Shown here: positions 1 to 64,000 of the stretch, piece after piece
Position numbering within the stretch: position 1 is the stretch's first letter
Layout of the letters: each line of letters opens with the position of its first letter
The notes under the pieces: model-generated
The model's database searches: none
What the model saw: the letters and a program-made list of their open reading frames with translations, nothing else
What the model was told of the DNA's origin: nothing
DNA from: Obrimoposthia wandeli
Lineage: Eukaryota
NCBI GenBank assembly: GCA_977020255.1
Contig: CDROCS010000864.1
Location: forward strand, 1-64,000
Reading direction: 5' to 3'
Length of the DNA stretch: 64,000 nucleotides
Program-made: the position numbers and the translations under genes

Positions 1-119
1 TTCCGGTTATCTTCGGCTTAATTTGGTTGTATGATCCCTCGTTAGTGTTTTACGCTGGAGCGGCAATTGCAGGTTTATCTTTGATACTGAGTCGTTTTGT
101 ACCCGTTAATTATAAATAG
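1..119 (+). CDS. 3' end of a membrane transporter, probably MFS (partial)
   Basis: Frame from base 3 reads PVIFGLIWLYDPSLVFYAGAAIAGLSLILSRFVPVNYK* (TAG 117-119); two hydrophobic helices typical of an MFS C-terminus. Confidence 0.6.
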   Translation, partial: PVIFGLIWLYDPSLVFYAGAAIAGLSLILSRFVPVNYK

Positions 120-187
120 CTTTGGTTCGATAGTGAATAGAAAGTACATAGCGCGTTGAATAACAGAATTGAATAACAGAATTCAGT

Positions 188-232
188 AACGACGAAGCTT
201 AGACATGATCAATACATCCAAGCTTCGTCGTT
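188..232. terminator. Bidirectional intrinsic terminator-like hairpin
   Basis: AACGACGAAGCTT ... AAGCTTCGTCGTT 13-bp perfect inverted repeat between convergent genes. Confidence 0.6.
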
Positions 233-288
233 TACCGTAGTCGTTACTTAAACGCTGTTGAATAACGCTTCATGACCATATCGTTAGT

Positions 289-1155
289 TTAGAAACCAAA
301 TTTACCGTTATTATTTTTCCAGGCATCTTTCGCTAGGATTGGTTCAATAATGTCCCAGTGCTCTACAATTTTGCTGTTTTCAATACGGAATAAATCATAG
401 AAAGAAACTGGTTTTCCGGCAAAGCTCCCCTCACTGATACTCAGTACAAAGTTACCTTCACCCAAGACGATATGATTTTGGCTATAAACCATTGTAATAC
501 CTTGTTTCGCCATCGCTTCCAGCGCCTGACCTAAACCTGAAAGGCCATCTGCAATGGCAGAGTTATGTTGCAGATAGTTAGCGTCACCGTCATCAATAAA
601 ACGACCAAGCTGGGAAAAATCACCTTTAACCAGGATCGTTTCAACAAAATCACCCACTAAGGCTTTATTTGCATCAGTCTTGTCTAAATCGCGCACTGCT
701 GTTGGACCATCTAGCTGAGTGCGACCACTTGGGTTGGCTACGCTTTTATCTGCCAAGTTATCCCAATGCTCGACGATTAGCCCATCTTCAAAACGAAACA
801 CATCAAAACCAGCTTTAGGGCCAAAGAAATTGTAGTCGGTATGGGTAAATACATAGTCACCATCTTGGAAAGCACGTTTAACATCAACCTTTGCACTTCC
901 TACTGGCAATGCTTGCAGTACCGCACCAAAACCAGCAAGACCATCCGCTACGGCGAGGTTATGTTGCGTGTAGTTATCTGGGTTCACATAAGCGGCAGCC
1001 TGTTGGTCACCTGTTTCAATACTATTAAGCAGGGCTACGGCTTTATCTTTGTTAGATAGACTCATTGTATTATCCTCAGTTGAAACTTGACTTGTGCATG
1101 CTGTAGTCACGAATACAGTAGCGGCTAACATCGCTGAAATACCTTTTTTCATCAT
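289..1155 (-). CDS. SnoaL-like/NTF2-family lipoprotein with two tandem domains
   Basis: Lipobox-like VTTAC; two repeats of Y.QHN..[V/I]ADG..GF/L and FD.FR.E..IVEHWD. Confidence 0.85.
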   Translation of the reverse strand: MMKKGISAMLAATVFVTTACTSQVSTEDNTMSLSNKDKAVALLNSIETGDQQAAAYVNPDNYTQHNLAVADGLAGFGAVLQALPVGSAKVDVKRAFQDGDYVFTHTDYNFFGPKAGFDVFRFEDGLIVEHWDNLADKSVANPSGRTQLDGPTAVRDLDKTDANKALVGDFVETILVKGDFSQLGRFIDDGDANYLQHNSAIADGLSGLGQALEAMAKQGITMVYSQNHIVLGEGNFVLSISEGSFAGKPVSFYDLFRIENSKIVEHWDIIEPILAKDAWKNNNGKFGF

Positions 1156-1236
1156 TCTTACCTCTCGTTGGAATGAGGTAATATTAATAAAAACAGCGAT
1201 GCTTTACATGGTCAAAATCAGAAGGAAAATGGTCAA

Positions 1237-2112
1237 TTACGAACCTTGATATTGTTTTTGAAAACGTGAGGGAGTAATCAAGGTATGCTTTTTAAAATAC
1301 TTAACAAAATTACTGGCATCCTCAAACCCTAATTCATAAGCAAGCTGCTGGGTTGGCATACCATGTAGTACCAGCCGTCTTTTCGCTTCTAAAATAGTGT
1401 AAGCATCGATGAGTTGTTTGGCGGTTTGATTGGTGGCTAACTTGCAGATCTGATTTAACGTTTTGTAGGTAGTGTGCAGCTGGTCTGCATAATAAGTCGC
1501 ATCTCGGGTGCGCTGGAAGTTGGCGGCAAGCAGGGCCACAAAGTCATTGAATTTACCCAGCTGACTTTGGTTTAATTTATCATGATGATTCTCTGGCATG
1601 ACTCGGCGCAACATCAATGACAGCGAAGAAAACAGCAACATGACAATCAGTTCATTAGATTCCTGGTGTATTAGCTCTTTGCTAATTTCAGCCAACAGTT
1701 TTTCACTGCTGCTCATGGTTGCTGCGTCAGGAATAAAAACTGGCTGATAGGCGTACTCAAGGTGCGTAGGCGTAAACTCGGGCAACCTCATATTCATGAG
1801 TGCTTGATCGATAAATGCTTGCGTAAACAGCAGTACTTTACCTTGCGGTTTGTGGCTAAAATCGAACGCATGCACTTGGTTTTTTTGGACAAATATAAAT
1901 GCGCCAGATTGATAGGGGTAGTTAACAAAGTCAATTAAATGAGCGCCATCACCTTCTTCTATATGGATAATCTGATGAAAATCGACTCGGTGTGGTAACG
2001 TCGGATTATGAGTCAGGCTATCTTTGCCTTGATACAGCGTTGTTAACTCAATCACTTCAATTTCGTTGTTTGCCGTTTTAGTGTGATTAAAGCCAACTTC
2101 AGGGATGTTCAT
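1237..2112 (-). CDS. AraC-family transcriptional regulator
   Basis: N-terminal cupin (HRVDFHQI..I..G.G.H.IDF); C-terminal IAYELGF.D.SNF.KYFKK-type HTH. Confidence 0.92.
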   Translation of the reverse strand: MNIPEVGFNHTKTANNEIEVIELTTLYQGKDSLTHNPTLPHRVDFHQIIHIEEGDGAHLIDFVNYPYQSGAFIFVQKNQVHAFDFSHKPQGKVLLFTQAFIDQALMNMRLPEFTPTHLEYAYQPVFIPDAATMSSSEKLLAEISKELIHQESNELIVMLLFSSLSLMLRRVMPENHHDKLNQSQLGKFNDFVALLAANFQRTRDATYYADQLHTTYKTLNQICKLATNQTAKQLIDAYTILEAKRRLVLHGMPTQQLAYELGFEDASNFVKYFKKHTLITPSRFQKQYQGS

Positions 2113-2382
2113 ATCGCAGCACTGCTCTTATAACATTTTGATTATATTGCAGCCTAATGCATATTGCTGCAATGCTCAAGCCACTGACTGTATATTGACA
2201 CCACGGCACAGGCATAAAAATGTTAGCAACTACGCTGTCTGAACCTAGGGTATTAACTCAGCCTTTAATGGTTAGTGGTAAAAACAAAACAGTACTGTAC
2301 ACTCACTAAATTGTTTTATTATCAGTAGTATGTCGATAACAATAAAGCTATAAACATTAATAAATTAAAGGACTAAACTATT

Positions 2383-2766
2383 ATGAAAATTCGTTTCCAT
2401 CTTATCGCAGCATTGGCTATTACTTCACTATTCGGTTGCGGCGACGGAGAGCAATCTCTAAAAGTAACGGCTAGTGCATATACCTCAAGTGTTGGCGAAA
2501 CAGATTCAACGCCAAACCTTGCTGCTTGGGGCGATATCCTTGAACCTGGTATGAAGTCTATTGCGGTGTCGAGAGACCTACTCGAAATGGGCCTTACTCA
2601 CAATCAAGAAGTAAGAATCGAAGGCTTTGAAGGGACTTACTTAGTACTGGATAAGATGAATAAGCGCTGGGAAAAGAAAATCGATATCTACATGGGTAAC
2701 GATGTTAAAAAAGCAAGACAATGGGGTAAGCAGGAAGTTGTTATCTATTGGACTGTAGAAGAATAA
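2383..2766 (+). CDS. 3D-domain lipoprotein
   Basis: LFGC lipobox; VTASAYTS...IAVSRDL...KIDIYM 3D-domain pattern. Confidence 0.85.
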   Translation: MKIRFHLIAALAITSLFGCGDGEQSLKVTASAYTSSVGETDSTPNLAAWGDILEPGMKSIAVSRDLLEMGLTHNQEVRIEGFEGTYLVLDKMNKRWEKKIDIYMGNDVKKARQWGKQEVVIYWTVEE

Positions 2767-2818
2767 AAATAGCATTAGCGTCCTACAAACGGGCTATATC
2801 GTAAATCGCAGGAATTAG

Positions 2819-2904
2819 AAAAGGCTCATCACTGCCCTTTATATACTTTCAACTAGAAAGAATGCAGCGTGATGAGCCTTTTATTTACCAGCGTTAAATC
2901 TTAA
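2819..2904. repeat. Copy A of a duplicated terminator region, hairpin with an enlarged loop
   Basis: AAAAGGCTCATCACT...GTGATGAGCCTTTTATTTACCAGCGTTAAATCTTAA nearly matches 5214-5268. Confidence 0.85.
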
Positions 2905-4136
2905 TCAACCTGCTTTACAGCAACGTAATCAAAGATAATACTTTCACCCTTAAATTCAGGGTCATTTTTCTCTGCTTCAGTCAGGATAGGAACAACTTTA
3001 ATATCCAGTTCTTCATCAGGAGCAGTAAACGTATTTACTACAATTTTCAGACTATCTGTATTTGCCTTACTTACATCAATAGACTTAGCGACTTTATACC
3101 CTTCAACAATCAGATCGAATGAACGCACTGTTGCATTTTTTGGTAATAGCATTTCAATTTGATATTTTGATCCTGTCGTTACATTAAAGACACTTTCTGA
3201 ACCACCATCTTTAGTAAAAAACGTTTTTTCAAAATTTGCGTTATCAGCATGATGATAAGAGTAACTTGCCGCATAATCATATCGGTCTTCCAACTTGAAC
3301 TTAACATCTTCAAACTGTGTCTCGATTAAAGTAACATAATTATTTTCACGGATAGTTTTATTAATCCAATCATTATAAGTAACTGCAGATGCATAGCCAG
3401 TACATGCACCACCCGCACCACTGGCAACACCCAAAAGAGTTAATTCTTTATTCTCTTTATCATAAGTATAAACACCACCACCTGAATCTCCCATCACAGG
3501 GCTCGTTTCAAGAGGCGTATCTGTAGCGATGAATAACTCTCCTTCTGAGGTCTCGCTTACGTCACGATCCATACAAACGGTGAGAATGTTTTCATTATAA
3601 CCACTCAGTTTATTGGTACCACACACTTCACCATTCCAACCGCCGTAACCGCACTGAACAACATCCATACCATCTTCAAGATCTGCAGTGTTGCCTTCAA
3701 AAATTTTAGCCGGAACCACATTTTCAAATGGCTCCGGTAAGCGCATCAACACTATATCTACGTTTTCGTTATCTATGTACCAAGTGTTTTTCGATCCCCA
3801 AGGCGTATCTTTGATACTATTCTCTTGTTGCATCCTGGTGTCAAAACGTGTGAAGCCTTTTTCTGTTACAGCCGTCATTTTTTCAACTTGTGCGCCACTT
3901 GTAGGACAATGTGCCGCAGTAATGACCCAATGATCTGCAACAATTGTACCTGAACAGCCGCCCCAACCAAAAACACGAACACTGGCACTTAATTCATTTT
4001 CTGCAATGAATTTTTTATAAGATTGAATATCTGCAGTAGCGACACTTTCATCACCTTGTCCAGCAACCACAAAAACCAGTGCATTTGCATTAAAAGACAC
4101 GGCTATAGCAAGACTTAATACCTTTAAATACTTCAT
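2901..4136 (-). CDS. Secreted trypsin-like (S1) serine protease with C-terminal beta-sandwich domain
   Basis: Signal peptide; GCSGTIVADHWVITAAHC (His), DIVLMRL (Asp), GDSGG (Ser). Confidence 0.9.
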   Translation of the reverse strand: MKYLKVLSLAIAVSFNANALVFVVAGQGDESVATADIQSYKKFIAENELSASVRVFGWGGCSGTIVADHWVITAAHCPTSGAQVEKMTAVTEKGFTRFDTRMQQENSIKDTPWGSKNTWYIDNENVDIVLMRLPEPFENVVPAKIFEGNTADLEDGMDVVQCGYGGWNGEVCGTNKLSGYNENILTVCMDRDVSETSEGELFIATDTPLETSPVMGDSGGGVYTYDKENKELTLLGVASGAGGACTGYASAVTYNDWINKTIRENNYVTLIETQFEDVKFKLEDRYDYAASYSYHHADNANFEKTFFTKDGGSESVFNVTTGSKYQIEMLLPKNATVRSFDLIVEGYKVAKSIDVSKANTDSLKIVVNTFTAPDEELDIKVVPILTEAEKNDPEFKGESIIFDYVAVKQVD

Positions 4137-4138
4137 AA

Positions 4139-4810
4139 TTATTTCACCTTATATAAAACAACTGCGTCTAGATATACTTCTTTACGAGCATCATTGCCTG
4201 AACCAAGACGTCGGAATATATTGACTTTGACCGGAGCTAATTCATTATTAAAGTCAATCACTGTTCGATGAGCTGTATAAGGAGAGCTTCCTTGTGCTAA
4301 CTGAAGATTTTGACATTCTCCACTTTGACATACTTCAACGCCATAGCCACCAAGGTTAGTATGTGTAAATAAGCGAGTTTGGTAATCCCCGACTTCTTTA
4401 GGATCGATAGTAAAGCTAATCACACCACTTTCTAAATCATCACTTAACGCTTTATAGCCTGCACTATATTCAACGCCTTCGGTATTTAGCCCTGTGGTTG
4501 AATCTTGAAAATGATAAGCATTTGTTTTTGCAACTTTACTATCCTCTGCAATGTCTTTTAATCCAGTAACTTGCCAGTCAGAAAATGCCTGACCTTTTAG
4601 GTTTACATCACTGATCGTATTACCGTTTGGGATCATGTAACTGTGTGAGCTAGAAACATCACGATCCCAATATCCTAGTGCACTCCATTCAGCTGGGTGA
4701 CTATACACTTGCTCTGTAACCAGTTCTGCAGAAAAAGCAGAAAATGTACTTAGCATGGAAACGATAACTATACATTTATTCATTATTAACTCCTTATTTA
4801 AAATAATCAT
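4139..4810 (-). CDS. Secreted hypothetical protein, beta-rich (possible carbohydrate-binding fold)
   Basis: Signal peptide MNKCIVIVSMLSTFSAFSA; stop lies 2 nt before the protease ATG; ends VYLDAVVLYK like galactose-binding-fold termini. Confidence 0.7.
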   Translation of the reverse strand: MIILNKELIMNKCIVIVSMLSTFSAFSAELVTEQVYSHPAEWSALGYWDRDVSSSHSYMIPNGNTISDVNLKGQAFSDWQVTGLKDIAEDSKVAKTNAYHFQDSTTGLNTEGVEYSAGYKALSDDLESGVISFTIDPKEVGDYQTRLFTHTNLGGYGVEVCQSGECQNLQLAQGSSPYTAHRTVIDFNNELAPVKVNIFRRLGSGNDARKEVYLDAVVLYKVK

Positions 4811-4860
4811 ATAAAGTCCTTATATAACAATAAGATGATAACAAAAAAATACGTAACACA

Positions 4861-4910
4861 TACAAACGCATACATCCGCTTACAAATGAATACATCTGCT
4901 TACAAATATA
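4861..4910. repeat. 2.5 x 20-bp tandem repeat with TACA every 10 bp
   Basis: TACAAACGCATACATCCGCT / TACAAATGAATACATCTGCT / TACAAATATA. Confidence 0.8.
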
Positions 4911-4920
4911 TATTTAAAAC

Positions 4921-5211
4921 ATCGAGTAGGGTGAGGCTTCCCAGTTATTGCACTGACGCCCTGTTAGATATGCCACCCTCAAGCACAGAATTGGTCTGAC
5001 TAAGTATAGGGCTTCGCGCTATTTTGGACGCTTACCCACCAATCCCGCCGAAACAGGTTACGGTTAGTTGTGTACATCTAAACTTCCTATGGCTTCCTTC
5101 AGACCTCACCGTTAGCCAGTGACGCCCTTGCCATTCGGATTATCTTCCCCTTAGTCAGGGTGATTTCACTTTCTTGCAAGTGAACGGGTTTGCCAGCTTT
5201 GCTGGGCAAAC
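4921..5211 (-). mobile_element. Internally deleted group IIC (class C) intron remnant, 291 nt, no RT ORF
   Basis: Minus strand starts GTTTGCCCAGC directly after a terminator U-tract; domain-I-like GAATGGCAAGGGCG...GGTGAGGTCTGAAGGAAGCC; ends CCCTACTCGAT; no domain V motif. Confidence 0.8.
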
Positions 5212-5247
5212 AAAAAAGGCTCATCACTTTGCAGTGATGAGCCTTTT
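5212..5247 (-). terminator. Intrinsic terminator of the ABC-F gene (intron target; copy B of the repeat)
   Basis: AAAAGGCTCATCACT-TTGC-AGTGATGAGCCTTTT. Confidence 0.9.
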
Positions 5248-5299
5248 ATTTACAAGCGTTAATCTTAAACCAAGCAACGTATTGCTTGGCTAAGAATTA

Positions 5300-6883
5300 T
5301 TATTTGCTTGCGATGTATTCTTCGTAAGTACCGTCGAAGTTAACGATGCCGTTTGGCGTAATATCCCAAATACGTGTAGCAACTGTAGATACGAACTCAC
5401 GGTCATGAGAGATGAATAGTAAAGTACCTTCATACTTCTCAAGCGCCATGTTTAATGACTCAATTGATTCCATATCCATGTGGTTAGTTGGTTCATCCAT
5501 TAATAATACATTTGGTTTTTGCATCATTAATTTACCGTAAAGCATACGGCCTTTTTCACCACCAGATAGAACGCTTACTTTCTTGCTAATGTCATCATTA
5601 GAGAATAATAAACGACCTAGGTAACCACGAACAGTTTGATCGTCATCGCCTTTTTCTTTCCACTGGTTCATCCACTCCATTAATGTCATATCTTCTTCGA
5701 AGTATGATTCATGGTCCTGTGCATAGTAAGCGATGTTTACGTTTTCAGACCATTTGTACTCACCCGCATCTGGAGTAAGTTCGTCTGCTAGCATACGCAT
5801 TAATGTTGTTTTACCAACACCATTGGTACCGATAATTGCGATACGCTCGCCAACTTCAACCATAGCTTTAAAGTCTGAGAATAACGGACCTTCATCAAAG
5901 CCTTTTGTTAGACCTTCAATTTCTAGTGCATTACGGTAAAGTTGTTTTTCTTGCTCGAAACGAATAAATGGCGTTTGACGGCTAGAAACTTTAACTTCAT
6001 CAAGCTCAATTTTATCAAGACGTTTAGCACGTGATGATGCTTGTTTTGCTTTAGATGCGTTTGCAGAGAAACGAGCAACGAATGCTTTAAGCTCTGTAAT
6101 TTGAGCTTCTTTTTTCGAGTTGCTTGTTAGTAGTTGCTCGCGTGCTAATGTAGCAGCAAACATGTAGTCATCATAGTTACCTGGGTAAACGCGTAGTTCA
6201 CCGAAATCAAGGTCAGCCATGTGAGTACAAACACTGTTTAAGAAATGACGATCATGCGAGATGATTACCATTGTACTTTGACGTGCGTTTAGTGTTTCTT
6301 CTAACCAGTCAATCGTTGCGATATCCAAGTTATTCGTTGGTTCGTCAAGTAGTAAGATATCTGGATCAGAGAATAGTGCTTGTGCTAGTAGTACACGTAG
6401 TTTCCAACCTGGAGCAACTTCGCTCATTAGGCCGTAATGTAGTTCTACTGGGATACCAACACCGATTAGTAGTTCACCTGCACGAGATTCAGCTGTGTAG
6501 CCGTCCATCTCTGCAAATTCACTTTCTAGATCGCCAACACGCATACCATCTGCTTCAGACATATCTGGGTTAGCATAAATTGCGTCACGTTCTTCTTTCA
6601 CAGTCCACATTTCTGCGTGGCCCATGATCACAGTATCAAGTACTGTATTTTTTTCGAATGCGAATTGATCCTGACGTAATTTACCAAGACGTTCGTTTTC
6701 ATCAAGTTTCACGTTACCAGAGCTTTGATCTAAATCGCCACCTAGGATTTTCATGAATGTTGATTTACCACAGCCGTTAGCACCGATTAAACCGTAACGG
6801 TTACCGCCACCGAACTTAACTGAGATATTTTCGAAAAGTGGCTTGGCACCGAACTGCATTGTAATATTTGCTGTGCTAATGAT
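5300..6883 (-). CDS. ybiT: ABC-F family ATPase, YbiT-like; start extended to a probable ATC at 6883
   Basis: Two ABC domains ([31 protein letters not shown]); frame extends upstream as (atc)[11 protein letters not shown] with AGGAG 8 nt before. Confidence 0.92.
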
Positions 6884-6957
6884 AGGGAACGCTCCTGTCC
6901 AAAAATGGACTAAAATATAAATTACTGAATTTTAAGTTGGCGGAGTATATCACCTAA

Positions 6958-6973
6958 TGTGATGTAAATCACG
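6958..6973. promoter_or_regulatory. CRP-type binding site
   Basis: TGTGA-TGTAAA-TCACG, 9/10 to TGTGA-N6-TCACA, upstream of ybiT. Confidence 0.55.
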
Positions 6974-7124
6974 TAGTCTACTGAGTAAAAACAAGGCAAT
7001 TGCAGGAAATATTACTTTGGGGTTTATTTGGCGAGTTAACTGACTGCATCCTTGCAATCTAGGGAGTGTTTAAAACTGTTTTTGAGCTAATGATTATTTA
7101 TATAAGGAGACCGATATAATAAAA

Positions 7125-7769
7125 CTAAACAACCGCAGCAGGCACTTGCGAAAATAGCAACCATGCACCAAGTAATACGAATACAGAGCCCATGATCTTA
7201 TGCTGGTAAATGTGGAAGCGTTCATTGGTTAATAACGACTTACCTAATGTACCGACCGTGACAACCAACAGTAAGTTAAACAACAAACCTAATACATTAA
7301 GCAGTAAGCCTAGCGCTAACATTTGCTCGCCAGACGACGTGGTAATGTTTGATGACACAAACTGGGGTAAAAACAACACAAAGAATAATAATGCTTTTGG
7401 GTTTAATAGATTGCTGAATACCGCTTTACGATACAATGAACGCGCCATTTTACTGGTTTGATCTATTTCAGGCGCAACTACCGAACTCGTGCGTAAGCAA
7501 TCCCAACCCATTTTTAACAAATACAAACCACCGACAAAATGTAGCGCTTTCAGCGCTATTGGGCTCATAGCGATCATCGCAGACACACCCATCGCTGCTA
7601 ACAACGTCAAAATAATACCGGATGTTGCATTACCTAAGCTGGCAAATACCCCAACCTTGCGGCCATAGCTTAAACTTGAGCTGGCAATCAATAACATGTC
7701 AGGACCAGGGATAAGTAACAACGCCACAACAGCAGTTAAATAGAGGGGTAAAATAGAGAAATCAATCAT
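7125..7769 (-). CDS. LysE/RhtB family amino-acid exporter
   Basis: IPGPD motif, NLLNPKALLFF, six hydrophobic helices. Confidence 0.92.
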   Translation of the reverse strand: MIDFSILPLYLTAVVALLLIPGPDMLLIASSSLSYGRKVGVFASLGNATSGIILTLLAAMGVSAMIAMSPIALKALHFVGGLYLLKMGWDCLRTSSVVAPEIDQTSKMARSLYRKAVFSNLLNPKALLFFVLFLPQFVSSNITTSSGEQMLALGLLLNVLGLLFNLLLVVTVGTLGKSLLTNERFHIYQHKIMGSVFVLLGAWLLFSQVPAAVV

Positions 7770-7992
7770 GAAGGGTTCGCATTACAAAAAAAGGAACTGG
7801 ATTGTAATACAATGAGTAATATTTTCATCTACTTTTTAACGGTAAAATAAAATCAATGACCAGACAGTTAATACGTGTTAATCGATTTCGCTAAATTAAT
7901 CGCAAGCTAACGCGTTAAACGCGGGTTTCAAAAATAGCACGACAGCAATGAATAGCGTCAATAAGGCGGGTTTGATAGGAACACCAAAGCCG

Positions 7993-8895
7993 TTAAAAAT
8001 TTTCTTTCATATCCAGATAACAAGCGCGAATATGCTCGATTAACAGCTGCACTTTTTTCGCTGGCTTTCGGGTATACGGATACACGGCATAAATACCGAT
8101 CACCTTGGCCGTTTGCTGTGATAATACTTCCACCAGCTTGCCACTATCGAGTTCGTTATAAACCAAACATTTTGGTAAGTAGGCTAAGCCCTTCCCTGCT
8201 AGCGCTGCTTGTTTTAACGCTACGGCATTATTGGAGCTGAAATTACCCGATACTTTGACATTGTAAGGCGCATCATCATGGGTGAATAACCAATTAAATG
8301 CACCGCTGGTTTGGCAGGTATAACCCAAACAATTATACGGAGCCAATTGCTCGGGGAATTGCGGTTCACCTTGCTGGGCTAAGTATTCAGGGCTAGCGCA
8401 GATCATCCAACGCGAGTTAAAGATATGGCGGGCAATCAAACTGGAATCTTCTAAATGACCCGTGCGGATCACTAAGTCATAACCATCTGCAACCAAATCG
8501 ACAAAGTCATTGTTCATCGACATATCGACAGTTAGTCCCGGATGCTTTTCACAAAATTCAGACACAGCTCGCGCTAATAACAACTCACCCGAGATAGTGG
8601 GTACTGACATCTTGATATGTCCCGCTAAGGTTTCACTGTAACTGGTCACGGTATCAAAGGCATTCTTAGCCGTTTGGGCGATACCTTTAGCACGGTAAAA
8701 CAACATTTCACCGGCTTCAGTTAATGTCAGCTTACGGGTAGTCCGAAAGATGAGCTGCACACCCAAATCTTCTTCTAATCGGCTGATACGTTTACTCACC
8801 ACAGACTTAGTGACCTTGTTCGCTTCAGCTACTTTGCTAAATGAACCAAGTTCTATCACTTGGGTAAATAACACTAAATCATCAATTTGCGGCAT
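7993..8895 (-). CDS. LysR-family regulator downstream of lutABC
   Basis: HTH GSFS..A..L..TKSVVSKRISRLE..LGVQL..RTTR; substrate-binding domain. Confidence 0.93.
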   Translation of the reverse strand: MPQIDDLVLFTQVIELGSFSKVAEANKVTKSVVSKRISRLEEDLGVQLIFRTTRKLTLTEAGEMLFYRAKGIAQTAKNAFDTVTSYSETLAGHIKMSVPTISGELLLARAVSEFCEKHPGLTVDMSMNNDFVDLVADGYDLVIRTGHLEDSSLIARHIFNSRWMICASPEYLAQQGEPQFPEQLAPYNCLGYTCQTSGAFNWLFTHDDAPYNVKVSGNFSSNNAVALKQAALAGKGLAYLPKCLVYNELDSGKLVEVLSQQTAKVIGIYAVYPYTRKPAKKVQLLIEHIRACYLDMKENF

Positions 8896-8978
8896 GCAAT
8901 TCTCGGTTTACTAAAATAAAGGGACGTTATAATTATACACGTAAACGCCCATAGATAACGAGGGCGTTTACGCAGCAA

Positions 8979-9695
8979 CTACATATCGGCAATCACCACA
9001 TAAGCGGCATGAATTGGACCATGCACACCCACGACTTTGATTAACTCAATATCAGCGGTTGAACTAGGGCCAGAGATAAAGTTAACACAAGACGGTAAAC
9101 GCTCACCTGCTTGGGCTTTATCATGCAACACTTTAGCAGCTTGGGTAATACGCGGTACAATTTGGCTTTGTGGTACCAAGAATACCGATGTTTCAGGTAA
9201 TAGACTGACCGAACGACCATGAGACGCCGCGCTGTGCAATACCATGGTGCCCGACTCTGCTAACGCTTGCTCAGCGAAGACAATACCGACTTTCGCTTGT
9301 TCTGCTTGCTTGATATTAACAGCATGAGCTTGGTCAACATCCCACGTATAGACATCATCAAATTGTAATTTTAAGCTATTAGCTACGTCGAGCTCAGCCA
9401 AGCGATTATCACCCGACACGACAATTTTACCGGCGCGAAAGCCAGTACAAATACTGATTAAAGTTTCATGTAATTCAGCTTTAGTACAGCTCACGCCTAA
9501 CGAGTTTAAATTGGTCTTAGTAAACTCTAAAAGTGCATCAGCAAGTTGTTGTTGGCTAAACCCTGCCATCACATCATGATGCGGGTTATGCGGCAATGGC
9601 GGACGAACAACGCTTTGGGTATTAAGCTCGCGTCCCAGTTTAGCGGCCAATGAACCCAGAAAACTATCGCGATTATGTATCTTAGCTTGCATCAT
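8979..9695 (-). CDS. lutC: Lactate utilisation protein C (LutC/YkgG/LldG)
   Basis: FISGPSSTADIELIKVVGVHGP signature. Confidence 0.93.
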   Translation of the reverse strand: MMQAKIHNRDSFLGSLAAKLGRELNTQSVVRPPLPHNPHHDVMAGFSQQQLADALLEFTKTNLNSLGVSCTKAELHETLISICTGFRAGKIVVSGDNRLAELDVANSLKLQFDDVYTWDVDQAHAVNIKQAEQAKVGIVFAEQALAESGTMVLHSAASHGRSVSLLPETSVFLVPQSQIVPRITQAAKVLHDKAQAGERLPSCVNFISGPSSTADIELIKVVGVHGPIHAAYVVIADM

Positions 9696-11155
9696 TATTT
9701 CTCACTCTTATTAGCTTTAGCTTCAACTATACCTGTCACAGCTGCCGTATCACGGTTAGCAAACCAACTGCGGAATGACTCGCCATCTGGTTGTGGTAGG
9801 TCGCGGGCTTCAGTCCATTCAGCAACAGCGCCAACGTTAATCGGTAACTTGCCATCTTTAATCACTTTCGGCGCCACTTTACCGCCCACCTTCATCGCCA
9901 TGTTCCACAATTTAGGACTTGAATTAAGGTAATTAAATGCCGATACCGTTAGTCGTTCCGCCAATGGTGTGATCTTTTTAATCACCATTTTTTCACGATG
10001 CTTTAATAACAAATCTGATAGTGGGATCTTAACCGGACAGACATCATTACACGCTTGGCATAACGAACAGGCATACGGTAAATCTTGGAAATCATCATAA
10101 CCACCCAACAATGGTGACAATACCGCACCAATCGGTCCTGAGTAGATAGAACCGTAAGACTGACCACCAATATGGCGATAAGCAGGACAAGTATTTACAC
10201 ATGCTGCACAGCGGATACAGCGTAAGATGTCTTTAAATTCTGAGGCTAGAATGTCTGAACGACCGTTATCTAAGATCACTAAATGGAACTCTTCAGCGCC
10301 ATCCATATCGTTAGCTTCTCGCGGGCCAGTAATCGCGGTGACATAACCCGTTAATGGCAAACCAACCGCACTACGACACAACAAGCTGACCATAATATCC
10401 AGCTCTTCAAAGGTCGGAACAATACGCTCCATACCCATCACCGCGATATGTACTTTTGGTAATGAAGTAGCTAATCGCGCGTTACCTTCATTAGTCACTA
10501 AGCTAATTGAACCTGATTCGGCAACCGCAAAGTTACAGCCGGTAATACCAATGTCTGCTTCGATAAAGTCATGACGAATGTGTTCACGGACAAAACGGGT
10601 CATTTCTTCCGGATCAGAACTGCCTTTATAGCCAATCTTGTCTTCGAATACATCGCGGATCTGCTCACGATTTTTGTGCAGCGCTGGTACCACAATGTGT
10701 GAAGGTGGATCGCAATCATCCACTTGTAAAATGTATTCACCTAAATCGGTTTCAATCACTTCGCAGTTGTTACGTTGAATAACGGCGTTCAAGCCAATTT
10801 CTTCAGTCACCATGGATTTTGATTTAACGACTTTTTTAGCGTTTTTTTCTTGGATGATATTTTCAATGTAGTCTGTGGCTTGTTGCGATGTTTCAGCAAA
10901 AAACACATGACCACCGGCTTTTTGCACGTTTTCACTTAACTGATGTAAGTAGTAGTCAAGGTTGTCTAATACATGCTCACGGATCTGCTTACCGTTTTCA
11001 CGCCACTCATCCCAGTTACCGAGTTTGTCGGCCGCTAATTGACGATTAGTGAACATACGCTCTTGGGCATTGGCCACCGATTTACGCATAAAGCTATCTT
11101 GCATTTGATCTTTAATACGCTGCTTAAATATCACATCACTGGTTTTCATCGACAT
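9695..11155 (-). CDS. lutB: Lactate utilisation protein B (LutB/YkgF/LldF), Fe-S
   Basis: [41 protein letters not shown]; likely start MSMKT at 11155. Confidence 0.95.
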
Positions 11156-11156
11156 G

Positions 11157-11942
11157 TTAGTTAACCTCCACGGTAAGGCTATCATTATTTGTAATCGTTG
11201 ACTGGCTCAGATCATCAACAATGTTGCTCATTAGCACATCAACAATATGTAGCACTTTGACTGTTTTACCTTCACGCGATAAACGTCCGGCGATGTTCAT
11301 TAGACAACTCACGTCAGCACCAATTAAGTAATCGGGGGTGACAGCAGTAATATTTGCGGCTTTCTCTTTGACCATTTCACCAGATATTTCAGCCATTTTG
11401 ATTGAGAAGGTACCGCCAAAGCCACAGCAGGTTTCTTGATTTTTAATACCGACTAATTCTAGCCCTTCGACATTACCCAGTAATTTAAGCGGTTCTTCAC
11501 GCACACCTAATTTACGAATAAGACTACAAGAAGGATGATAAACGCCGCGCCCTGGTAGTTTCGCGCCGACGTTGACGATATTCAATTCGTTAACGATAAA
11601 CTGGGTTAACTCGAACAAGCGATCCGATACCGCTTGCGCACGCGCCGCCCACTCTGGTTCGTCCGCTAAGTACTCAGGGTATTTCTTTACCGCTGCTGCA
11701 CATGAACCCGCTGGCGTCACGATTGGATAGTCATTACCTTCAAAGGCTTGGATTAGTGATTTCATCGCTGGCTTGCTTGATTCGATATACCCGCTATTCA
11801 ATGACGGTTGACCGCAGCAGCCTTGCTCTTTCGGAAATAATACCTCGCAGCCTAACTGCTCTAGTAATAGCACTGTTTTTTTCGCTACGTTTGACTTAAC
11901 AACGTCACATAGACAGGTTACAAAAAAATTAACTTTCATCAT
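11157..11942 (-). CDS. lutA: Lactate utilisation protein A (LutA/YkgE/LldE)
   Basis: Two CCG motifs ([13 protein letters not shown]), FVTCLCD, YHPSC. Confidence 0.95.
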
Positions 11943-12262
11943 CTCACCTTGCTCACCGAGCTTATTTTTTGCAGCATGATATAAGTAAGTATGGCAAAAA
12001 ACGAACGTGATTAGTCCCCATAAATATGCAAATTGGCTGTACTGTGTGATCTTAACTTTTTGTTAAAAATAACAATTTAATTTAAAACAATAGGTTACAT
12101 TTTTATGTAGCTAAAAAGTGAAGTGCCATTAGATCAAATATGGAAACAATGAAGTTCGACATTAATGGTAATGCCGCTATTTTTGGTTTAGTGCAATTAG
12201 TCAGCAGTTACTCGCGCTTGGCAATCGGTTTAACGATAGGCCTAGTTATAGACTTAGTTATA

Positions 12263-12407
12263 CCAATTCCTATAAATAACTGTACATAAAAATGCTATTG
12301 CTATCGCAAACATACATGGCCATGGATGGCCTTGTCTAAGCGAACAGGGATGTCTTGAGCGGTTTGCAGGAGTAATATCATTTTGATCACTTCGTTTTCG
12401 GAATTAG
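12263..12407. mobile_element. MITE-like element (145 bp) with imperfect terminal inverted repeats and TA flanks
   Basis: TA|CCAATTCC...GGAATTAG|TA; inner arms AAAATGCTATTGCT versus reverse complement AAAATGATATTACT; internal GGCCATGGATGGCC. Confidence 0.55.
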
Positions 12408-12953
12408 TACTATAGGTTTAGTTATAGGCTTCGTAATAGATAAAACAAGGGATTTAAGGAGTGTATGACGTGGTAATAAAATAACGTATTAATGCTTATA
12501 AATAGATAAACCCTATTTTTTGTGGTTGAATTTCATCAAAATTATTTACCTAATTACACTAAATCCATGAATCGCTTAATTTATCGATAATACCGCGCAA
12601 TTTTATTACCGTGCATTATGACAATCACTGTTTCTAATACCGCTACAATCATTTATGGTGTTTTATTGCTTGTTACGTAAGTTATTGATTTAAATCTTTT
12701 TGATAATTTACGTAATTTTACACTGCGTTGTTTATGTCACGTTTACAGCCCATAGTCCTAATTACATACCCCAAAAGAGGGGTGGAGTTTACTGCTCAAG
12801 CTCTTACAATCCATCTCCCACAAGACACGGGTATTCGAAAAGCGCAGTCATTTAGTTAACTGTACTTTATCTACAATACATTCAAATACGATTATAAATA
12901 GACTCAAGCATGACTATCAGCGTAAACCCGATAGACTTATAGCCTGAGCACAC

Positions 12954-14561
12954 ATGGAGTGGGTAGCAATGACATCCCTAATCTTGGCAATGATGCCAAT
13001 TATCGTCCTTATATGGATGATGACGAAAAAGAATGGTGTACCTTCATATATAGCACTGCCGTTAACGGCGTTGTTTGTCGGTGCACTGCAAATCTTTTAT
13101 TTCCAAACCGACCTGACGTTGATCTGGGCAAATGTAATCGCTGGTAGTTTGTCAGCAATTACGCCAATATCGATTATTGCCGGGGCAATTTTGATGAACC
13201 GCATGATGTGTCTAACGGGTGCTGAAAATACAATCAGCCGCTGGTTAGAAGGCATCAGCCTTAATAAAGTTGCTCAGTTAATGATCATTGGTTGGGCGTT
13301 TGCCTTCATGATTGAAGGTGCATCAGGCTTTGGTACGCCAGCAGCGATTGCAGCGCCTATCTTAGTTGGTTTAGGTTTCCCACCATTACAAGTGGCGATG
13401 TTAGCGCTAGTGATGAACTCGGTACCGGTATCGTTTGGTGCCGTGGGTACGCCGACGTGGTTTGGTTTTTCAAACTTAGGCTTAACGGATTCAGCTTTAC
13501 TTGAGATTGGTCAGCAAACTGCGATGATCCACTTTGTTGCGGCATTTGTTATCCCGGTATTGGCTTTACGCTTTGTTACGTCATGGACTGAGATCCGTCG
13601 TAACTACTTCTTCATTCTATTAAGTACCCTGTCTTGTACTATCCCGTATTTCTTGTTCGCACAATGGAACTATGAATTCCCTGCATTAGTCGGCGGCGCA
13701 ATTGGTTTGACGATCTCTATTGGTTTAGCCAAGTTAAACATCGGCCTTGCTAAAGCAGTAACGAATGAGACAGACAAGCAGACAACGCTAGCGACAGTAA
13801 GCCGTGGCGAGATCTTCAAAGCCATGACCCCGACTATCTTGCTAATCGTTATCTTAATCGTGACACGCATCCAACAGCTTGGTATTAAATCAATGCTGAC
13901 AGATGCAACGGAAGCATTATCGGTATCGCTCGGTAGCCTGGGTGACTTTAGTGTTAGCCAAGCGTTAATCTTAAAACTCAGTAACATCTTAGGGACTAAC
14001 GTCGCTTGGGCTTACAAAACCTTGTATGTACCTGCGTTGATCCCGTTCTTGTTAGTGGTATTAATTTCTATCCCACTATTCAAAGTTAAAGGCAGCATGG
14101 TTAAGCAGGTATTTAGCGAAACTGGTAGCCGTATCAAAATGCCATTTATAACTTTAATTGGCGCGTTGATTATGGTGAAACTGATGATGGCTGGCGGTGA
14201 AAACTCGCCTATCCTGATCATCGGTATGGCGTTCTCTGATTTGATGGGCACTAACTGGCAGTTTGCTTCTGCTTATCTTGGCGCACTGGGTGCATTCTTC
14301 TCGGGTTCGGCGACGGTATCTAACCTGACATTTGGTGCTATTCAGCAAACGATTGCGACGACAGTTGGCTTACCTGAAACAACTATCTTGGCACTGCAAT
14401 CTGTTGGTGGCGCGATGGGTAACATGGTCTGTATTAACAATATCATTGCGGTATCGACTATCTTGGGTATTTCTAACAAAGAAGGTTACATCATCAAACG
14501 TACCGTTATTCCGATGGTTATCTACGGTGTGATTGCAGCGGTAGTGAGTACGCTTTTATAA
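12954..14561 (+). CDS. lldP: L-lactate permease (LctP family)
   Basis: FMIEGASGFGTPAAIAAP, GAFFSGSATVSNL, GNMVCINNI. Confidence 0.95.
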   Translation: MEWVAMTSLILAMMPIIVLIWMMTKKNGVPSYIALPLTALFVGALQIFYFQTDLTLIWANVIAGSLSAITPISIIAGAILMNRMMCLTGAENTISRWLEGISLNKVAQLMIIGWAFAFMIEGASGFGTPAAIAAPILVGLGFPPLQVAMLALVMNSVPVSFGAVGTPTWFGFSNLGLTDSALLEIGQQTAMIHFVAAFVIPVLALRFVTSWTEIRRNYFFILLSTLSCTIPYFLFAQWNYEFPALVGGAIGLTISIGLAKLNIGLAKAVTNETDKQTTLATVSRGEIFKAMTPTILLIVILIVTRIQQLGIKSMLTDATEALSVSLGSLGDFSVSQALILKLSNILGTNVAWAYKTLYVPALIPFLLVVLISIPLFKVKGSMVKQVFSETGSRIKMPFITLIGALIMVKLMMAGGENSPILIIGMAFSDLMGTNWQFASAYLGALGAFFSGSATVSNLTFGAIQQTIATTVGLPETTILALQSVGGAMGNMVCINNIIAVSTILGISNKEGYIIKRTVIPMVIYGVIAAVVSTLL

Positions 14562-14605
14562 GGGTTAGATGTGGGGTTATTGCCCTGCGTGATTAATGTT
14601 TAAAT

Positions 14606-14637
14606 AAAAAACCAACGGCGCAGGCTGTTGGTTTTTT
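14606..14637 (+). terminator. Intrinsic terminator after lactate permease
   Basis: AAAAAACCAAC..GTTGGTTTTTT. Confidence 0.75.
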
Positions 14638-14699
14638 ATTTAAGGCATAAGCGATAAAGTAACTATTGAGAATAAATTAGTTCTGCTTTGTCACACGTA

Positions 14700-15068
14700 T
14701 CACTCTGGTAAAAATGGCATGAAAGTACGTAGCATAAAAACAAAAAACAAGGATGCACCTAATGTCATGAATGAATTTTTTCGATAATCATAGTTAATCT
14801 TATCAACGACAAATATCCTTATACTAATTGCGATCAAGTTGAACACTAGAGCGATAGGTACTTCGATTATATGGCTTAAGCTTTGCTGACCATATCCAAT
14901 GTAAGTCACCATAATCCAAAACAGAACCAAAAATATGGGAGCGCAGATATCACTCCAAAACAAGCCATGCCTCGATTTGGCTGCGATCCAAGAGAGTACA
15001 GTTAAAAATCCATATAGCAATATTGATAATAAAAATAATCCGTCCAAAATACATTCTCCAACAAGCAT
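14700..15068 (-). CDS. Hypothetical membrane protein
   Basis: 122 aa, about four hydrophobic segments, AT-rich. Confidence 0.65.
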   Translation of the reverse strand: MLVGECILDGLFLLSILLYGFLTVLSWIAAKSRHGLFWSDICAPIFLVLFWIMVTYIGYGQQSLSHIIEVPIALVFNLIAISIRIFVVDKINYDYRKNSFMTLGASLFFVFMLRTFMPFLPE

Positions 15069-15134
15069 GACATGTGCATAGCGGCTCTAAAGGCATAAAA
15101 ATAGCGCGTATACTACGGCGCTATTACGATCAAC

Positions 15135-16163
15135 CTAAGGCGTAGTTAATGTATATTGCACCATTTCCTTTGTCGTCATTAAGTGCATACCTTTAGCGGG
15201 TGCAGCATTAATCGTAAAAAAGTAAAACTCAGGGCCTTTATCAGTACCTAGCATTTCTCTAAAGTAAGTCAATTGTGCGCCATGGGCTTTATCATCCTTA
15301 CTTAATTGACCAGCATCTTTGCCATCATCGGTGCAACACCAAGAATGCACACCAATTTTACCACCAACTTCATAAATACGCTGCGAACCAGCTGCAAATA
15401 AGTCCACACCACCAGAGTATGCTTCACCATTTTTTGGCATGAACGTCGTTAAGTGGGCATTTCGAATTAATCGTCCAGTGTGCATATTAATACCATCATT
15501 CTCTGAACCTGGTACATTGCTCAGTATTAATGTATCTACACTCTTTGTGTTGATCATGTCTTGAATCTGAATGTATGTTGACGTGCCTAAAGTGCCTGAC
15601 AGTGTCGCTTTATTTCCGTTAATAACGAGCTTGCTATCGCCGGCTCCCATCAGATACTCGTTCAATTGCAAGCGAACTGAATAGATACCCTCGGTTGCTT
15701 TATCTTTCACTGAACCACTATAAATCATCGTACCGTCATCTTCACTTAACTTAATATCAACCCCAGTTAGAATACGCGTACTACTAAAATTAGCTAAATC
15801 CGAAGTATCCCCTTCATACAGCGTCAGAGAAGCGATTGCCTCGTCATTTTCAAAGTCAAATCCAGCATACGCAAGCCCTTTATCATATTTAATAATAATG
15901 GTGTCTTTCGTCTTATCAACATACGCTATTTTTGATTCAACACCTTCAAAAATGAGTTTTAGATTTACTGCTTGTAATTTAAATTCTGCGATGTAATTCG
16001 CGATCTCACTTGGCTGTATCTCATGCACAACTGGTAATGTTGGCGTTGTTGGTTTTACCGGAAGAACAGGCTTGGTCGGTTTTGTTGTTTTTGATTCATT
16101 TGAAGAGTTACAACCTTGTAAGCCCAGTACCGCGATTAATATCAATAACGAGATTTTTTTCAT
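15135..16163 (-). CDS. Lipoprotein with Pro/Thr linker and C-terminal COG3904-like (ClpP/crotonase-like) domain
   Basis: Likely start MKKISLL at 16163, lipobox LQGC; C-terminal YSGGVDLFAAG..R......IGVHSW. Confidence 0.75.
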   Translation of the reverse strand: MKKISLLILIAVLGLQGCNSSNESKTTKPTKPVLPVKPTTPTLPVVHEIQPSEIANYIAEFKLQAVNLKLIFEGVESKIAYVDKTKDTIIIKYDKGLAYAGFDFENDEAIASLTLYEGDTSDLANFSSTRILTGVDIKLSEDDGTMIYSGSVKDKATEGIYSVRLQLNEYLMGAGDSKLVINGNKATLSGTLGTSTYIQIQDMINTKSVDTLILSNVPGSENDGINMHTGRLIRNAHLTTFMPKNGEAYSGGVDLFAAGSQRIYEVGGKIGVHSWCCTDDGKDAGQLSKDDKAHGAQLTYFREMLGTDKGPEFYFFTINAAPAKGMHLMTTKEMVQYTLTTP

Positions 16164-16651
16164 GATTAATTTCTTATTTAATAGTGAATTATTTGATAAC
16201 ACTATTATCCATAAAATGAGGGGGTTCTGGGTAAGGATTGGTATACGTTTGTAAGGGGGTGTCGTCAATTCGTCAGTGCTTGTCATCGAGGGCATACACT
16301 AAAGATGAGGTTTCTATGAATAGGACATTAATAGATTTATTCAATTCAAATGCAGAAAATAAAGCAAAATAAAGCAAAATAAATAATGAGAATGAGCGAA
16401 TACCGCCGAGAAGAAGAACCGCGTCTAGAAACCCACAAAACAAAAATGATGACGCAGCAGTTAAAACAAGCAACCTTGCGATTGGAAGTTGTAGAGCTAA
16501 TGTCCCAATATCAAAACTTGAGTGTCAGTCAACAAACAAGAAATATGTTCAGTTGGCAACTCAGACAACAATAGACATCGTCATTTAAGTTTCATTCCAT
16601 AACGATACAAGTATTGTCGTCATAATAACCTAAGAATATAATTGTAACTGA

Positions 16652-16665
16652 TTGACATTAATCAA
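16652..16665. promoter_or_regulatory. FNR-like site
   Basis: TTGAC-ATTA-ATCAA, 9/10 to TTGAT-N4-ATCAA, upstream of the PAS-GGDEF gene. Confidence 0.45.
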
Positions 16666-16699
16666 TTTAGATAACCATTACGAATGTTAAAATTATTTT

Positions 16700-18436
16700 G
16701 TGATAGATATCAACTGTATCATGACCGCAGCTATGGACAACGATGTTATTTTTAAGGGATACCAACTAATGGGTTTATCAGATAAAAGACTATTTGAACA
16801 AGGTCCGGTGATATGTTTTACCAGACACCTTGTCCCTGGTTGGCCGCTATTATCCGTCACGGATAACATCAACCAATTTGGCTATGAAGCAGAAGAATTC
16901 CTGTCGGAAAAACGCCTGTTTACCCAAATAGTACACCCTGAAGATATCGAGCGTATTACCGCCGAAGTGAATACGTGCTTAACGACCAATACTGAATCCT
17001 TGGAACAAGATTACAGGATCATTACCCGCAGTGGTGAAGTTCGCAGGGTCTATGATAAAACCATCATCATCACCGATGAACAAGGCGAAAAGACAATAGC
17101 CCAAGGATACTTGCTGGATATTACCGACCGAAGACGCAAGGAACCGTTATTTAAAAACGATATCAACAATGAACAACTGTTTCGAACCGTTATTGAAACG
17201 ACGTCGGAAGGTTTTTTGATGGTCGATAATGACTTCAACATCACCTTTGCCAATCATGCTTTGTGCCACCTTACGGGATATGAACTCGCCGAGTTAAAGG
17301 GACTTTCAGCCATTGATTATGTAACGCCTGAATTCAAGCATACTTTTACTCCGCAATTGAATCGTCGCGATATTCAACTGCATCGTGACGAAGATTTAAT
17401 TATTCGACATAAAAGCGGTCAGGAAATAAATGTACGGTTAACGGCAACAACGATGCGTGATGGTTGTGGTTTTTTTGCTTTTGTGACGAACATTACCACG
17501 CATAAAAAGACTGAAATACAACTTCAAAAACTGTCAAGAGCTGTCGAACACAGTGCCAGTTCCATCATGATCACCGATAAACATGGCATTATTGAGTACA
17601 TAAATCCCAGATTTTGCGAAGTAACCGGATACAGCGAGTCGGAAGCAATAGGTCAAACACCAAGTATTATTAGCACCAAAGAAACGCCTCCAGCTTGTCA
17701 TCAAGAGTTATGGAGCACCATACTTGCCGGTAACAATTGGCATGGTGAAACCTTTAATCGAACAAAACACGGTGCTTATTATTGGTCACTTATGTCAATC
17801 TCTCCAGTGATGGATGATCAAGGTGAGATAAGCCACTTTATTAGTGTCAGTGAAGACATTACCACACAAAAAGATCAGCAAATTAAAATTGAGAAAATAG
17901 CCCTTTATGACCCATTGACAGGTTTAGCTAATCGACGTTTGTTATACGATAGATTGAATCAATCGACGGAGATATTGCAGCGCCAACAAGACGCGGGTAT
18001 CGGGGTTATCATGCTTGATTTGGATTACTTTAAAGCTATTAATGACACCTATGGACATGATGTTGGTGACGAACTGTTAAAAGAGGTTGGTCTGAGGCTA
18101 ACTGATTGCGTACGTTCGGAAGACACGGTTTCTCGCCCAGGTGGTGACGAGTTCACGATCTTACTGCAAGACGTCACTCATCCAGAAGACATACAAGCTG
18201 TCGCACAAAAGATCCTGCAATCGGTGCGTCGCAGTATCAACATTGATAAGTACAGCTTTAAAATTACCTGCAGTATCGGGATCAGTATTGCGCCGTTACA
18301 TACCTATGAGCCAAAAGCATTATTGAAATATGCCGATCTTGCTCTTTACCAAGCAAAAGATAGTGGCCGTGACAACTTTCAATTCTTTGATGCTAATATG
18401 CAAGTAAAGCATCAGGACTGTATGCAAAGGGGATGA
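16700..18436 (+). CDS. Diguanylate cyclase, 3 PAS domains + GGDEF
   Basis: Three PAS/PAC repeats; intact GGDEF with RSED I-site; exact start uncertain (16700 or 16769). Confidence 0.92.
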   Translation: MIDINCIMTAAMDNDVIFKGYQLMGLSDKRLFEQGPVICFTRHLVPGWPLLSVTDNINQFGYEAEEFLSEKRLFTQIVHPEDIERITAEVNTCLTTNTESLEQDYRIITRSGEVRRVYDKTIIITDEQGEKTIAQGYLLDITDRRRKEPLFKNDINNEQLFRTVIETTSEGFLMVDNDFNITFANHALCHLTGYELAELKGLSAIDYVTPEFKHTFTPQLNRRDIQLHRDEDLIIRHKSGQEINVRLTATTMRDGCGFFAFVTNITTHKKTEIQLQKLSRAVEHSASSIMITDKHGIIEYINPRFCEVTGYSESEAIGQTPSIISTKETPPACHQELWSTILAGNNWHGETFNRTKHGAYYWSLMSISPVMDDQGEISHFISVSEDITTQKDQQIKIEKIALYDPLTGLANRRLLYDRLNQSTEILQRQQDAGIGVIMLDLDYFKAINDTYGHDVGDELLKEVGLRLTDCVRSEDTVSRPGGDEFTILLQDVTHPEDIQAVAQKILQSVRRSINIDKYSFKITCSIGISIAPLHTYEPKALLKYADLALYQAKDSGRDNFQFFDANMQVKHQDCMQRG

Positions 18437-18455
18437 TGGGCGTGACTATGCTGCG

Positions 18456-18758
18456 TCATTTTTCTTGAGCATTAAGATAGCAAAAAGTGAGCATGAGCTC
18501 CACATCATCTTGTGCTATATCTTCTATATCGTGATTGCCAGAACAAATGTAAATAGGCACAGGTAACGTCATTAAAAACTGACGATACCATGCGGCCTGT
18601 TCAGACAAAGACTGCGCGGCGTTGATACTACCATCAAACAAATTACCAGAAATTCAGATAACATCAACGGATTGCTGCTCGCCCAACCATTCACAAGCGG
18701 GGCGATTAAAATGCAGGTCTGTCACGTGCAAAATGCTGAGGTTATCTCTTTTGGTCAT
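18456..18758 (-). pseudogene. Decayed calcineurin-like metallophosphoesterase
   Basis: ATG 18758: MTKRDNLSILHVTDLHF..., in-frame TGA at 18654-18656, then ISGNLFD and GNHD; ends after about 100 codons. Confidence 0.8.
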
Positions 18759-18831
18759 GTGGTATCGAACGCCGTTTTAAGCTATTAAAATTTAAAATGT
18801 GCTTCGAATTTCGTCTTTATACAAAAGTAAT

Positions 18832-19176
18832 TTAGCTATGGATATTATCGTCCGCTAACATGCCTTTAATATCATTTGCTAACATTTCAATAATATCGGC
18901 ATAAGTAAATTCTTCCGATAAGTTATCTTCATTAAAAACGGCTGTGCCAGTATATTTTTTATGGCTGCGACTTTGATAAACAGTAATAAGATGGCGATCT
19001 GGTGCAATTGGACCGAATTCTTTTTTCACTTGATAATTAGGTAAATCACCGGTACCCGTAGTGCCAAATCGAACGGTTGCATTCAAGCTTTTACTGCCCA
19101 TGTTGTTCAATACCGATTGCAAAAATACAGATCCTTTTTGAGCAATACGTTCTTTAGTCCATAGTGGTTTTTTCAT
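18832..19176 (-). CDS. Hypothetical protein
   Basis: 114-aa ORF whose ATG is 1 nt after the upstream stop; no motif recognised. Confidence 0.65.
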   Translation of the reverse strand: MKKPLWTKERIAQKGSVFLQSVLNNMGSKSLNATVRFGTTGTGDLPNYQVKKEFGPIAPDRHLITVYQSRSHKKYTGTAVFNEDNLSEEFTYADIIEMLANDIKGMLADDNIHS

Positions 19177-19177
19177 A

Positions 19178-19552
19178 TTAACAAGCCTTCTTTGAATAAG
19201 TTGTTGAAGTACTAAAAAGCTGTGGTCTGGTAACCGTGCTCGCTTTTAATTTAATCCGTGATTGATTCTGTGAATAGCCAAGTTCATTTGCAATCGCTTT
19301 AATAAAAGCGCCGCATATTTTCTTATATCTGTCTTTTAGGCTTTTATCCACATCATCAGAGAATATATACAAGGTTAGTAGGTTTGGGGTAATTACCTCA
19401 AGTGGGCTCTTACCAAGATATAAAGCAGCGTCAATACGAATCAGATTGTTGGGTGTTTTTAAAAATGCCCATAATTCTTTAACTTCTTGCTGTTCAAATA
19501 AAGATTGAAATGAAGAATGCGGCACAAAGTGCAATTCATCTAAATTTAACAT
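19178..19552 (-). CDS. Hypothetical protein
   Basis: Likely start MLNLDE at 19552 behind AAGGGG; AT-rich; no motif recognised. Confidence 0.65.
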   Translation of the reverse strand: MLNLDELHFVPHSSFQSLFEQQEVKELWAFLKTPNNLIRIDAALYLGKSPLEVITPNLLTLYIFSDDVDKSLKDRYKKICGAFIKAIANELGYSQNQSRIKLKASTVTRPQLFSTSTTYSKKAC

Positions 19553-19880
19553 TTTAACCCCTTTGATTTGGTCAGCCAAACACTATAGCCTTATTTTACT
19601 AGTAAGTCAAATCAACAGTAGGCGATTCATGTAGGTTGGGATTAAATGAAGGTATTTAAATAAGGCTCTTAAGTCATGCTCTTTAAATAAATAGACTATC
19701 TGATTAAAAAAGCAAAAAAAATCCCACTTACTGCAAATAAGGGGGATTTTTCATAAAGGGTATATTGTGTTCTGTTACGGTAAAGACGAAGAAACAAACA
19801 GAAACAATCAACTAAACTTGAGTTACACGTCTCTCACTCGGAGTGGCTATTTCAATAAGCTCGGTATTGATTAGCCAAGA

Positions 19881-20858
19881 TTAGAAAGAGTAACGAGCGC
19901 CCATGATGAATTCATCAGCATTGTTATTATTACCATGACCTGCTGAAGTATCATCATCTAATGCAAATTTATAACCAGTGTAAACTGCAACATCACCGAT
20001 GTAACGACCATACTCAACAGCGACAAAATTAAGGTCTAGTTCTTCTGAACCATCGTTGCTGTAATAGTTATATGAAACACTGACTAAGTTTTCGCCGAAA
20101 CCATAAGATGCGAATGCGTCAACAGCATCGAAGTCTTCACCACCGAAGCTACCTGTTTGTACTAGGCCAGAAACTAATAATGTTTCTTTGCTGTAACGTG
20201 CACCAACCATATATACGTCTGATGATTCAGTTTCATCAAGACCGATAATATTACCGGCACCTTCGCCTTCAGAACCAGCATAAGCAGCACTTAATTCAAA
20301 ACCTTCAGTCAGTTTGTAAGCAACCATTAAGCCACCGCCATTTTGATCTGCTTTCAAGTTAGCTGATGCGTTTAATTTGAAATCACCTTTAGTTAGGCTA
20401 TAAAGCACAGTGTCTTCTGCACGGTCATCACTTGCATTGATTTTACCATTGGTGTAACCACTGAAGTATTCAGACATATCGGTGAAATTAGTGAGGTATG
20501 TAACCGCGTTGTCTTGTGTACCGTATGTTACTGTACCGAAAACTGTTTCAGCACCTACGTATAAGTAACGTAAATCATTTTCAACTTCAGTATCATCAGT
20601 AGTGTTAGCTTGCGTTAATTCAACTTCAATTTTACCCACTGCTGTAACAGATTCATTAATCTCTTGTTTGCCTTGACCGTATACACGAACACGAGATGCA
20701 TCTGAAAAATCACTATCGGCAAGTACGCCCCTCGCTTCAATACGACCACCAAAAGAAAAATCATCGGTATTTACGCTTTCAGCTAGAGTCGGCATAGATA
20801 CAACAGCTGCTAATGTGAGAGATAATGCTTTATTTATTTTTGTCATGAACAATTCCAA
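19881..20858 (-). CDS. Trimeric Gram-negative porin (OmpU/OmpC-like)
   Basis: Signal peptide, alternating beta-strands, RYLYVG, C-terminal GARYSF. Confidence 0.92.
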   Translation of the reverse strand: MELFMTKINKALSLTLAAVVSMPTLAESVNTDDFSFGGRIEARGVLADSDFSDASRVRVYGQGKQEINESVTAVGKIEVELTQANTTDDTEVENDLRYLYVGAETVFGTVTYGTQDNAVTYLTNFTDMSEYFSGYTNGKINASDDRAEDTVLYSLTKGDFKLNASANLKADQNGGGLMVAYKLTEGFELSAAYAGSEGEGAGNIIGLDETESSDVYMVGARYSKETLLVSGLVQTGSFGGEDFDAVDAFASYGFGENLVSVSYNYYSNDGSEELDLNFVAVEYGRYIGDVAVYTGYKFALDDDTSAGHGNNNNADEFIMGARYSF

Positions 20859-21276
20859 ATTTAGTTTAGTCGATAATTGAATAACGTTTAAAATATCATA
20901 TTAAAAACAAGTCCTTACGCCGCCTCAACCTATGAACGTCATTGATACTCTCAGTCATAGTTCGCGTACTTTTCCTTGTTTAGCAGTCATTGTATTAGCT
21001 AAGCTAATATCGCGTAACTCGTAAAAATACTAGATTATCGGTCCTCTCTAATTTGAGGGATAAAACAACGTAAATACGGCGGGTATTAATACTGGAATTT
21101 GATGTGTGAAATGAAAGGATAGAGATTAATTAAACGGTCAATTCGACGTTTTTAAAAAGTGCTAATAATAAGTAGCAGATAGGAAGTATTAAGTAAGCGT
21201 GAAAATTAAAGGTTTTTATATAAAAAGCGCCGTTTTACTGTTCATTAGCACGACAGTAATACGACGCTGATAGCAA

Positions 21277-22053
21277 TTAGTATGCAGTAGGATCCGCAAC
21301 TTTTTCGCTTACATCTAAAGTATTCAATAAGCTAGTTAGCAGACTAGATACACCAAAACGGTAATGATCTGCATCAATCCAGTCTTGACCCATAATGTCA
21401 GCGGCCATATCTAAAAATAATTTAGCGTCTTCTGTCGTGCGAATACCGCCCGCAGGTTTAAAACCAACACGATGAGCAACACCCATATCTTTAATCACGT
21501 TAAGCATGATTTCAGCGGCTTCAGGTGTCGCATTAACAGCAACTTTGCCTGTTGACGTCTTGATGAAGTCTGCGCCAGCTTCGATGCAAATTTCGCTAGC
21601 ACGCTTAATTAAATGCGCTTCTTTCAACTCACCAGTCTCGATAATCACTTTAAGTAAAGTATCACCACAAGCGGCTTTGCACTGCTTAACCAATTCAAAA
21701 CCTAACGTCTCATCACCCGCAATAAGCGTACGGTAAGGAAAAACAACATCCACGTCATCTGCGCCGTAAGCTATCGCGGCTTTTGTTTCTGCGACAGCAA
21801 TGGCGATATCATCGTTACCGTGGGGGAAGTTAGTGACTGTCGCGATTCTGATTTCAGGCGTACCTTGTTCTCTTAATGTCTTCTTCGCTATCGGAATAAA
21901 TCGCGGGTAAATACAAATTGCAGCGGTGTTACCAACGGCTGTTTTAGCGTCATGGCACAAGGCGATCACTTTTTCATCGGTATCGTTATCATTCAGTGTG
22001 GTTAGGTCAATCAGGCTAAGTGCTTTTAAGGCTGCTGCTTTTAAATCGCTCAT
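21277..22053 (-). CDS. deoC: Deoxyribose-phosphate aldolase
   Basis: [39 protein letters not shown]. Confidence 0.96.
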
Positions 22054-22302
22054 GAATCATATCTCCAAAGGACGTTTACGGCTGTAATTGTAAAACACAA
22101 ATACAGCTAAACGTCTGAATTACTAAAATAGTTGGCTTGAATGTAACCGCGGGTGAAGGGAAAGTTCTACCCGCTACTCAGCCTTTAATGTGGGGCTATC
22201 ATAGAGAATTAAAGTGCATCGTCCCATAGGCTATTAGTTGAAACAGCTTTTCCATACAGAAAACATCCTGCGTTTATTTTGTTCTTCAGATGTTTACCAG
22301 GT

Positions 22303-23250
22303 TTAAAATTTTGCCCATTTAGCTAAGGCTTTATCCCAGTATGGTGGATGCCCGATAGTATCTTTTAAGAAATGTATCGCCGTTCTTACTCTGGCTGGCA
22401 GATGTTTGTTGCGCGGATAAACGGCATAGGCAGGCATCTTTTGATTAGCCCGCCAGTCTGGTAACAGTTGCACCAACTTACCGGTTTCCAATTCATCAGT
22501 GAGCAAGTAACTGGCCAGATAACCAATGCCTTTACCAGCAATAAGCGCGTCTCTAACACCCTCTGCCAAGTTGACGCGGTAGTTACCCGATACGCTGATA
22601 CTGAACTCTTCGTCGTCTTTAGCAAAAGACCAATGGTTACAGCTACGGCTCTTGCTGTGGTAAGTCACGCAATTGTACTGAGTCAACTCATCAGGATGCA
22701 GTGGGGTGCCATGAGCCTGTAAATATTCAGGCGCGGCGAGTAACAAGAAACGCGTATCAGCGATGCGCTGCGCCACATAACCTTCGTTAATATCTTCGTA
22801 AGTAGTAACCCAGAGATCGATCTCCTCTGCCAACATATCAACCTTGTGATCGAACAGGCTCACATCGATTGTGAGTTGCGGATATTTTATTTGCAACTTA
22901 TCCAACGCTGGGATGATATGTAGCGTGGCAAAAGAACGCGACAGAGCCAAGCGAATATGCCCGGAAATTTCATCTCTGGTATCGGTGACTAACGTATCCG
23001 CCTCTTGAATAAGCGAGACTATTTTAGCGCTGTATTGTGCATAACGCTTGCCCTCTTCCGTCAAGGTTCTGGTGCGGGTGCTACGGTTAATCAGTTGCAC
23101 GCCTAAGTCTTCTTCCAAGCTGTGCAGTTGCTTACTGACATGAGAGACTGACACTTTTAGCATCTCTGCCGCCTTGGTCAAGCTGCCACTCGTCGCCAAG
23201 GCATTAAAAAATACGATCTGATAAGCTCGGTGCTGTAAAAAATCTTTCAT
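22303..23250 (-). CDS. LysR-family regulator
   Basis: N-terminal HTH, LysR substrate domain; start 2 nt after the nudC stop. Confidence 0.92.
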   Translation of the reverse strand: MKDFLQHRAYQIVFFNALATSGSLTKAAEMLKVSVSHVSKQLHSLEEDLGVQLINRSTRTRTLTEEGKRYAQYSAKIVSLIQEADTLVTDTRDEISGHIRLALSRSFATLHIIPALDKLQIKYPQLTIDVSLFDHKVDMLAEEIDLWVTTYEDINEGYVAQRIADTRFLLLAAPEYLQAHGTPLHPDELTQYNCVTYHSKSRSCNHWSFAKDDEEFSISVSGNYRVNLAEGVRDALIAGKGIGYLASYLLTDELETGKLVQLLPDWRANQKMPAYAVYPRNKHLPARVRTAIHFLKDTIGHPPYWDKALAKWAKF

Positions 23251-23252
23251 AA

Positions 23253-24191
23253 CTAATCGCCTAAACTAATCCAGTGATCAATTAAATAACGCGAAACTGA
23301 ATCCACTCTTGGTACTTTAAAACCAGGTGCATCATCACCCCATTCACCAAACGATTGTAATTCAGCGCGAGAGAACCAGCGAGCATCATCTATTTCATGT
23401 TTATCAACCAGAATATCATCACTGCTGGCATCGGCAATAAAACCAAGCATGATAGAGGATGGGAACGGCCAAGGTTGTGAAGCTAAGTACTGCACATTGG
23501 TCACAACAATTCCCGACTCTTCCATCACTTCTCTGGCAACGGCCGTTTCCAATGTTTCACCGGGATCAACAAAACCCGCCAAGGTCGAATACACGCCTTC
23601 AGGCCATTCCACTTGGCGACCTAATAAGCAACGCTCAATACCATCTGCAAACAGCTTTCGTACCACCATGATCACGGCAGGATCGGTACGTGGGAATGTT
23701 TGATGCTGACAATCAGGATTAGTACATAACCGTGCATGCCCGGCTGACACCGATTTATTCACTGTGCCACAGCGTCCACAAAAACAATGCGAACGATGCC
23801 AAAAGCTTAACCCACGGGCCAGTGCCATTAATGAGGCCGATGGATTATCTAACATCACCGTCATTTTACGCAGGTCGTTAAACTCACCTTCAAGCAAAAA
23901 TGCGGCGACGACCGCGACATCAACATGGGTTAAATCTAACGAAAAATAAGGCGTATTCGCATTACTTTCATCAAGGCCTAAAAATATAGCATCCTCTAAA
24001 TCAAGGTGCTGAACCGCATCAAGTGTTAAAAATAACGGCGCTTTATCCGCTTGGTTAAAATAGTTTTGGTCTGCATGGGTTAATACCCAACGGCTATTAT
24101 TATTCTTTTGGCTCACTAGCCATTCAGGGCTTTTTCGTTGATTAGATGCACGGTCGAGTAACATCTCAGTATATTTAAGCATCTTTATCAT
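23253..24191 (-). CDS. nudC: NAD(H) diphosphatase NudC
   Basis: Zn site FCGRCG...C..C, FPRTDPAVI, Nudix box GETLE.AV.REV.EE, SQPWPFP. Confidence 0.95.
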   Translation of the reverse strand: MIKMLKYTEMLLDRASNQRKSPEWLVSQKNNNSRWVLTHADQNYFNQADKAPLFLTLDAVQHLDLEDAIFLGLDESNANTPYFSLDLTHVDVAVVAAFLLEGEFNDLRKMTVMLDNPSASLMALARGLSFWHRSHCFCGRCGTVNKSVSAGHARLCTNPDCQHQTFPRTDPAVIMVVRKLFADGIERCLLGRQVEWPEGVYSTLAGFVDPGETLETAVAREVMEESGIVVTNVQYLASQPWPFPSSIMLGFIADASSDDILVDKHEIDDARWFSRAELQSFGEWGDDAPGFKVPRVDSVSRYLIDHWISLGD

Positions 24192-24322
24192 CCTTGCTGT
24201 GTTCTTGTTTATTTATGATTTGTTGTGAATAGTGTTGTGAATAATTTTGTAAGTCGTGTTGTAAGTTCTGCAATGATTTCTGTCGTGGTTCAGCAGTGTG
24301 TCTGTCACAAGAGCCCCCAAGC

Positions 24323-25228
24323 TTAACTAAAGTTATCTGCTTGACGTTGGTAAAACTGATAGATATGTTCGATAAACAGTTTCACTTTTAATGGCTGCAA
24401 TTTGGTATACGGATAAATCGCATAAATACCTAATGACTTAGCCACTTGTTGCTGTAGAACTTCCACCAACGTGCCCGCTTGTAGATCATCAGCCACCAGC
24501 ACTTTCGGTACATATATCAGGCCTAAATTAAACAAGGCTGCCTTACGTAATGCCGAGGAATTATTGGTACTGAAGTTACCAGAAATCTTAACGCTGTAGT
24601 CTGCTTCACGGCCTTTAAATAACCACTCGTTTGCGCCACTTTCCTGCTGGCTGTAGGCGAGACAATTATACTTGTCTAAATCTTGTGGGCGCTTGGGTGT
24701 GCCATTTTTAGCTAAATAAGTTGGTGATGCACAGATCACCCATTGCGCTTGTACTAAACGACGGGCAATGTAACTCGAATCTTGTAATGCGCCAGTGCGG
24801 ATCGCCAGATCAAAGTTGTTATCAATTAAATCAACAAAGCTATTATCCAGATCCATGTGCACATGAATATCAGGGTAACTGGCACTAAAGTCGGCAATCG
24901 CTTCTGCTAATATTATTTCGCCAGACACGGTCGGCACAGTTAAGCGAATCGAACCTGATAAGCTATCCCCTAACCCATTCATGGCATCAACTGCACCTTG
25001 CACCGACTGGTATATGGTTCTCGCGTGTTCAAAAAAAACCTTACCCGCTTCGGTCAAGGTCAATTTCCGAGTCGTACGGAAGATCAACTGCACGCCCATC
25101 TCTTTTTCTAAACGGGTAATGTGTTTACTCACTACTGACTTAGTTAAACCAATAATATCAGCCGCTTTACTAAAAGAACCTTGTTCTATTAGGTGATAAA
25201 AAATTAAAAAATCATCGGTACTTCGCAT
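24323..25228 (-). CDS. LysR-family regulator divergent from the D-lactate dehydrogenase
   Basis: HTH closely similar to that of 7993-8895. Confidence 0.93.
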   Translation of the reverse strand: MRSTDDFLIFYHLIEQGSFSKAADIIGLTKSVVSKHITRLEKEMGVQLIFRTTRKLTLTEAGKVFFEHARTIYQSVQGAVDAMNGLGDSLSGSIRLTVPTVSGEIILAEAIADFSASYPDIHVHMDLDNSFVDLIDNNFDLAIRTGALQDSSYIARRLVQAQWVICASPTYLAKNGTPKRPQDLDKYNCLAYSQQESGANEWLFKGREADYSVKISGNFSTNNSSALRKAALFNLGLIYVPKVLVADDLQAGTLVEVLQQQVAKSLGIYAIYPYTKLQPLKVKLFIEHIYQFYQRQADNFS

Positions 25229-25295
25229 TATTGGTCCACTTTATGAAACAGTTATGTGTAATCGAGCTAGTATATCAAACAGTGGTATGACGGTA

Positions 25296-25351
25296 CTATA
25301 TCTAAGATCACATAGGTGTTATATCTAAGATCACATAGGTGCTATATCTAA
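25296..25351. repeat. 23-bp tandem repeat x2.4
   Basis: (C/T)TATATCTAAGATCACATAGGTG twice, then CTATATCTAA. Confidence 0.9.
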
Positions 25352-25439
25352 AACCGCATCATTACAAAATTTAATAAACATAATGTGGCACATTAACTAC
25401 AAAATAAAAATAATATAGCCACATGGCTAGGAGCCTACA

Positions 25440-28277
25440 ATGTCTGACCCGTATCACGTACTGATTAGCAAGTTACGCCAGTCCATCGATGACAAACGTA
25501 TTATCACCGACCCTACGCTAACCTTAGCCTACGGAACTGATGCGAGCTTCTATCGCTTAATACCAAAGCTGATCTTACAACTGGCTAATTTAGACGAAGT
25601 GGTATTGGTGATTAAGGCCTGTTACGACATGGCCATTCCTGTGACATTCCGTGCGGCAGGTACCAGCTTATCAGGTCAAGCATTGTCAGATTCCGTGCTT
25701 ATCATGCTCACCTCAGATTGGCGTGAACATAAAATATTAAACAACGGCGAACAGATCTGGTTACAACCGGGTATTATCGGTGCTGAAGCGAATAAGATCT
25801 TAGCCCCTTACCAACGTAAGATCGGTCCCGATCCAGCGTCAATCAATACGTGTAAAATTGGTGGTATTGCCGCCAATAATTCATCAGGCATGTGTTGTGG
25901 TACAGCACAGAACAGTTATCAAACCTTAGCAGGCATGACGGTGGTGCTTGCCGACGGTACCATTCTGAATACCTTAGATAAGGACAGTGTCGCGCAGTTT
26001 AAGATCAGTCATAAACAGATGCTGACAGATCTCACCGATCTTGCTCAAGCCTGTAAAGACAATACCGCGTTAGCCGATAAGATCCGTCATAAATATCGTC
26101 TTAAAAACACCACGGGTTATAGCCTTAATTCATTAACCGATTACAGCGATCCGATTGAGGTATTACAACATCTGTTTATTGGTTCGGAAGGTACGTTAGG
26201 CTTTATCGCCGACGTAACTTACAATACGGTGATCGACCATAGTTTTAAAGCCACTGGCCTGTATTTATTCGCTGATATTGAGCAAACTTGTTTAGCGGTG
26301 AGTGAACTCGCTAATACCAGTGTTGCCGCTGTCGAATTAATGGATAACCGCGCTTTGAGTTCAGTCGCCAATAAGCCTGGCATGCCTAACTTCATCACTC
26401 AACTTACAGCAGAAAACAATACCGAAGCAGCGGCCTTATTAGTTGAGATCCACGCCGAGAGTGATGCCGACTTAAACCAACAAGTGATCGCAATTAATAC
26501 CCTAATCGATCAACTTAATCCCTCTGAATCCGTCGAGTTTAGTACCGATACCAAGATCTACAATCAATTGTGGGCGATCCGCAAAGAGCTATTCCCTGCC
26601 GTTGGTGCCGTACGTGAAGTCGGCACAACGGTGATCATCGAAGATGTGGCCTTCCCTATCGAACAACTCGCGCCAGCGGTACGTGACTTAGAGATCTTAT
26701 TTAAAAAATACCATTATGATGAAGCGATCATCTTTGGCCATGCCTTAGCGGGTAACTTACATTTTGTCTTTACCCAAGCGTTTGAAACAGAAGAAGAGAT
26801 CGCCCGTTACAGTGGTTTCATGGATGATGTAGCGCAACTTGTTGCTGTTGAATACCAAGGTTCGTTAAAAGCAGAACATGGTACAGGCCGTAACATGGCA
26901 CCCTATGTCGAACTGGAATGGGGAAGCGAAGGTTATGCCTTGATGCAAGACATCAAACGCATCTTTGATAAAACCGGTATTTTAAACCCCGGCGTGATCT
27001 TAAATGATAACAAAGACAGCCACATTACTGATTTAAAAGTGATGCCTGCGGCAGATGAACTTATTGATAAATGTATCGAATGTGGTTTCTGTGAACCAGT
27101 TTGCCCGTCACGCGAGTTATCATTAACACCACGCCAACGTAATACCGTTTACCGCGAGATCAGTCGTTTGCAACGCAGCCAAGAAGATCCCGCGCGTCTT
27201 GCCGAGTTAGAAAAGTCCTTTAAGTATTTAGGCATTGATACTTGTGCAGCCACAGGGTTATGTGCAGAACGTTGCCCTGTCGATATTAATACTGGCGATT
27301 TGATCCGTAAATTACGTCAGCAGCATTCACCTATCGCTAATGTGATAGCGCGTTGGAGTAGTGATCACTTTGCTGGCATCACCACGACCACCCAAGCGGG
27401 TCTGAGTGTCGCTAACGGTATTCATAGCGTGTTAGGCACTAACGTCATGAGTAAGGTAACGAAAGCTACCCATAAACTCAGTAGCGGCAAAGTACCATTA
27501 TGGACACCGCATATGCCAACCGCTGCGGGTAAAATAAAACCATTAGCAAGTGATGGCCTAGCGCATCAAAAAGTCGTGTACTTCCCAAGTTGTGCCGCAC
27601 GTAATATGGGCACAGCCAAAAATGCCATGGATAACCGCCCACTCGCGGAAGTGACACAAGCGTTATTACAAAAAGCCGGTATTGAAGTCATTATGCCAAA
27701 CAAGCTGTCTGAAAAATGCTGTGGTATGCCATATAAGAGTAAAGGTTTTGTGGATACTGCATTGACTAAATCACAGCAGTTAGAAGCAGCACTCTGGGAA
27801 GCATCAGAACAAGGTAAACTGCCGGTATTAATGGATACCAGTCCATGTGCAAGCACCAGTATTGAGATGATGACCAAAGATATCGCGATTTATGAACCGT
27901 TCCGCTTTGTGGCTGAGTTCGTCATGGAACATGTTGATATAACCCCGCAACCCGAACCTGTGATGTTACATATTACCTGTACTTCTCGTAAGCAAGGTTT
28001 AGCTGGCGTGATGGAGAAAGTCAGTCGTGCTTGTGCAACAGAAGTAATTATTCCAGACGACATTCAATGCTGTGGTTTTGCCGGTGATAAAGGCTTTACG
28101 ACGCCAGAATTAAACGCATCGGCACTGTCGCCATTAGCACGTCAAGTACCGAGTAATTGTAATGAGGGTTATTCAAATAGTCGAACGTGTGAGATTGGTT
28201 TGTCCGAGCACAGTGGCATAGAATATCGCTCGATCTTGTATCTGGTAGATAAAGTCAGTGAAAAGCGTATTGGCTAG
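25440..28277 (+). CDS. dld: FAD- and Fe-S-containing D-lactate dehydrogenase (Dld-II type)
   Basis: FRAAGTSLSGQ, GPDPAS, KAEHGTGRN, CIECGFCEPVCP, CCG domains. Confidence 0.9.
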   Translation: MSDPYHVLISKLRQSIDDKRIITDPTLTLAYGTDASFYRLIPKLILQLANLDEVVLVIKACYDMAIPVTFRAAGTSLSGQALSDSVLIMLTSDWREHKILNNGEQIWLQPGIIGAEANKILAPYQRKIGPDPASINTCKIGGIAANNSSGMCCGTAQNSYQTLAGMTVVLADGTILNTLDKDSVAQFKISHKQMLTDLTDLAQACKDNTALADKIRHKYRLKNTTGYSLNSLTDYSDPIEVLQHLFIGSEGTLGFIADVTYNTVIDHSFKATGLYLFADIEQTCLAVSELANTSVAAVELMDNRALSSVANKPGMPNFITQLTAENNTEAAALLVEIHAESDADLNQQVIAINTLIDQLNPSESVEFSTDTKIYNQLWAIRKELFPAVGAVREVGTTVIIEDVAFPIEQLAPAVRDLEILFKKYHYDEAIIFGHALAGNLHFVFTQAFETEEEIARYSGFMDDVAQLVAVEYQGSLKAEHGTGRNMAPYVELEWGSEGYALMQDIKRIFDKTGILNPGVILNDNKDSHITDLKVMPAADELIDKCIECGFCEPVCPSRELSLTPRQRNTVYREISRLQRSQEDPARLAELEKSFKYLGIDTCAATGLCAERCPVDINTGDLIRKLRQQHSPIANVIARWSSDHFAGITTTTQAGLSVANGIHSVLGTNVMSKVTKATHKLSSGKVPLWTPHMPTAAGKIKPLASDGLAHQKVVYFPSCAARNMGTAKNAMDNRPLAEVTQALLQKAGIEVIMPNKLSEKCCGMPYKSKGFVDTALTKSQQLEAALWEASEQGKLPVLMDTSPCASTSIEMMTKDIAIYEPFRFVAEFVMEHVDITPQPEPVMLHITCTSRKQGLAGVMEKVSRACATEVIIPDDIQCCGFAGDKGFTTPELNASALSPLARQVPSNCNEGYSNSRTCEIGLSEHSGIEYRSILYLVDKVSEKRIG

Positions 28278-28337
28278 AAGCGATTAAAAATAGCTGTAAT
28301 AAATAAGAAGTGATGAATAAGCAGGTCAATAGCCTGC

Positions 28338-28757
28338 TTATTCATTGCGTAATACTAAGTAATCACCAACCACACCCGTGCCTTTACCCACTTCAACAAA
28401 GCCTTTGGAAAAGTAAAACTGCATTGCTCTTTCATTCTTAACCATGCATTTCAGTATCTGCGATCGACCATTTAATACCGTTAACATTGCCAGTAACTTA
28501 GAACCTACACCGATACCTTGTGAATCCTCGGCAGTAAACAAATGATGAATGAAATTATCCGGTTCATACACAGCAATGAAACCAAGTACCTTGCCATCAG
28601 CAACCGCTAAATAAAGCGTATCATCAAGAATATGTTCATCAAAGTCTTTGAGTTGATAGCCGCTGCTATCCAACCAAGTGAACGTTGACGTTCTTACGAC
28701 CATATAAAGCGCGCGTAACGCCGGTAAATATTGCGGTGTATAAGCAATTATGTCCAT
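28338..28757 (-). CDS. GNAT acetyltransferase
   Basis: Likely start MDII at 28757 behind AAGGA; QGIGVGSKLL acetyl-CoA loop. Confidence 0.88.
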   Translation of the reverse strand: MDIIAYTPQYLPALRALYMVVRTSTFTWLDSSGYQLKDFDEHILDDTLYLAVADGKVLGFIAVYEPDNFIHHLFTAEDSQGIGVGSKLLAMLTVLNGRSQILKCMVKNERAMQFYFSKGFVEVGKGTGVVGDYLVLRNE

Positions 28758-28768
28758 GTGCTGTTCCT

Positions 28769-28804
28769 TCCATAAACGACGTGTCCATAAACGATGTGTC
28801 CATA
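28769..28804. repeat. 15-bp tandem repeat x2.4
   Basis: TCCATAAACGACGTG / TCCATAAACGATGTG / TCCATA. Confidence 0.85.
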
Positions 28805-28834
28805 TAAAATTAACACTCACATATAAGTCGTCAC

Positions 28835-29374
28835 TTAACGTAAATCTGTACGGTGTATTCCATAAATTGCGTGGGCGATAATCTCGCCATTAATATTTTC
28901 AAAATTACTGATAATACCTTCTAACGTCATATTCAAGCGCTCACATACCCGGCGGCTTGCGGTATTGTCGACTGCGACACATATCTCTACTTTCTTCATG
29001 TCTAACTCAGAGAAAGCGTATTCAATTAAAAAACTCACCGCTTTAGTGACGATGCCTAAACCTTGGTATTTTTCACTTAACCAATAACCCACTTCGACCT
29101 TTTTTAAGGCCTGATCGATACTGTTAAAACTAACATTACCAACGACTATATTTTGATAAATAATCGCGCACGTCATTGATTTACCTTCTGCATATCCGAT
29201 TAATGATTTGCGGATAAATTCAAGAAAGAAAGCTTCATCATTGGCTTCTGTCGCCCAGGGTAACCATTTTGATAAATAAGCTCGCTCTGTTGTCACGATC
29301 TCTAAATAACAGCTCGCGAATGACGGCTGCACAATAGCTAATTGTAAATCTGGTCCGATATTTAGTGTAAACAT
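28835..29374 (-). CDS. RimL/RimJ-type GNAT acetyltransferase
   Basis: EVGYWL...YQGLGIVTKAV, N.ASRRVCERL. Confidence 0.92.
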   Translation of the reverse strand: MFTLNIGPDLQLAIVQPSFASCYLEIVTTERAYLSKWLPWATEANDEAFFLEFIRKSLIGYAEGKSMTCAIIYQNIVVGNVSFNSIDQALKKVEVGYWLSEKYQGLGIVTKAVSFLIEYAFSELDMKKVEICVAVDNTASRRVCERLNMTLEGIISNFENINGEIIAHAIYGIHRTDLR

Positions 29375-29413
29375 AGACTTTCCTAATAGGATATCAATAT
29401 TTCATACTAGATC

Positions 29414-29725
29414 TTATTCATACCTCAAACAAGGTAACTGATCACAGATGTAGAATAAAAATAGGCGATAGTCAGACAACTTAAATAATGCCGCAGTAAG
29501 GGTTGTCGATGTTTCTCTATTACACTTTTTGCAGACTCTTTTCCGCTGACCATGAATACGTTGATAATGGCGCTTGGTACGATGTAATGACAGTTTTTTA
29601 TCGCACAAAGCACAATGCGGTTTGTACGGTACAATAATCATTTCGGTTATGAGCGCTGGGAGTATTATCAGGGCTATAATGATGGCAATAAAAGTGTATC
29701 CCACAAGTATCAATCTCTTTATCAA
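29414..29725 (-). CDS. Hypothetical protein with N-terminal TM helix and CxxC...CxxC
   Basis: CALC and CKKC pairs after a hydrophobic segment. Confidence 0.5.
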   Translation of the reverse strand: MIKRLILVGYTFIAIIIALIILPALITEMIIVPYKPHCALCDKKLSLHRTKRHYQRIHGQRKRVCKKCNRETSTTLTAALFKLSDYRLFLFYICDQLPCLRYE

Positions 29726-29813
29726 GGTGTGAATAAAGCAGATATATTCTCATACGAGAGCAGCTTCGACTGTCCGAAGGTGGACACTCGGTCGTGGTTC
29801 ACATCCAATCGGA

Positions 29814-30404
29814 TTAAGCGCGGGTATAACTAATGATATTGTGGATGGTCACAGATTTATCCGTCACATTACGATAACCGTGTGTTTGGTCAGCATTAAA
29901 TTTAATACTCTGCCCTTGCTGCAAGCTATGCCACTCCTGCTCAGTACCATCCCCTGCTAAGGCTAAATAATATTCCATCGTGCCATCAACCGTAATAATG
30001 TGCTCGACTACGCCACTATTGTGCGGTGACGAGATATGCTGACGCAGTGGGTCTAACGTTATCTGGAATATTTCAAGTTTTGTGTTTTCGTCATAAGGAA
30101 ATAACGTCACTATGTGAATGTCATCTTCACTATTCTGCAATTTATTTAGGGTCATATTTAACACTGTATTGGCAGCGTTATTTACCTGCGTCTGTGCTAA
30201 ATCGGTCAGAAAATAAGACAACGGCAGCTCAAAACCATTCGCAATACTCCACAGACGCACCACAGTAGGACTTGATTCCCCACGTTCAATTTGGCCTAAC
30301 ATCGCTTTTGATACGCCAGTATGTTCGCTGGCTTTATCTAAACTCCAGCCTTTGTCACTGCGCGCAGTTTTAAGACGGCTACCTAAAGATGCGTGAATAT
30401 TGAT
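29814..30404 (-). CDS. sutR: XRE-cupin regulator (SutR/YdcN-like); true start upstream of the ORF-track ATG, probably ATC/ATT
   Basis: Upstream frame gives LGSRLKTARSDKGWSLDKASEHTGVSKA-MLGQIERGESSPT; AAGGA at 30412-30416; divergent from BenE as in E. coli. Confidence 0.85.
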   Translation of the reverse strand: MNIHASLGSRLKTARSDKGWSLDKASEHTGVSKAMLGQIERGESSPTVVRLWSIANGFELPLSYFLTDLAQTQVNNAANTVLNMTLNKLQNSEDDIHIVTLFPYDENTKLEIFQITLDPLRQHISSPHNSGVVEHIITVDGTMEYYLALAGDGTEQEWHSLQQGQSIKFNADQTHGYRNVTDKSVTIHNIISYTRA

Positions 30405-30450
30405 AATAATGTCCTTAGTGGCTTTATTTATAAGCCTATTTAACTTTATG

Positions 30451-30502
30451 TTATAAGTCTCTTTTATAAGTCTCGATTATAACTCTCGATTATAACTCTT
30501 TG
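30451..30502. repeat. 13-bp tandem repeat x4
   Basis: TTATAAGTCTCTT / TTATAAGTCTCGA / TTATAACTCTCGA / TTATAACTCTTTG. Confidence 0.9.
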
Positions 30503-30522
30503 TCATCACAAACAAGAAGCTT

Positions 30523-30578
30523 GTGCGTTATAACATACAGTGCTACTTTAATTAAATAACTCGTGCGCTATAACGCAC
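30523..30578. promoter_or_regulatory. Two palindromic operator-like sites, candidate SutR operators
   Basis: GTGCGTTATAACATAC (30523) and GTGCGCTATAACGCAC (30563), 40 bp apart. Confidence 0.6.
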
Positions 30579-30619
30579 AACACTTTATCACGTAATGCCT
30601 AGTTGGAGAAGTAGCGACA

Positions 30620-31789
30620 ATGACCAGCACAATATTAAACAGAATAAACATGGGCTTTATTGCCGCGTTGATCGGCTTTACCAGTTCTATCGCCCTGATA
30701 TATCAAGCGGCGTCAAATCTTGGTGCCGACTTGGTGATGATATCAAGTTGGGTGTTTGCATTAGGTCTTGGTATGGGCATCACTTCGATTGGTTTATCTC
30801 TCTATTACCGCACGCCATTATTAATCGCCTGGTCAACACCGGGAGCGGCATTGCTCATCACCAGTACCCAAGGTTTTAGCATTAACGAAGCCGTTGCCGC
30901 CTTTATTTTTTCCGCTTGTTTAATTACCCTATCAGGTGTTTCGGGGTTATTTGAAAAATTAATGAACCGCGTGCCACTCCAAATTGCCAGTGCCATGTTA
31001 GCCGGAATATTATTGTCTTTTGGCATAGACGTATTTAATGTCATGAACGCATCACCACTGCTCATAGGTCTGATGTTTGTCACCTACTTAATTTGCAAAG
31101 TAGCTATCCCTCGTTTTGCTATGTTAGCTATTTTAATCGTCGGGATTACATCTGCATCGATGCAAGGATTGTTTGTCATGCCTGAGTTAGAATGGAGCAT
31201 CGGTCAACTGGTTTATATTGAACCGCAATGGAATGTTGCTGCGTTAATCAATATCGGCTTACCGCTATTTCTCGTCACAATGGCAACTCAGAACATGCCC
31301 GGTATCGCTATTTTAAAAGCCAATGGTTATCACGCCCCAGTATCCAAACTAATGACGGTGACAGGCGTAACGAATATTCTCATTGCACCGTTTGGTGGGT
31401 TTGGTATTAATTTAGCCGCAATAACTGCTGCAATTTGTATGTCAGCAGAAGTCGACCAAGATCCGAAGAAACGTTATTGGGCAGCAGTCAGTGCTGGGGC
31501 TTCCTATCTATTAATGGGATTATGCGCGTTAAGCTTAATGACCTTGTTCCAAGCCATGCCTACAGCCTTAATTATGGCCTTAGCGGGGATTGCCCTGTTT
31601 TCAACAATTGGTGGTAGCTTGCAACATGCCTTTGTTGAATCACCTTATAAAGAAGCCGCATTGATGACCTTTTTAGTCACCGCGTCTGACTTTACCTTAT
31701 GGAATATAGGGTCAGCATTGTGGGGGGTTGTCGCGGGATTAATCACTATCTCAGTAACAGCACTGCTTGCAACTAAAAAGGGGGAGTAA
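30620..31789 (+). CDS. BenE/YdcO family benzoate:H+ symporter-like transporter
   Basis: AWSTPGAALL, TMATQNMPG, NLAAITAAIC, FLVTAS. Confidence 0.93.
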   Translation: MTSTILNRINMGFIAALIGFTSSIALIYQAASNLGADLVMISSWVFALGLGMGITSIGLSLYYRTPLLIAWSTPGAALLITSTQGFSINEAVAAFIFSACLITLSGVSGLFEKLMNRVPLQIASAMLAGILLSFGIDVFNVMNASPLLIGLMFVTYLICKVAIPRFAMLAILIVGITSASMQGLFVMPELEWSIGQLVYIEPQWNVAALINIGLPLFLVTMATQNMPGIAILKANGYHAPVSKLMTVTGVTNILIAPFGGFGINLAAITAAICMSAEVDQDPKKRYWAAVSAGASYLLMGLCALSLMTLFQAMPTALIMALAGIALFSTIGGSLQHAFVESPYKEAALMTFLVTASDFTLWNIGSALWGVVAGLITISVTALLATKKGE

Positions 31790-31819
31790 TAGCGATTGCT
31801 ATTACTCCCCCCTTTTTAG
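31773..31819. terminator. Bidirectional terminator
   Basis: AAAAAGGGGGAGTAATAGC-GATT-GCTATTACTCCCCCCTTTTT. Confidence 0.85.
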
Positions 31820-31850
31820 TTTATCAATTTAATTATACATTCGTGTGTGA

Positions 31851-32561
31851 TTAGGCTTGTTGTTCTTGCTCATCAGATTCAAACCAGCGATATAGAATAC
31901 CCGCTAATATCGCCCCAACAATCGGCGCTACCCAGAATAACCACAGTTGCGATAGCGCCCAATCACCTTGGAAAATTGCCACACCAGTACTACGTGCAGG
32001 GTTAACCGAGGTATTTGTTACTGGGATACTGATCAAGTGAATCAAGGTCAGCCCTAAACCAATCGCAATTGGAGCAAGACCTTGTGGTGCACGTTTATCA
32101 GTAGCCCCTAGAATAATGATTAAGAACATGAACGTCATGACGATTTCAGTGACTAATGCCGCGACTAACGTATAACCACCTGGAGAATGCTCACCGTAAC
32201 CGTTTGACGCAAAACCAGCTGTAACATCAAAGCCTGCTTGACCACTCGCGATAACATATAATGTTGCAGCACCGGCGATGCCACCCAGTACTTGAGCAAG
32301 AATATAAGGGCCTAGTTCTGCAGCAGAGAAACGACCACCAGACCACAGTCCGATTGAAACGGCAGGATTAAGATGACAACCCGAAATATGACCAATCGCA
32401 AATGCCATGGTTAATACCGTCAAACCAAATGCCAACGATACACCTAACAGGCCAATACCAACATCTGGAAATGCCGCTGCTAATACAGCACTACCACAAC
32501 CACCGAGGACTAACCAAAATGTACCGATGAACTCTGCTGCCAATTTTTTTGTTAACGTCAT
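31851..32561 (-). CDS. aqpZ: Aquaporin Z
   Basis: HLNPAVS and SVNPARS NPA motifs; [10 protein letters not shown]. Confidence 0.97.
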
Positions 32562-32747
32562 TCTTTATTCCTTTATAAATTTAGGTTACCACTTATCGTC
32601 ATTCAAGGTGGTCTCATTCGAAACTACCTCTGGTGTTTAAAAGGGTCAAGGTAGCTGTCTTATCTATTTGTAATGCATAAACAAACACAACCTAACCACT
32701 AATTTGTTAGTCAGTAAACGTAATATTGAACATCTACTGAGCATAGT

Positions 32748-33392
32748 TTAAAACAACAATTTTGCGCCCGTATTCAGCTGTCCTTGCCACATTAAATCTG
32801 CGTCAACAAACCATTTACAGTTGCCACTATTACAAAACAACGCTTGTGAGCTACTAATAAAAGTTGCGTACCCACGAACATCAGCAAAAAGTGAAAATCG
32901 AGGGGTTATTTGATACTCTGCGCCACCGCCAATGCCCATCGAAAAGTTCGTTTCATTGGAGAAACTGTCACCGGGACGCATCTGAGTCAGTCCAGCACTC
33001 GTGGTGATATAGGGACGAAAATTACCTTTAGGAAAATATAACGCGCCGCCTATATGTAAATAATCGACATCGAGACTGCTGATCACATCTTGGTTAAGAT
33101 TACTCGTCACTTTCAATTGGCTCGGCTGATGGCTGTAAAGTAAATAAATACTACCAGGATCTGGCGTGGTGACACCGGCCATCACTCCCCAATGGTTTGA
33201 TTCGGCAAAATTAACACTACTTTGCTCGACGCCATTTTCATCAATCGCCGACAATGTACTGCTGCCAAAGCTATAACCGCCAAACGGGGCAACAAATACC
33301 TCAGCCACAGCGACCTTGGTATTCACTAAAACACAGATCGCTACGACTGCAATCTTGACTATTTCAATCCTCAGTATTTGCTTATACCTCAT
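32748..33392 (-). CDS. Outer-membrane beta-barrel protein
   Basis: Signal peptide, amphipathic strands, C-terminal Phe. Confidence 0.8.
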   Translation of the reverse strand: MRYKQILRIEIVKIAVVAICVLVNTKVAVAEVFVAPFGGYSFGSSTLSAIDENGVEQSSVNFAESNHWGVMAGVTTPDPGSIYLLYSHQPSQLKVTSNLNQDVISSLDVDYLHIGGALYFPKGNFRPYITTSAGLTQMRPGDSFSNETNFSMGIGGGAEYQITPRFSLFADVRGYATFISSSQALFCNSGNCKWFVDADLMWQGQLNTGAKLLF

Positions 33393-33536
33393 AATACTCC
33401 CCGTAATATCGTGGTTAACTGTTAAAAATATAGCATCGCCTGCGTTTTATCCCCATCTACAGGATCACTTTTTCAACAAAAAACGATATACTGCCCTGCT
33501 AAATCGCCCTTTGCTTTCATAATACGAGATACAGAT

Positions 33537-35450
33537 ATGCTGCACCAAACGTTACAACACTACTTTGGCTATGATCAATTTAGAGAAGGCCAAGAAGCTG
33601 TCATTAACAATATTGTCAGTGGTCATTCCAGTGCAGCCATCTTTCCTACCGGCTCAGGTAAGTCACTATGCTATCAAGTATCTGCATTACATTTACCTCA
33701 CTTAACCTTAGTGATCTCGCCACTATTAGCACTGATCCAAGACCAGTTATTGTTTTTAAAAAAACATAACATCGCAGCCGCTAAAATTGATTCGAGTATG
33801 TCAGTAGATGATGTTCGCGATACCATGTCTAAAGTGCGTGAAGGCGAAGTAAAGATCTTAATGATCTCGGTTGAACGCTTGAAGAACGAGCGCTTTCGTA
33901 AATTTATCAAGCAAATACCAATCTCATTATTAGTGGTCGATGAAGCCCATTGTATTTCAGAGTGGGGCCATAACTTCCGTCCCGATTATTTGAAACTACC
34001 GCAATACCAAAAAGAGCTGAATATTAAACAAGCCTTGTTATTAACCGCAACAGCAACGCCATCGGTTATTAAAGACATGGAAACCAAGTTTAATATCGCC
34101 CCGAACAATATAATTAAAACCGGTTTCTATCGTGCTAACCTTAGTTTGTTAATGCATCCAATAGCCCAAGACAAAAAGCTGCAGGCACTAACGCGCTGGT
34201 TAGGTAAAAAATCAGGACAAGCATCCATTGTCTATGTCACCTTACAAAGAACCGCCGAAGAACTTGCGGGTGCTTTGCAAGAGTTTGGTATTGAAGCGGT
34301 GGCTTATCATGCGGGTATGCCCACTGATATACGCGAAGAAGTACAACAAAAATTTATGCGTAATGGCATAGACTGTATTGTTGCGACTATCGCTTTTGGC
34401 ATGGGCATTGATAAAAGTAACATTCGCAACGTCGTGCATTTTGATTTACCTAAATCCATTGAAAACTACAGCCAAGAAATTGGTCGTGCGGGTCGTGATG
34501 GCACTGATTCACAATGTCTGGTATTAGCCAATTTAGATAACCAAAGTATCCTCGAGAATTTCGTTTATGGTGATACCCCTGAACTTAATGGTATTGAGGC
34601 AGTACTTCGCGAGATCCAAGCTGCAGGCACTGAATGGGAACATACGTTATACGGACTGTCGATGGACAGTAATTTACGTCAAGCACCGTTAAAAACCCTA
34701 TTAGTGTATTTAGAAATGCAAGGGATCATCAAGCCGCTGTATTCTTATTTCGCTGAATACCGCTTTAAGTTCTTAAAAGATCCAGCGCAAATCCTGAATC
34801 AATTTACCGATGAAAAACGTGTTTTTATTGAAGAGATATTTAACGCATCGCCAGCGAAACGTACTTGGGCAACGGTTAACTTTGAACGTATGAGTGAAGG
34901 CTATCAAGAACAGCGTAGCCGCGTGATCACCGCGTTGGAATTTTTGCATGAACGCAATAACATCGTGCTCGAAAGCAAGTTGATGACCGATGTATATCAG
35001 ATATTGAACTCGCGTTTTGATAGCCAACAATTAGCCGAAACACTGCATAAACAATTTGCGACCAAAGAGACCAGTGAGATTAAGCGTGTGCATGCAGTTG
35101 GTCAGTACATTCAAAGTGCACAATGTTTGAGTAAAGGCTTATCAACTTACTTTGGTGACGATAAAGCGCCAGTGCAATGTGGCACATGCTCTGTCTGTCA
35201 GGGACGTATTGCACAACTACCACAACCAGCAAGTATGCCGGCGTTATCCGCTGAACAAGTGGCAGAGCTAAGCCAAGCGTTTATCAGCGCTTGTGATAAG
35301 CGCCCTACGCCAGTATTAACCACGCGTTTCTTATGTGGTATCAGCACACCTTTGTTCATGAAAATGAAAGCGAAGAAGATCAGTAACTTTGCAGCCTTGC
35401 AAGCTTACCCTTATCAGCAAATATTAACGCTACTAACCAACCAACAATAA
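33537..35450 (+). CDS. RecQ-family DNA helicase without an obvious HRDC domain
   Basis: PTGSGKSLCYQ, VDEAHCISEWGHNFRP, QEIGRAGRDG, C-terminal CGTCSVC. Confidence 0.93.
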   Translation: MLHQTLQHYFGYDQFREGQEAVINNIVSGHSSAAIFPTGSGKSLCYQVSALHLPHLTLVISPLLALIQDQLLFLKKHNIAAAKIDSSMSVDDVRDTMSKVREGEVKILMISVERLKNERFRKFIKQIPISLLVVDEAHCISEWGHNFRPDYLKLPQYQKELNIKQALLLTATATPSVIKDMETKFNIAPNNIIKTGFYRANLSLLMHPIAQDKKLQALTRWLGKKSGQASIVYVTLQRTAEELAGALQEFGIEAVAYHAGMPTDIREEVQQKFMRNGIDCIVATIAFGMGIDKSNIRNVVHFDLPKSIENYSQEIGRAGRDGTDSQCLVLANLDNQSILENFVYGDTPELNGIEAVLREIQAAGTEWEHTLYGLSMDSNLRQAPLKTLLVYLEMQGIIKPLYSYFAEYRFKFLKDPAQILNQFTDEKRVFIEEIFNASPAKRTWATVNFERMSEGYQEQRSRVITALEFLHERNNIVLESKLMTDVYQILNSRFDSQQLAETLHKQFATKETSEIKRVHAVGQYIQSAQCLSKGLSTYFGDDKAPVQCGTCSVCQGRIAQLPQPASMPALSAEQVAELSQAFISACDKRPTPVLTTRFLCGISTPLFMKMKAKKISNFAALQAYPYQQILTLLTNQQ

Positions 35451-35577
35451 TTTTACTTCCGCATAAAAAAATAGCGCTACAGATGCTGCAGCGCTATTTT
35501 CAATTCATCATTACAAATTAAATTTGCAACGTTTAACCACTATTTATTCATAGCGACTATTTATCCATAACGACTAA

Positions 35578-36075
35578 TTATAGTGCTTGAAGTGCTAGAT
35601 CATAGTTAGCTTCGTCAGTGATTTCAGCTACTAATTCGCTATGTGTAACAACACCTTCAGCATTGATACATACAACAGCACGCGTTGTTAAACCACGTAA
35701 TGCGCCATCAGGGATAGCAACGCCGTACGCTTGAGCAAATTCAGGGCTGCGGAATGTTGATGCGTGCTGCACGTTAGCAATGCCTTCAACTTCACAAAAA
35801 CGACCAGTCGCAAACGGTAGATCAGCAGAAATACAGACAACAACCGTATTTTCTAATGCTGCAGCAGCTTCATTGAATTTACGCACACCAGCAGCACATA
35901 CAGGCGTATCGATACTTGGGAAAATATTAAGTACAACTTTCTTACCTTGTAAGCTAACAAGTGTTAAATCAGACAAGTCGCCGGCTGTTAATGAGAATAC
36001 TGGTGCTAATGAACCAACTGCTGGGATAGTACCTGAGATGTTTACAGCATCGCCTTGAAAAGTAACTTGAGTCAT
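35578..36075 (-). CDS. tpx: Thiol peroxidase Tpx
   Basis: [20 protein letters not shown]. Confidence 0.96.
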
Positions 36076-36126
36076 ATGTTTATCCGTTTATTAAATGAAG
36101 TCGATTAATTTGAATAGAACGCTAAA

Positions 36127-36140
36127 TTGATCCAGATCAA
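36127..36140. promoter_or_regulatory. FNR box upstream of tpx
   Basis: Perfect TTGAT-CCAG-ATCAA about 50 bp upstream of the tpx ATG. Confidence 0.7.
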
Positions 36141-36273
36141 CAAAGTATTGTGGAATATATAACGTTATAGCATGTGTGTATACGTCCATTGTGTAAGATA
36201 TTGTCAGGTCATACCTATTACATTTTTTATGAAACTTAGTGATGACACTTAACTAACCCAGTAAAATGTTTAT

Positions 36274-36310
36274 AAAAAAAGGGCGATGCATTAACTGCAT
36301 CGCCCTTTTT
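36274..36310 (-). terminator. Terminator after nagE
   Basis: AAAAAGGGCGATGCA-TTAAC-TGCATCGCCCTTTTT. Confidence 0.85.
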
Positions 36311-36353
36311 ACCGAGTGGTTAACTACTAAGTAGCTACCTCATGGCAAGGATA

Positions 36354-37808
36354 TTAAACAAGTTTTTTAAGTGCGTTAGCAACGAATTCAACTTGTGGAC
36401 CAATTACTACTTGAACAGCAGTTTTACTTGGCTTGATTACACCTGGTACGTGGCGCTTAAGTTCAGCGTCATTTACTAATGCAGAATCTTTAACGTCAAG
36501 TCGTAAACGTGTTGCACAGTTATCAACGTGTACTAGGTTGTCTTTACCACCAACAAGTTCGAAAACTTTAGCAGCAACTTCAGCGTGAGATGCTTTACCT
36601 GCTTTAGCCGGAGCTGCAGCTTCTTCACCAGCGTCTTCGCGGCCAGGAGTCTTAAGGTTAAACTTAACGATGATAGTGCGGAATGACACATAGTAGATTA
36701 CGAAGAATGCAGCACCTTGAACAAGCAACATGTACCACTGTGTCGCAAGTGGGTTACGTGAAGACAATACTAAATCAACTAGACCAGCACTGAAACCGAA
36801 GCCTGCAATCCAATGCATTGAAGCCGCAATAAATACTGATACACCAGTAAAGAATGCATGCAGTAAAAATAGTGCAGGTGCAACGAACATGAATGAGAAT
36901 TCAAGCGGTTCTGTAACACCAGTGAAGAATGTTGCGAAACCAGCAGCCATCATGATAGAGGTTACTTTCGCTTTATTTTCAGGTTTAGCTGTATGGATGA
37001 ACGCTAACGCGGCACCTAATAGACCAAACATCATGATTGGGAAGAAACCAGCTTGGTACATACCAGTAACACCAACTGTTGCGTTGCCGTTTTCTAGTGA
37101 TTGTGCGCCACCAAGGAAGTTAGGAATATCGTTAATACCAGCAACGTCAAACCAGAATACTGAGTTAAGTGCATGGTGAAGACCAACTGGGATAAGCATA
37201 CGGTTAAAGAATGCGTAGATACCAGCGCCTGTAGGGCCCATATCTTTAATACTCGTACCGAACGTTACTAGACCATCAAAAATCATTGGCCAGATGTACA
37301 TAAGTACAAATGATACACCCATCATTACAAACGAAGTAACGATTGGTACTAAACGACGACCACTGAAGAAGGTAAGTGCTTTCGGCAGCTCAACTTCACT
37401 GAAGCGGTTATAAAGTTCAGCAGAGATAACACCAACTAGGATACCAACGAATTGGTTGTTGATTTTACCGAAGGCTGCAGAAACTTGATCAGCGCCAACA
37501 CCTTGGATAGCAGCAACTGCACCCGGTGAAAGTAGCGTTGTCACAACGAGGAAGCCAACAAGACCAGCAAGCGCGGCTGAACCGTCTTTGTCTTTTGACA
37601 TACCATAAGCAACACCGACAGCGAATAGAAGAGACATGTTATCAATGATTGCAGCACCAGATTTGATGAAGAATGCTGCAAGCATGCTTTCACCGCCCCA
37701 TGCTACTGGATCAATCCAATAACCTATACCCATTAATACAGCAGCAGCAGGTAAAACTGCCACTGGAACCATTAGTGCACGACCAATTTTTTGCAAATAG
37801 CTAAACAT
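36354..37808 (-). CDS. nagE: PTS N-acetylglucosamine EIICB
   Basis: Likely start MFSYLQKIGRALM at 37808; GVTEPLEF; EIIB DNCATRLR; no fused EIIA. Confidence 0.95.
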   Translation of the reverse strand: MFSYLQKIGRALMVPVAVLPAAAVLMGIGYWIDPVAWGGESMLAAFFIKSGAAIIDNMSLLFAVGVAYGMSKDKDGSAALAGLVGFLVVTTLLSPGAVAAIQGVGADQVSAAFGKINNQFVGILVGVISAELYNRFSEVELPKALTFFSGRRLVPIVTSFVMMGVSFVLMYIWPMIFDGLVTFGTSIKDMGPTGAGIYAFFNRMLIPVGLHHALNSVFWFDVAGINDIPNFLGGAQSLENGNATVGVTGMYQAGFFPIMMFGLLGAALAFIHTAKPENKAKVTSIMMAAGFATFFTGVTEPLEFSFMFVAPALFLLHAFFTGVSVFIAASMHWIAGFGFSAGLVDLVLSSRNPLATQWYMLLVQGAAFFVIYYVSFRTIIVKFNLKTPGREDAGEEAAAPAKAGKASHAEVAAKVFELVGGKDNLVHVDNCATRLRLDVKDSALVNDAELKRHVPGVIKPSKTAVQVVIGPQVEFVANALKKLV

Positions 37809-37915
37809 AACAGCCACCATCCTTATCTTAAGTTTAAAATCCAATAAATGTTTTGTTCTTGTTATGAAACTGTAGCAGTTCCATTACGAGAACAGACTTT
37901 GTACTTACTCCATAA

Positions 37916-38064
37916 CTTATTTCGTAATGTAAAGTAAGAAGGGGTAAATGACAAACCAAATTCATCATTAATTCGCTGCACTGTGATCTATTTCAACCAT
38001 TTGAGCATAAAAAGACAAGTTTTGATGGCTGGATCCGAAAACTTAATTTACAATTAAAAAAAAG
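37916..38064. promoter_or_regulatory. Two NagC operators flanking a CRP-like site
   Basis: CTTATTTCGTAATGTAAAGTAAG (37916-37938) and CTTAATTTACAATTAAAAAAAAG (38042-38064); TGTGA-N6-TCAAC at 37982. Confidence 0.65.
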
Positions 38065-38100
38065 TATCAATTATCATTAAAAAATTATAGAGAGTATCGC

Positions 38101-38910
38101 ATGAGATTAATTCCTTTGAATACCCCAGCTCAAGTCGGTCGCTGGAGCGCAGCTTACATCGTTAATAAAATTAACGCGTTTAATCCAACTGCAGATAAGC
38201 CCTTTGTTTTAGGCCTACCAACTGGCGGTACTCCACTTACTACGTATAAAGAGTTAATCAAATTACACCTAGCGGGTGACGTTAGCTTCAAGCACGTTGT
38301 TACGTTTAATATGGACGAATATGTTGGTATCGACAAACATCATCCAGAAAGTTACTACACATTTATGCACAGTAACTTTTTCGATCACATCGATATTCAA
38401 GCAGACAACATCAACCTACTAAACGGTCAAGCTGAAGATTTAGAAGCTGAATGTCAGCGTTATGAAGATAAAATCAAAAGCTACGGTCAAATCAACCTAT
38501 TCATGGGTGGCGTCGGTGTTGATGGTCATATCGCCTTTAACGAACCAGCATCATCACTGGCTTCACGTACACGCATTAAAACGCTAACAGAAGATACGCG
38601 TATCGTTAACTCACGCTTCTTCGACAACGATATTAGCCAAGTGCCAAAATTAGCACTGACTGTTGGTGTTGGTACGCTATTAGATTCAAAAGAAATTTTA
38701 GTGCTAATCACAGGCCACAACAAGGCATTAGCACTTGAAGCCGCAGTAGAAGGCAGCGTCAACCACCTTTGGACTATCTCTGCACTACAACTACACGCTA
38801 AATCAATCATTGCTTGTGACGAACCAGCAACGATGGAATTAAAAGTTAAAACTGTACGCTACTTTAAACAGCTAGAAGCGCAGAATATTCAAAGCTTTAT
38901 TGCGGAGTAA
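38101..38910 (+). CDS. nagB: Glucosamine-6-phosphate deaminase
   Basis: [25 protein letters not shown]. Confidence 0.97.
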
Positions 38911-38914
38911 ATCT

Positions 38915-40051
38915 ATGTATGCACTCACTAATTGTACTATCTACACAAACGACAGTGTGTTAACTGAGCACTGTGTAATTGTCGATGGTGAATACATTCA
39001 TGACCTCGTTTCTGTTGCTGACTGCCCTGCCGAGATCACCAAGATTGATCTGGCAGGCGCAAACCTAACGGCTGGTTTTATTGATTTACAACTAAATGGT
39101 TGTGGTGGGGTATTATTTAATACTGATATTAGTATTAACACCCTTGAGATCATGCAACAAACTAACGAACGTTTTGGTTGCACCAGCTACTTGCCAACAC
39201 TGATCACGGCGACCGATGAAGCAATGAAATCTGCTATCGATACCATGACGGCGTATTTGGACAAACACAGTAACCAAGCACTGGGGTTACATTTAGAAGG
39301 TCCTTACCTGTCGAAAGTGAAAAAAGGCATACATAGCATTGACCTTATTCGCCGTAGTGAACAGGCAATGATCGACCATATCTGTGCCAACAGTGCTGTG
39401 ATTAGCAAAGTAACCTTAGCACCAGAACATACTGACGCGGCGCATATTAGCCAATTAACCGCAGCAGACGTATTGGTATCCGTTGGCCACACCAACGCAA
39501 CGTATACCGAATGTATGCAAGGTTTTGATGCTGGGGCGCGTTTTGCTACGCACCTATTTAACGCGATGACATCTATCACTGGTCGTGATCCGGGTGTGGT
39601 TGGCGCGATTTACGACCATAAAGACGTTTACGCCGGTATTATCGTTGATGGCCACCATGTCGATTACGCCAATGTGCGTATGAGCCATAAACTGATGGGC
39701 GAAAAATTAGTCTTAGTGACTGATGCGGTTGCCCCAGCGGGTGCTAACATCGAGTCTTTTGACTTCGTGGGCACAGAAGTGTTCTATCGCGATGGTAAAT
39801 GTGTTGGCGCCGATGGTACACTAGGCGGCTCAGCATTAACTATGATTGAAGCAGTTGAAAATACAGTGAAACATGTTGGCTTACCGCTAGATGAGACACT
39901 GCGTATGGCAAATCTATACCCTGCAAAAGCAATCGGTGTAGACGATAAATTGGGTAGCATTGCAAAAGGCAAAGTTGCGAATTTAACAGCCTTTGATGCG
40001 GATTTTACTGTTATCAAAACGATCGTCAACGGACAAGTGAAAAGCTTCTAA
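38915..40051 (+). CDS. nagA: N-acetylglucosamine-6-phosphate deacetylase
   Basis: [28 protein letters not shown]; start MYAL behind GGAG. Confidence 0.96.
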
Positions 40052-40053
40052 TT

Positions 40054-41280
40054 ATGAAACATAGCCCAGTCGCCAATATTGAATTTATTAAACAAGTCAA
40101 TACGGCTTCTGTTTATCGCCTTGTCGATGAACAGAAGCAAATTTCACGTGTTGATTTAGCAAAACTTAGTGAGCTAGCGCCTGCCAGTATTACTAAGATG
40201 ACACGTCAATTAATGGCGGCGGGGTTAATTAAAGAAGTTGCACAACAAGCCTCTACCGGCGGTCGACCAGCCATATCTCTCACGTGCGAGATAGAACCAT
40301 TTGTCTTTATTAGTTGTAAACTTGGTCGTAATAATTTAACTATCGCTTTGCATGATATTGCTGGCACTAAGCTAATCGAAAATCGTTCGGCATTAAGCAC
40401 AGCTCCCGATAATGATGTTATCCCGTTTTTATTAACGCAAATAGCCGATTTTATTAGCGCTAACATAAACCCTGACACACAAACTCTGATCGCCATTGCG
40501 GTGACATCACCCGGCTTGATCGACCGTGAATCAGGTACCATAGTGTATCTACCAAAACACAATTTAAAAGATATTCCGCTCGGGAAAATGCTCACTAAAG
40601 CGTTTAACGTGCCCGCTTATATTGCCAATCATACCCAAGCTTTATCATTAGCTGAACTGTACTTTGGTGCTGCGCAAGACTGCCAAGACAGTGTATTACT
40701 GTCGGTGCATGATGGTGTCGGTTCTGGCATTATTAATAACGGTAAAATCTTTACTAACTACAATAACCAAGTTGGTGAAATCGGTCATATCCGTATTGAC
40801 CCACTCGGTCTACCTTGTCACTGTGGTAGTCACGGTTGTTTAGAAACCATCGCCTCTAATGAAGCGATTCTAAAACAGGTCAAAGGATTAATTAAACAAG
40901 GTCACGAAACATCACTGACCCTTGAAGGCTTAACTATCGAAGCTATTTGTAATGCCGCCAATAGTGGCGACGAATTAGCCGTACAAGTATTACAACGAGT
41001 GAGTAAATTACTCGGTCAATCAATTGCCATTATCGTCAATTTGTTTAACCCACAAAAAGTGTTAATCAAAGGCGAAATCGTAGCAGCGAAAAATTTAATT
41101 TTCCCTATGATTGAACACAGTGTACAACAACACGCTTTAGGCAGTTTCGTACCGAACTTGATCATCAGTGAAGCCGAGTTTCAAAATGAACCATCAATGG
41201 CCGGTGTCGCGTTAGTCCGCAAGGCGTTATTAGAAGGTAGCCTGCTTAGCTATATCATTAATGAGCAGACGCTTAGTTAG
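40054..41280 (+). CDS. nagC: ROK-family repressor NagC
   Basis: HTH, STGGRPA, GEIGH, C.CG..GCLET. Confidence 0.93.
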   Translation: MKHSPVANIEFIKQVNTASVYRLVDEQKQISRVDLAKLSELAPASITKMTRQLMAAGLIKEVAQQASTGGRPAISLTCEIEPFVFISCKLGRNNLTIALHDIAGTKLIENRSALSTAPDNDVIPFLLTQIADFISANINPDTQTLIAIAVTSPGLIDRESGTIVYLPKHNLKDIPLGKMLTKAFNVPAYIANHTQALSLAELYFGAAQDCQDSVLLSVHDGVGSGIINNGKIFTNYNNQVGEIGHIRIDPLGLPCHCGSHGCLETIASNEAILKQVKGLIKQGHETSLTLEGLTIEAICNAANSGDELAVQVLQRVSKLLGQSIAIIVNLFNPQKVLIKGEIVAAKNLIFPMIEHSVQQHALGSFVPNLIISEAEFQNEPSMAGVALVRKALLEGSLLSYIINEQTLS

Positions 41281-41410
41281 CGGATGACTTACCCCAAGCG
41301 ACGTCAGTGCGTTTGGGGTCCCCCTTCTCCAACTTGGTTATCATTTTTTCTTTTATTTGTTATAATCCCCTATATTCAGCCTTGCTGAACAATCCCTTTA
41401 TTGACTATTA

Positions 41411-41752
41411 ATGAGTACTGATATGCATTTTGATGACAATATCCGCATGGTTTTCTCGACTGAAACTGGCCGTATTAAAGAAGAAAAACAAATTGAAACG
41501 GCACCGGATGGTGATGGTATTGTGCGTATTCGCCGTGAAACCAAAGGCCGTAAAGGCAAAGGTGCAACGACGATTAGTGGTATCGACTTACCCGAGAAAG
41601 ACTTGAAAGCACTGGCTAAAGAATTAAAAAAGAAAAGTGGTGTTGGCGGCAGTGTTAAAGACTTCGTCATCGAGATCCAAGGCGACCAACGTGATATTGC
41701 GAAAGAGTTTTTAGAGAAAAAAGGTTATACCGTGAAACTCGCGGGCGGTTAA
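41411..41752 (+). CDS. yciH: SUI1-family protein YciH
   Basis: RETKGRKGK, IEIQGD.R, KLAGG. Confidence 0.95.
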   Translation: MSTDMHFDDNIRMVFSTETGRIKEEKQIETAPDGDGIVRIRRETKGRKGKGATTISGIDLPEKDLKALAKELKKKSGVGGSVKDFVIEIQGDQRDIAKEFLEKKGYTVKLAGG

Positions 41753-41822
41753 TCGCGCGCTAATTATCAATGTTCTACAGGCATCGCTGATAGAACATTG
41801 AGAAGCCAGTATTTGCTGTAAG

Positions 41823-42083
41823 TTAGTCATCAAGGTGGGTAGCAGAATTACCATAGCGGGAATTAAACGCACTGTAACTATCTGCAGAACTCTCCGTACC
41901 CTCTCGCATCTCTATATAGGTATTCGAATTCCCCAGCGGATGAGGATATATATAGGGGATATCATCATTTTCTATTGGCTCCTCAAAATAACTATCATCC
42001 CCCTGAGTATCACTACTACAAGCACTCAACACACCTGATATAACGATGAGCATCATCCACATTTTTGTCACAGCTTTCATCAT
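41823..42083 (-). CDS. Small hypothetical lipoprotein
   Basis: LSAC lipobox after a hydrophobic stretch. Confidence 0.6.
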   Translation of the reverse strand: MMKAVTKMWMMLIVISGVLSACSSDTQGDDSYFEEPIENDDIPYIYPHPLGNSNTYIEMREGTESSADSYSAFNSRYGNSATHLDD

Positions 42084-42264
42084 TCACACCTCATATTTTT
42101 ACTGATACTTTCTGCGGTACATCAATTATAAATTAACTATAGCTCCTAGAGTGACGAGCGTCACGTTAACGCCCATCAGAGCTACCTTTAAACACTTGTC
42201 ATTTGTATCAAATCAAGGCAACATAACCTTGTCGGCAGTGATCTCATGATCCGCTGTACGATAT

Positions 42265-42485
42265 AATTCTCAGGGCGGGGTGTAATTCCCCACCGGCGGT
42301 AATAATAAGGCACATGATTTATTCGTAGCCTATTTCAGCCCGCGAGCGCCTAAGTTGACGATTATTAATAAAGTCATCGCTTAGGGTCAGCAGATCTGGT
42401 GAACGCTATGCCATATAGCCTAGTCCAGAGCCGACGGTAATGAACATATTCATCGAGTATGTCGAAGTCCGGATGAGAGAGAATA
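42265..42485 (+). ncRNA. FMN riboswitch (RFN element)
   Basis: TCAGGGCGGGGTG.AATTCCCCACCGGCGGT, AGCCCGCGAGCG, AGCAGATCTGGTG, CCAGAGCCGACGG, AGTCCGGATGAGAGAG; upstream of ribB. Confidence 0.97.
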
Positions 42486-42597
42486 TAAGATGCGTTAACG
42501 TCTGCCTTGGTAGATGGTTGATCACGCACCTCTAATTCTGCACGCCCTGATTCTGGAACCCAATATTTTATATAGTTGTATATTAAGGATTTAAACC

Positions 42598-43251
42598 ATG
42601 AATCAGTCTTTACTTTCCCCTTTTGGCGACGCAATAACACGTGTTGAAACCGCACTAACGGCATTACGTTTAGGCAAAGGGGTTTTAGTTGTTGATGATG
42701 AAGACCGCGAAAATGAAGGCGATATGGTCTATGCGGCTGAGTCGCTAACCAATGAACAAATGGCGTTACTTATCCGTGAAGGCAGTGGTATCGTTTGTGT
42801 TTGTTTACCCGACGAGCGCGTAAAACATTTAGAACTAGCGCCAATGGTTGAGAATAACTCTAGCCAATACGGCACCGCGTTTACGGTCAGTATTGAAGCC
42901 GCAGTGGGAGTGACAACCGGTGTGTCCGCTGCAGATCGAGTGACTACGATTAAAGCTGCTATTGCTGATGACGCCATGCCAAGCGACCTTGCTCGTCCAG
43001 GCCATGTTTACCCGTTACGCGCACAACCTGGTGGTGTATTAACACGTCGTGGTCATACCGAAGGCACTATCGATTTAATGAAACTTGCAGGTCTAAAACC
43101 AGCAGGCGTATTATGCGAAGTAACCAATCCTGACGGCACCATGGCGCGTTTACCTGAAATCATTACCTTTGGTGAAAAGCACGACTTACCGGTATTAACC
43201 ATTGAAGATATTGTTACTTATCGTAACGCACTGTTAGAACAAGTAAGTTAA
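42598..43251 (+). CDS. ribB: 3,4-dihydroxy-2-butanone-4-phosphate synthase
   Basis: [17 protein letters not shown]. Confidence 0.97.
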
Positions 43252-43261
43252 GACATAAAAG

Positions 43262-43295
43262 AAAGGCACTGTAGATTAACCTACAGTGCCTTTTT
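43262..43295. terminator. Terminator after ribB
   Basis: AAAGGCACTGTAG...CTACAGTGCCTTTTT. Confidence 0.85.
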
Positions 43296-43343
43296 AAGCG
43301 TTATTCTGAGCGTTTATTCAAACACAATAAGCTGAATATTAAA

Positions 43344-43787
43344 TTAGCTAGTTGTGCCCGGTATTTTGCTATCAGCGTTAATTTTAGCTTCAACCTTGTC
43401 AATTTTGTGCATCGCCACTTTAATAAAGAACACCATAAACAACAAATCGTTTAAACCGTAAATAGTATAAAAAATACCAGCAAAAAGATCTGTTTCATAC
43501 AAGGTAAATAGGCTATTTGTTGCTAGCCAATACACCCATGCACTCACGTAAACCAGCTTTTCAACCGCAAACACCGACACTAACAAACGGATACTCCCCT
43601 TCGTCATAGCGGCAGCAAAGTAAGCCAGTCCCCATACTATAATCATCACTAAACCAAAGTTAGACATGACAACCGGGTCAGCTTCATTAATGGCGCTATT
43701 ACTAAATAATTTCGAAAATGTCAGCACTCCGGCAATATTGGCCAAGGCCGCTAATATAAGGCCGTATTTAATTACTCTGCTATTCAT
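43344..43787 (-). CDS. Hypothetical four-helix membrane protein
   Basis: Four hydrophobic segments. Confidence 0.75.
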   Translation of the reverse strand: MNSRVIKYGLILAALANIAGVLTFSKLFSNSAINEADPVVMSNFGLVMIIVWGLAYFAAAMTKGSIRLLVSVFAVEKLVYVSAWVYWLATNSLFTLYETDLFAGIFYTIYGLNDLLFMVFFIKVAMHKIDKVEAKINADSKIPGTTS

Positions 43788-43917
43788 GATGATTTCCTTA
43801 TTAAGTTTCGATATAAATGTCTCGGTTTATGACAATAATATAAAACATAAAATCCGATTTTATTTATAAAAAATCATTAAAATTTAATAAAGATCACAAC
43901 AATAACCTAATTATTTA

Positions 43918-44883
43918 TCATTTCACCTTGGGTTCAGCTACTTGTTTAAAGTCAAAAATGAGATCTTGTGAAACAGGTAATATCAGCTCTTTGAATTGCT
44001 CTGCAGGATCAGGGATAATTAAACTATCAAATTGCACCGGATCATCGCCGACGGCACTACAACTAAACGCTACGGTATAATTCCCTGATGGCAAGTAACC
44101 AAAAGCATAATTACCGGTAACGGCATCAACAGATGTCGATGCATAAGGAATAGATGATCCAATGACAGGTGAGGTGCCATTAAAGGCATCGTCAGTAGCA
44201 TCAAAATTATCCACCAGTTTAGTCTTATCTACAACATCACCAGCATATAAATATACAAAATTGCCTGTTGTAGCATCACAAGTTCCAGCTTCAAGTAAAA
44301 TCGCTTCCACATTACCACTCAGTGAAGCAGCCTTATCAGTATCAACAATCTTCACACCATGTGGTTTCAAGATGTAGCCATTATTATTAGCGCTATTACC
44401 GCGCAGCACCAGAGATTGGCGCAAATCAAACTCAATGGTAAATGCCTGCACTGCTTCATCAATAACGGTAAAACTACCTAGTGTTAATTTATTACTGGGT
44501 TGTTTTAAATCTTCTTCTACACCAGGCGCCGTTATTTTAATGACATAATTAAGCGCTTTTTCAGGCTTGATATGAATGATTAAATTTTTATATTCACCGG
44601 TACGCAAAGCGATATCACTAATTATCAATGCCGATTGAGTACCTGGATAATCTAATAAATTGATTTGTTCATAACCCGGGATATCGTGAAAAATGCGTTC
44701 GCCGTCAGCATGAACAAACTCAAGTTGATCAAAAGCAATTACCACGGCTGATAAACCTTCAACAGGGGCATCGGAAACAGAAAAAGAAACATTGGAATAC
44801 GAGGTATCATCATTATCGCCACCGCAAGCAGCAACCAACAATGAAGATGATACAACAAGCATACAAGATTTAATGAATTTCAA
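43918..44883 (-). CDS. DUF4382-like lipoprotein
   Basis: VAAC lipobox; SVSDAPV, FTIEFDLRQSL, GYILKP; likely TTG start at 44883. Confidence 0.8.
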   Translation of the reverse strand: MKFIKSCMLVVSSSLLVAACGGDNDDTSYSNVSFSVSDAPVEGLSAVVIAFDQLEFVHADGERIFHDIPGYEQINLLDYPGTQSALIISDIALRTGEYKNLIIHIKPEKALNYVIKITAPGVEEDLKQPSNKLTLGSFTVIDEAVQAFTIEFDLRQSLVLRGNSANNNGYILKPHGVKIVDTDKAASLSGNVEAILLEAGTCDATTGNFVYLYAGDVVDKTKLVDNFDATDDAFNGTSPVIGSSIPYASTSVDAVTGNYAFGYLPSGNYTVAFSCSAVGDDPVQFDSLIIPDPAEQFKELILPVSQDLIFDFKQVAEPKVK

Positions 44884-44961
44884 AACATCACCCGTTAATA
44901 AAGAAATATATATCAACTATAGCCAGTGACGCGACATATATCACTTAATCCGAATAATATT

Positions 44962-47358
44962 TTAACATAAATTCACTGTTTTTATTTTATCGAAAAAGGC
45001 CGTTATCGCGCTTGCTTCCAACGGTTTACTAAAGTAATAGCCTTGACCATATTCACAATTGTGTTGTTGCAAAAATGACAATTGAGATGGCGTTTCAATA
45101 CCTTCGGCCACCACAGCTAAATTCATGTTGTGTGACATGGTCATAATAGTTTCAATTAAAATATCATCGCGCGCATGACCAATCTCATTAATAAATGAAC
45201 GGTCAATCTTAATTTTGTCTAAAGTGATACGCGATAAGTAACTTAAACTTGAGTAACCAGTGCCAAAATCATCCAAAGCAATTTTAATACCCATGGTTCT
45301 AAATTGAGCAATTTTATCTAACGCATTATCACCACCATCAAGTAACACGGATTCAGTGATCTCGAGGGTAAGTTGCTCTGGAGTCACGCCATGTTGCGTT
45401 AACGCCTCTTCGATAACTTGAATAAGACCATTATCTTGTAGCTGTATTGGTGATAAATTCACCGCAACTTCGTCGATATCAATTCGTTCATCGGCGCTCC
45501 ATTGCGCTAATTGACGAATCGCTTCACATACAACCCATCGACCAATCTCGATAATCATCCCCGTTCTTTCAGCTAACTCAATAAACTGTAATGGTTGCAC
45601 TAATCCTCGTGTTGGATGTTGCCAGCGTACCAGCGCTTCAGCTAACCCATACTTACCGGTTTTTAAATTAATAATAGGCTGATAATGTAAACGTAATTCA
45701 TCGCGAGAGATTGCTTGACGCAGTTCAACTTCCAATTCGAAAAGTGCATGCCCTGCCGTTTCCATTTCAGGCTTGAAATAATTAATCTGATGAGTCTGAT
45801 TATCACCGGTTTTTTCAACAGCTAGATCAGCAAAATGCAGCAATTTACTTGCATCTTTAATCTTACATTCTTGGCTGATGACCACGCCGCAACGTGCTTG
45901 ACAGGCATGAGTAATCGCGCCTATTTCAATTGGCTTACAAATCGTATCTAAAATGTATTTGATTCTATTTTCTAATAACTCCCGCTTGTTATACGGTAAA
46001 ATCAATACAAACTCATCACCACACCAACGGCTGACTTCTTCATATTCTCGACATAATACCGTTAATCTATTGGCTATTTCGATTAATAACGCATCGCCAA
46101 TATCATGACCGAATCTGTCATTCAACACACCAAAATTATCAATATCAATCAGCACTAATGCAAAGGGTAAATGCTGCTCGGACAAGCGGTTTTCAATGCT
46201 ACTTAATAACGCATAACGATTGGGTAATTGGGTCAATTGATCAAGGTAAACTAAACGCTTTAATTCTTTTCGCTGTTTTTTCTGTTCTGCAATAACTAAA
46301 TTAAAATGATCAGATAAATCAGATAACTCGTTATCATATCGAGATGGATTAGTGTTCAATGGGGTCTTTCTTACTGCATCATCATCTCCAAGATGTTCTG
46401 AGACAAAACCTTTAGCATTATCCAGTAACTGATAAATTGGCGTAATAATTTTAACGCGTAGCCCCCAGAACAACACGAAACTTAAAGTAATAACGCTGAA
46501 TAATAAGGTGAATATACTCTGCTCTAACTTCGCATAAGCATTGCCATAAGCACTGTTTAACGGTAGTGCTATGATCACCGACGCATTCGCAGTGCCTTGC
46601 GCAGAAAACATCGGTTTATAAGCAACTAAATAAGGAATGTCGTCTACCGACGTGACTTCATAAACCCCTTCTTTCTCTGGCAATGTCTCAGTCATGATAA
46701 GCGCTAAATTATCTTTCGCTCTGGTAATACCATAATGTGAAGCAATAACATCAGCATCGCCATCGACAATAAAAGCGGCACCATCTTTCGGAAAAAAATC
46801 ATCGGTTAATTGCTTACTCCACCATTCAAGCGATATAACCGCCACTGCAGCAGCAATAATTTGCTTATCATTACCGTAGACTGGTACCGAAAAGTTCATT
46901 GAAGCGAGATCACTGGCTCTATCGTGTTGAAATTGACTCATTGAAAACGCCCCATTTTCAATGGTATTACGAAAATAGGCTCGATCCCCCACATTTACAA
47001 CCTGCTCTAATGGCAGTGCATTACACAACAGATCACCATTAGCCAATGGCACGCCGATATTAGTAAAAAGTGGATTCATACGTTGCACTCGCGCAACAAA
47101 AACAGAACAGAGCGGGTCTTTAGGATCTTGAAGGGCACTTTCTTGGGCTAACTTAAATAAGATAGCCTTGGTATAATTAATCTTATTCTGCTGCTGAGTA
47201 ATAACTTTTTCGGCAAATTGAAATGCGTCATTACGTATTTTTTGCTTTTCTGTACTAAAAGCATACCAAATATTATATGACATCAATGCTAATGTGGGGA
47301 TCAATGCAATCGTTAAAATAATAAAAAATTTAGATACCATAGGTCGGATTATCAGCAA
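44962..47358 (-). CDS. Cache-sensor GGDEF-EAL protein, likely c-di-GMP phosphodiesterase
   Basis: Two TM helices around a periplasmic Cache-like domain; degenerate WCGDEF; EAL, DDFGTGYSSL, VAEGIE intact. Confidence 0.9.
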   Translation of the reverse strand: MLIIRPMVSKFFIILTIALIPTLALMSYNIWYAFSTEKQKIRNDAFQFAEKVITQQQNKINYTKAILFKLAQESALQDPKDPLCSVFVARVQRMNPLFTNIGVPLANGDLLCNALPLEQVVNVGDRAYFRNTIENGAFSMSQFQHDRASDLASMNFSVPVYGNDKQIIAAAVAVISLEWWSKQLTDDFFPKDGAAFIVDGDADVIASHYGITRAKDNLALIMTETLPEKEGVYEVTSVDDIPYLVAYKPMFSAQGTANASVIIALPLNSAYGNAYAKLEQSIFTLLFSVITLSFVLFWGLRVKIITPIYQLLDNAKGFVSEHLGDDDAVRKTPLNTNPSRYDNELSDLSDHFNLVIAEQKKQRKELKRLVYLDQLTQLPNRYALLSSIENRLSEQHLPFALVLIDIDNFGVLNDRFGHDIGDALLIEIANRLTVLCREYEEVSRWCGDEFVLILPYNKRELLENRIKYILDTICKPIEIGAITHACQARCGVVISQECKIKDASKLLHFADLAVEKTGDNQTHQINYFKPEMETAGHALFELEVELRQAISRDELRLHYQPIINLKTGKYGLAEALVRWQHPTRGLVQPLQFIELAERTGMIIEIGRWVVCEAIRQLAQWSADERIDIDEVAVNLSPIQLQDNGLIQVIEEALTQHGVTPEQLTLEITESVLLDGGDNALDKIAQFRTMGIKIALDDFGTGYSSLSYLSRITLDKIKIDRSFINEIGHARDDILIETIMTMSHNMNLAVVAEGIETPSQLSFLQQHNCEYGQGYYFSKPLEASAITAFFDKIKTVNLC

Positions 47359-47559
47359 AGCATTCCCTTTGACTAACGTTTACTGCAATCTCAGTAATCG
47401 TTAACCATAAATAGATTTATAATTATTAAGGGTTACAGTCTACCGACAGCAAGGAGATATGTGAATATCAATAGCTTATTTAACAACGAATAAGATCACA
47501 TCAATAAGTATTGATAAGGTTTAATTGTGGCTTATAAAATATTAATACCATTAATTATC

Positions 47560-47676
47560 TTATTTCTTAACCAGCTTGATTGAATGACGGCTATAACTAA
47601 CAATACTGTTAACAAAAAACAAGCATGGCAGAATCATTATAAAAACCGCCAGTAGTGCATAATAATAGAAAGCCAT
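47560..47676 (-). CDS. Candidate 38-aa single-TM small protein
   Basis: AAGGGA then ATG; MAFYYYALLAVFIMILPCLFFVNSIVSYSRHSIKLVKK. Confidence 0.4.
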   Translation of the reverse strand: MAFYYYALLAVFIMILPCLFFVNSIVSYSRHSIKLVKK

Positions 47677-47903
47677 AAAATTCCCTTTTCGGTCAGTATT
47701 GAAAAATAATGTTAAATCCGTTAACAAACCAGATACTACCAATAATTGGTTAGTTTTATAGTGTTAGTTCGGAAATAATAATTTTTCAATTCAGTTTTGT
47801 AGGAAAGGTCACATTTCATTATGCGGTGCTATGACCATTCTCATAACACCACTTCTTCCATAGTTAATTACATATTCGTAATATTGCCAGCTACAAATTC
47901 CAG

Positions 47904-50420
47904 TTACATAGTCCGCCTAATTAACGTTACGCTCGACATATTCAACAAACGCCAACAACTCAGTAAACCAATCAGACCAACAAAACTCGCGCCAGCGCCT
48001 ATACCTAATAACCAATATTGAAAGTGGAACGAACCTGGCATATCAAAGATACGACTTTGTAAAATATATACACCCAGCTCCATGGCAATACTTGCCATTA
48101 ACCCAGCGAGCGCACCCAAGGCGACAAATTCAAATAACACACTATTACGTAGTAAGCGTCCACTCGCGCCTAATGTCCTTAAAATGGCGAGCTCGCGTTC
48201 ACGCTCTTCCATACTCGCTTGCACTTGAGCCACTAATACCAAACTGCCAGCAAGCACCACCAGCAACAGAATAAATTCAATCGCGATAGAAACTTGCCCT
48301 ATGACACTGCGTAACTGAGTGATAATGGCATCTACATCGATCAAGGTAATAGTCGGATACTGCGTTAAGAAATCTTGCAGTGCATCGGTAGCGTCATCCG
48401 GTACATATAACGATGAAATATAGGTAGCAGGGAAATCAGCCAGCACATGTTGGTTAAAGATCATGTAAAAGTTAGGTTGCAATGTTTGCCAATTGACCTT
48501 ACGGATACTACTCACCATCACCAACACTTCTTCACTGCCCAGCTGGAATGTTAAGTTATCGCCAATTTCGACAGCTAACTTATCCGCTAAGGTCGATTCA
48601 ATCGATACCAGCGCACGGGTATCTTCAGGCTGCCACCAGCTGCCAGCGATTAAGCTGTTTTCATAAGGCAAGCCATCACGCCAAGTCATGTTTAGCTCTC
48701 GCCCTACCCCACGGCGGCCATTATCAGCCGATTTGGTTTCTTCCTTACTCACGCGCTTAGTCACTTGGTCATTATTAATTTTGGTTAATCGACCACGTAC
48801 CACAGGAAACAGGCCACTGGATTCAATGCCTAACGAATCAACAAAATTATTCACTGGCTCAACTTGAGTGGCTGTAATATTAACGAGAAATCGGTTAGCA
48901 CTGTTATCCGGTAATTGTTGCTGCCAATCGTCAATCAAACCATTCTTCATCACCACGATAATAAGCAGTAATTGAATGGCAATCGTGAAACTAATCAACT
49001 GCACCGCATTTTCATTAGCACGACGTTTTAAATTAGCGAGTGCCAAATGCCAAGATTTACCCGCTTTACTGCCCGCCGAACGCCCTGCAGACATAAACAA
49101 GCGACCAATCACTAACAGCACTAATGCCACCAGCATGCCACCAATTAATAATGCTGCACTAAGCACTGCATCTTGGCTAAATAAATACAATAACGTGAAA
49201 ATGGCGAATAACGAGGGTAGCGGACTCATTAACCGTGTGAACAAACTGCTCGCAGCGTTATTATCACGACCGCGTAGCAGCATCATAGGCGAAGTCTGTA
49301 CTAACTCTCTTAATGGCGTAATAGCAAATGCAAAGGCGCAAATAATACCGGTGACAATCGCGACTAAGAACGGATATGCCATGTTGCCTGTTGTCGAGGT
49401 ATCAAGATAATCACGCATCGCGTACAAGCCGAGGTTTAATATTAGATAGCCAACAATCAAGCCTAAACTAATACTTAATACACTTAATAACGACCAATGT
49501 AGGCAATACAGTTTCGACACATAACGTTTAGATGCGCCCATGGCTTTAAACACAGCAACAACGGATTGATGGCGCTGGCTATAACGACGGCTTGCTACAG
49601 CAACCGCAACGGACGCTAAAACAATACCCAGCATACTGGCGAGTGATAAGTATTTATCGGCTTTGCTTAGGGCTCTCGCTAACGGAGAATTCTGTGATTT
49701 AATATCATACCAACGCTGGTTATCACTTAACTGTGGTGTGAACCATTGCTCAAATGCAGTGATATTGTCGGCTTCTCCAGCGAACAAATACTTATAACTT
49801 AATCGGCTACCGGGTTGGATCAATTCAGTCTTCTGTATATCGTGATTATTAATAAACACCACTGGACCCGAACTAAAGACACTAAACGACGCATCCGGTA
49901 TTTGCGTGATGATCCCGGTGACTTTAAAGCGCATTACCCCGACTTCAATACTGTCACCCAGCGCTATCCCTAACTGTCTTAAGCCTTTTGCCTCTAACCA
50001 AGCTTCACCTGATTTTGGCGAATTTGACGCGACGGCTTCACTGGCATCTAATGACGGACTCACCAATAACTCACCACGCAATGGATAGGTATCCGATACC
50101 GCAGACAAAGCTGACAATGCCATTTTTTCATCCGTAAACACCATCGATGACATTTGGATCTGCTGAGCTTGGATTAATTCTAAACTGGTGGCTTTGGCTA
50201 ATACCGTAGGGTCAATAACACTGCCGGTATCCAATACCCTGTCGGCAGCAATAAAGGTACTACTCTCCGCGGTTAATGCTTGTTTCACACGGCTAGAAAA
50301 ACCTGATAACGCAAATACCGCAGACACAGCTAACACAATAGCCAATAAGATAATGGTTAGCTCACCGCGCTTTAACTCGTGTTTTAATAAACGCAGGGAA
50401 TGTTTGTGCCAATAACTCAT
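47904..50420 (-). CDS. ybbP: ABC transporter permease, YbbP-like (two FtsX modules)
   Basis: FIAADRVL, PDASF, LFPVVRGRL, QPNFY. Confidence 0.92.
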   Translation of the reverse strand: MSYWHKHSLRLLKHELKRGELTIILLAIVLAVSAVFALSGFSSRVKQALTAESSTFIAADRVLDTGSVIDPTVLAKATSLELIQAQQIQMSSMVFTDEKMALSALSAVSDTYPLRGELLVSPSLDASEAVASNSPKSGEAWLEAKGLRQLGIALGDSIEVGVMRFKVTGIITQIPDASFSVFSSGPVVFINNHDIQKTELIQPGSRLSYKYLFAGEADNITAFEQWFTPQLSDNQRWYDIKSQNSPLARALSKADKYLSLASMLGIVLASVAVAVASRRYSQRHQSVVAVFKAMGASKRYVSKLYCLHWSLLSVLSISLGLIVGYLILNLGLYAMRDYLDTSTTGNMAYPFLVAIVTGIICAFAFAITPLRELVQTSPMMLLRGRDNNAASSLFTRLMSPLPSLFAIFTLLYLFSQDAVLSAALLIGGMLVALVLLVIGRLFMSAGRSAGSKAGKSWHLALANLKRRANENAVQLISFTIAIQLLLIIVVMKNGLIDDWQQQLPDNSANRFLVNITATQVEPVNNFVDSLGIESSGLFPVVRGRLTKINNDQVTKRVSKEETKSADNGRRGVGRELNMTWRDGLPYENSLIAGSWWQPEDTRALVSIESTLADKLAVEIGDNLTFQLGSEEVLVMVSSIRKVNWQTLQPNFYMIFNQHVLADFPATYISSLYVPDDATDALQDFLTQYPTITLIDVDAIITQLRSVIGQVSIAIEFILLLVVLAGSLVLVAQVQASMEERERELAILRTLGASGRLLRNSVLFEFVALGALAGLMASIAMELGVYILQSRIFDMPGSFHFQYWLLGIGAGASFVGLIGLLSCWRLLNMSSVTLIRRTM

Positions 50421-51163
50421 AACGATGTACTCAGCGACGGCTTGATAGCTGAAGGCTCTGTACCTAAAGGCTCGTCAGTGACAGTTTCTGTTAACTGGCC
50501 ACTTTCCATGGTCACTTGGCGCTGACAACGCGCAGCTAATTTCGGATCATGTGTCACGAGAATCAACGTAGTGCCCTGCTGTTTGTTAATTTCAAACAAC
50601 AAATCGGCAATGTGTGAGCCGGTTTTTGTATCTAAGTTACCCGTCGGCTCATCGGCAAATAAAATATCCGGTTTAGAAATAAATGCACGGGCAATAGCAA
50701 CACGCTGTTGTTCGCCACCCGACAGCTGTGACGGAAAATGCTCAGCCCTGTCGGCTAAATCAACTTTGGCTAATAATTCCCGCGCCAGTTGCTCAGGGTT
50801 ATCCATTTCGGCTAGCTCTGCCGGTAACATGATATTTTCCAACGCAGTTAAGCTATTGATTAACAAAAACTGCTGGAAAATAAAACCGACGTGTCTCGCG
50901 CGAACCGCACTGCGCTGTTCTTCATTAAATTGGTGCAATGGCTTATTTTTTAGAAAAACTTCACCACTCGAAGGTAAATCTAATCCCGCTATAATAGACA
51001 ATAGGGTAGACTTACCTGAGCCAGACGCGCCAACAATCGCCAATGAATCACCAGCGGCTACCGTTAAATCCATCGGATGTAAGATATCGAGGGTTTTAGC
51101 ATCTGTTTTAACTGATTTAGTTAAGGCACTTACTTTTAATATAACGTCGGAATTTAGCTTCAT
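50417..51163 (-). CDS. ybbA: ABC transporter ATP-binding protein, YbbA-like
   Basis: GASGSGKST, LSGGEQQRV, FADEPTGNLD. Confidence 0.93.
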   Translation of the reverse strand: MKLNSDVILKVSALTKSVKTDAKTLDILHPMDLTVAAGDSLAIVGASGSGKSTLLSIIAGLDLPSSGEVFLKNKPLHQFNEEQRSAVRARHVGFIFQQFLLINSLTALENIMLPAELAEMDNPEQLARELLAKVDLADRAEHFPSQLSGGEQQRVAIARAFISKPDILFADEPTGNLDTKTGSHIADLLFEINKQQGTTLILVTHDPKLAARCQRQVTMESGQLTETVTDEPLGTEPSAIKPSLSTSL

Positions 51164-51797
51164 GTTTAAAAATGCCTTTAAAGTATTATTATTGATGGTT
51201 ATCTTGTTACCTGCAGCACATGCGACAGCTAACCATAAAATTTTGTTATTGGGTGATAGCCTCAGCGCCAGTTATGGTATGACACAAAATGAAGGCTGGG
51301 TAACCCTGCTTAATCAACAGTTATCAAAGCAAAACGCGCCGTATAACATTATCAATGCCAGTATCAGTGGTGAGACTACCGCTGGCGGCTTGTCTCGTTT
51401 ACCGGGTATTTTGGCTAAGCAATCAATTAATGCGCTAATTATCGAACTTGGTGGTAATGACGGTTTACGTGGTTTTCCCCCTAAGCTCATCAAAAGTAAC
51501 TTAACGAAAATGGTGGATTTAGCCCACGCGCAGAATATTCCCGTGTATGTGATGAATATTCGTATTCCACCTAATTATGGCCCACGCTACAGCAAAATGT
51601 TTACCGATGTATTTGCTCAAGTTGGCAGTGAAAAAGACATTACCGTGTTGCCATTTTTTATGGAGCAGATCGCTGTAGATCCAAGCCTGATGCAAAATGA
51701 CGGTATTCACCCGAACCGCTCAGCACAAGCTAAGATTGTCGATATCATGTCAAAACAGTTGGCAAATATTTACAGTGAGCAACTGAGTCAGCAGTAA
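51162..51797 (+). CDS. tesA: Arylesterase/acyl-CoA thioesterase I (GDSL)
   Basis: GDSLS, NASISGETT, ELGGNDGLRG, DGIHP; N-terminal half of the 408-aa track ORF is antisense to ybbA. Confidence 0.93.
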   Translation: MFKNAFKVLLLMVILLPAAHATANHKILLLGDSLSASYGMTQNEGWVTLLNQQLSKQNAPYNIINASISGETTAGGLSRLPGILAKQSINALIIELGGNDGLRGFPPKLIKSNLTKMVDLAHAQNIPVYVMNIRIPPNYGPRYSKMFTDVFAQVGSEKDITVLPFFMEQIAVDPSLMQNDGIHPNRSAQAKIVDIMSKQLANIYSEQLSQQ

Positions 51798-51816
51798 TGT
51801 TAGCACGTCATAGCGA

Positions 51817-51864
51817 CTAACTAATTGCGTAACTAATACCCTAACTAACGCCCTAACGAATAGC
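51817..51864. repeat. Degenerate 12-bp tandem repeat x4
   Basis: CTAACTAATTGC / GTAACTAATACC / CTAACTAACGCC / CTAACGAATAGC. Confidence 0.7.
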
Positions 51865-51964
51865 AGAGAATGTCACGCAACTGGATAAGATAAACCAGTT
51901 TATCTGGTGCTGTCAGGATAGGTTTCACAAATATGGGTAAAGTATTGTCAGGACGCTTTATTTA

Positions 51965-52004
51965 CTCATCCGCTATTCATATCAGAGTATGAATAACGGA
52001 TGAG
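51965..52004. terminator. Hairpin between convergent tesA and polB
   Basis: CTCATCCGCTATTCATA-TCAGAG-TATGAATAACGGATGAG. Confidence 0.65.
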
Positions 52005-52051
52005 AAAGCATGGTTGGAATTAAACATGCTTAGGATTAAACGTGATTAGGC

Positions 52052-54562
52052 TTAAAACAGCCCCATTTGTTGATCGGTTATCAAATCAAAGCTCAAGCCA
52101 ATAAATGGCAAGATACCATCAGCAATGGGTTTAATTTGTTTTTCAATATAGTGCTCAAAATCCAATACTGAATGTTGATGCTCGACCGCTTCAGGGCCGC
52201 TCAGCGTAAGCACATAACTGATCCACGCTTTGTGTTGATAACGTAACGGCTGGCCTAATTGACGGTTTTTCTCATCCGCTGCGCGCGCTGCTTTTACATG
52301 GGGCGGCACGTTCTTCACATATAATGCTAATTCTTGGCGCAAACGCTTACGGTAAACCAGCTTATCATTAAATTCTCCCGCTAAGGTTTTCTCCACTATT
52401 TCCAGCACATAATCTTCTACCGCGATGTTATGGAAGACTCTATGGTATAACTCCTTCTGGAACATCTTCGCCAGATCAGTCCAATCGGTACGCACCGTTT
52501 CTAGCCCTTTAAAGATCAGCTTTTCACCGTCTTTAGTATGTACTAAACCGGCATAACGCTTCTTACTGCCTTTATCCAAACCACGGATCGTGGGCATTAA
52601 AAACTTGTGATAATGCACTTCGTATTCAATATCGAGGAAACAATCAATGTCGTAATCTTCACGCAGGTGACGCTGCCATTGCTCGTTGATGTATGCCGAC
52701 AGTTCCGCGCCCATACGATCGGCTTGTAAGCCGCGATCAGCTGACGTTCCAGTGTAACCAGCGGTAAATTTAGATTCATCAAGTAATACAAAGGTGGAAT
52801 CGGTATCTCCGTAGATCACCTTGTACCCTTTGGCTTCGAGCCAGCCAGCGGTAGTCTGCATGATCTCTTGACCGCGCATGGTAATTGACGACGCTAAACG
52901 GGTATCATAAAAACGACAACCGCCAGATCCTAACACCCCATAAAACGAGTTCATTAAGATCTTAATCGCTTGCGAACGCGCGGCATCTTTGTCGAGTTTA
53001 GCTTGATCGCGCTGCGACCAAAGTTCGGTAATAATATCAGGTAGATAATGCTTGTCCCGATCAAACAAGCCACCACGGAACCCAGGGATCGCCTCTGTCG
53101 GATTCTGCACACCTTCTAACAATCCCACCGGATCAATTTTAAAGGTGCGAATAATCGACGGATACAGACTTTTAAAATCCAGTACGATAACGTGATCGTA
53201 CAAACCAGGGAATGAGTCCATCACATAACCACCGGGACTGGCCATTACCCCACTCTCACGTAGGTTTGGCGCGATATAACCTGCGCGGTGTAACTTAGGC
53301 AGATAAACATTGGTAAACGCCAGTACCGAGCCACCGTTACGATCTAATTCCAATCCGGTTAACTGCGAGCGTAATAACAAGAAATCCAACAACCGCGTTT
53401 TAACAAAGATATCCCACACTAATACGCAATCTTGCAGATTGTACTTCGCTAGTTTGAGCTTATTAAAATGAAAATCGTGGTTGATCTGTTCCATGCGGTT
53501 ATCGACATCGTCAGTCTCTTTACCGACACCGAGGATCGCTTGCGCGACATTTTCGAGACTGAAACTGGGGAAGCTATAGGTCGCTGTTTTTAGACTATCG
53601 ATGCCATCAATCACCACCCGACCATGCAAAGTCAAAAAACCTTGCTGTTGCGGGGTGCGGCCATCACGCCAATGCAAGTTTTGACCACCACGACCCAATG
53701 CTAGCTTAATATTATGAAAGGTAGCGCGTACAGCCAATAGACGGAAATCAAAATTAATCACGTTCCAACCAATAAAGACGTCGGGATCGTAACTGATCAC
53801 AAAGGCTTGCAGTGCTTGTAATAGACTTTTCTCGTCAGCCACCCAATGGATTAACGGCTCACTTTCGGGCGCTTGCAATACGTTTTTATCAGTTTTTTCT
53901 TGTGCCTGTGCTCGATCTTTATCAGCGAGTGCTTGTGCTAAGTCTTTATCAAGCTGCTCGCCAATCATGTATACCCGTTTAAAGGGTTTACCGTCGGGGC
54001 AATAGGCAGGGCTTAATGAATACAAACCGATAGAGTACAGTTCACCGTGTTCTGAGCATTCGATATCCAGTGAGATCTGTTTAATTTTATCCACTAAGTT
54101 GTCTGGCAGCTCTGCAGGTTTAAGCTGGGCTTGTTGAAACTCCACATACCCTTTACGTTGCACTGGCGTTCCGGTGAACTCGACAGCCCCTTTTACAAAA
54201 CGCTCCATTAAGTAACGTTCAGCTGGGCGAATGTCGGCTTCTAATACCGTCACTAGCTTACGTCTTAATAATTCTTGGGCGCGATGATAGTCATGCGAGG
54301 TCTGGAAATAAAACGCGCTCATCAATTCTAAATCAAAACTGCGCATTTTCAGATCTTTATAATTAAAGCGCGGATTTAATTCACTTAAACAGGCTAATGC
54401 CGTGGTCAGTTGGTCTTGAGGAATGAACATAACCAGCGGCTGGGTTGCCGGGATCAACTTAACCGCACCCATTTCAGATGCTAACCAGTAACTTAATTCA
54501 TTGTTACCATTGCGATCACGGCTATGGCGCGATAATAAAAAACCCAGATATGTAGCAGACAA
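52052..54562 (-). CDS. polB: DNA polymerase II
   Basis: SLDIEC exonuclease motif, DFKSLYPS, KILMNSFYG, YGDTDS, KKRYAG; TTG start. Confidence 0.97.
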   Translation of the reverse strand: MSATYLGFLLSRHSRDRNGNNELSYWLASEMGAVKLIPATQPLVMFIPQDQLTTALACLSELNPRFNYKDLKMRSFDLELMSAFYFQTSHDYHRAQELLRRKLVTVLEADIRPAERYLMERFVKGAVEFTGTPVQRKGYVEFQQAQLKPAELPDNLVDKIKQISLDIECSEHGELYSIGLYSLSPAYCPDGKPFKRVYMIGEQLDKDLAQALADKDRAQAQEKTDKNVLQAPESEPLIHWVADEKSLLQALQAFVISYDPDVFIGWNVINFDFRLLAVRATFHNIKLALGRGGQNLHWRDGRTPQQQGFLTLHGRVVIDGIDSLKTATYSFPSFSLENVAQAILGVGKETDDVDNRMEQINHDFHFNKLKLAKYNLQDCVLVWDIFVKTRLLDFLLLRSQLTGLELDRNGGSVLAFTNVYLPKLHRAGYIAPNLRESGVMASPGGYVMDSFPGLYDHVIVLDFKSLYPSIIRTFKIDPVGLLEGVQNPTEAIPGFRGGLFDRDKHYLPDIITELWSQRDQAKLDKDAARSQAIKILMNSFYGVLGSGGCRFYDTRLASSITMRGQEIMQTTAGWLEAKGYKVIYGDTDSTFVLLDESKFTAGYTGTSADRGLQADRMGAELSAYINEQWQRHLREDYDIDCFLDIEYEVHYHKFLMPTIRGLDKGSKKRYAGLVHTKDGEKLIFKGLETVRTDWTDLAKMFQKELYHRVFHNIAVEDYVLEIVEKTLAGEFNDKLVYRKRLRQELALYVKNVPPHVKAARAADEKNRQLGQPLRYQHKAWISYVLTLSGPEAVEHQHSVLDFEHYIEKQIKPIADGILPFIGLSFDLITDQQMGLF

Positions 54563-54588
54563 AATTAACCAGAAAAAGTAGTTTAAGA

Positions 54589-54604
54589 CTGGTTAAGTGT
54601 ACAG
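54589..54604. promoter_or_regulatory. LexA (SOS) box of polB
   Basis: CTGGTTAAGTGTACAG = CTG-N10-CAG, 27 bp upstream of the start; polB is an established SOS gene. Confidence 0.85.
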
Positions 54605-54702
54605 CATTTTTAGAAATGTGAAAATGGCTGTTACGAACTAGCAATACTATCCGTATTAAGCACTAATATTATATAACGACAAGATCATACTATCAGCACT
54701 AA

Positions 54703-54777
54703 TAAAACCCCTGATATGTAGCAGACGAAATGGTTCAGTAATAAATGGTTATAAATTGATTAAATGCACAGCGTTTT
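54703..54777 (-). repeat. Diverged duplicate of the polB 5' end and SOS box
   Basis: AAACCCCTGATATGTAGCAGAC versus AAACCCAGATATGTAGCAGAC (54540); TTG-N10-CAG at 54756-54771. Confidence 0.8.
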
Positions 54778-54938
54778 ATGCTACTAAAAATCTTAGTTTA
54801 CTAAAATTTTCAATCTGTTATATTTTCTTTCGTTCCAGTTACTCATATTTGAGTCCCGTTTGGTTAGCTAGCCGGATTGTTTGAGATAAAAACGAGCTGT
54901 TTAACCTATATTAGGATGGGCTGTTTCCCGAATCGATT

Positions 54939-54965
54939 GAACCTTTTTTTTCAAGCAAGGTCTGA
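54939..54965 (+). promoter_or_regulatory. sigmaE (RpoE)-type promoter upstream of the ter cluster
   Basis: GAACCT-N16-TCTGA versus the known GAACTT-N16-TCTGA pattern. Confidence 0.6.
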
Positions 54966-55149
54966 TCTATTGATGTAGCCATTGAAACACCGCTGGTCGT
55001 GAAGGTTGTAAAGCGACGCCTATACCAAGTGTGCCAGTTGTCTTGGGATCTAAAAATATGCGTCTGTTATCAAATTAATCAATGTAATAGTGATATTATT
55101 CGCACCACTATTACAATTTCACCTACAACATATTATTTAGGAAAAATTT

Positions 55150-55758
55150 ATGTCTATATCGCTAGAAAAAGGTCAACGAATTAGTTTAGAAAAAAATGGT
55201 CAGCAGCTTAATAAAGTATGTGTTGGTGTTAACTGGGGTGCAATTGAAAAGAAAGGCCTATTTGGTGGTATTAAGAAAATAGCCGTTGATTTAGATGCGA
55301 GTGTGTCTCTGTATTCAGCAAGTAAAGATTTGCAAGACCTGATCTATTTTGGACAATTAAAAAGTAAAGACGGTTCTATTGTTCACAGTGGTGATGATAC
55401 TACTGGTGATCTTGATGGCGATGATGGTTTAGATAACGAAGTTATCACCGTAAATCTAGCCCAAGTACCTGCAAACGTAAACTTTGTGGCTATCATTTTA
55501 AACAGCTATAAAGGCCAAGACTTTGCAACAATCCCATTCGCAAGTGTTCGCTTATACGAAGGTACGCCAACACGTGTTGATCAAGTAGTTGCAAGTTATA
55601 ACATCGCGAATGATGCTAAATTTAGTGGCGCAGTATCAATGGTTTTAGGTTCTTTTTATCGCCACAACGGCGCATGGAAGTTCAAAGCGATTGGTGAACC
55701 AACACAAGATAAAAAACTAGAGCAACTAGTAAAAACAGTGGCAAGTAGTTACCTATAA
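55150..55758 (+). CDS. TerD-family protein (TerZ-like)
   Basis: SLEKGQRISL, VDLDAS, HSGDDTTG, WKFKAIG. Confidence 0.92.
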   Translation: MSISLEKGQRISLEKNGQQLNKVCVGVNWGAIEKKGLFGGIKKIAVDLDASVSLYSASKDLQDLIYFGQLKSKDGSIVHSGDDTTGDLDGDDGLDNEVITVNLAQVPANVNFVAIILNSYKGQDFATIPFASVRLYEGTPTRVDQVVASYNIANDAKFSGAVSMVLGSFYRHNGAWKFKAIGEPTQDKKLEQLVKTVASSYL

Positions 55759-55797
55759 TTTAAATACTAATTAATAAATATAGTAGAGGTTAATCCA

Positions 55798-56250
55798 ATG
55801 AGTTTTTCAAATTTTTTATCTGGTCTGAAAGAAAAAACAAATGAATTAAAAGATGAAGTTTTGAAATTTAAAAATAAAAACTTCTTACATGCTGCAACCG
55901 CAGGTTCTGCACTTATTGCAATGGCTGATGGTTCAATTGACTCAGCTGAAAAGCAAAAAATGCTGAAATTAATTGAAAACAATGATGCTTTAAAAGTATT
56001 TAAAACATCTGATGTGATCAGTTCTTTCACTGAGTTTTTAAACAACTTTGATTTTGACAAAGATGTTGGTGAATCTAAAGCGTGTGAAGCATTAAACCGA
56101 ATCAAAGATAACAATGTCGAAGCAAGAACTGTGATGCGCTTAATTTTAGCCATTGCCGCTTCAGATGGTGTTTTTGACCAAGACGAAAAAATTGTAGCAA
56201 TCAAAATTGCTAAAGAATTAGGTTTAAATCCAGCAGATTTTGAACTTTAA
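55798..56250 (+). CDS. terB: TerB-family protein
   Basis: ALIAMADGSID..EK, IAASDG.FDQDEK, IAKELGL. Confidence 0.92.
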   Translation: MSFSNFLSGLKEKTNELKDEVLKFKNKNFLHAATAGSALIAMADGSIDSAEKQKMLKLIENNDALKVFKTSDVISSFTEFLNNFDFDKDVGESKACEALNRIKDNNVEARTVMRLILAIAASDGVFDQDEKIVAIKIAKELGLNPADFEL

Positions 56251-56345
56251 TTGTCATAATAAGCTAGAGCAATTACGATCTATCTATGATGTGTAATGCT
56301 TACCCGTTTAAATTAAATATTATCTTATATTATTAAGGAAGAAAT

Positions 56346-56924
56346 ATGTCAGTATCATTACAAAAAGGCGGCAACGTTTCGCTAGAGAAAGCAGCACCAG
56401 GAATGAGCAAATGCATTTTAGGACTTGGCTGGGATACCCGCGCTACAGATGGCGTTGATTTTGATTTAGACGCATCGGTATTTTTAATTAATGCTGAAGG
56501 TAAAATCCGTCAAGACACAGATTTTATCTTTTATAATAACCTTAAATCAGTTTGTGGCTCAGTTGAGCATACCGGTGATAACCAAACTGGTGAAGGCGAC
56601 GGCGATGATGAAGCAATTAAAGTAAATTTATCATTAGTGCCAGCAGATGTAGTTAAAATTGTTATTGGTGTTACGATCCATGATGCTGAAGCAAGAGGCC
56701 AAAACTTCGGTCAAGTTTCAAATGCATTCATGCGTGTTGTAAACGAAGAAAATAATAATGAAGTGATCCGTTATGACCTTTCTGAAGATTACTCTACTGA
56801 AACAGCGTTATTGTTTGGTGAGCTATACAAGCATAACGGTGCTTGGAAATTTAAAGCGATCGGACAAGGTTTTGCTGGCGGTTTAGCACCAATGGCACGA
56901 CAGTACGGCGTTAACTTAGGTTAA
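56346..56924 (+). CDS. terD: TerD-family protein
   Basis: [44 protein letters not shown]. Confidence 0.95.
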
Positions 56925-56954
56925 TTCTTAAAAATTGATTTAATCAGTAATTAT

Positions 56955-56989
56955 AAAATCCGATAATCGAATATGATATCGGATTTTTT
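56955..56989 (+). terminator. Internal terminator-like hairpin after terD
   Basis: AAAATCCGATA...TATCGGATTTTTT. Confidence 0.7.
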
Positions 56990-57057
56990 ATATTTAAAAT
57001 TAAAAATCTAAAATTAAACATCATGCTGTTTTACTTCAGCGTTGAAGGTAATGACTT

Positions 57058-57816
57058 ATGACGACTAAATCACAACGAATTATTGTATTAACAGATCTTG
57101 ATGATAGCTTATTTCAAACATTAAAAAAAATCCCTGAAGGCGTATCATCAACGCCTGTAGCGACTGATAGAGATAATAACCCTTTATCATACATGACCAA
57201 TCCACAACGCATTTTTTTTGATATGCTGGTCAATTCAGGTGCCGAAATAATTCCAATTACCGGTCGTAACACCGATGCATTAGAAAGAGTCAGTTTGCCT
57301 TTTGGTGAATACAGCTCAGTATCCCATGGTGCCATCGTACTGGATAAAAATAACCAGGTTTGTAGCCAATGGTTACAGTGGCTAAATATTGATACAGCCA
57401 CATTTGCTAACTTACTTGATGATATTAATGATCGTGTGCAAACCATTATTCATACCCAGTCATTAAATGCCCGCAGTCGCGTGATTGTCGATCAGAATAT
57501 TCCCGCATACGTGTCGATAAAAGGCATGGATTCTGACCTTGATGAAATTTACAATGCATTACCTGAATACAATCAACATGACACATTAAGATTTCACCGT
57601 AACGGCCGTAACATGGCCTATATTCCCGCGATATTTTGTAAGAAAAATGCGGCTGAATTTATTTTAAAACAGTTAAACGTACAACCTGATGATCTGGTTT
57701 TAACTGTCGGTGATAGTATTAGTGATTTACCTATGATGCAGACAGGCACCTATGCTATTGCACCGTTAAGAAGCCAGCTTGCAACTGACATATTTAAAAC
57801 TAAATTAAGTGAATAA
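57058..57816 (+). CDS. HAD-family phosphatase of Ter-associated type
   Basis: TDLDDSLFQT, ITGR, CKK.A, GDSISD. Confidence 0.85.
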   Translation: MTTKSQRIIVLTDLDDSLFQTLKKIPEGVSSTPVATDRDNNPLSYMTNPQRIFFDMLVNSGAEIIPITGRNTDALERVSLPFGEYSSVSHGAIVLDKNNQVCSQWLQWLNIDTATFANLLDDINDRVQTIIHTQSLNARSRVIVDQNIPAYVSIKGMDSDLDEIYNALPEYNQHDTLRFHRNGRNMAYIPAIFCKKNAAEFILKQLNVQPDDLVLTVGDSISDLPMMQTGTYAIAPLRSQLATDIFKTKLSE

Positions 57817-57819
57817 ACA

Positions 57820-58902
57820 ATGAATTACAACTTCGACACCCAAGCAGGGCTCATTTCTCTAAAAGTATTAAACACGAAAAAACCGGTGGACGATTTATTA
57901 ACATTCGCCTGTCGTCAAAACCCTAAGCGTAGTTTTATGCTGGTGAGTAAAGTGCTTGGCCGATATACACCGACAAAACCGAACGTGATGAGAGAGGTTT
58001 ATAACTACTTATCACAGGCGATTGAGGGTGATAAATTAACTTACGTGGTGAGCTTGGCTGAAGCGGCGACGGGATTAGGGGCTGGTGTTGCAGATAGCTT
58101 AGCCAGAAAACAACAATCTAAGGTTTATTTTCAACATACAACACGCCATAAATTAGATGTACCACTGTGGTTTACAGTCGATGAAGCACACAGCCACGCC
58201 GTTAATCATATGTTTTATGCACCGAAAGCTGAATTGCTTGACGGTATTCGTCAATCGAATCGCTTAGTGGTTATTGATGATGAAATAACAACGGGCCGCA
58301 CTATTAAGTTGTTGATTACCAGTCTATTAAAGAAATTAGACAATATTGATGAAATTCAAATCCTGTCTTTAGTGAATCTGTTAGATGAAGACCTAAGGTT
58401 AAAAGAAGACGATTTTGGCATTAAAATTAATTACTTTTCATTAATGGATGCGCAAATTTCTATCGATCAAAAAGACGATTTCAAGCCTGAATTACCGAAA
58501 AATGTAGATGCTGGATTATGTGAATCACATTCATCAGCCGATTTAGGCCGATGCGGTATGTTAATGCCATACACGGGTGACTTACCAACAATCACATCAT
58601 CAAATAAAATGACCATAGTGGCGAATGGTGAACATCAATATATTCCGTTTTTAGTTGCCGAGCAGCATGAAGATCAGGGTTGTCATGTATTGTATCAATC
58701 GATTAACCGCTCACCGTTATTAGTTGGCGAATCAATTGAAAACAAATTAGCCTTCTCATTTAATGGCAGTGAACTTGAGCACTACATCTATAATTTCTAT
58801 CCAGAAAATAGAGATGTATATGTATTATTAGAAAGTGAAAGTGGCAGAGATAAGCATCATTTTGCAAGAGAGTATCCATTACACAGCGTTGCAGTTGCCT
58901 AG
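57820..58902 (+). CDS. Ter-associated phosphoribosyltransferase (PRTase_2 + TRSP-like)
   Basis: RQNPKRSFMLVSKVLGR, AEAATGLG, HTTR, VIDDEITTG. Confidence 0.88.
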   Translation: MNYNFDTQAGLISLKVLNTKKPVDDLLTFACRQNPKRSFMLVSKVLGRYTPTKPNVMREVYNYLSQAIEGDKLTYVVSLAEAATGLGAGVADSLARKQQSKVYFQHTTRHKLDVPLWFTVDEAHSHAVNHMFYAPKAELLDGIRQSNRLVVIDDEITTGRTIKLLITSLLKKLDNIDEIQILSLVNLLDEDLRLKEDDFGIKINYFSLMDAQISIDQKDDFKPELPKNVDAGLCESHSSADLGRCGMLMPYTGDLPTITSSNKMTIVANGEHQYIPFLVAEQHEDQGCHVLYQSINRSPLLVGESIENKLAFSFNGSELEHYIYNFYPENRDVYVLLESESGRDKHHFAREYPLHSVAVA

Positions 58903-58916
58903 GTGACACTGGCGCT

Positions 58917-58948
58917 AGATGTAGATGTAAATGTAAATGTAAATGTAA
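58917..58948. repeat. Hexamer microsatellite (A[A/G]ATGT)x5
   Basis: AGATGT AGATGT AAATGT AAATGT AAATGT between PRTase and StiP-like genes. Confidence 0.85.
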
Positions 58949-59003
58949 GAATACGACTTTCCGACATCCAACTAAATGATAAAAATCACGGACTACGATT
59001 AAA

Positions 59004-60104
59004 ATGATAAACACAGATAAAAGCCCTTTATTAGGCAGCTATAGTGCCGACGATTGTTTATTTTTATTAACAAAAGTTGAACCCGAGTTTTATACCATTG
59101 AAGATAAAGAACGCCTCATTCAAACAGGTGTTATGCATTATTCAGAAATGGTTAATCAAGAGTCCGCGCCATCACCTGAATATGCGGAACTATTTGTCAG
59201 TCTGACAGCCCAATACAAACAACGCCTTGCAGATGAAGTTTTACAATTAACTAAAATGATTATAGATAATCGTTTGAATGATGTTTGCATCGTATCTTTG
59301 GTGCGCGCTGGTACGCCTATCGGTGTGTTATTGAATCGAGCACTGAAAACATACAGCAATGTAAATACGTCACACTACTCTGTTAGTATCATACGCGATA
59401 AAGGCATAGACGAGAATGCCCTCGACTACCTCATCGAGCATGAAAAAATCAAGCCGGAGAGCATTGTTTTTGTTGATGGCTGGACGGCTAAAGGCGTTAT
59501 TACCCAAGAACTTAAAGCGGCTATTGGTGAATATAATAGCAGTCGTAATGTTAATATCCCTGACCAATTATTTGTTATTTCAGATATAGGCGGAACAGCA
59601 GACTATTCCGCAACGTTTGATGACTATGTGATCCCTAGTGCATTGATGAATTCGACGGTGAGCGGGTTAGTAAGTCGTTCTATTCTTAATCATCATATTG
59701 GCGAGGATGATTTTCACGGCTGTATCTCTTATTCACATTTAGAAAGTCATGATCATTCAAATTGGTTTGTCGATCAGGTTTCAGCCTGCTTTAGCGAAAA
59801 CAGCTTTAACATGCCATTGCCTCAAGCCGCTATTCCAGCTGCATTGCGACAAAAAAATACCCATGATTTTTTACAAAAAATAATGCAGAAATTTAACGTG
59901 TCTAATTATAACCGTATCAAACCGGGTATAGCTGAAGCGACGCGCGTTATGTTAAGAAGAGTGCCTGATTTATTGATTGTTCAAAGCAAAATAGATCCAA
60001 GTACTGTTCACTTACTCAAGCTAGCGAGTGAAAAATCAATTGAGATAATCGAAATGCCTGAGATGCCATTTGGTGCTTGTGCTTTGATTAAAGACGTAAA
60101 ATAA
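59004..60104 (+). CDS. StiP-like/PRTase_1 protein with C-terminal PELOTA-like domain
   Basis: GSYS.DDC.FLL, HYSEM, SLVRAGTPIG, FVDGWTAKG, SGLVSRS, KPGIAEATR. Confidence 0.88.
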   Translation: MINTDKSPLLGSYSADDCLFLLTKVEPEFYTIEDKERLIQTGVMHYSEMVNQESAPSPEYAELFVSLTAQYKQRLADEVLQLTKMIIDNRLNDVCIVSLVRAGTPIGVLLNRALKTYSNVNTSHYSVSIIRDKGIDENALDYLIEHEKIKPESIVFVDGWTAKGVITQELKAAIGEYNSSRNVNIPDQLFVISDIGGTADYSATFDDYVIPSALMNSTVSGLVSRSILNHHIGEDDFHGCISYSHLESHDHSNWFVDQVSACFSENSFNMPLPQAAIPAALRQKNTHDFLQKIMQKFNVSNYNRIKPGIAEATRVMLRRVPDLLIVQSKIDPSTVHLLKLASEKSIEIIEMPEMPFGACALIKDVK

Positions 60105-60129
60105 TATTTTTTAGAGTAAGCGGGATAAA

Positions 60130-60738
60130 ATGAAAATAGCATTATTTGATTTTGATGAAACGTTAGTAGAAGAAAACTCACTCGGTTTTTTGTTTAAGCA
60201 TTTTTTAGGGAAAACCCCATTACCGCTTCAGTTATTACCTTTATTGCTAAAACCGTCTACCTATAAACAACCGGTTAAAACATCCATTAAGACGCACTTT
60301 TATAAGCAATCGTTGAATGGTAAAACATCCGCAGAGGTTTTTGCCGCGGGTGAATCGCTGTTTCAAAAAGTGACGCCGATTGATGAAGTCGTGAATATGA
60401 TGACAGCGTTACATGATAGCGGCATTCAAGTGTGGATTGTCACAGCGTCACCAGAACAATATATCGCCGGTATCGTCAAGCAATTGGGGTGGCCAGTTGA
60501 ACGTGTTATCGGCACCACTATCTTGGAACAAAATGGCCATTTCACCGGTGATATTGACAGCGAATGCCAAGAACAAGAAAAAGTACGCCGTTTAGATGCC
60601 ATTTTTAATGACAGCAGTATTACCTTTCAGGTTGAACAAGCCTTTGGGAACTTACCTGTTGATATCCCGATGTTAAAAATGGCTAAAAAAAGATTTTATG
60701 TATTAGACAGCGTCGTTAAGCCCTATGAAAAATCTTAA
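60130..60738 (+). CDS. HAD-IB family hydrolase
   Basis: FDFDETL, VTAS, EK, GN...D.PML. Confidence 0.85.
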   Translation: MKIALFDFDETLVEENSLGFLFKHFLGKTPLPLQLLPLLLKPSTYKQPVKTSIKTHFYKQSLNGKTSAEVFAAGESLFQKVTPIDEVVNMMTALHDSGIQVWIVTASPEQYIAGIVKQLGWPVERVIGTTILEQNGHFTGDIDSECQEQEKVRRLDAIFNDSSITFQVEQAFGNLPVDIPMLKMAKKRFYVLDSVVKPYEKS

Positions 60739-60867
60739 TAAGGTTTGCTCTTTTTAGCGGTTTAACGACACAAAATCTATTTTAGACTATGTGCGTACTA
60801 GCATGTTACTGTAACCGTTAAATCGACAGTTTTTAACACTAATAAAATATAATACTGGAATGTAAAA

Positions 60868-61953
60868 ATGAACTTGATTGATAATGTATGGCCCTTTTTG
60901 TTAATTCTACTCTCATGTTATTTATTAAAATATGCATGTGATACTTTTGAACAAGCTGCTTCTTACCTTGGCCGCAAATTTCCACCAGGCGTTAAAGGGG
61001 CAACAGTAAATGCTATCGGGTCAAGTATGCCTGAAATGTGTGTTGTGATTGCTTGTTTGTTTTGGTTCGACGATCCATCATTAGTGATGGTTGCATTAGG
61101 TGTGACAGCAGGTTCTGCGATATTTAATGGTTGTGTGATCCCAGCACTTTCGATCATCATGGCGAAAGACGAAGACGGTAAAGCCGTTGATTCAATTAAA
61201 CTCACAAAGCGTGTATTAGTACGTGATGTTTTCTGGGTATTATTAGCTGAAATCACCTTGATTTACTTCCTAGGTTTCAACGCATTCACACTTTGGATGG
61301 CCGTTGTTCTGAACGTTATATACTTAGGTTACGCAGTACATTTATATATTGATGCAAAAAGCCATCAAGAAGTTGAAGATGCATATGAATATGAAGAAAT
61401 TGAAGATCGCGGTTCGTTCTTGAATTTAATTACCTTCAACTTTAATACGCTGTTCTTCTCAAACAGACCCTTCACATTAGTATCTGCGCTGGTTGTGTTA
61501 GTGCTAGCGATTGCGGTTATTTCTGGTTCTTCACATTTATTGGTTGAAGGTGTATTAGGCAGCGCGAGCGTAATGGGTGTTCCTCAGTTCTTTGCTGGTC
61601 TAATCTTTGGTTCTGCCGCTTCTTCAGTGCCAGATCTGATGTTATCAGTTAAAGATGCGCAAAAAGGCGAGTATGAAGATGCTGTTGCTAACCCGTTAGC
61701 ATCTAACACTTTCGATACGACTGTTGCATTTGCTTTGCCACTATTAGCTTGGTTCATGATCAACGGTGTCGATCAACTACCTTTAGTGCAAGATGAAAGC
61801 CTAACACTATTACGTTGGTCTATCGTTGGTATTACTGGTGCAGTAGCTGCAAGCTTGTTGTTCAACTATAAGAATGTAACAAAAACAGTTGCTTACTTCT
61901 TGTTGTCAATGTTTGTCGTTTGGGCTGGCGCTATGTATGCCTTTATTGGTTAG
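60868..61953 (+). CDS. Ca2+/cation antiporter (CaCA, Na/Ca exchanger family)
   Basis: alpha-1 GATVNAIGSSMPE, alpha-2 GSAASSVPD...ASNTFD; acidic central loop. Confidence 0.88.
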   Translation: MNLIDNVWPFLLILLSCYLLKYACDTFEQAASYLGRKFPPGVKGATVNAIGSSMPEMCVVIACLFWFDDPSLVMVALGVTAGSAIFNGCVIPALSIIMAKDEDGKAVDSIKLTKRVLVRDVFWVLLAEITLIYFLGFNAFTLWMAVVLNVIYLGYAVHLYIDAKSHQEVEDAYEYEEIEDRGSFLNLITFNFNTLFFSNRPFTLVSALVVLVLAIAVISGSSHLLVEGVLGSASVMGVPQFFAGLIFGSAASSVPDLMLSVKDAQKGEYEDAVANPLASNTFDTTVAFALPLLAWFMINGVDQLPLVQDESLTLLRWSIVGITGAVAASLLFNYKNVTKTVAYFLLSMFVVWAGAMYAFIG

Positions 61954-62000
61954 TTTTAAATAACTAATTAGCCCAATAAATTAGCCTTTTTTAGGTTATA

Positions 62001-62033
62001 AAAAACGCCTGATACACTGTATCGGGCGTTTTT
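62001..62033 (+). terminator. Terminator closing the ter cluster
   Basis: AAAAACGCCTGATAC-ACT-GTATCGGGCGTTTTT. Confidence 0.85.
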
Positions 62034-62177
62034 AATTGCAAAATAAAAACGCCGATGGTGACTGTTTATTTCATACAAGGATGTAATCGGATGTTACCAT
62101 TTATTTAACATATGTTATAAAGTTTAGCTGGAAAATAAATCCACAATTTTAGATTAATAAAAGAAGAGAACACGCTT

Positions 62178-64000
62178 ATGACTTCAACCCTAAAACCTTT
62201 CATATTGCTGCTTGTCAGTGGTTTTTTACTCATGCTTGGTTATGGCTTGAGTAACATTCTGTTGCCTGTTCGCATGCAAAATGACGGTATTAGCGTCGAT
62301 AACATCGGTATCATCTTATCTATGCTGTCAGTCGGGTTCTTACTGGGTGCAATCTATAGCCGCACGCTATTGCAGCGGGTTGGTCATATTCGTATATTTG
62401 CCATGTGCGGCAGTTTAACTTCGGTGGCGATCTTACTTTCAGGTTTATATCCAGAACCACTCATGCTCGCGGCGATGCGCATGCTGACGGGATTTTGTAT
62501 GGCCTGTGCCAATGCCACGCTTGATAGTTGGTTAAGCCACAGCGCGACTGAAGAAAGCCGTGGACGCATATTATCGATTAACCAGATGGTGATCATGTCG
62601 GCGCTTTTCTCTGGGCAGTTTTTATTAAACGTGGCTCCGATCAGCGACGTTACCTTGTTTATTATTGCCGGTATTTTATTTAGCCTTTCTATCACCCCAA
62701 TCGTGATCAGCAAACAACTCGGGCCGCAGATTGAAGACAGCCAGTCGATGTCCTTAATGACCATTATAAAGCTATCACCGCTTGGGGTTATCTGTTGTTT
62801 TTATGGTGGTTTTTTGTATGCAGGTTTAGTTAACATGCTGCCTATTTTTGCCAGCGACAACGGTATTCAAGGTTTCAGTTTATCTATATTCATGGGGGCA
62901 TCTATTTTTGGCGCCATCGTATTCCAATATCCAATAGCTTATTTATCTGACCGTTTTGACCGTCGTAAAACCATGATAGCCATGGTCTTAATCATTGCGG
63001 CTTTGTCTTTACTGGTACCGTTGTTGATTAGTTCATCGCAGTTTAATCTCACCTTGTTAACGATTGCGGTCGTGATGGGACTCACAGCTTGTCTTTACCC
63101 GATGAGCATGTCAGAAACCTTCGATAAAGTATTAAGAGAACAGATCCTAGCGGCAATGGGCTCCTTGCTGCTGATTTATGCTTTGGGCAGTATTCTGGGA
63201 CCCAATCTCGCGTCTATCGCCATGAACATGTTTGGCAGTGCCGCATTATTTTCATTTACGAGCATAACGGCCATTACCTTACTGGCGTTGATTATCGGTA
63301 ATATGCTTAAGCAAACCGCATTACCCCGTGATGAACAAGAAAACTTTATCATGCAAACGCCCTCCGGTGTGGCATCAGAACTGGATCCCCGTACTCAGTA
63401 TGCACAGCCTTCTTTCGAGCAAACCTCAGAAGTTGAAGTAGCGATTAGTTTAGCCGCTAAAAATCCTGCTGCCGCCGTCAACATGGCAAAATCATTGGCC
63501 ATGCGCGACCCCAATAATGCCTCGAACTTAGCGGCTGCATTAAGTACTATTGATGAAATTGATATTGGCCGACTCTATCAAGCAATCACCACGGCCGCGC
63601 CAGGCATGAGCATTCACATTGCCGAAGCGTTAACCAATGCCTCGCCAGAACAAGCCGATGAATTAGTTGACTGGATCACCACCGAGCGCCCCGACCAATT
63701 TACCAGTATTATTGTCGCTATCGCCAATTCAATGCCAGACAACGGGATTAATATGATGGAAATCGCCGCTGAGAATATGGTTGAAGATCATCAAGACGAG
63801 CTACTCGAAATGACAGATCAATACATGACCAGTCTATCTGATTCATTAGATGATATGCGTCCTGTCGATCGTGCAGCTGCAGCAAGTGAGCAAACTGCAA
63901 CTGAGCTGTATAGCCGTTTAACCGATGTATCCCCTACCCAATCCGCCGACTTCGCCTTGGCGGTATCGGAAGCATACCCAGAATCATCTAACGTGGTAGC
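62178..64000 (+). CDS. YcaD-like MFS transporter with long acidic helical-repeat C-terminal extension (3' partial)
   Basis: My translation from ATG 62178: RVGHIRIFA, LSDRFDRR, ELDPR; frame open to window end; absent from the ORF track. Confidence 0.88.
   Translation, partial: MTSTLKPFILLLVSGFLLMLGYGLSNILLPVRMQNDGISVDNIGIILSMLSVGFLLGAIYSRTLLQRVGHIRIFAMCGSLTSVAILLSGLYPEPLMLAAMRMLTGFCMACANATLDSWLSHSATEESRGRILSINQMVIMSALFSGQFLLNVAPISDVTLFIIAGILFSLSITPIVISKQLGPQIEDSQSMSLMTIIKLSPLGVICCFYGGFLYAGLVNMLPIFASDNGIQGFSLSIFMGASIFGAIVFQYPIAYLSDRFDRRKTMIAMVLIIAALSLLVPLLISSSQFNLTLLTIAVVMGLTACLYPMSMSETFDKVLREQILAAMGSLLLIYALGSILGPNLASIAMNMFGSAALFSFTSITAITLLALIIGNMLKQTALPRDEQENFIMQTPSGVASELDPRTQYAQPSFEQTSEVEVAISLAAKNPAAAVNMAKSLAMRDPNNASNLAAALSTIDEIDIGRLYQAITTAAPGMSIHIAEALTNASPEQADELVDWITTERPDQFTSIIVAIANSMPDNGINMMEIAAENMVEDHQDELLEMTDQYMTSLSDSLDDMRPVDRAAAASEQTATELYSRLTDVSPTQSADFALAVSEAYPESSNVV

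Follow-up and report, generated by a model that had tools for sequence, protein, structure and literature searches.

Many sites at which bacteria have gained genes bear no trace of a mobile element, and the first step of insertion at such sites is poorly understood. The locus considered here raises this question in a compact form, since two accessory genes are bracketed by copies of a transcription terminator that belongs to a neighbouring core gene: how did they get there, and what duplicated the terminator? The window, i.e. the whole stretch of DNA analysed, comprises 64,000 nucleotides (GenBank assembly GCA_977020255.1, contig CDROCS010000864.1, positions 1 to 64,000, forward strand) and was compared with 13 other Moritella genomes. 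An initial sequence-only reading had proposed that the gene block entered at the terminator of ybiT, possibly as a cassette of a dedicated route which uses terminators as attachment sites.

The ybiT terminator is present twice

The hairpin of the ybiT terminator together with 21 nt of flanking sequence is found at 2819-2904 (copy A) and again at 5214-5268 (copy B), exactly where the sequence-only reading had placed near-identical direct repeats, described there as the terminator plus about 20 bp of its 3' UTR. The sequence AAAAGGCTCATCACT is identical at 15/15 positions (2819-2833 and 5214-5228), while the right arm and flank (GTGATGAGCCTTTTATTTAC...ATCTTAA, at 2869-2904 and 5234-5268) differ by a single substitution and an indel of 1 nt. 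The 20-mer GTGATGAGCCTTTTATTTAC has two occurrences in the window as against 0 of 100 shuffles. Copy B (arms 5214-5228 and 5233-5247, flank of 21 nt at 5248-5268) begins 31 nt past the ybiT stop codon and is the working terminator of this gene, with a 15-bp stem, a 4-nt loop, a T-run at 5212-5217 of the minus strand and a predicted folding energy of -27.7 kcal/mol. With TTTGCA, its short loop is close to the TTTACA found in other Moritella (G004 and G007). In copy A (arms 2819-2832 and 2869-2882, flank of 21-22 nt at 2883-2904) the same stem is drawn around a loop of 36 nt, with a predicted energy of -29.5 kcal/mol; the single terminator of G002, the nearest sequenced Moritella (approximately 98-99% nucleotide identity), has a homologous long loop, and the left flank of copy A, CGTAAATCGCAG, is likewise common to G002.

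The duplication thus measured is 55-86 nt long. The stop codon of the protease gene (TAA, 2901-2903, minus strand) lies within the final letters of the copy A repeat, in agreement with the earlier statement that the repeat starts at this codon, and copy A now serves as terminator of both the protease gene on the minus strand and a converging gene on the plus strand. The complete hairpin occurs only as copies A and B in the entire 1.35-Gb assembly and is unique to the ybiT locus within each Moritella genome. A dispersed, REP-like repeat is therefore ruled out, and with it the possibility, raised in the sequence-only reading, of a common terminator sequence unrelated to the cargo boundaries. No further duplicated terminators were found within the 64-kb window.

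The inserted module and its neighbours

The inserted cargo in its entirety spans 2905-4920 (minus strand, 2016 bp) and is missing from G002. It contains only two open reading frames and no transposase gene, and its GC3 of 25-27% compares with 32-45% in the neighbouring genes. One frame (2901-4136, minus strand) encodes a secreted trypsin-like (S1) serine protease of 411 aa, with a Pfam Trypsin match of 1.3e-14 over residues 51-258, AAHC, DIVL and GDSGG motifs conserved in a three-sequence alignment, and an extra C-terminal region of approximately 150 aa to which no family was assigned. Its homologue in G009 shares 80% amino acid identity, and the C-terminus is intact. The second frame encodes a secreted partner protein (4139-4783, minus strand), which is co-linear with the protease in G009 as well; the listed frame extends to 4810, and the second ATG (4783), downstream of AAGGAG, is most likely the start, yielding approximately 214 aa. 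For the partner protein no Pfam or NCBIfam family was found, an atlas search yielded nothing secure, a single-sequence fold was unusable (pLDDT 42), and no similarity to the C-terminal region of the protease was detected.

The cargo end adjoining the intron described below (4784-4920, minus strand) constitutes the upstream or regulatory region of the pair. It features tandem 20-nt units of the TTTGTAAGC type at 4861-4900, homology to the G009 locus extends to 4888, and no consensus sigma-70 site was found in 4784-4920. Since the upstream repeats are part of the cargo and also occur in G009, transfer as DNA rather than as copied mRNA is indicated. Neither inverted repeats at the cargo ends nor an open reading frame or fragment of a tyrosine or serine recombinase in 2905-5211 were found, and the contig of the window gave no tyrosine-recombinase match, which upholds the earlier remark that no integrase or transposase is present in or beside the block. 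A transposon or insertion sequence was rejected, as there is neither a transposase nor a pair of terminal inverted repeats and the duplication is not short and fixed; an integrase-borne genomic island was rejected because neither end carries a recombinase gene.

Two resident genes flank the module. On the ybiT side lies the gene itself (5300-6859, minus strand), which encodes a ybiT-type ABC-F ATPase (NCBIfam PRK15064, 982 bits), a conserved core gene with 93-99% nucleotide identity across Moritella. On the opposite side, a small lipoprotein-like gene (2383-2766, plus strand) converges on copy A and adjoins the single terminator in G002. Hence, the sequence-only reading was right to name it as resident neighbour at the empty site, but its label as a 3D gene rests on a Pfam 3D match at E 0.028, below the cut-off, and it is termed 3D-like here.

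A class C intron behind copy B

Between copy B and the cargo lies a class C group II mini-intron of 291 nt (4921-5211, minus strand), whose 5' end at 5211 follows immediately upon the T-run of copy B. It retains the 5' 278 nt and the last 17 nt of the intron, the interior having been lost at a GCCT microhomology, and it matches the domain I-IV fold of bacterial group II introns in Rfam (RF02001, group-II-D1D4-3) over model positions 1-170 with 50.4 bits (E 1.8e-8), above the gathering score of 32. Compared with a full-length copy encoding a reverse transcriptase (RT), its 5' part is 80% identical and its 3' 21-mer is identical. The earlier description of a 2.4-kb block with protease, secreted partner and intron remnant thus stands for the two genes, whereas the remnant is better termed a mini-intron with both ends intact and a deleted interior.

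Domains V/VI and an RT/maturase reading frame are lacking, and the element is hence a decayed member of its family that is unable to act alone. Full-length relatives are found on other contigs, with RF00029 at 46.4 bits and a reading frame that contains an RT motif and is 347 aa or longer, and related introns in G005, G007 and G013 each lie behind a different terminator. Because the cargo forms its 3' exon, the intron came after or together with the cargo. We read it as a bystander, a later homing event that would not be part of the entry mechanism.

The empty site in relatives and the age of the insertion

The arrangement which the sequence-only reading had postulated for the empty site, ybiT followed by one terminator and the 3D-like gene, exists. 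In G002 the 3D-like gene, a single terminator and ybiT follow one another exactly, with flanks that correspond to the left of copy A and the right of copy B, and the same empty allele is present in one contig of an independent run (joint 2772>5237). The cassette is missing at the ybiT site in 13/13 other Moritella genomes, contrary to the case, envisaged earlier as fatal to the proposal, that all relatives carry it. Moreover, occupied and empty alleles are found together in the same samples, as judged from Logan contigs; contigs of the probable source run and of an unrelated food-metagenome run lead from copy A into the protease gene.

The age of the duplication relative to G002 can be read from a single derived base. 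Copies A and B both read GCGTTAA, while G002 has GCTATAAA and the outgroups have GCGATAAA. The GCGTTAA shared by both copies and not by G002 implies that the duplication is younger than the split from G002 and that G002 is not an excision product.

The gene pair itself recurs in G009 (76% nucleotide identity), at a different genomic place and with a terminator of its own, and a metagenome contig of the G009 species holds the pair in the same context. In the window, by comparison, the cargo stops exactly at the stop codon that overlaps the repeat, and this end is, by its sequence, a junction of the microhomology type. A word-indexed protein search for relatives or a donor of the protease gave one cluster, a first metagenome scan gave nothing and a second gave the G009-species contig. 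No clean second empty site was found at the G009 locus, the flanking genes of which are scattered in other genomes, nor was an intermediate or donor genome found.

An insertion hot spot beside ybiT

The same hairpin has been used repeatedly as a point of entry in Moritella, and the spacer beside the ybiT terminator is hence, judged from comparative gene content, an insertion hot spot. Its flanks, an MFS gene and ybiT, the latter forming the fixed side, are conserved. Four Moritella genomes (G004, G005, G010 and G012) have an empty spacer; ABM-like, SnoaL and AraC genes occupy it in G006, G011 and G002, a LysR gene and an efflux gene of the PACE type do so in G008 and G009, and the protease pair is found there only in the window strain. 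In the window, older variable content occupies 118-2818 (SnoaL-like gene at 289-1155, AraC regulator at 1237-2112 and the 3D-like gene), all of which is missing from every Moritella genome with an empty spacer. Thus, the locus shows what defines a recombinase-free islet: the same conserved flanks, varied or no cargo, and no mobility genes.

A second, independent module is also enclosed by a duplicated hairpin. In G006 and G011, the ABM-like, SnoaL and AraC module lies between copies of the very same terminator, a finding of the kind that the sequence-only reading had named as support, namely different cargo between the repeat copies in congeners. No intron trace accompanies this duplication. 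The duplicated segment comprises the hairpin and 21 nt of the ybiT side in the window but approximately 11 nt of the opposite side and the hairpin in G006/G011, and such differing edges between events argue against site-specific recombination. In addition, a junction in G003 falls within the hairpin loop, and a further copy (T'') upstream of the MFS gene in G006 possibly marks a third, older event. Among 80 loci of other genera no duplication of the ybiT terminator was found, the sole matches being REP-type repeats, while one similar case was seen at a Pseudoalteromonas locus (L023). A search of the literature on terminator duplication returned no paper on a natural insertion.

A proposed mechanism and its rivals

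The reading that we favour, and to which we give an even chance, is that the 2.0-kb module was inserted at the ybiT hairpin after the split from G002 by a recombinase-independent process acting at the level of microhomology, without a dedicated recombinase. An accessory module with its own upstream region, the partner gene and the S1 protease gene, but devoid of its own terminator, was placed immediately behind the ybiT terminator. DNA ends may have formed at or around the hairpin, either by a staggered break or by a replication stall with template switching across the palindrome, and their joining to the foreign fragment would have relied on matches of a few letters, namely TAA/TTAA where the protease gene stops and the T-run on the other side. 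If both ends retained the hairpin, the hairpin plus 21 nt would be copied onto both sides, with the distal copy A then terminating the protease gene and the converging 3D-like gene and the proximal copy B still ending ybiT. Subsequently, a group II intron of class C, a class that homes behind terminators, entered behind copy B and shrank to the 291-nt element by loss of its interior, and the same hairpin has served as entry point elsewhere in the genus as well. The comparisons above establish that an insertion took place, where it begins and ends, what the empty site looked like, that such events recurred and in which order they came, and the break-and-join scheme is what we infer; no characterised bacterial end-joining route is known to yield a duplication of 55-86 nt, and the recurrence at one hairpin could be the sign of a specific, still unseen factor. 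Furthermore, because the loop measures 36 nt in copy A but 4-6 nt in copy B, a simple target duplication requires a later deletion in the loop of copy B.

The short loop of copy B, which is like that of other Moritella, would fit an import of this copy from another strain, and the most serious rival builds on this point. In an anchor-assisted import, by homology-facilitated illegitimate recombination or by a single crossover of the Campbell type with a circularised fragment, a conspecific donor segment of ybiT, terminator and cargo pairs with the resident ybiT and terminator, and an illegitimate joint forms between its far end and a point 21 nt upstream of the terminator already there, so that copy A goes back to the terminator of the recipient and copy B to that of the donor. 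We consider this possible, though clearly less probable than the preferred reading. It accounts for the long loop of copy A as the resident type seen in G002, for the far junction at a match of 3-4 nt and for the position of the newest module nearest to the conserved gene, as in Vibrio cholerae arrays ascribed to this process (PMC5361080), and the coexistence of both alleles in the same samples means that donors and recipients meet. Against it, ybiT differs from that of G002 at 24/1757 positions which are evenly spread, and thus no imported tract is visible beside copy B, albeit a very close donor would leave no trace. Moreover, the derived base common to both copies and not found in G002 demands a donor nearer than G002 yet without the long loop, so that a loop deletion is needed anyway; no other genome was found in which the cargo adjoins ybiT, and the original insertion is merely moved back by one step. 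A history in which the cassette was ancestral to the window strain and G002, the site in G002 being the scar of recombination between the repeats, appears very improbable. Direct repeats of 35-55 nt are able to mediate such a deletion, and its product would resemble the G002 site with the loop of copy A and the ybiT-side flank of copy B; however, the flank of G002 is one step from that of the outgroups and lacks the base common to copies A and B, no other Moritella genome carries the cassette at this site, and one gain, one loss and a conversion between copies would be required. A misjoin during assembly, in which the 35-55 nt repeat attached a cassette from elsewhere, is conceivable for a large mixed assembly with several related strains but hardly credible, as Logan contigs without any difference bridge the 3D side, copy A and the protease gene (2734-2949) as well as the junction of cargo and mini-intron (2920-4969), and a run from a different study bridges 2814-2992 with one difference. 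For the joint of intron, copy B and ybiT, no bridging contig was among the matches listed.

Dedicated machineries fare worse than anchored import. An integron-like or different site-specific recombinase that acts in trans, for which the hairpin is the attachment site and hairpin-ended modules are cassettes able to excise as circles, would explain why every module is followed by a hairpin copy, why modules are co-directional with ybiT and why at least two modules, possibly with the older third one at T'' of G006, are separated by copies of one hairpin; integron integrases occur in 6/13 Moritella genomes. Nevertheless, we judge it improbable: besides the inconstant edges, the hairpin ends lack an RYYYAAC/GTTRRRY pair, Rfam gave no attC-like match, IntI is not above cut-off in G002, G006 and G011 nor near ybiT in any genome, and the hairpin is found nowhere else in the genomes. 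The modules are multi-gene, in both orientations and equipped with their own regulatory regions, and no circle or excision joint was seen among the contigs examined, which would miss rare ones. Similarly, group II intron machinery might have brought the cargo, via an RT template switch onto a cellular transcript or recombination between intron copies. In favour of it, the element occupies precisely the position between copy B and the cargo, introns of class C have terminators as their targets, the same sample contains many related copies, full-length and RT-encoding ones among them, and a IIC-attC intron model has been put forward for the genesis of integron cassettes (PMC3001079). As a carrier, however, the intron was rejected, and we see very little chance for this route: a true intron 3' end that abuts the cargo, its 3' exon, is what ordinary homing into a pre-existing terminator-cargo junction produces, G006 and G011 show their duplication without the element, a cargo with upstream repeats that ends at a stop codon without a terminator is the opposite of a copied mRNA, and the terminator duplication is left unexplained.

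Comparison with known systems

Among recombinase-free systems, the minimal mobile elements of Neisseria, or chromosomal hot spots of horizontal gene transfer, likewise show conserved flanks, cargo that varies between strains or is absent, and no mobility genes. Exchange through flanking homology, as in these elements, is plausible for the alleles that coexist in the same samples. To our knowledge, no minimal mobile element is described that has a copy of the neighbour's terminator on either side; at the ybiT locus, on the other hand, entry is by way of one hairpin, with a duplication that recurs. The T6SS effector-immunity arrays of Vibrio cholerae (PMC5361080) similarly receive new modules beside a conserved anchor, with older ones pushed away, no integrase and a short match at the far end. 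In contrast, the anchor gene here bears no detectable imported tract, and the retained piece is a terminator rather than an orphan gene.

Integron cassettes, too, end in an imperfect hairpin, are bracketed by copies in direct repeat and lie youngest by the fixed point. Here, however, there is no intI/attI platform, there are no attC core motifs, boundaries vary, and the multi-gene modules lie in both orientations with their own regulatory DNA. Copy A presents GTTAAAT on one side only and copy B presents GTTAATC, neither with an inverse core across the stem, with boundaries at the T-run and at a distance of 21 nt from the stem, not inside an attC core. The integron integrase family TIGR02249 is above cut-off in the 6/13 genomes mentioned, always more than 1 Mb from ybiT, with no match on the contig of the window. 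An integron/attC reading was accordingly rejected on motifs, edges and integrase distribution, and the dedicated cassette route with terminators as attachment sites, suggested by the sequence-only reading, is not supported, on the same grounds and in view of the later arrival of the intron. Integrase islands at the 3' ends of tRNA, tmRNA or other genes resemble the locus in that attL and attR are direct repeats of tens of nucleotides taken from a resident 3' end, but no integrase or remnant is present in the 2.4 kb, and the whole hairpin is repeated with differing loops and inconstant edges. Finally, the 291-nt element is an intron of the class C (IIC) type after a terminator T-run, as in the IIC-attC model (PMC3001079), yet it is a secondary arrival without domain V/VI or RT gene and explains neither the cargo nor the duplication.

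Implications for gene gain

It is tempting to see in whole-hairpin duplication the mark of a general route by which marine gammaproteobacteria gain genes and which has so far gone undescribed. We regard this as rather unlikely at present; the reading builds on the ybiT hairpin of Moritella, with a minimum of two events (in the window and in G006/G011) and a possible third one at T'', and on the single Pseudoalteromonas case. If it held, terminators between converging genes would break or stall in a structure-dependent manner, both ends would keep the hairpin and foreign DNA would be captured between them, so that new genes would come with a ready-made terminator and leave their neighbours unharmed. 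Should such terminators indeed be preferred, self-repairing landing pads, this would help to explain the persistence of hot spots, as neighbours keep their stop signal while the newcomer gains one, and recently gained genes could be searched for by a simple signature in the sequence. At the locus itself, the states before and after insertion are both known at base resolution, and the entry point is one hairpin that was used more than once with a ragged duplication. In addition, a class C intron that homed behind a freshly duplicated terminator and then decayed is a caution against taking such introns as the cause of nearby insertions.

Gain of a protease module at the ybiT terminator

The contig under study is DNA of a Moritella strain within a mixed 1.35-Gb assembly rich in bacterial contigs. 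Its ybiT-type ABC-F gene on the minus strand (5300-6859; NCBIfam PRK15064, 982 bits) encodes a protein with 95% identity to that of a Moritella MAG, and its DNA is 93-99% identical to that of thirteen Moritella genomes (G001-G013). The open reading frame, with its N-terminal end at 6836-6859, matches the 530-position NCBIfam model from position 9 to 527 and so lacks about 8 residues at the N-terminus. The DNA downstream of ybiT shows a real and recent gene gain with clean boundaries, at a terminator that is a recurrent hot spot. As the sequence-only reading had proposed, the gained block is bracketed by repeats of the ybiT terminator, copy A and copy B. The left arm AAAAGGCTCATCACT is present in both copies (2819-2833 and 5214-5228), and the right arm with 21-22 nt of flank recurs at 2869-2904 and 5234-5268, the two versions of the latter stretch differing by one substitution and one 1-nt indel. 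Besides this arm alignment, two instances of a diagnostic 20-mer are present in the window, against none in 100 shuffles. Copy B is a textbook ybiT terminator with a 15-bp stem, a 4-nt loop and a T-run, while copy A combines an identical stem with a loop of 36 nt. Its last letters overlap the protease stop codon (2901-2903), which had likewise been recognized from the sequence.

A search of the whole assembly for further copies found the complete hairpin in A and B only, and no second duplicated terminator was found across the 64-kb window. A dispersed terminator sequence is also ruled out by the relatives, in each of which the hairpin is confined to the ybiT locus. Contigs of the probable source run span 2734-2949 and 2920-4969 with zero differences, and a food-metagenome run from a separate study spans 2814-2992 with one difference; among the matches listed, no contig bridges the joint of intron, copy B and ybiT. 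This public-run evidence consists of contigs and is insensitive to rare excision products.

The empty site and the age of the insertion

The closest genome, G002 (97.7-98.6% nucleotide identity on both sides), carries the empty site that had been predicted, with the order AraC, 3D-like gene, one hairpin and ybiT. The left flank of this single hairpin, CGTAAATCGCAG, equals that of copy A and its right flank, beginning ATCTTAAACCAAGCAACG, equals that of copy B, while its long loop is homologous to the loop of copy A. The content of 2905-5211 was found neither at this locus nor elsewhere in the G002 genome. Moreover, one contig of an unrelated public run links 2772 to 5237 via 169 other letters and is the same empty allele; fragments of the cassette at low depth were present in this sample too. 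The state GCGTTAA is common to copies A and B, against GCTATAAA in G002 and GCGATAAA in the outgroups. Because this state is confined to A and B, the duplication took place after the split from G002, and that genome represents the ancestral empty site, not an excision scar. The 3D-like gene of G002 has its own terminator and about 75 nt (L106:5850-5976, compared with window 2767-2818) that are missing in the window, where the gene (2383-2766) relies on copy A for termination, unlike its G002 counterpart.

The cargo and the group II mini-intron

The cargo (2905-4920) comprises genes for a secreted S1 protease (Trypsin family of Pfam, 1.3e-14; catalytic motifs conserved) and for a secreted protein of unknown family, for which Pfam and NCBIfam gave no family and an atlas search nothing secure. 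GC3 is 25-27%, lower than in the neighbouring genes. Relatives were found solely in G009 and one metagenome contig of the same species, the G009 homologue being 76% identical in nucleotides and 80% in amino acids, compared with about 94% nucleotide identity for ybiT between these genomes. In G009 the protease pair resides in a different variable region, with a terminator of its own some 40 nt past the stop codon. Homology between the window and G009 ends at the protease stop codon, whose TAA belongs to the repeat; the cargo has thus lost the terminator it had and is served by copy A instead. About 110 nt upstream with repeated TTTGTAAGC-type units are retained and found in G009 too, including tandem 20-nt units upstream of the partner gene (4861-4900); the motif is probably a regulator binding site, and the retention of these units speaks for transfer of the cargo as DNA.

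The anatomy of protease, partner and intron between repeats was borne out, although the intron, formerly regarded as a remnant, has both ends intact. Rfam places group II domains I-IV at 4955-5122. Window 5212-4934 is 80% identical to the first 278 nt of a full-length, reverse transcriptase (RT)-encoding intron on another contig, and 4937-4917 is identical to its last 17 nt and the next four letters; a deletion at a GCCT microhomology removed the interior. Insertion right after the T-run of a terminator is a habit of class C introns, and related introns in G005, G007 and G013 each start directly past the T-run of a different terminator. Since its 3' exon is the cargo upstream region, the intron entered an existing junction of copy B and cargo; it is a later bystander and not the vehicle of the cargo. 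About 14 related class C introns (about 80% identity) lie on other contigs of the assembly (C2331, C6357, C3840, C998, C5135, C1688, C5920 and C3739), and two of them, spaced about 2.1 kb, form a head-to-tail tandem and possess domain V/VI and an RT reading frame.

The ybiT hot spot across Moritella

In G004, G005, G010 and G012 the hairpin and ybiT come within 40-65 nt after an MFS-transporter gene, the end of which lies at 1-118 in the window, with none of window 118-5211 in between. The hot spot holds ABM-like, SnoaL and AraC genes in G006 and G011, the same set and the 3D-like gene in G002, and a LysR regulator together with a PACE-type efflux gene (chlorhexidine-efflux type, BTP) in G008 (L110 6335-7821) and G009 (L116). 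Different cargo between hairpin copies occurs in G006 (L107) and G011 (L108), where a second hairpin duplication yields the order MFS gene, hairpin copy, ABM-like/SnoaL/AraC module, hairpin and ybiT. Its edges comprise about 11 nt on the MFS side and the hairpin, ending within the T-run, and differ from those in the window, which take in the hairpin and, on the ybiT side, 21 nt. Another terminator replaces the left arm in G003 (L113, about 7770-7800), with the junction within the hairpin loop.

In addition, a diverged hairpin copy with an ATTTAC-type flank as on the ybiT side ends a 705-aa gene 3.7-22 kb from ybiT in G003, G006 (L107, oriented 2234-2263), G008 and G009, the copies of G003, G008 and G009 being known by coordinates only. 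In G013 the diverged copy (L117:2516-2545) lies about 5 kb from ybiT, whose own terminator there is a different hairpin. This copy may represent an older duplication event of like kind that brackets a larger island. The central base of the hairpin loop is A in G005, G006, G009, G010 and G012, and T in G008, G011 and the distal copies of G006 and G011, an inverted loop state that is a sign of palindrome-associated strand switching.

Routes of insertion

No recombinase, transposase or inverted repeats were found within the block, in agreement with the sequence-only reading, but its suggestion of a cassette system with terminators as attachment sites is not supported: the edges vary, there are no attC motifs and no integrase is linked. 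An attC site is ruled out, since paired core motifs are lacking and Rfam gave no attC-like hit. As for an integron platform, integron integrases were found in only six of the 13 Moritella genomes, always at a distance of over 1 Mb from ybiT, and in none of the three relatives that matter most (G002, G006 and G011). The unequal edges of independent events also speak against a site-specific crossover.

An in-place, recombinase-free insertion has roughly an even chance of being correct. After a staggered break or template switch across the terminator hairpin, a foreign fragment would be captured through matches at TAA and the T-run, with subsequent fill-in; capture and fill-in at the hairpin would explain its duplication directly, at the cost of a later deletion in the copy B loop. 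Anchored import, i.e., homology-facilitated illegitimate recombination, a process put forward for the effector-immunity arrays of Vibrio cholerae (PMC5361080), accounts for the short loop of copy B, which resembles that of other Moritella, and for the newest module adjoining ybiT. However, neither an imported tract in ybiT nor a donor was found, and it also requires a loop deletion because one base is common to both copies; we consider it rather unlikely.

Occurrence beyond Moritella

We class the gene gain as a recombinase-free hot-spot islet with an unusual whole-terminator duplication; a phrase search of the literature yielded no account of such a pattern. The chance that such duplication marks a general mechanism is modest, and the evidence for it is thin. 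The 80 ybiT loci examined from other genera showed no terminator duplication, and self-comparison of 1.67 Mb of loci yielded one similar case, in a Pseudoalteromonas sp. (L023). There, a 30-nt bidirectional terminator hairpin is duplicated at 1975-2004 and 3699-3728 with 93% identity, enclosing a module of 2OG-Fe(II) oxygenase and TM2-domain protein genes that sits between a TonB-dependent receptor gene and msrA.

Follow-up and report, generated by a model that had tools for sequence, protein, structure and literature searches.

A Ter gene block of Moritella with a putative Ca2+/cation exchanger in the position of TerC

Ter systems and the Moritella block

The way in which Ter clusters protect cells has, to our knowledge, been unclear since the 1990s. 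Anantharaman, Iyer and Aravind reportedly described Ter loci in 2012 as combinations of TerD, TerB and TerC with a biosynthetic module, and TerD, studied as the Klebsiella protein, is said to bind Ca2+. According to a secondary source, a short form of the module was already part of the 2012 study (PMC11994780). Iyer et al. (2021) regard TerC as the transmembrane component and the phosphoribosyltransferase (PRTase) and HAD enzymes as the part that makes the signal (PMC7824862). Metal transport is the function of TerC proteins (PMC10550928, PMC12096827), and those that have been characterised handle Mn2+, not Ca2+ (PMC10550928).

The window, a stretch of 64,000 nucleotides, lies on a Moritella contig with 99-100% identity to M. 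dasanensis (99% for StiP and 100% for the CaCA exchanger). The contig belongs to a 1.35-Gb composite assembly, and genome-wide absence of genes was therefore tested in reference genomes. Open reading frames together with Pfam and NCBIfam profiles place eight genes on the + strand between 55150 and 61953 (Table 1), where an earlier note on this DNA had placed them, in the order TerD-like, TerB, TerD, HAD-IIB, PRTase_2-TRSP, StiP-PELOTA, HAD-IB and CaCA exchanger. As that note had also claimed, Pfam profiles for TerC, ATPgrasp_Ter and C-C_Bond_Lyase find nothing within the block. The same eight-gene layout is present in M. marina, between polB and an MFS gene. The G+C content of the block (0.35-0.38) is below that of its flanks (0.44-0.46), and of 13 Moritellaceae genomes just 2 contain TerD and a Ter-type CaCA gene. 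The block is probably an accessory island that was horizontally acquired by Moritella. Seven of the eight proteins match no model of PADLOC-DB v2, and the PRTase_2 protein matches one weakly (PRTase_III-A, E 3e-4).

Table 1. Features of the Ter block and its surroundings, in coordinates of the window
Feature	Position	Strand	Remarks
Non-coding leader, 587 bp	54563..55149	+	no ORF; upstream of first gene
Divergent TerD-domain paralogue, 202 aa	55150..55758	+	Pfam TerD 143 bits
TerB, 150 aa	55798..56250	+	Pfam PF05099, 66.5 bits
Canonical TerD, 192 aa	56346..56924	+	Pfam TerD 285 bits
Internal hairpin and U-run	56956..56991 (folded as 56950-56995)	+	between terD and enzyme genes; -12.6 kcal/mol, z -2.5
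HAD-IIB/Cof-like phosphatase, 252 aa	57058..57816	+	Pfam Hydrolase_3 / S6PP; TIGR00099-like
PRTase_2 + TRSP phosphoribosyltransferase, 360 aa	57820..58902	+	Pfam 178 + 38 bits
StiP (PF11202) + PELOTA_1, 366 aa	59004..60104	+	Pfam 328 (PF11202 cut-off 28.7) + 99 bits
HAD-IB hydrolase, 202 aa	60130..60738	+	TIGR01490 105.4 bits vs cut-off 98.3
Divergent Ca2+/cation exchanger (CaCA), 361 aa	60868..61953	+	Pfam Na_Ca_ex PF01699, two repeats
Strong intrinsic terminator	62000..62036 (folded as 61995-62040)	+	closes block; -21.5 kcal/mol, z -7.3, then UUUUU

No Rfam family was found in the leader, and its promoter-like site at 55090-55117 is weak because such matches are fewer than in shuffled sequence. 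Both terminators proposed earlier, downstream of terD and of the final gene, were recovered as hairpins followed by T-runs, and a simple consensus terminator scan picked up neither. The internal hairpin, identical in sequence in M. marina, may be a weak terminator or an attenuator. A single metatranscriptome contig ends at 56982, inside the hairpin region, which is a weak indication. The transcript data consist of short metatranscriptome contigs of relatives only and possibly derive from DNA.

Compared with terZABCDE-type Ter systems, the block is alike in its TerD paralogues, TerB, two PRTase-fold enzymes and HAD phosphatase, in its operon-like layout on one strand, and in its accessory, horizontally moving distribution; the second TerD of Moritella is about as near to Klebsiella TerD as orthologues are. 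It differs in having a CaCA gene in the TerC slot, with neither TerC nor its relative DUF475 present in the locus or elsewhere in the genome, and an additional HAD-IB hydrolase, and in lacking ATP-grasp, C-C lyase, TerA, TelA and the TerY/vWA-kinase-phosphatase module. A further parallel is yceCDEFGH of Bacillus subtilis, where a transporter of divalent cations is genetically linked with the TerD-like YceC/D/E. That transporter, MeeF/YceF, is a TerC-family Mn2+ exporter (PMC10550928), whereas Moritella has a CaCA fold and enzyme genes.

TerD, TerB and the enzyme genes

The alignment of the canonical TerD with Klebsiella TerD 2KXT/2KXV covers the full length (E 3e-89), and the Ca2+-binding motif is intact. 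The divergent paralogue is also recognisably related to 2KXT (E 1.4e-24) and keeps the acidic loop GDDTTGDLDGDD. The block thereby holds the two hallmarks of a Ter locus, a TerD with an acidic Ca2+-binding loop and a TerB, as well as the PRTase and HAD phosphoesterase of a minimal biosynthetic module. TerB is predicted to be a ligand-binding or adaptor protein.

For comparison we used the 80 StiP loci nearest to Moritella, which are not a random sample; counts of membrane genes cover the 41 fully bounded loci that carry TerD and StiP. TerB is present in 50 of the 80. HAD-IIB, found in 69, lies immediately 5' of StiP outside Moritella, and the Moritella protein has its motifs DLDDS, TGR and GDSISD. 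In the PRTase_2 protein the PRPP loop VLVDDEITTGRT is conserved, and the alignment shows D153, D154, E155, T158, G159 and T161 to be invariant.

StiP is annotated as a cysteine protease, an annotation that the predicted fold would correct. In a model with a pLDDT of 81, residues 55-260 resemble type I PRTases and ribofuranosyltransferases (Z 7-10) and no known protease. The best structural matches of this N-terminal domain are the PRPP-dependent polysaccharide ribofuranosyltransferases 8a0c (Bcs3-type, Z 10.0) and 7shg (Z 8.5), followed by HGPRTs at Z about 7. The C-terminal domain matches YbxF/L7Ae (Z about 8) and is also matched by L7Ae profiles, and Cys18, His45, His238 and Cys240 are invariant. 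By fold, StiP is thus predicted to combine a second PRTase-type domain with an L7Ae/pelota-like one and not to be an additional component without enzyme function, in which case both PRTases are retained in the locus. In the 8a0c and 7shg systems, too, a transferase of PRTase fold precedes a phosphatase of HAD type; the likeness of StiP to them is at the level of fold only (8-10% identity), and StiP differs in its fusion to the L7Ae/pelota-like domain and in having no polysaccharide genes nearby.

The HAD-IB hydrolase has DFDET as motif I. Throughout its clade motif IV reads GNLPVD in the alignment, with Asn replacing the first Asp, and full activity is therefore uncertain. HAD-IB is present in 12 of 16 CaCA-type bounded loci and in none of the 19 of TerC or DUF475 type.

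The earlier note had viewed the enzyme set as a reduced module making a different product, a view that the survey does not bear out. PRTase_2, HAD-IIB and StiP form a near-universal core of the surveyed loci, and the Moritella set is therefore not special as a reduced module. Absence of the enzymes of the extended module, an ATP-grasp amidoligase and a TIM-barrel C-C lyase, is common elsewhere: 12 of the 14 loci of DUF475 type have no lyase, and none of the 41 bounded loci linked to TerD has an ATP-grasp.

An exchanger in the TerC slot

By sequence, the last gene of the block encodes a protein with the two repeats and acidic ion ligands of the CaCA superfamily. Its alpha-repeat signatures GSSMPE and ASSVPD, with Asn87 and Asp283, align with E54, E213, N81 and D240 of NCX_Mj. 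Like YrbG and NCX_Mj it has two Na_Ca_ex repeats with their signatures and acidic plus hydroxyl ion ligands; unlike them it belongs to a long-branched separate clade, is a second copy and is linked to TerD/TerB. It scores 99.6 bits against the YrbG-type equivalog TIGR00367, below the cut-off of 179.65, and Ter-linked CaCA proteins reach 50-74 bits per repeat versus 110-130 for canonical exchangers. In the tree, Ter-linked and phage CaCA proteins form one clade, 3.1 changes per site from the housekeeping YrbG-like exchangers, and all five CaCA-type genomes tested also encode a canonical YrbG-like CaCA at another place. We regard the protein as a putative Ca2+/cation exchanger that keeps the transport residues; its ion cannot be read from the sequence.

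The 41 bounded loci carry CaCA (16), DUF475 (14), TerC (5) or none of these (6), and no locus carries two of the three, nor did an HMM re-check reveal a hidden TerC. A naive Fisher test of this exclusivity, with loci treated as independent, gives p = 7e-7, a value that overstates independence because the loci are phylogenetically clustered. In sister loci CaCA, DUF475 and TerC occupy one slot adjoining TerB/TerD, and the StiP tree implies at least five CaCA gains or losses and 11 changes of membrane state. Gene order is TerD, TerD, CaCA, PRTase_2, HAD-IIB, StiP, HAD-IB, TerB in Psychromonas, Colwellia, Pseudoalteromonas and Vibrio, ends in StiP, CaCA, TerB in Zetaproteobacteria, and runs from CaCA, TerB to the lyase in Endozoicomonas and others. 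CaCA and HAD-IB remain conserved neighbours despite this shuffling, and the adjacency of CaCA is kept over at least five lineages, three gene orders and phages.

Across five CaCA-type genomes, M. dasanensis among them, genome-wide searches found neither TerC nor DUF475 nor C-C_Bond_Lyase above cut-off, so that TerC and a Ter-type lyase are not simply located elsewhere in these five. In four, ATPgrasp_Ter gives weak matches that fall in CarB-like ORFs of about 1075 aa, and the fifth, a Mariprofundaceae MAG, has one 42-bit match in a 367-aa ORF; none of these appears to be a convincing Ter ATP-grasp. The proposal that the exchanger replaces TerC gains support from the shared slot, the lack of co-occurrence and the TerC-free genomes. 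Since the TerC family consists of divalent-metal (Mn2+) transporters, an exchanger of Ca2+ or other cations would be analogous to it in function. On these grounds the block is probably a recurrent, horizontally acquired Ter variant in which CaCA would take the divalent-cation role of TerC, with Ca2+ flux as the output. The novelty of this CaCA-type variant is provisional.

The exchanger could instead be a Ca2+-buffering addition for TerD and no substitute for TerC, the two then having different functions and Ter loci being able to operate without a membrane protein of their own, a reading that we consider unlikely. The link of CaCA to Ter loci is not a strict one, which also weighs against a dedicated exchanger: Neptunomonas antarctica and a Motiliproteus MAG each have an unlinked, solitary CaCA copy (80% and 71% identical, respectively) besides a Ter locus with DUF475/TerC, and two further homologues (33-40% identity) are likewise unlinked. 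The two genomes favour a buffering role, as do the Mn2+ specificity of characterised TerC proteins and the six loci without any membrane gene, which imply that Ter loci may not need a membrane partner. The mutual exclusion of the three families from one identical slot, the five genomes free of TerC-family genes, and the compact TerD-TerB-CaCA unit of phages argue the other way.

It is considerably less probable that the locus serves chiefly to make a riboside and that the CaCA-fold protein exports or takes up the product or a precursor under regulation by TerD/TerB. The strong divergence of the exchanger, its co-variation with HAD-IB, and 16 bounded loci in which the PRTase_2-HAD-IIB-StiP core occurs without any TerD or TerB would fit such a function; conservation of the ion-coordinating Glu/Asp/Ser/Asn set of NCX_Mj and the enzyme-free phage modules do not. 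We know of no CaCA member that carries organic substrates, which also counts against it. That the exchanger and HAD-IB lie beside the Ter genes by chance, transcribed separately and unrelated to them, as the 129-nt gap and weak promoter-like site 5' of the CaCA gene and the dividing internal hairpin might suggest, is contradicted by the recurrent adjacency described above and is scarcely credible.

Phage-borne copies and a possible mode of action

An exchanger of the Ter-linked CaCA clade is present in 38 phage records. The inspected phage loci read TerD-TerD-TerB-like-CaCA or TerB-CaCA and contain no enzyme genes, and phages with the TerD/TerB-like and CaCA pairing infect Vibrio and Pseudoalteromonas. 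Because phages carry this part alone, TerD-TerB-CaCA appears able to work without the enzymes. The Ter modules of jumbo phages resemble these loci in bringing TerD/TerB-type genes onto phages (Iyer et al. 2021), where such genes have been proposed to act in superinfection exclusion (PMC7824862). They differ in their partners, which are TerC, TerF and TelA in that study and CaCA in the Vibrio and Pseudoalteromonas phages.

In the mechanism that we propose, the PRTases would use PRPP to form a ribosyl-5-phosphate adduct, from which one or both HAD phosphatases would remove the phosphate to leave a small molecule resembling a riboside. TerB and TerD would sit at the membrane and link the exchanger to this ligand and to the binding of Ca2+, and the output would be an altered divalent-cation (Ca2+) flux over the inner membrane that may serve chemical-stress tolerance and/or phage exclusion. 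We infer a stress or anti-phage role for the block. A more speculative extension, which we hold only tentatively, is that TerD-TerB-CaCA is a self-contained, Ca2+-gated module of conflict between bacteria and phages, that the membrane part of every Ter system, be it TerC, DUF475 or CaCA, is a conduit for divalent cations with its opening or reversal as the effector step, and that a riboside made by the PRTase and HAD enzymes and sensed by TerB is the trigger. If this were true, the Ter phenotypes of tellurite, colicin and phage resistance, long without an explanation, would have a single ionic mechanism.

The pattern is seen in several lineages, in TerC-free genomes and in phages. The apparent interchangeability of TerC, DUF475 and CaCA in one slot beside the Ca2+-binding TerD proteins points to divalent-cation transport as the contribution of the membrane component, and the recurrence of the swap of CaCA for TerC in marine bacteria and Vibrio phages suggests that Ter works via divalent-cation flux. 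The block also offers a small, clearly delimited set of proteins for testing, namely TerD, TerB and a member of a transporter family for which assays are established and structures solved. On the evidence of the phage-borne TerD-TerB-CaCA modules, marine phages and their hosts may compete over the handling of Ca2+.

Genes and signals of the Ter block

Known Ter systems combine four parts: enzymes of signal biosynthesis (PRTases, HAD), ligand binders (TerB, TerD), a transmembrane component (TerC) and sub-membrane proteins (TelA, TerF) (Iyer et al. 2021, PMC7824862). The earlier note described the Ter block of the window as eight genes with an internal and a closing terminator, and this observation is confirmed, since the ORFs (all on the + strand between 55150 and 61953), the domain assignments and the hairpins were found as described. 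Both hairpins were recognized by reading and folding the sequence; a scan for consensus promoters and terminators missed them. The hairpin 3' of terD is followed by six U (-12.6 kcal/mol, z -2.5), and a strong terminator lies 3' of the exchanger gene (-21.5 kcal/mol, z -7.3). The G+C content of the block is 0.35-0.38, versus 0.44-0.46 in its flanks, and an AT-rich leader of 587 bp precedes the first TerD gene. A search of Rfam over 54400-62400 returned no real family, with sub-threshold sRNA matches over the terminator and no match in the leader, and no regulator gene was found in the Ter locus. An MFS-type transporter gene, a neighbor also present in M. marina, starts 140 bp past the terminator and leaves the window; it stands outside the block.

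Features of the Ter block in the window and of related loci (L, fetched loci of homologues)
Feature	Sequence	Coordinates	Strand	Assignment
AT-rich leader	window	54563-55149		
Divergent TerD-domain protein	window	55150-55758	+	Pfam/NCBIfam, 143 bits
TerB	window	55798-56250	+	Pfam/NCBIfam
Canonical TerD	window	56346-56924	+	Pfam/NCBIfam, 285 bits
terD/HAD intergenic region	window	56915-57065		
Hairpin with six U	window	56950-56995		sequence reading and folding
HAD-IIB/Cof-like hydrolase	window	57058-57816	+	Pfam/NCBIfam
PRTase_2 + TRSP	window	57820-58902	+	Pfam/NCBIfam
StiP (PF11202) + PELOTA_1	window	59004-60104	+	Pfam/NCBIfam
HAD-IB hydrolase	window	60130-60738	+	TIGR01490, above cut-off
Two-repeat Na_Ca_ex protein (exchanger)	window	60868-61953	+	Pfam/NCBIfam
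Terminator	window	61995-62040		sequence reading and folding
MFS-type transporter	window	62179-64000		
terD/HAD intergenic region, M. marina	L013	7945-8095		
vWA/PP2C/kinase module	L017	12184-17486		
Exchanger, Neptunomonas antarctica	L101	9001-10080		
Exchanger, Motiliproteus MAG	L113	8931-9965		
Inspected phage locus	L102	5849-10074		
Inspected phage locus	L103	7207-10086		
Inspected phage locus	L104	5478-10134		
Inspected phage locus	L105	813-5083		
Inspected phage locus	L106	3443-5023		

Klebsiella TerD (PDB 2KXT/2KXV) can be aligned with the whole of the second TerD protein (E 3e-89), in which the 13-residue Ca2+-binding motif is intact; the divergent first paralogue keeps GDDTTGDLDGDD. 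The exchanger retains GSSMPE, ASSVPD, Asn87 and Asp283, aligned with E54, E213, N81 and D240, the ion ligands of NCX_Mj. PRTase_2 keeps the PRPP loop DDE..TG.T, and the HAD-IIB motifs are DLDDS, TGR and GDSISD. DFDET is present in the HAD-IB protein, and motif IV reads GNLPVD across the clade; the first Asp of this motif is replaced by Asn (GNLPxD) in 16 of the 17 members of cluster c8 (L018-L042), the exception being the divergent copy at L093. The Ter-linked HAD-IB protein may bind metal differently, or may function as a binding protein.

The AlphaFold model of StiP (pLDDT 81) has two domains. In an exhaustive VIA-align search, residues ~55-260 matched the PRTase fold, with 8a0c (Z 10.0) and 7shg (Z 8.5), both PRPP-dependent polysaccharide ribofuranosyltransferases, as the closest structures, followed by HGPRTs (Z ~7); residues ~285-366 matched an L7Ae/YbxF/pelota-like domain (Z ~8), which also has sequence-profile support. 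VIA-align separated the domains, and a Foldseek search with the whole two-domain model gave noise (TM ~0.2, aminotransferases). Comparison of StiP with PRTase_2 profiles by hhalign reached 15% probability over 35 columns. The predicted fold, a PRTase joined to an L7Ae/pelota-like domain, is thus not what the name "cysteine protease StiP" conveys. JGI records call StiP homologues uracil phosphoribosyltransferase. PF11202 was formerly named PRTase_1. Cys18, His45, His238, Cys240 and Cys359 of StiP are invariant.

Two aquatic metatranscriptomes and a handful of runs with no label supplied the RNA data, in the form of Logan contigs. Short contigs with 90-99% similarity to the window fall on terD, PRTase_2, StiP, the exchanger gene and the StiP/HAD-IB junction (60067-60205); one stops at 56982, at the internal hairpin, and the one that bridges the StiP/HAD-IB junction is the sole contig across a gene junction. 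These contigs are compatible with expression in relatives and prove neither transcription nor operon structure.

The exchanger and the membrane genes of other Ter loci

The earlier note proposed that the exchanger replaces TerC and that a shortened PRTase/phosphatase pathway makes a different product. The Pfam-annotated contigs of StiP homologues from Psychromonas, Colwellia and Vibrio jasicida carry the Moritella gene set in a different order (TerD-TerD-Na_Ca_ex-PRTase_2-HAD-StiP-HAD-TerB), so that the exchanger is indeed a conserved neighbor. ORFs were called and clustered in the 80 GTDB loci closest to Moritella StiP, and recurrent clusters were named by Pfam: C-C_Bond_Lyase, a TerA-like 380-aa TerD protein, DUF475 (which scores on TerC too), TerC, ATPgrasp_Ter, AIM24 and a vWA/PP2C/kinase set. 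PRTase_2, HAD-IIB and StiP, in this order, form a near-universal core (64, 69 and 77, respectively, among the 80 fetched loci and the window locus).

Forty-one loci have TerD and are bounded, with unrelated genes at either end. Of these, 16 have just the exchanger, 14 just DUF475, 5 just TerC and 6 none of the three, and not one has two; a search with profile HMMs built from each cluster uncovered no overlooked TerC or DUF475 in any of the loci. A naive Fisher test gives p = 7e-7, a value that overstates independence because the loci are related. The StiP tree implies at least 5 changes in the exchanger state and 11 in the membrane-gene state. Exchanger, TerC and DUF475 share one slot beside TerB and TerD, as in "CaCA TerB TerD TerD PRT2", "TerB TerC TerD TerD PRT2" and "TerB DUF475 TerD PRT2". 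This comparative evidence gives good support to the view that a predicted Ca2+/cation exchanger stands where TerC stands in other loci. The shortened pathway and different product did not prove distinctive: the lyase is missing from 12 of the 14 DUF475-type loci and ATP-grasp from all 41 bounded, TerD-linked loci. Nor is a short biosynthetic module new to Ter loci, since modules of two or five enzymes were described in the 2012 analysis, according to a 2025 paper (PMC11994780).

The alternative that the missing genes lie at a second locus, raised in the earlier note, was examined in five reference genomes with a CaCA-type Ter locus: Moritella dasanensis, two Psychromonas, a Pseudoalteromonas and a Mariprofundaceae MAG. 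None has a match to C-C_Bond_Lyase or DUF475, or a TerC match above cut-off (best 20-23 bits, ORFs of ~215 aa), and therefore no second locus was found in them, one ATP-grasp match apart. This is a 42-bit match to a 367-aa ORF in the Mariprofundaceae MAG; the ATPgrasp_Ter matches of the other four genomes are weak and fall on ORFs of ~1075 aa, the size of carbamoyl-phosphate synthetase. M. dasanensis has exactly two TerD genes, both from the Ter locus.

Genes for three vWA (TerY-like) proteins, a PP2C phosphatase and a Ser/Thr kinase directly follow the CaCA-type locus of Vibrio jasicida and Pseudoalteromonas; this module lies 3' of TerB at L028, L029 and L031, and Moritella is without it. PADLOC v2 matched no system to the eight block proteins, and on the V. 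jasicida vWA/PP2C/kinase genes it gave no TerY-P match and at most weak kinase matches.

The exchanger clade in bacteria and phages

A second exchanger, canonical and YrbG-like, is encoded elsewhere in each of the five reference genomes; its repeats score 97-131 bits each, versus 50-74 for those of the Ter-linked protein. All Ter-linked exchangers, with 31-100% identity to the window protein, form one clade in the tree, ~3 changes per site from the housekeeping copies.

Ter genes are present in jumbo phages (Iyer et al. 2021, PMC7824862), and homologues of the exchanger (44-57% identity) occur in 38 phage records of 78-187 kb, 37 of them from Vibrio phages and one from Pseudoalteromonas phage J2-1. 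We inspected five phage loci, three on phage-like contigs reached through protein homologues and two in Vibrio phages D69 and D497. TerD genes lie 5' of the exchanger in four of the five, as TerD-TerD(-TerD), and a gene of ~140 aa lies directly 5' of it in four of the five. This gene is TerB in D497 and TerB-like elsewhere (hhalign 86.5%, E 5e-6, with a query profile that included the D497 protein). D497 has TerB-CaCA, with no TerD found within 4 kb. On the evidence of the phage loci, TerD-TerB-CaCA is a self-standing module. The phage exchangers are mostly annotated "hypothetical protein", and the inspected loci are often near thymidylate synthase or DHFR genes.

The clade is strongly but not exclusively linked to Ter genes. 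A strictly Ter-dedicated clade was rejected on account of unlinked copies: the exchangers of Neptunomonas antarctica (80% identical, adjoining GGDEF-EAL genes) and a Motiliproteus MAG (71% identical) stand alone, with no Ter genes near them, and the Ter loci of both organisms hold DUF475 or TerC. Both copies are nested within the Ter-linked clade, which suggests secondary separation. Two further homologues (33-40% identity) in a sample of 401 genomes are also unlinked.

Origin, distribution and meaning

The assembly that contains the window comprises 6912 contigs and 1.35 Gb, and so is no single bacterial genome; the Moritella contig is a bacterial passenger or associate within this much larger assembly, which is probably eukaryotic or mixed. 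Several different bacterial TerC genes occur on its other contigs; TerC, ATP-grasp and lyase matches within the assembly were discarded, because their contigs need not be Moritella. The window exchanger is 100% and its StiP 99% identical to those of M. dasanensis. The eight-gene arrangement is preserved in M. marina, where polB and an MFS gene flank it and StiP is 96% identical. In contrast to these StiP values, the terD/HAD intergenic region, hairpin included, differs from that of M. marina at a single position, which falls within the untranslated Shine-Dalgarno region 5' of the HAD start codon.

Of 401 evenly sampled genomes of gammaproteobacterial species, 12 have StiP above its cut-off and 3 have the exchanger (E <= 1e-40), the Moritella centre genome being one of these 3. 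Among Moritellaceae, TerD and the exchanger are each present in 2 of 13 genomes. This sparse distribution, together with the low G+C content, marks the block as an accessory, horizontally acquired island.

Beyond gene content, we infer a mechanism in which two PRTases would make a riboside from PRPP, HAD phosphatases would trim it, TerB and TerD would sense it, and the output would be Ca2+ flux via the exchanger. Proteins of the TerC family transport metal (Mn2+), and one of them, MeeF/YceF, is encoded alongside the TerD-like YceCDE genes (PMC10550928, PMC12096827). We found no paper in the literature that joins TerD to a Ca2+ exchanger or antiporter, though the 2012 analysis of Anantharaman, Iyer and Aravind may mention a CaCA-linked variant. 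The exchanger variant makes the role of TerC in Ter systems a testable question.
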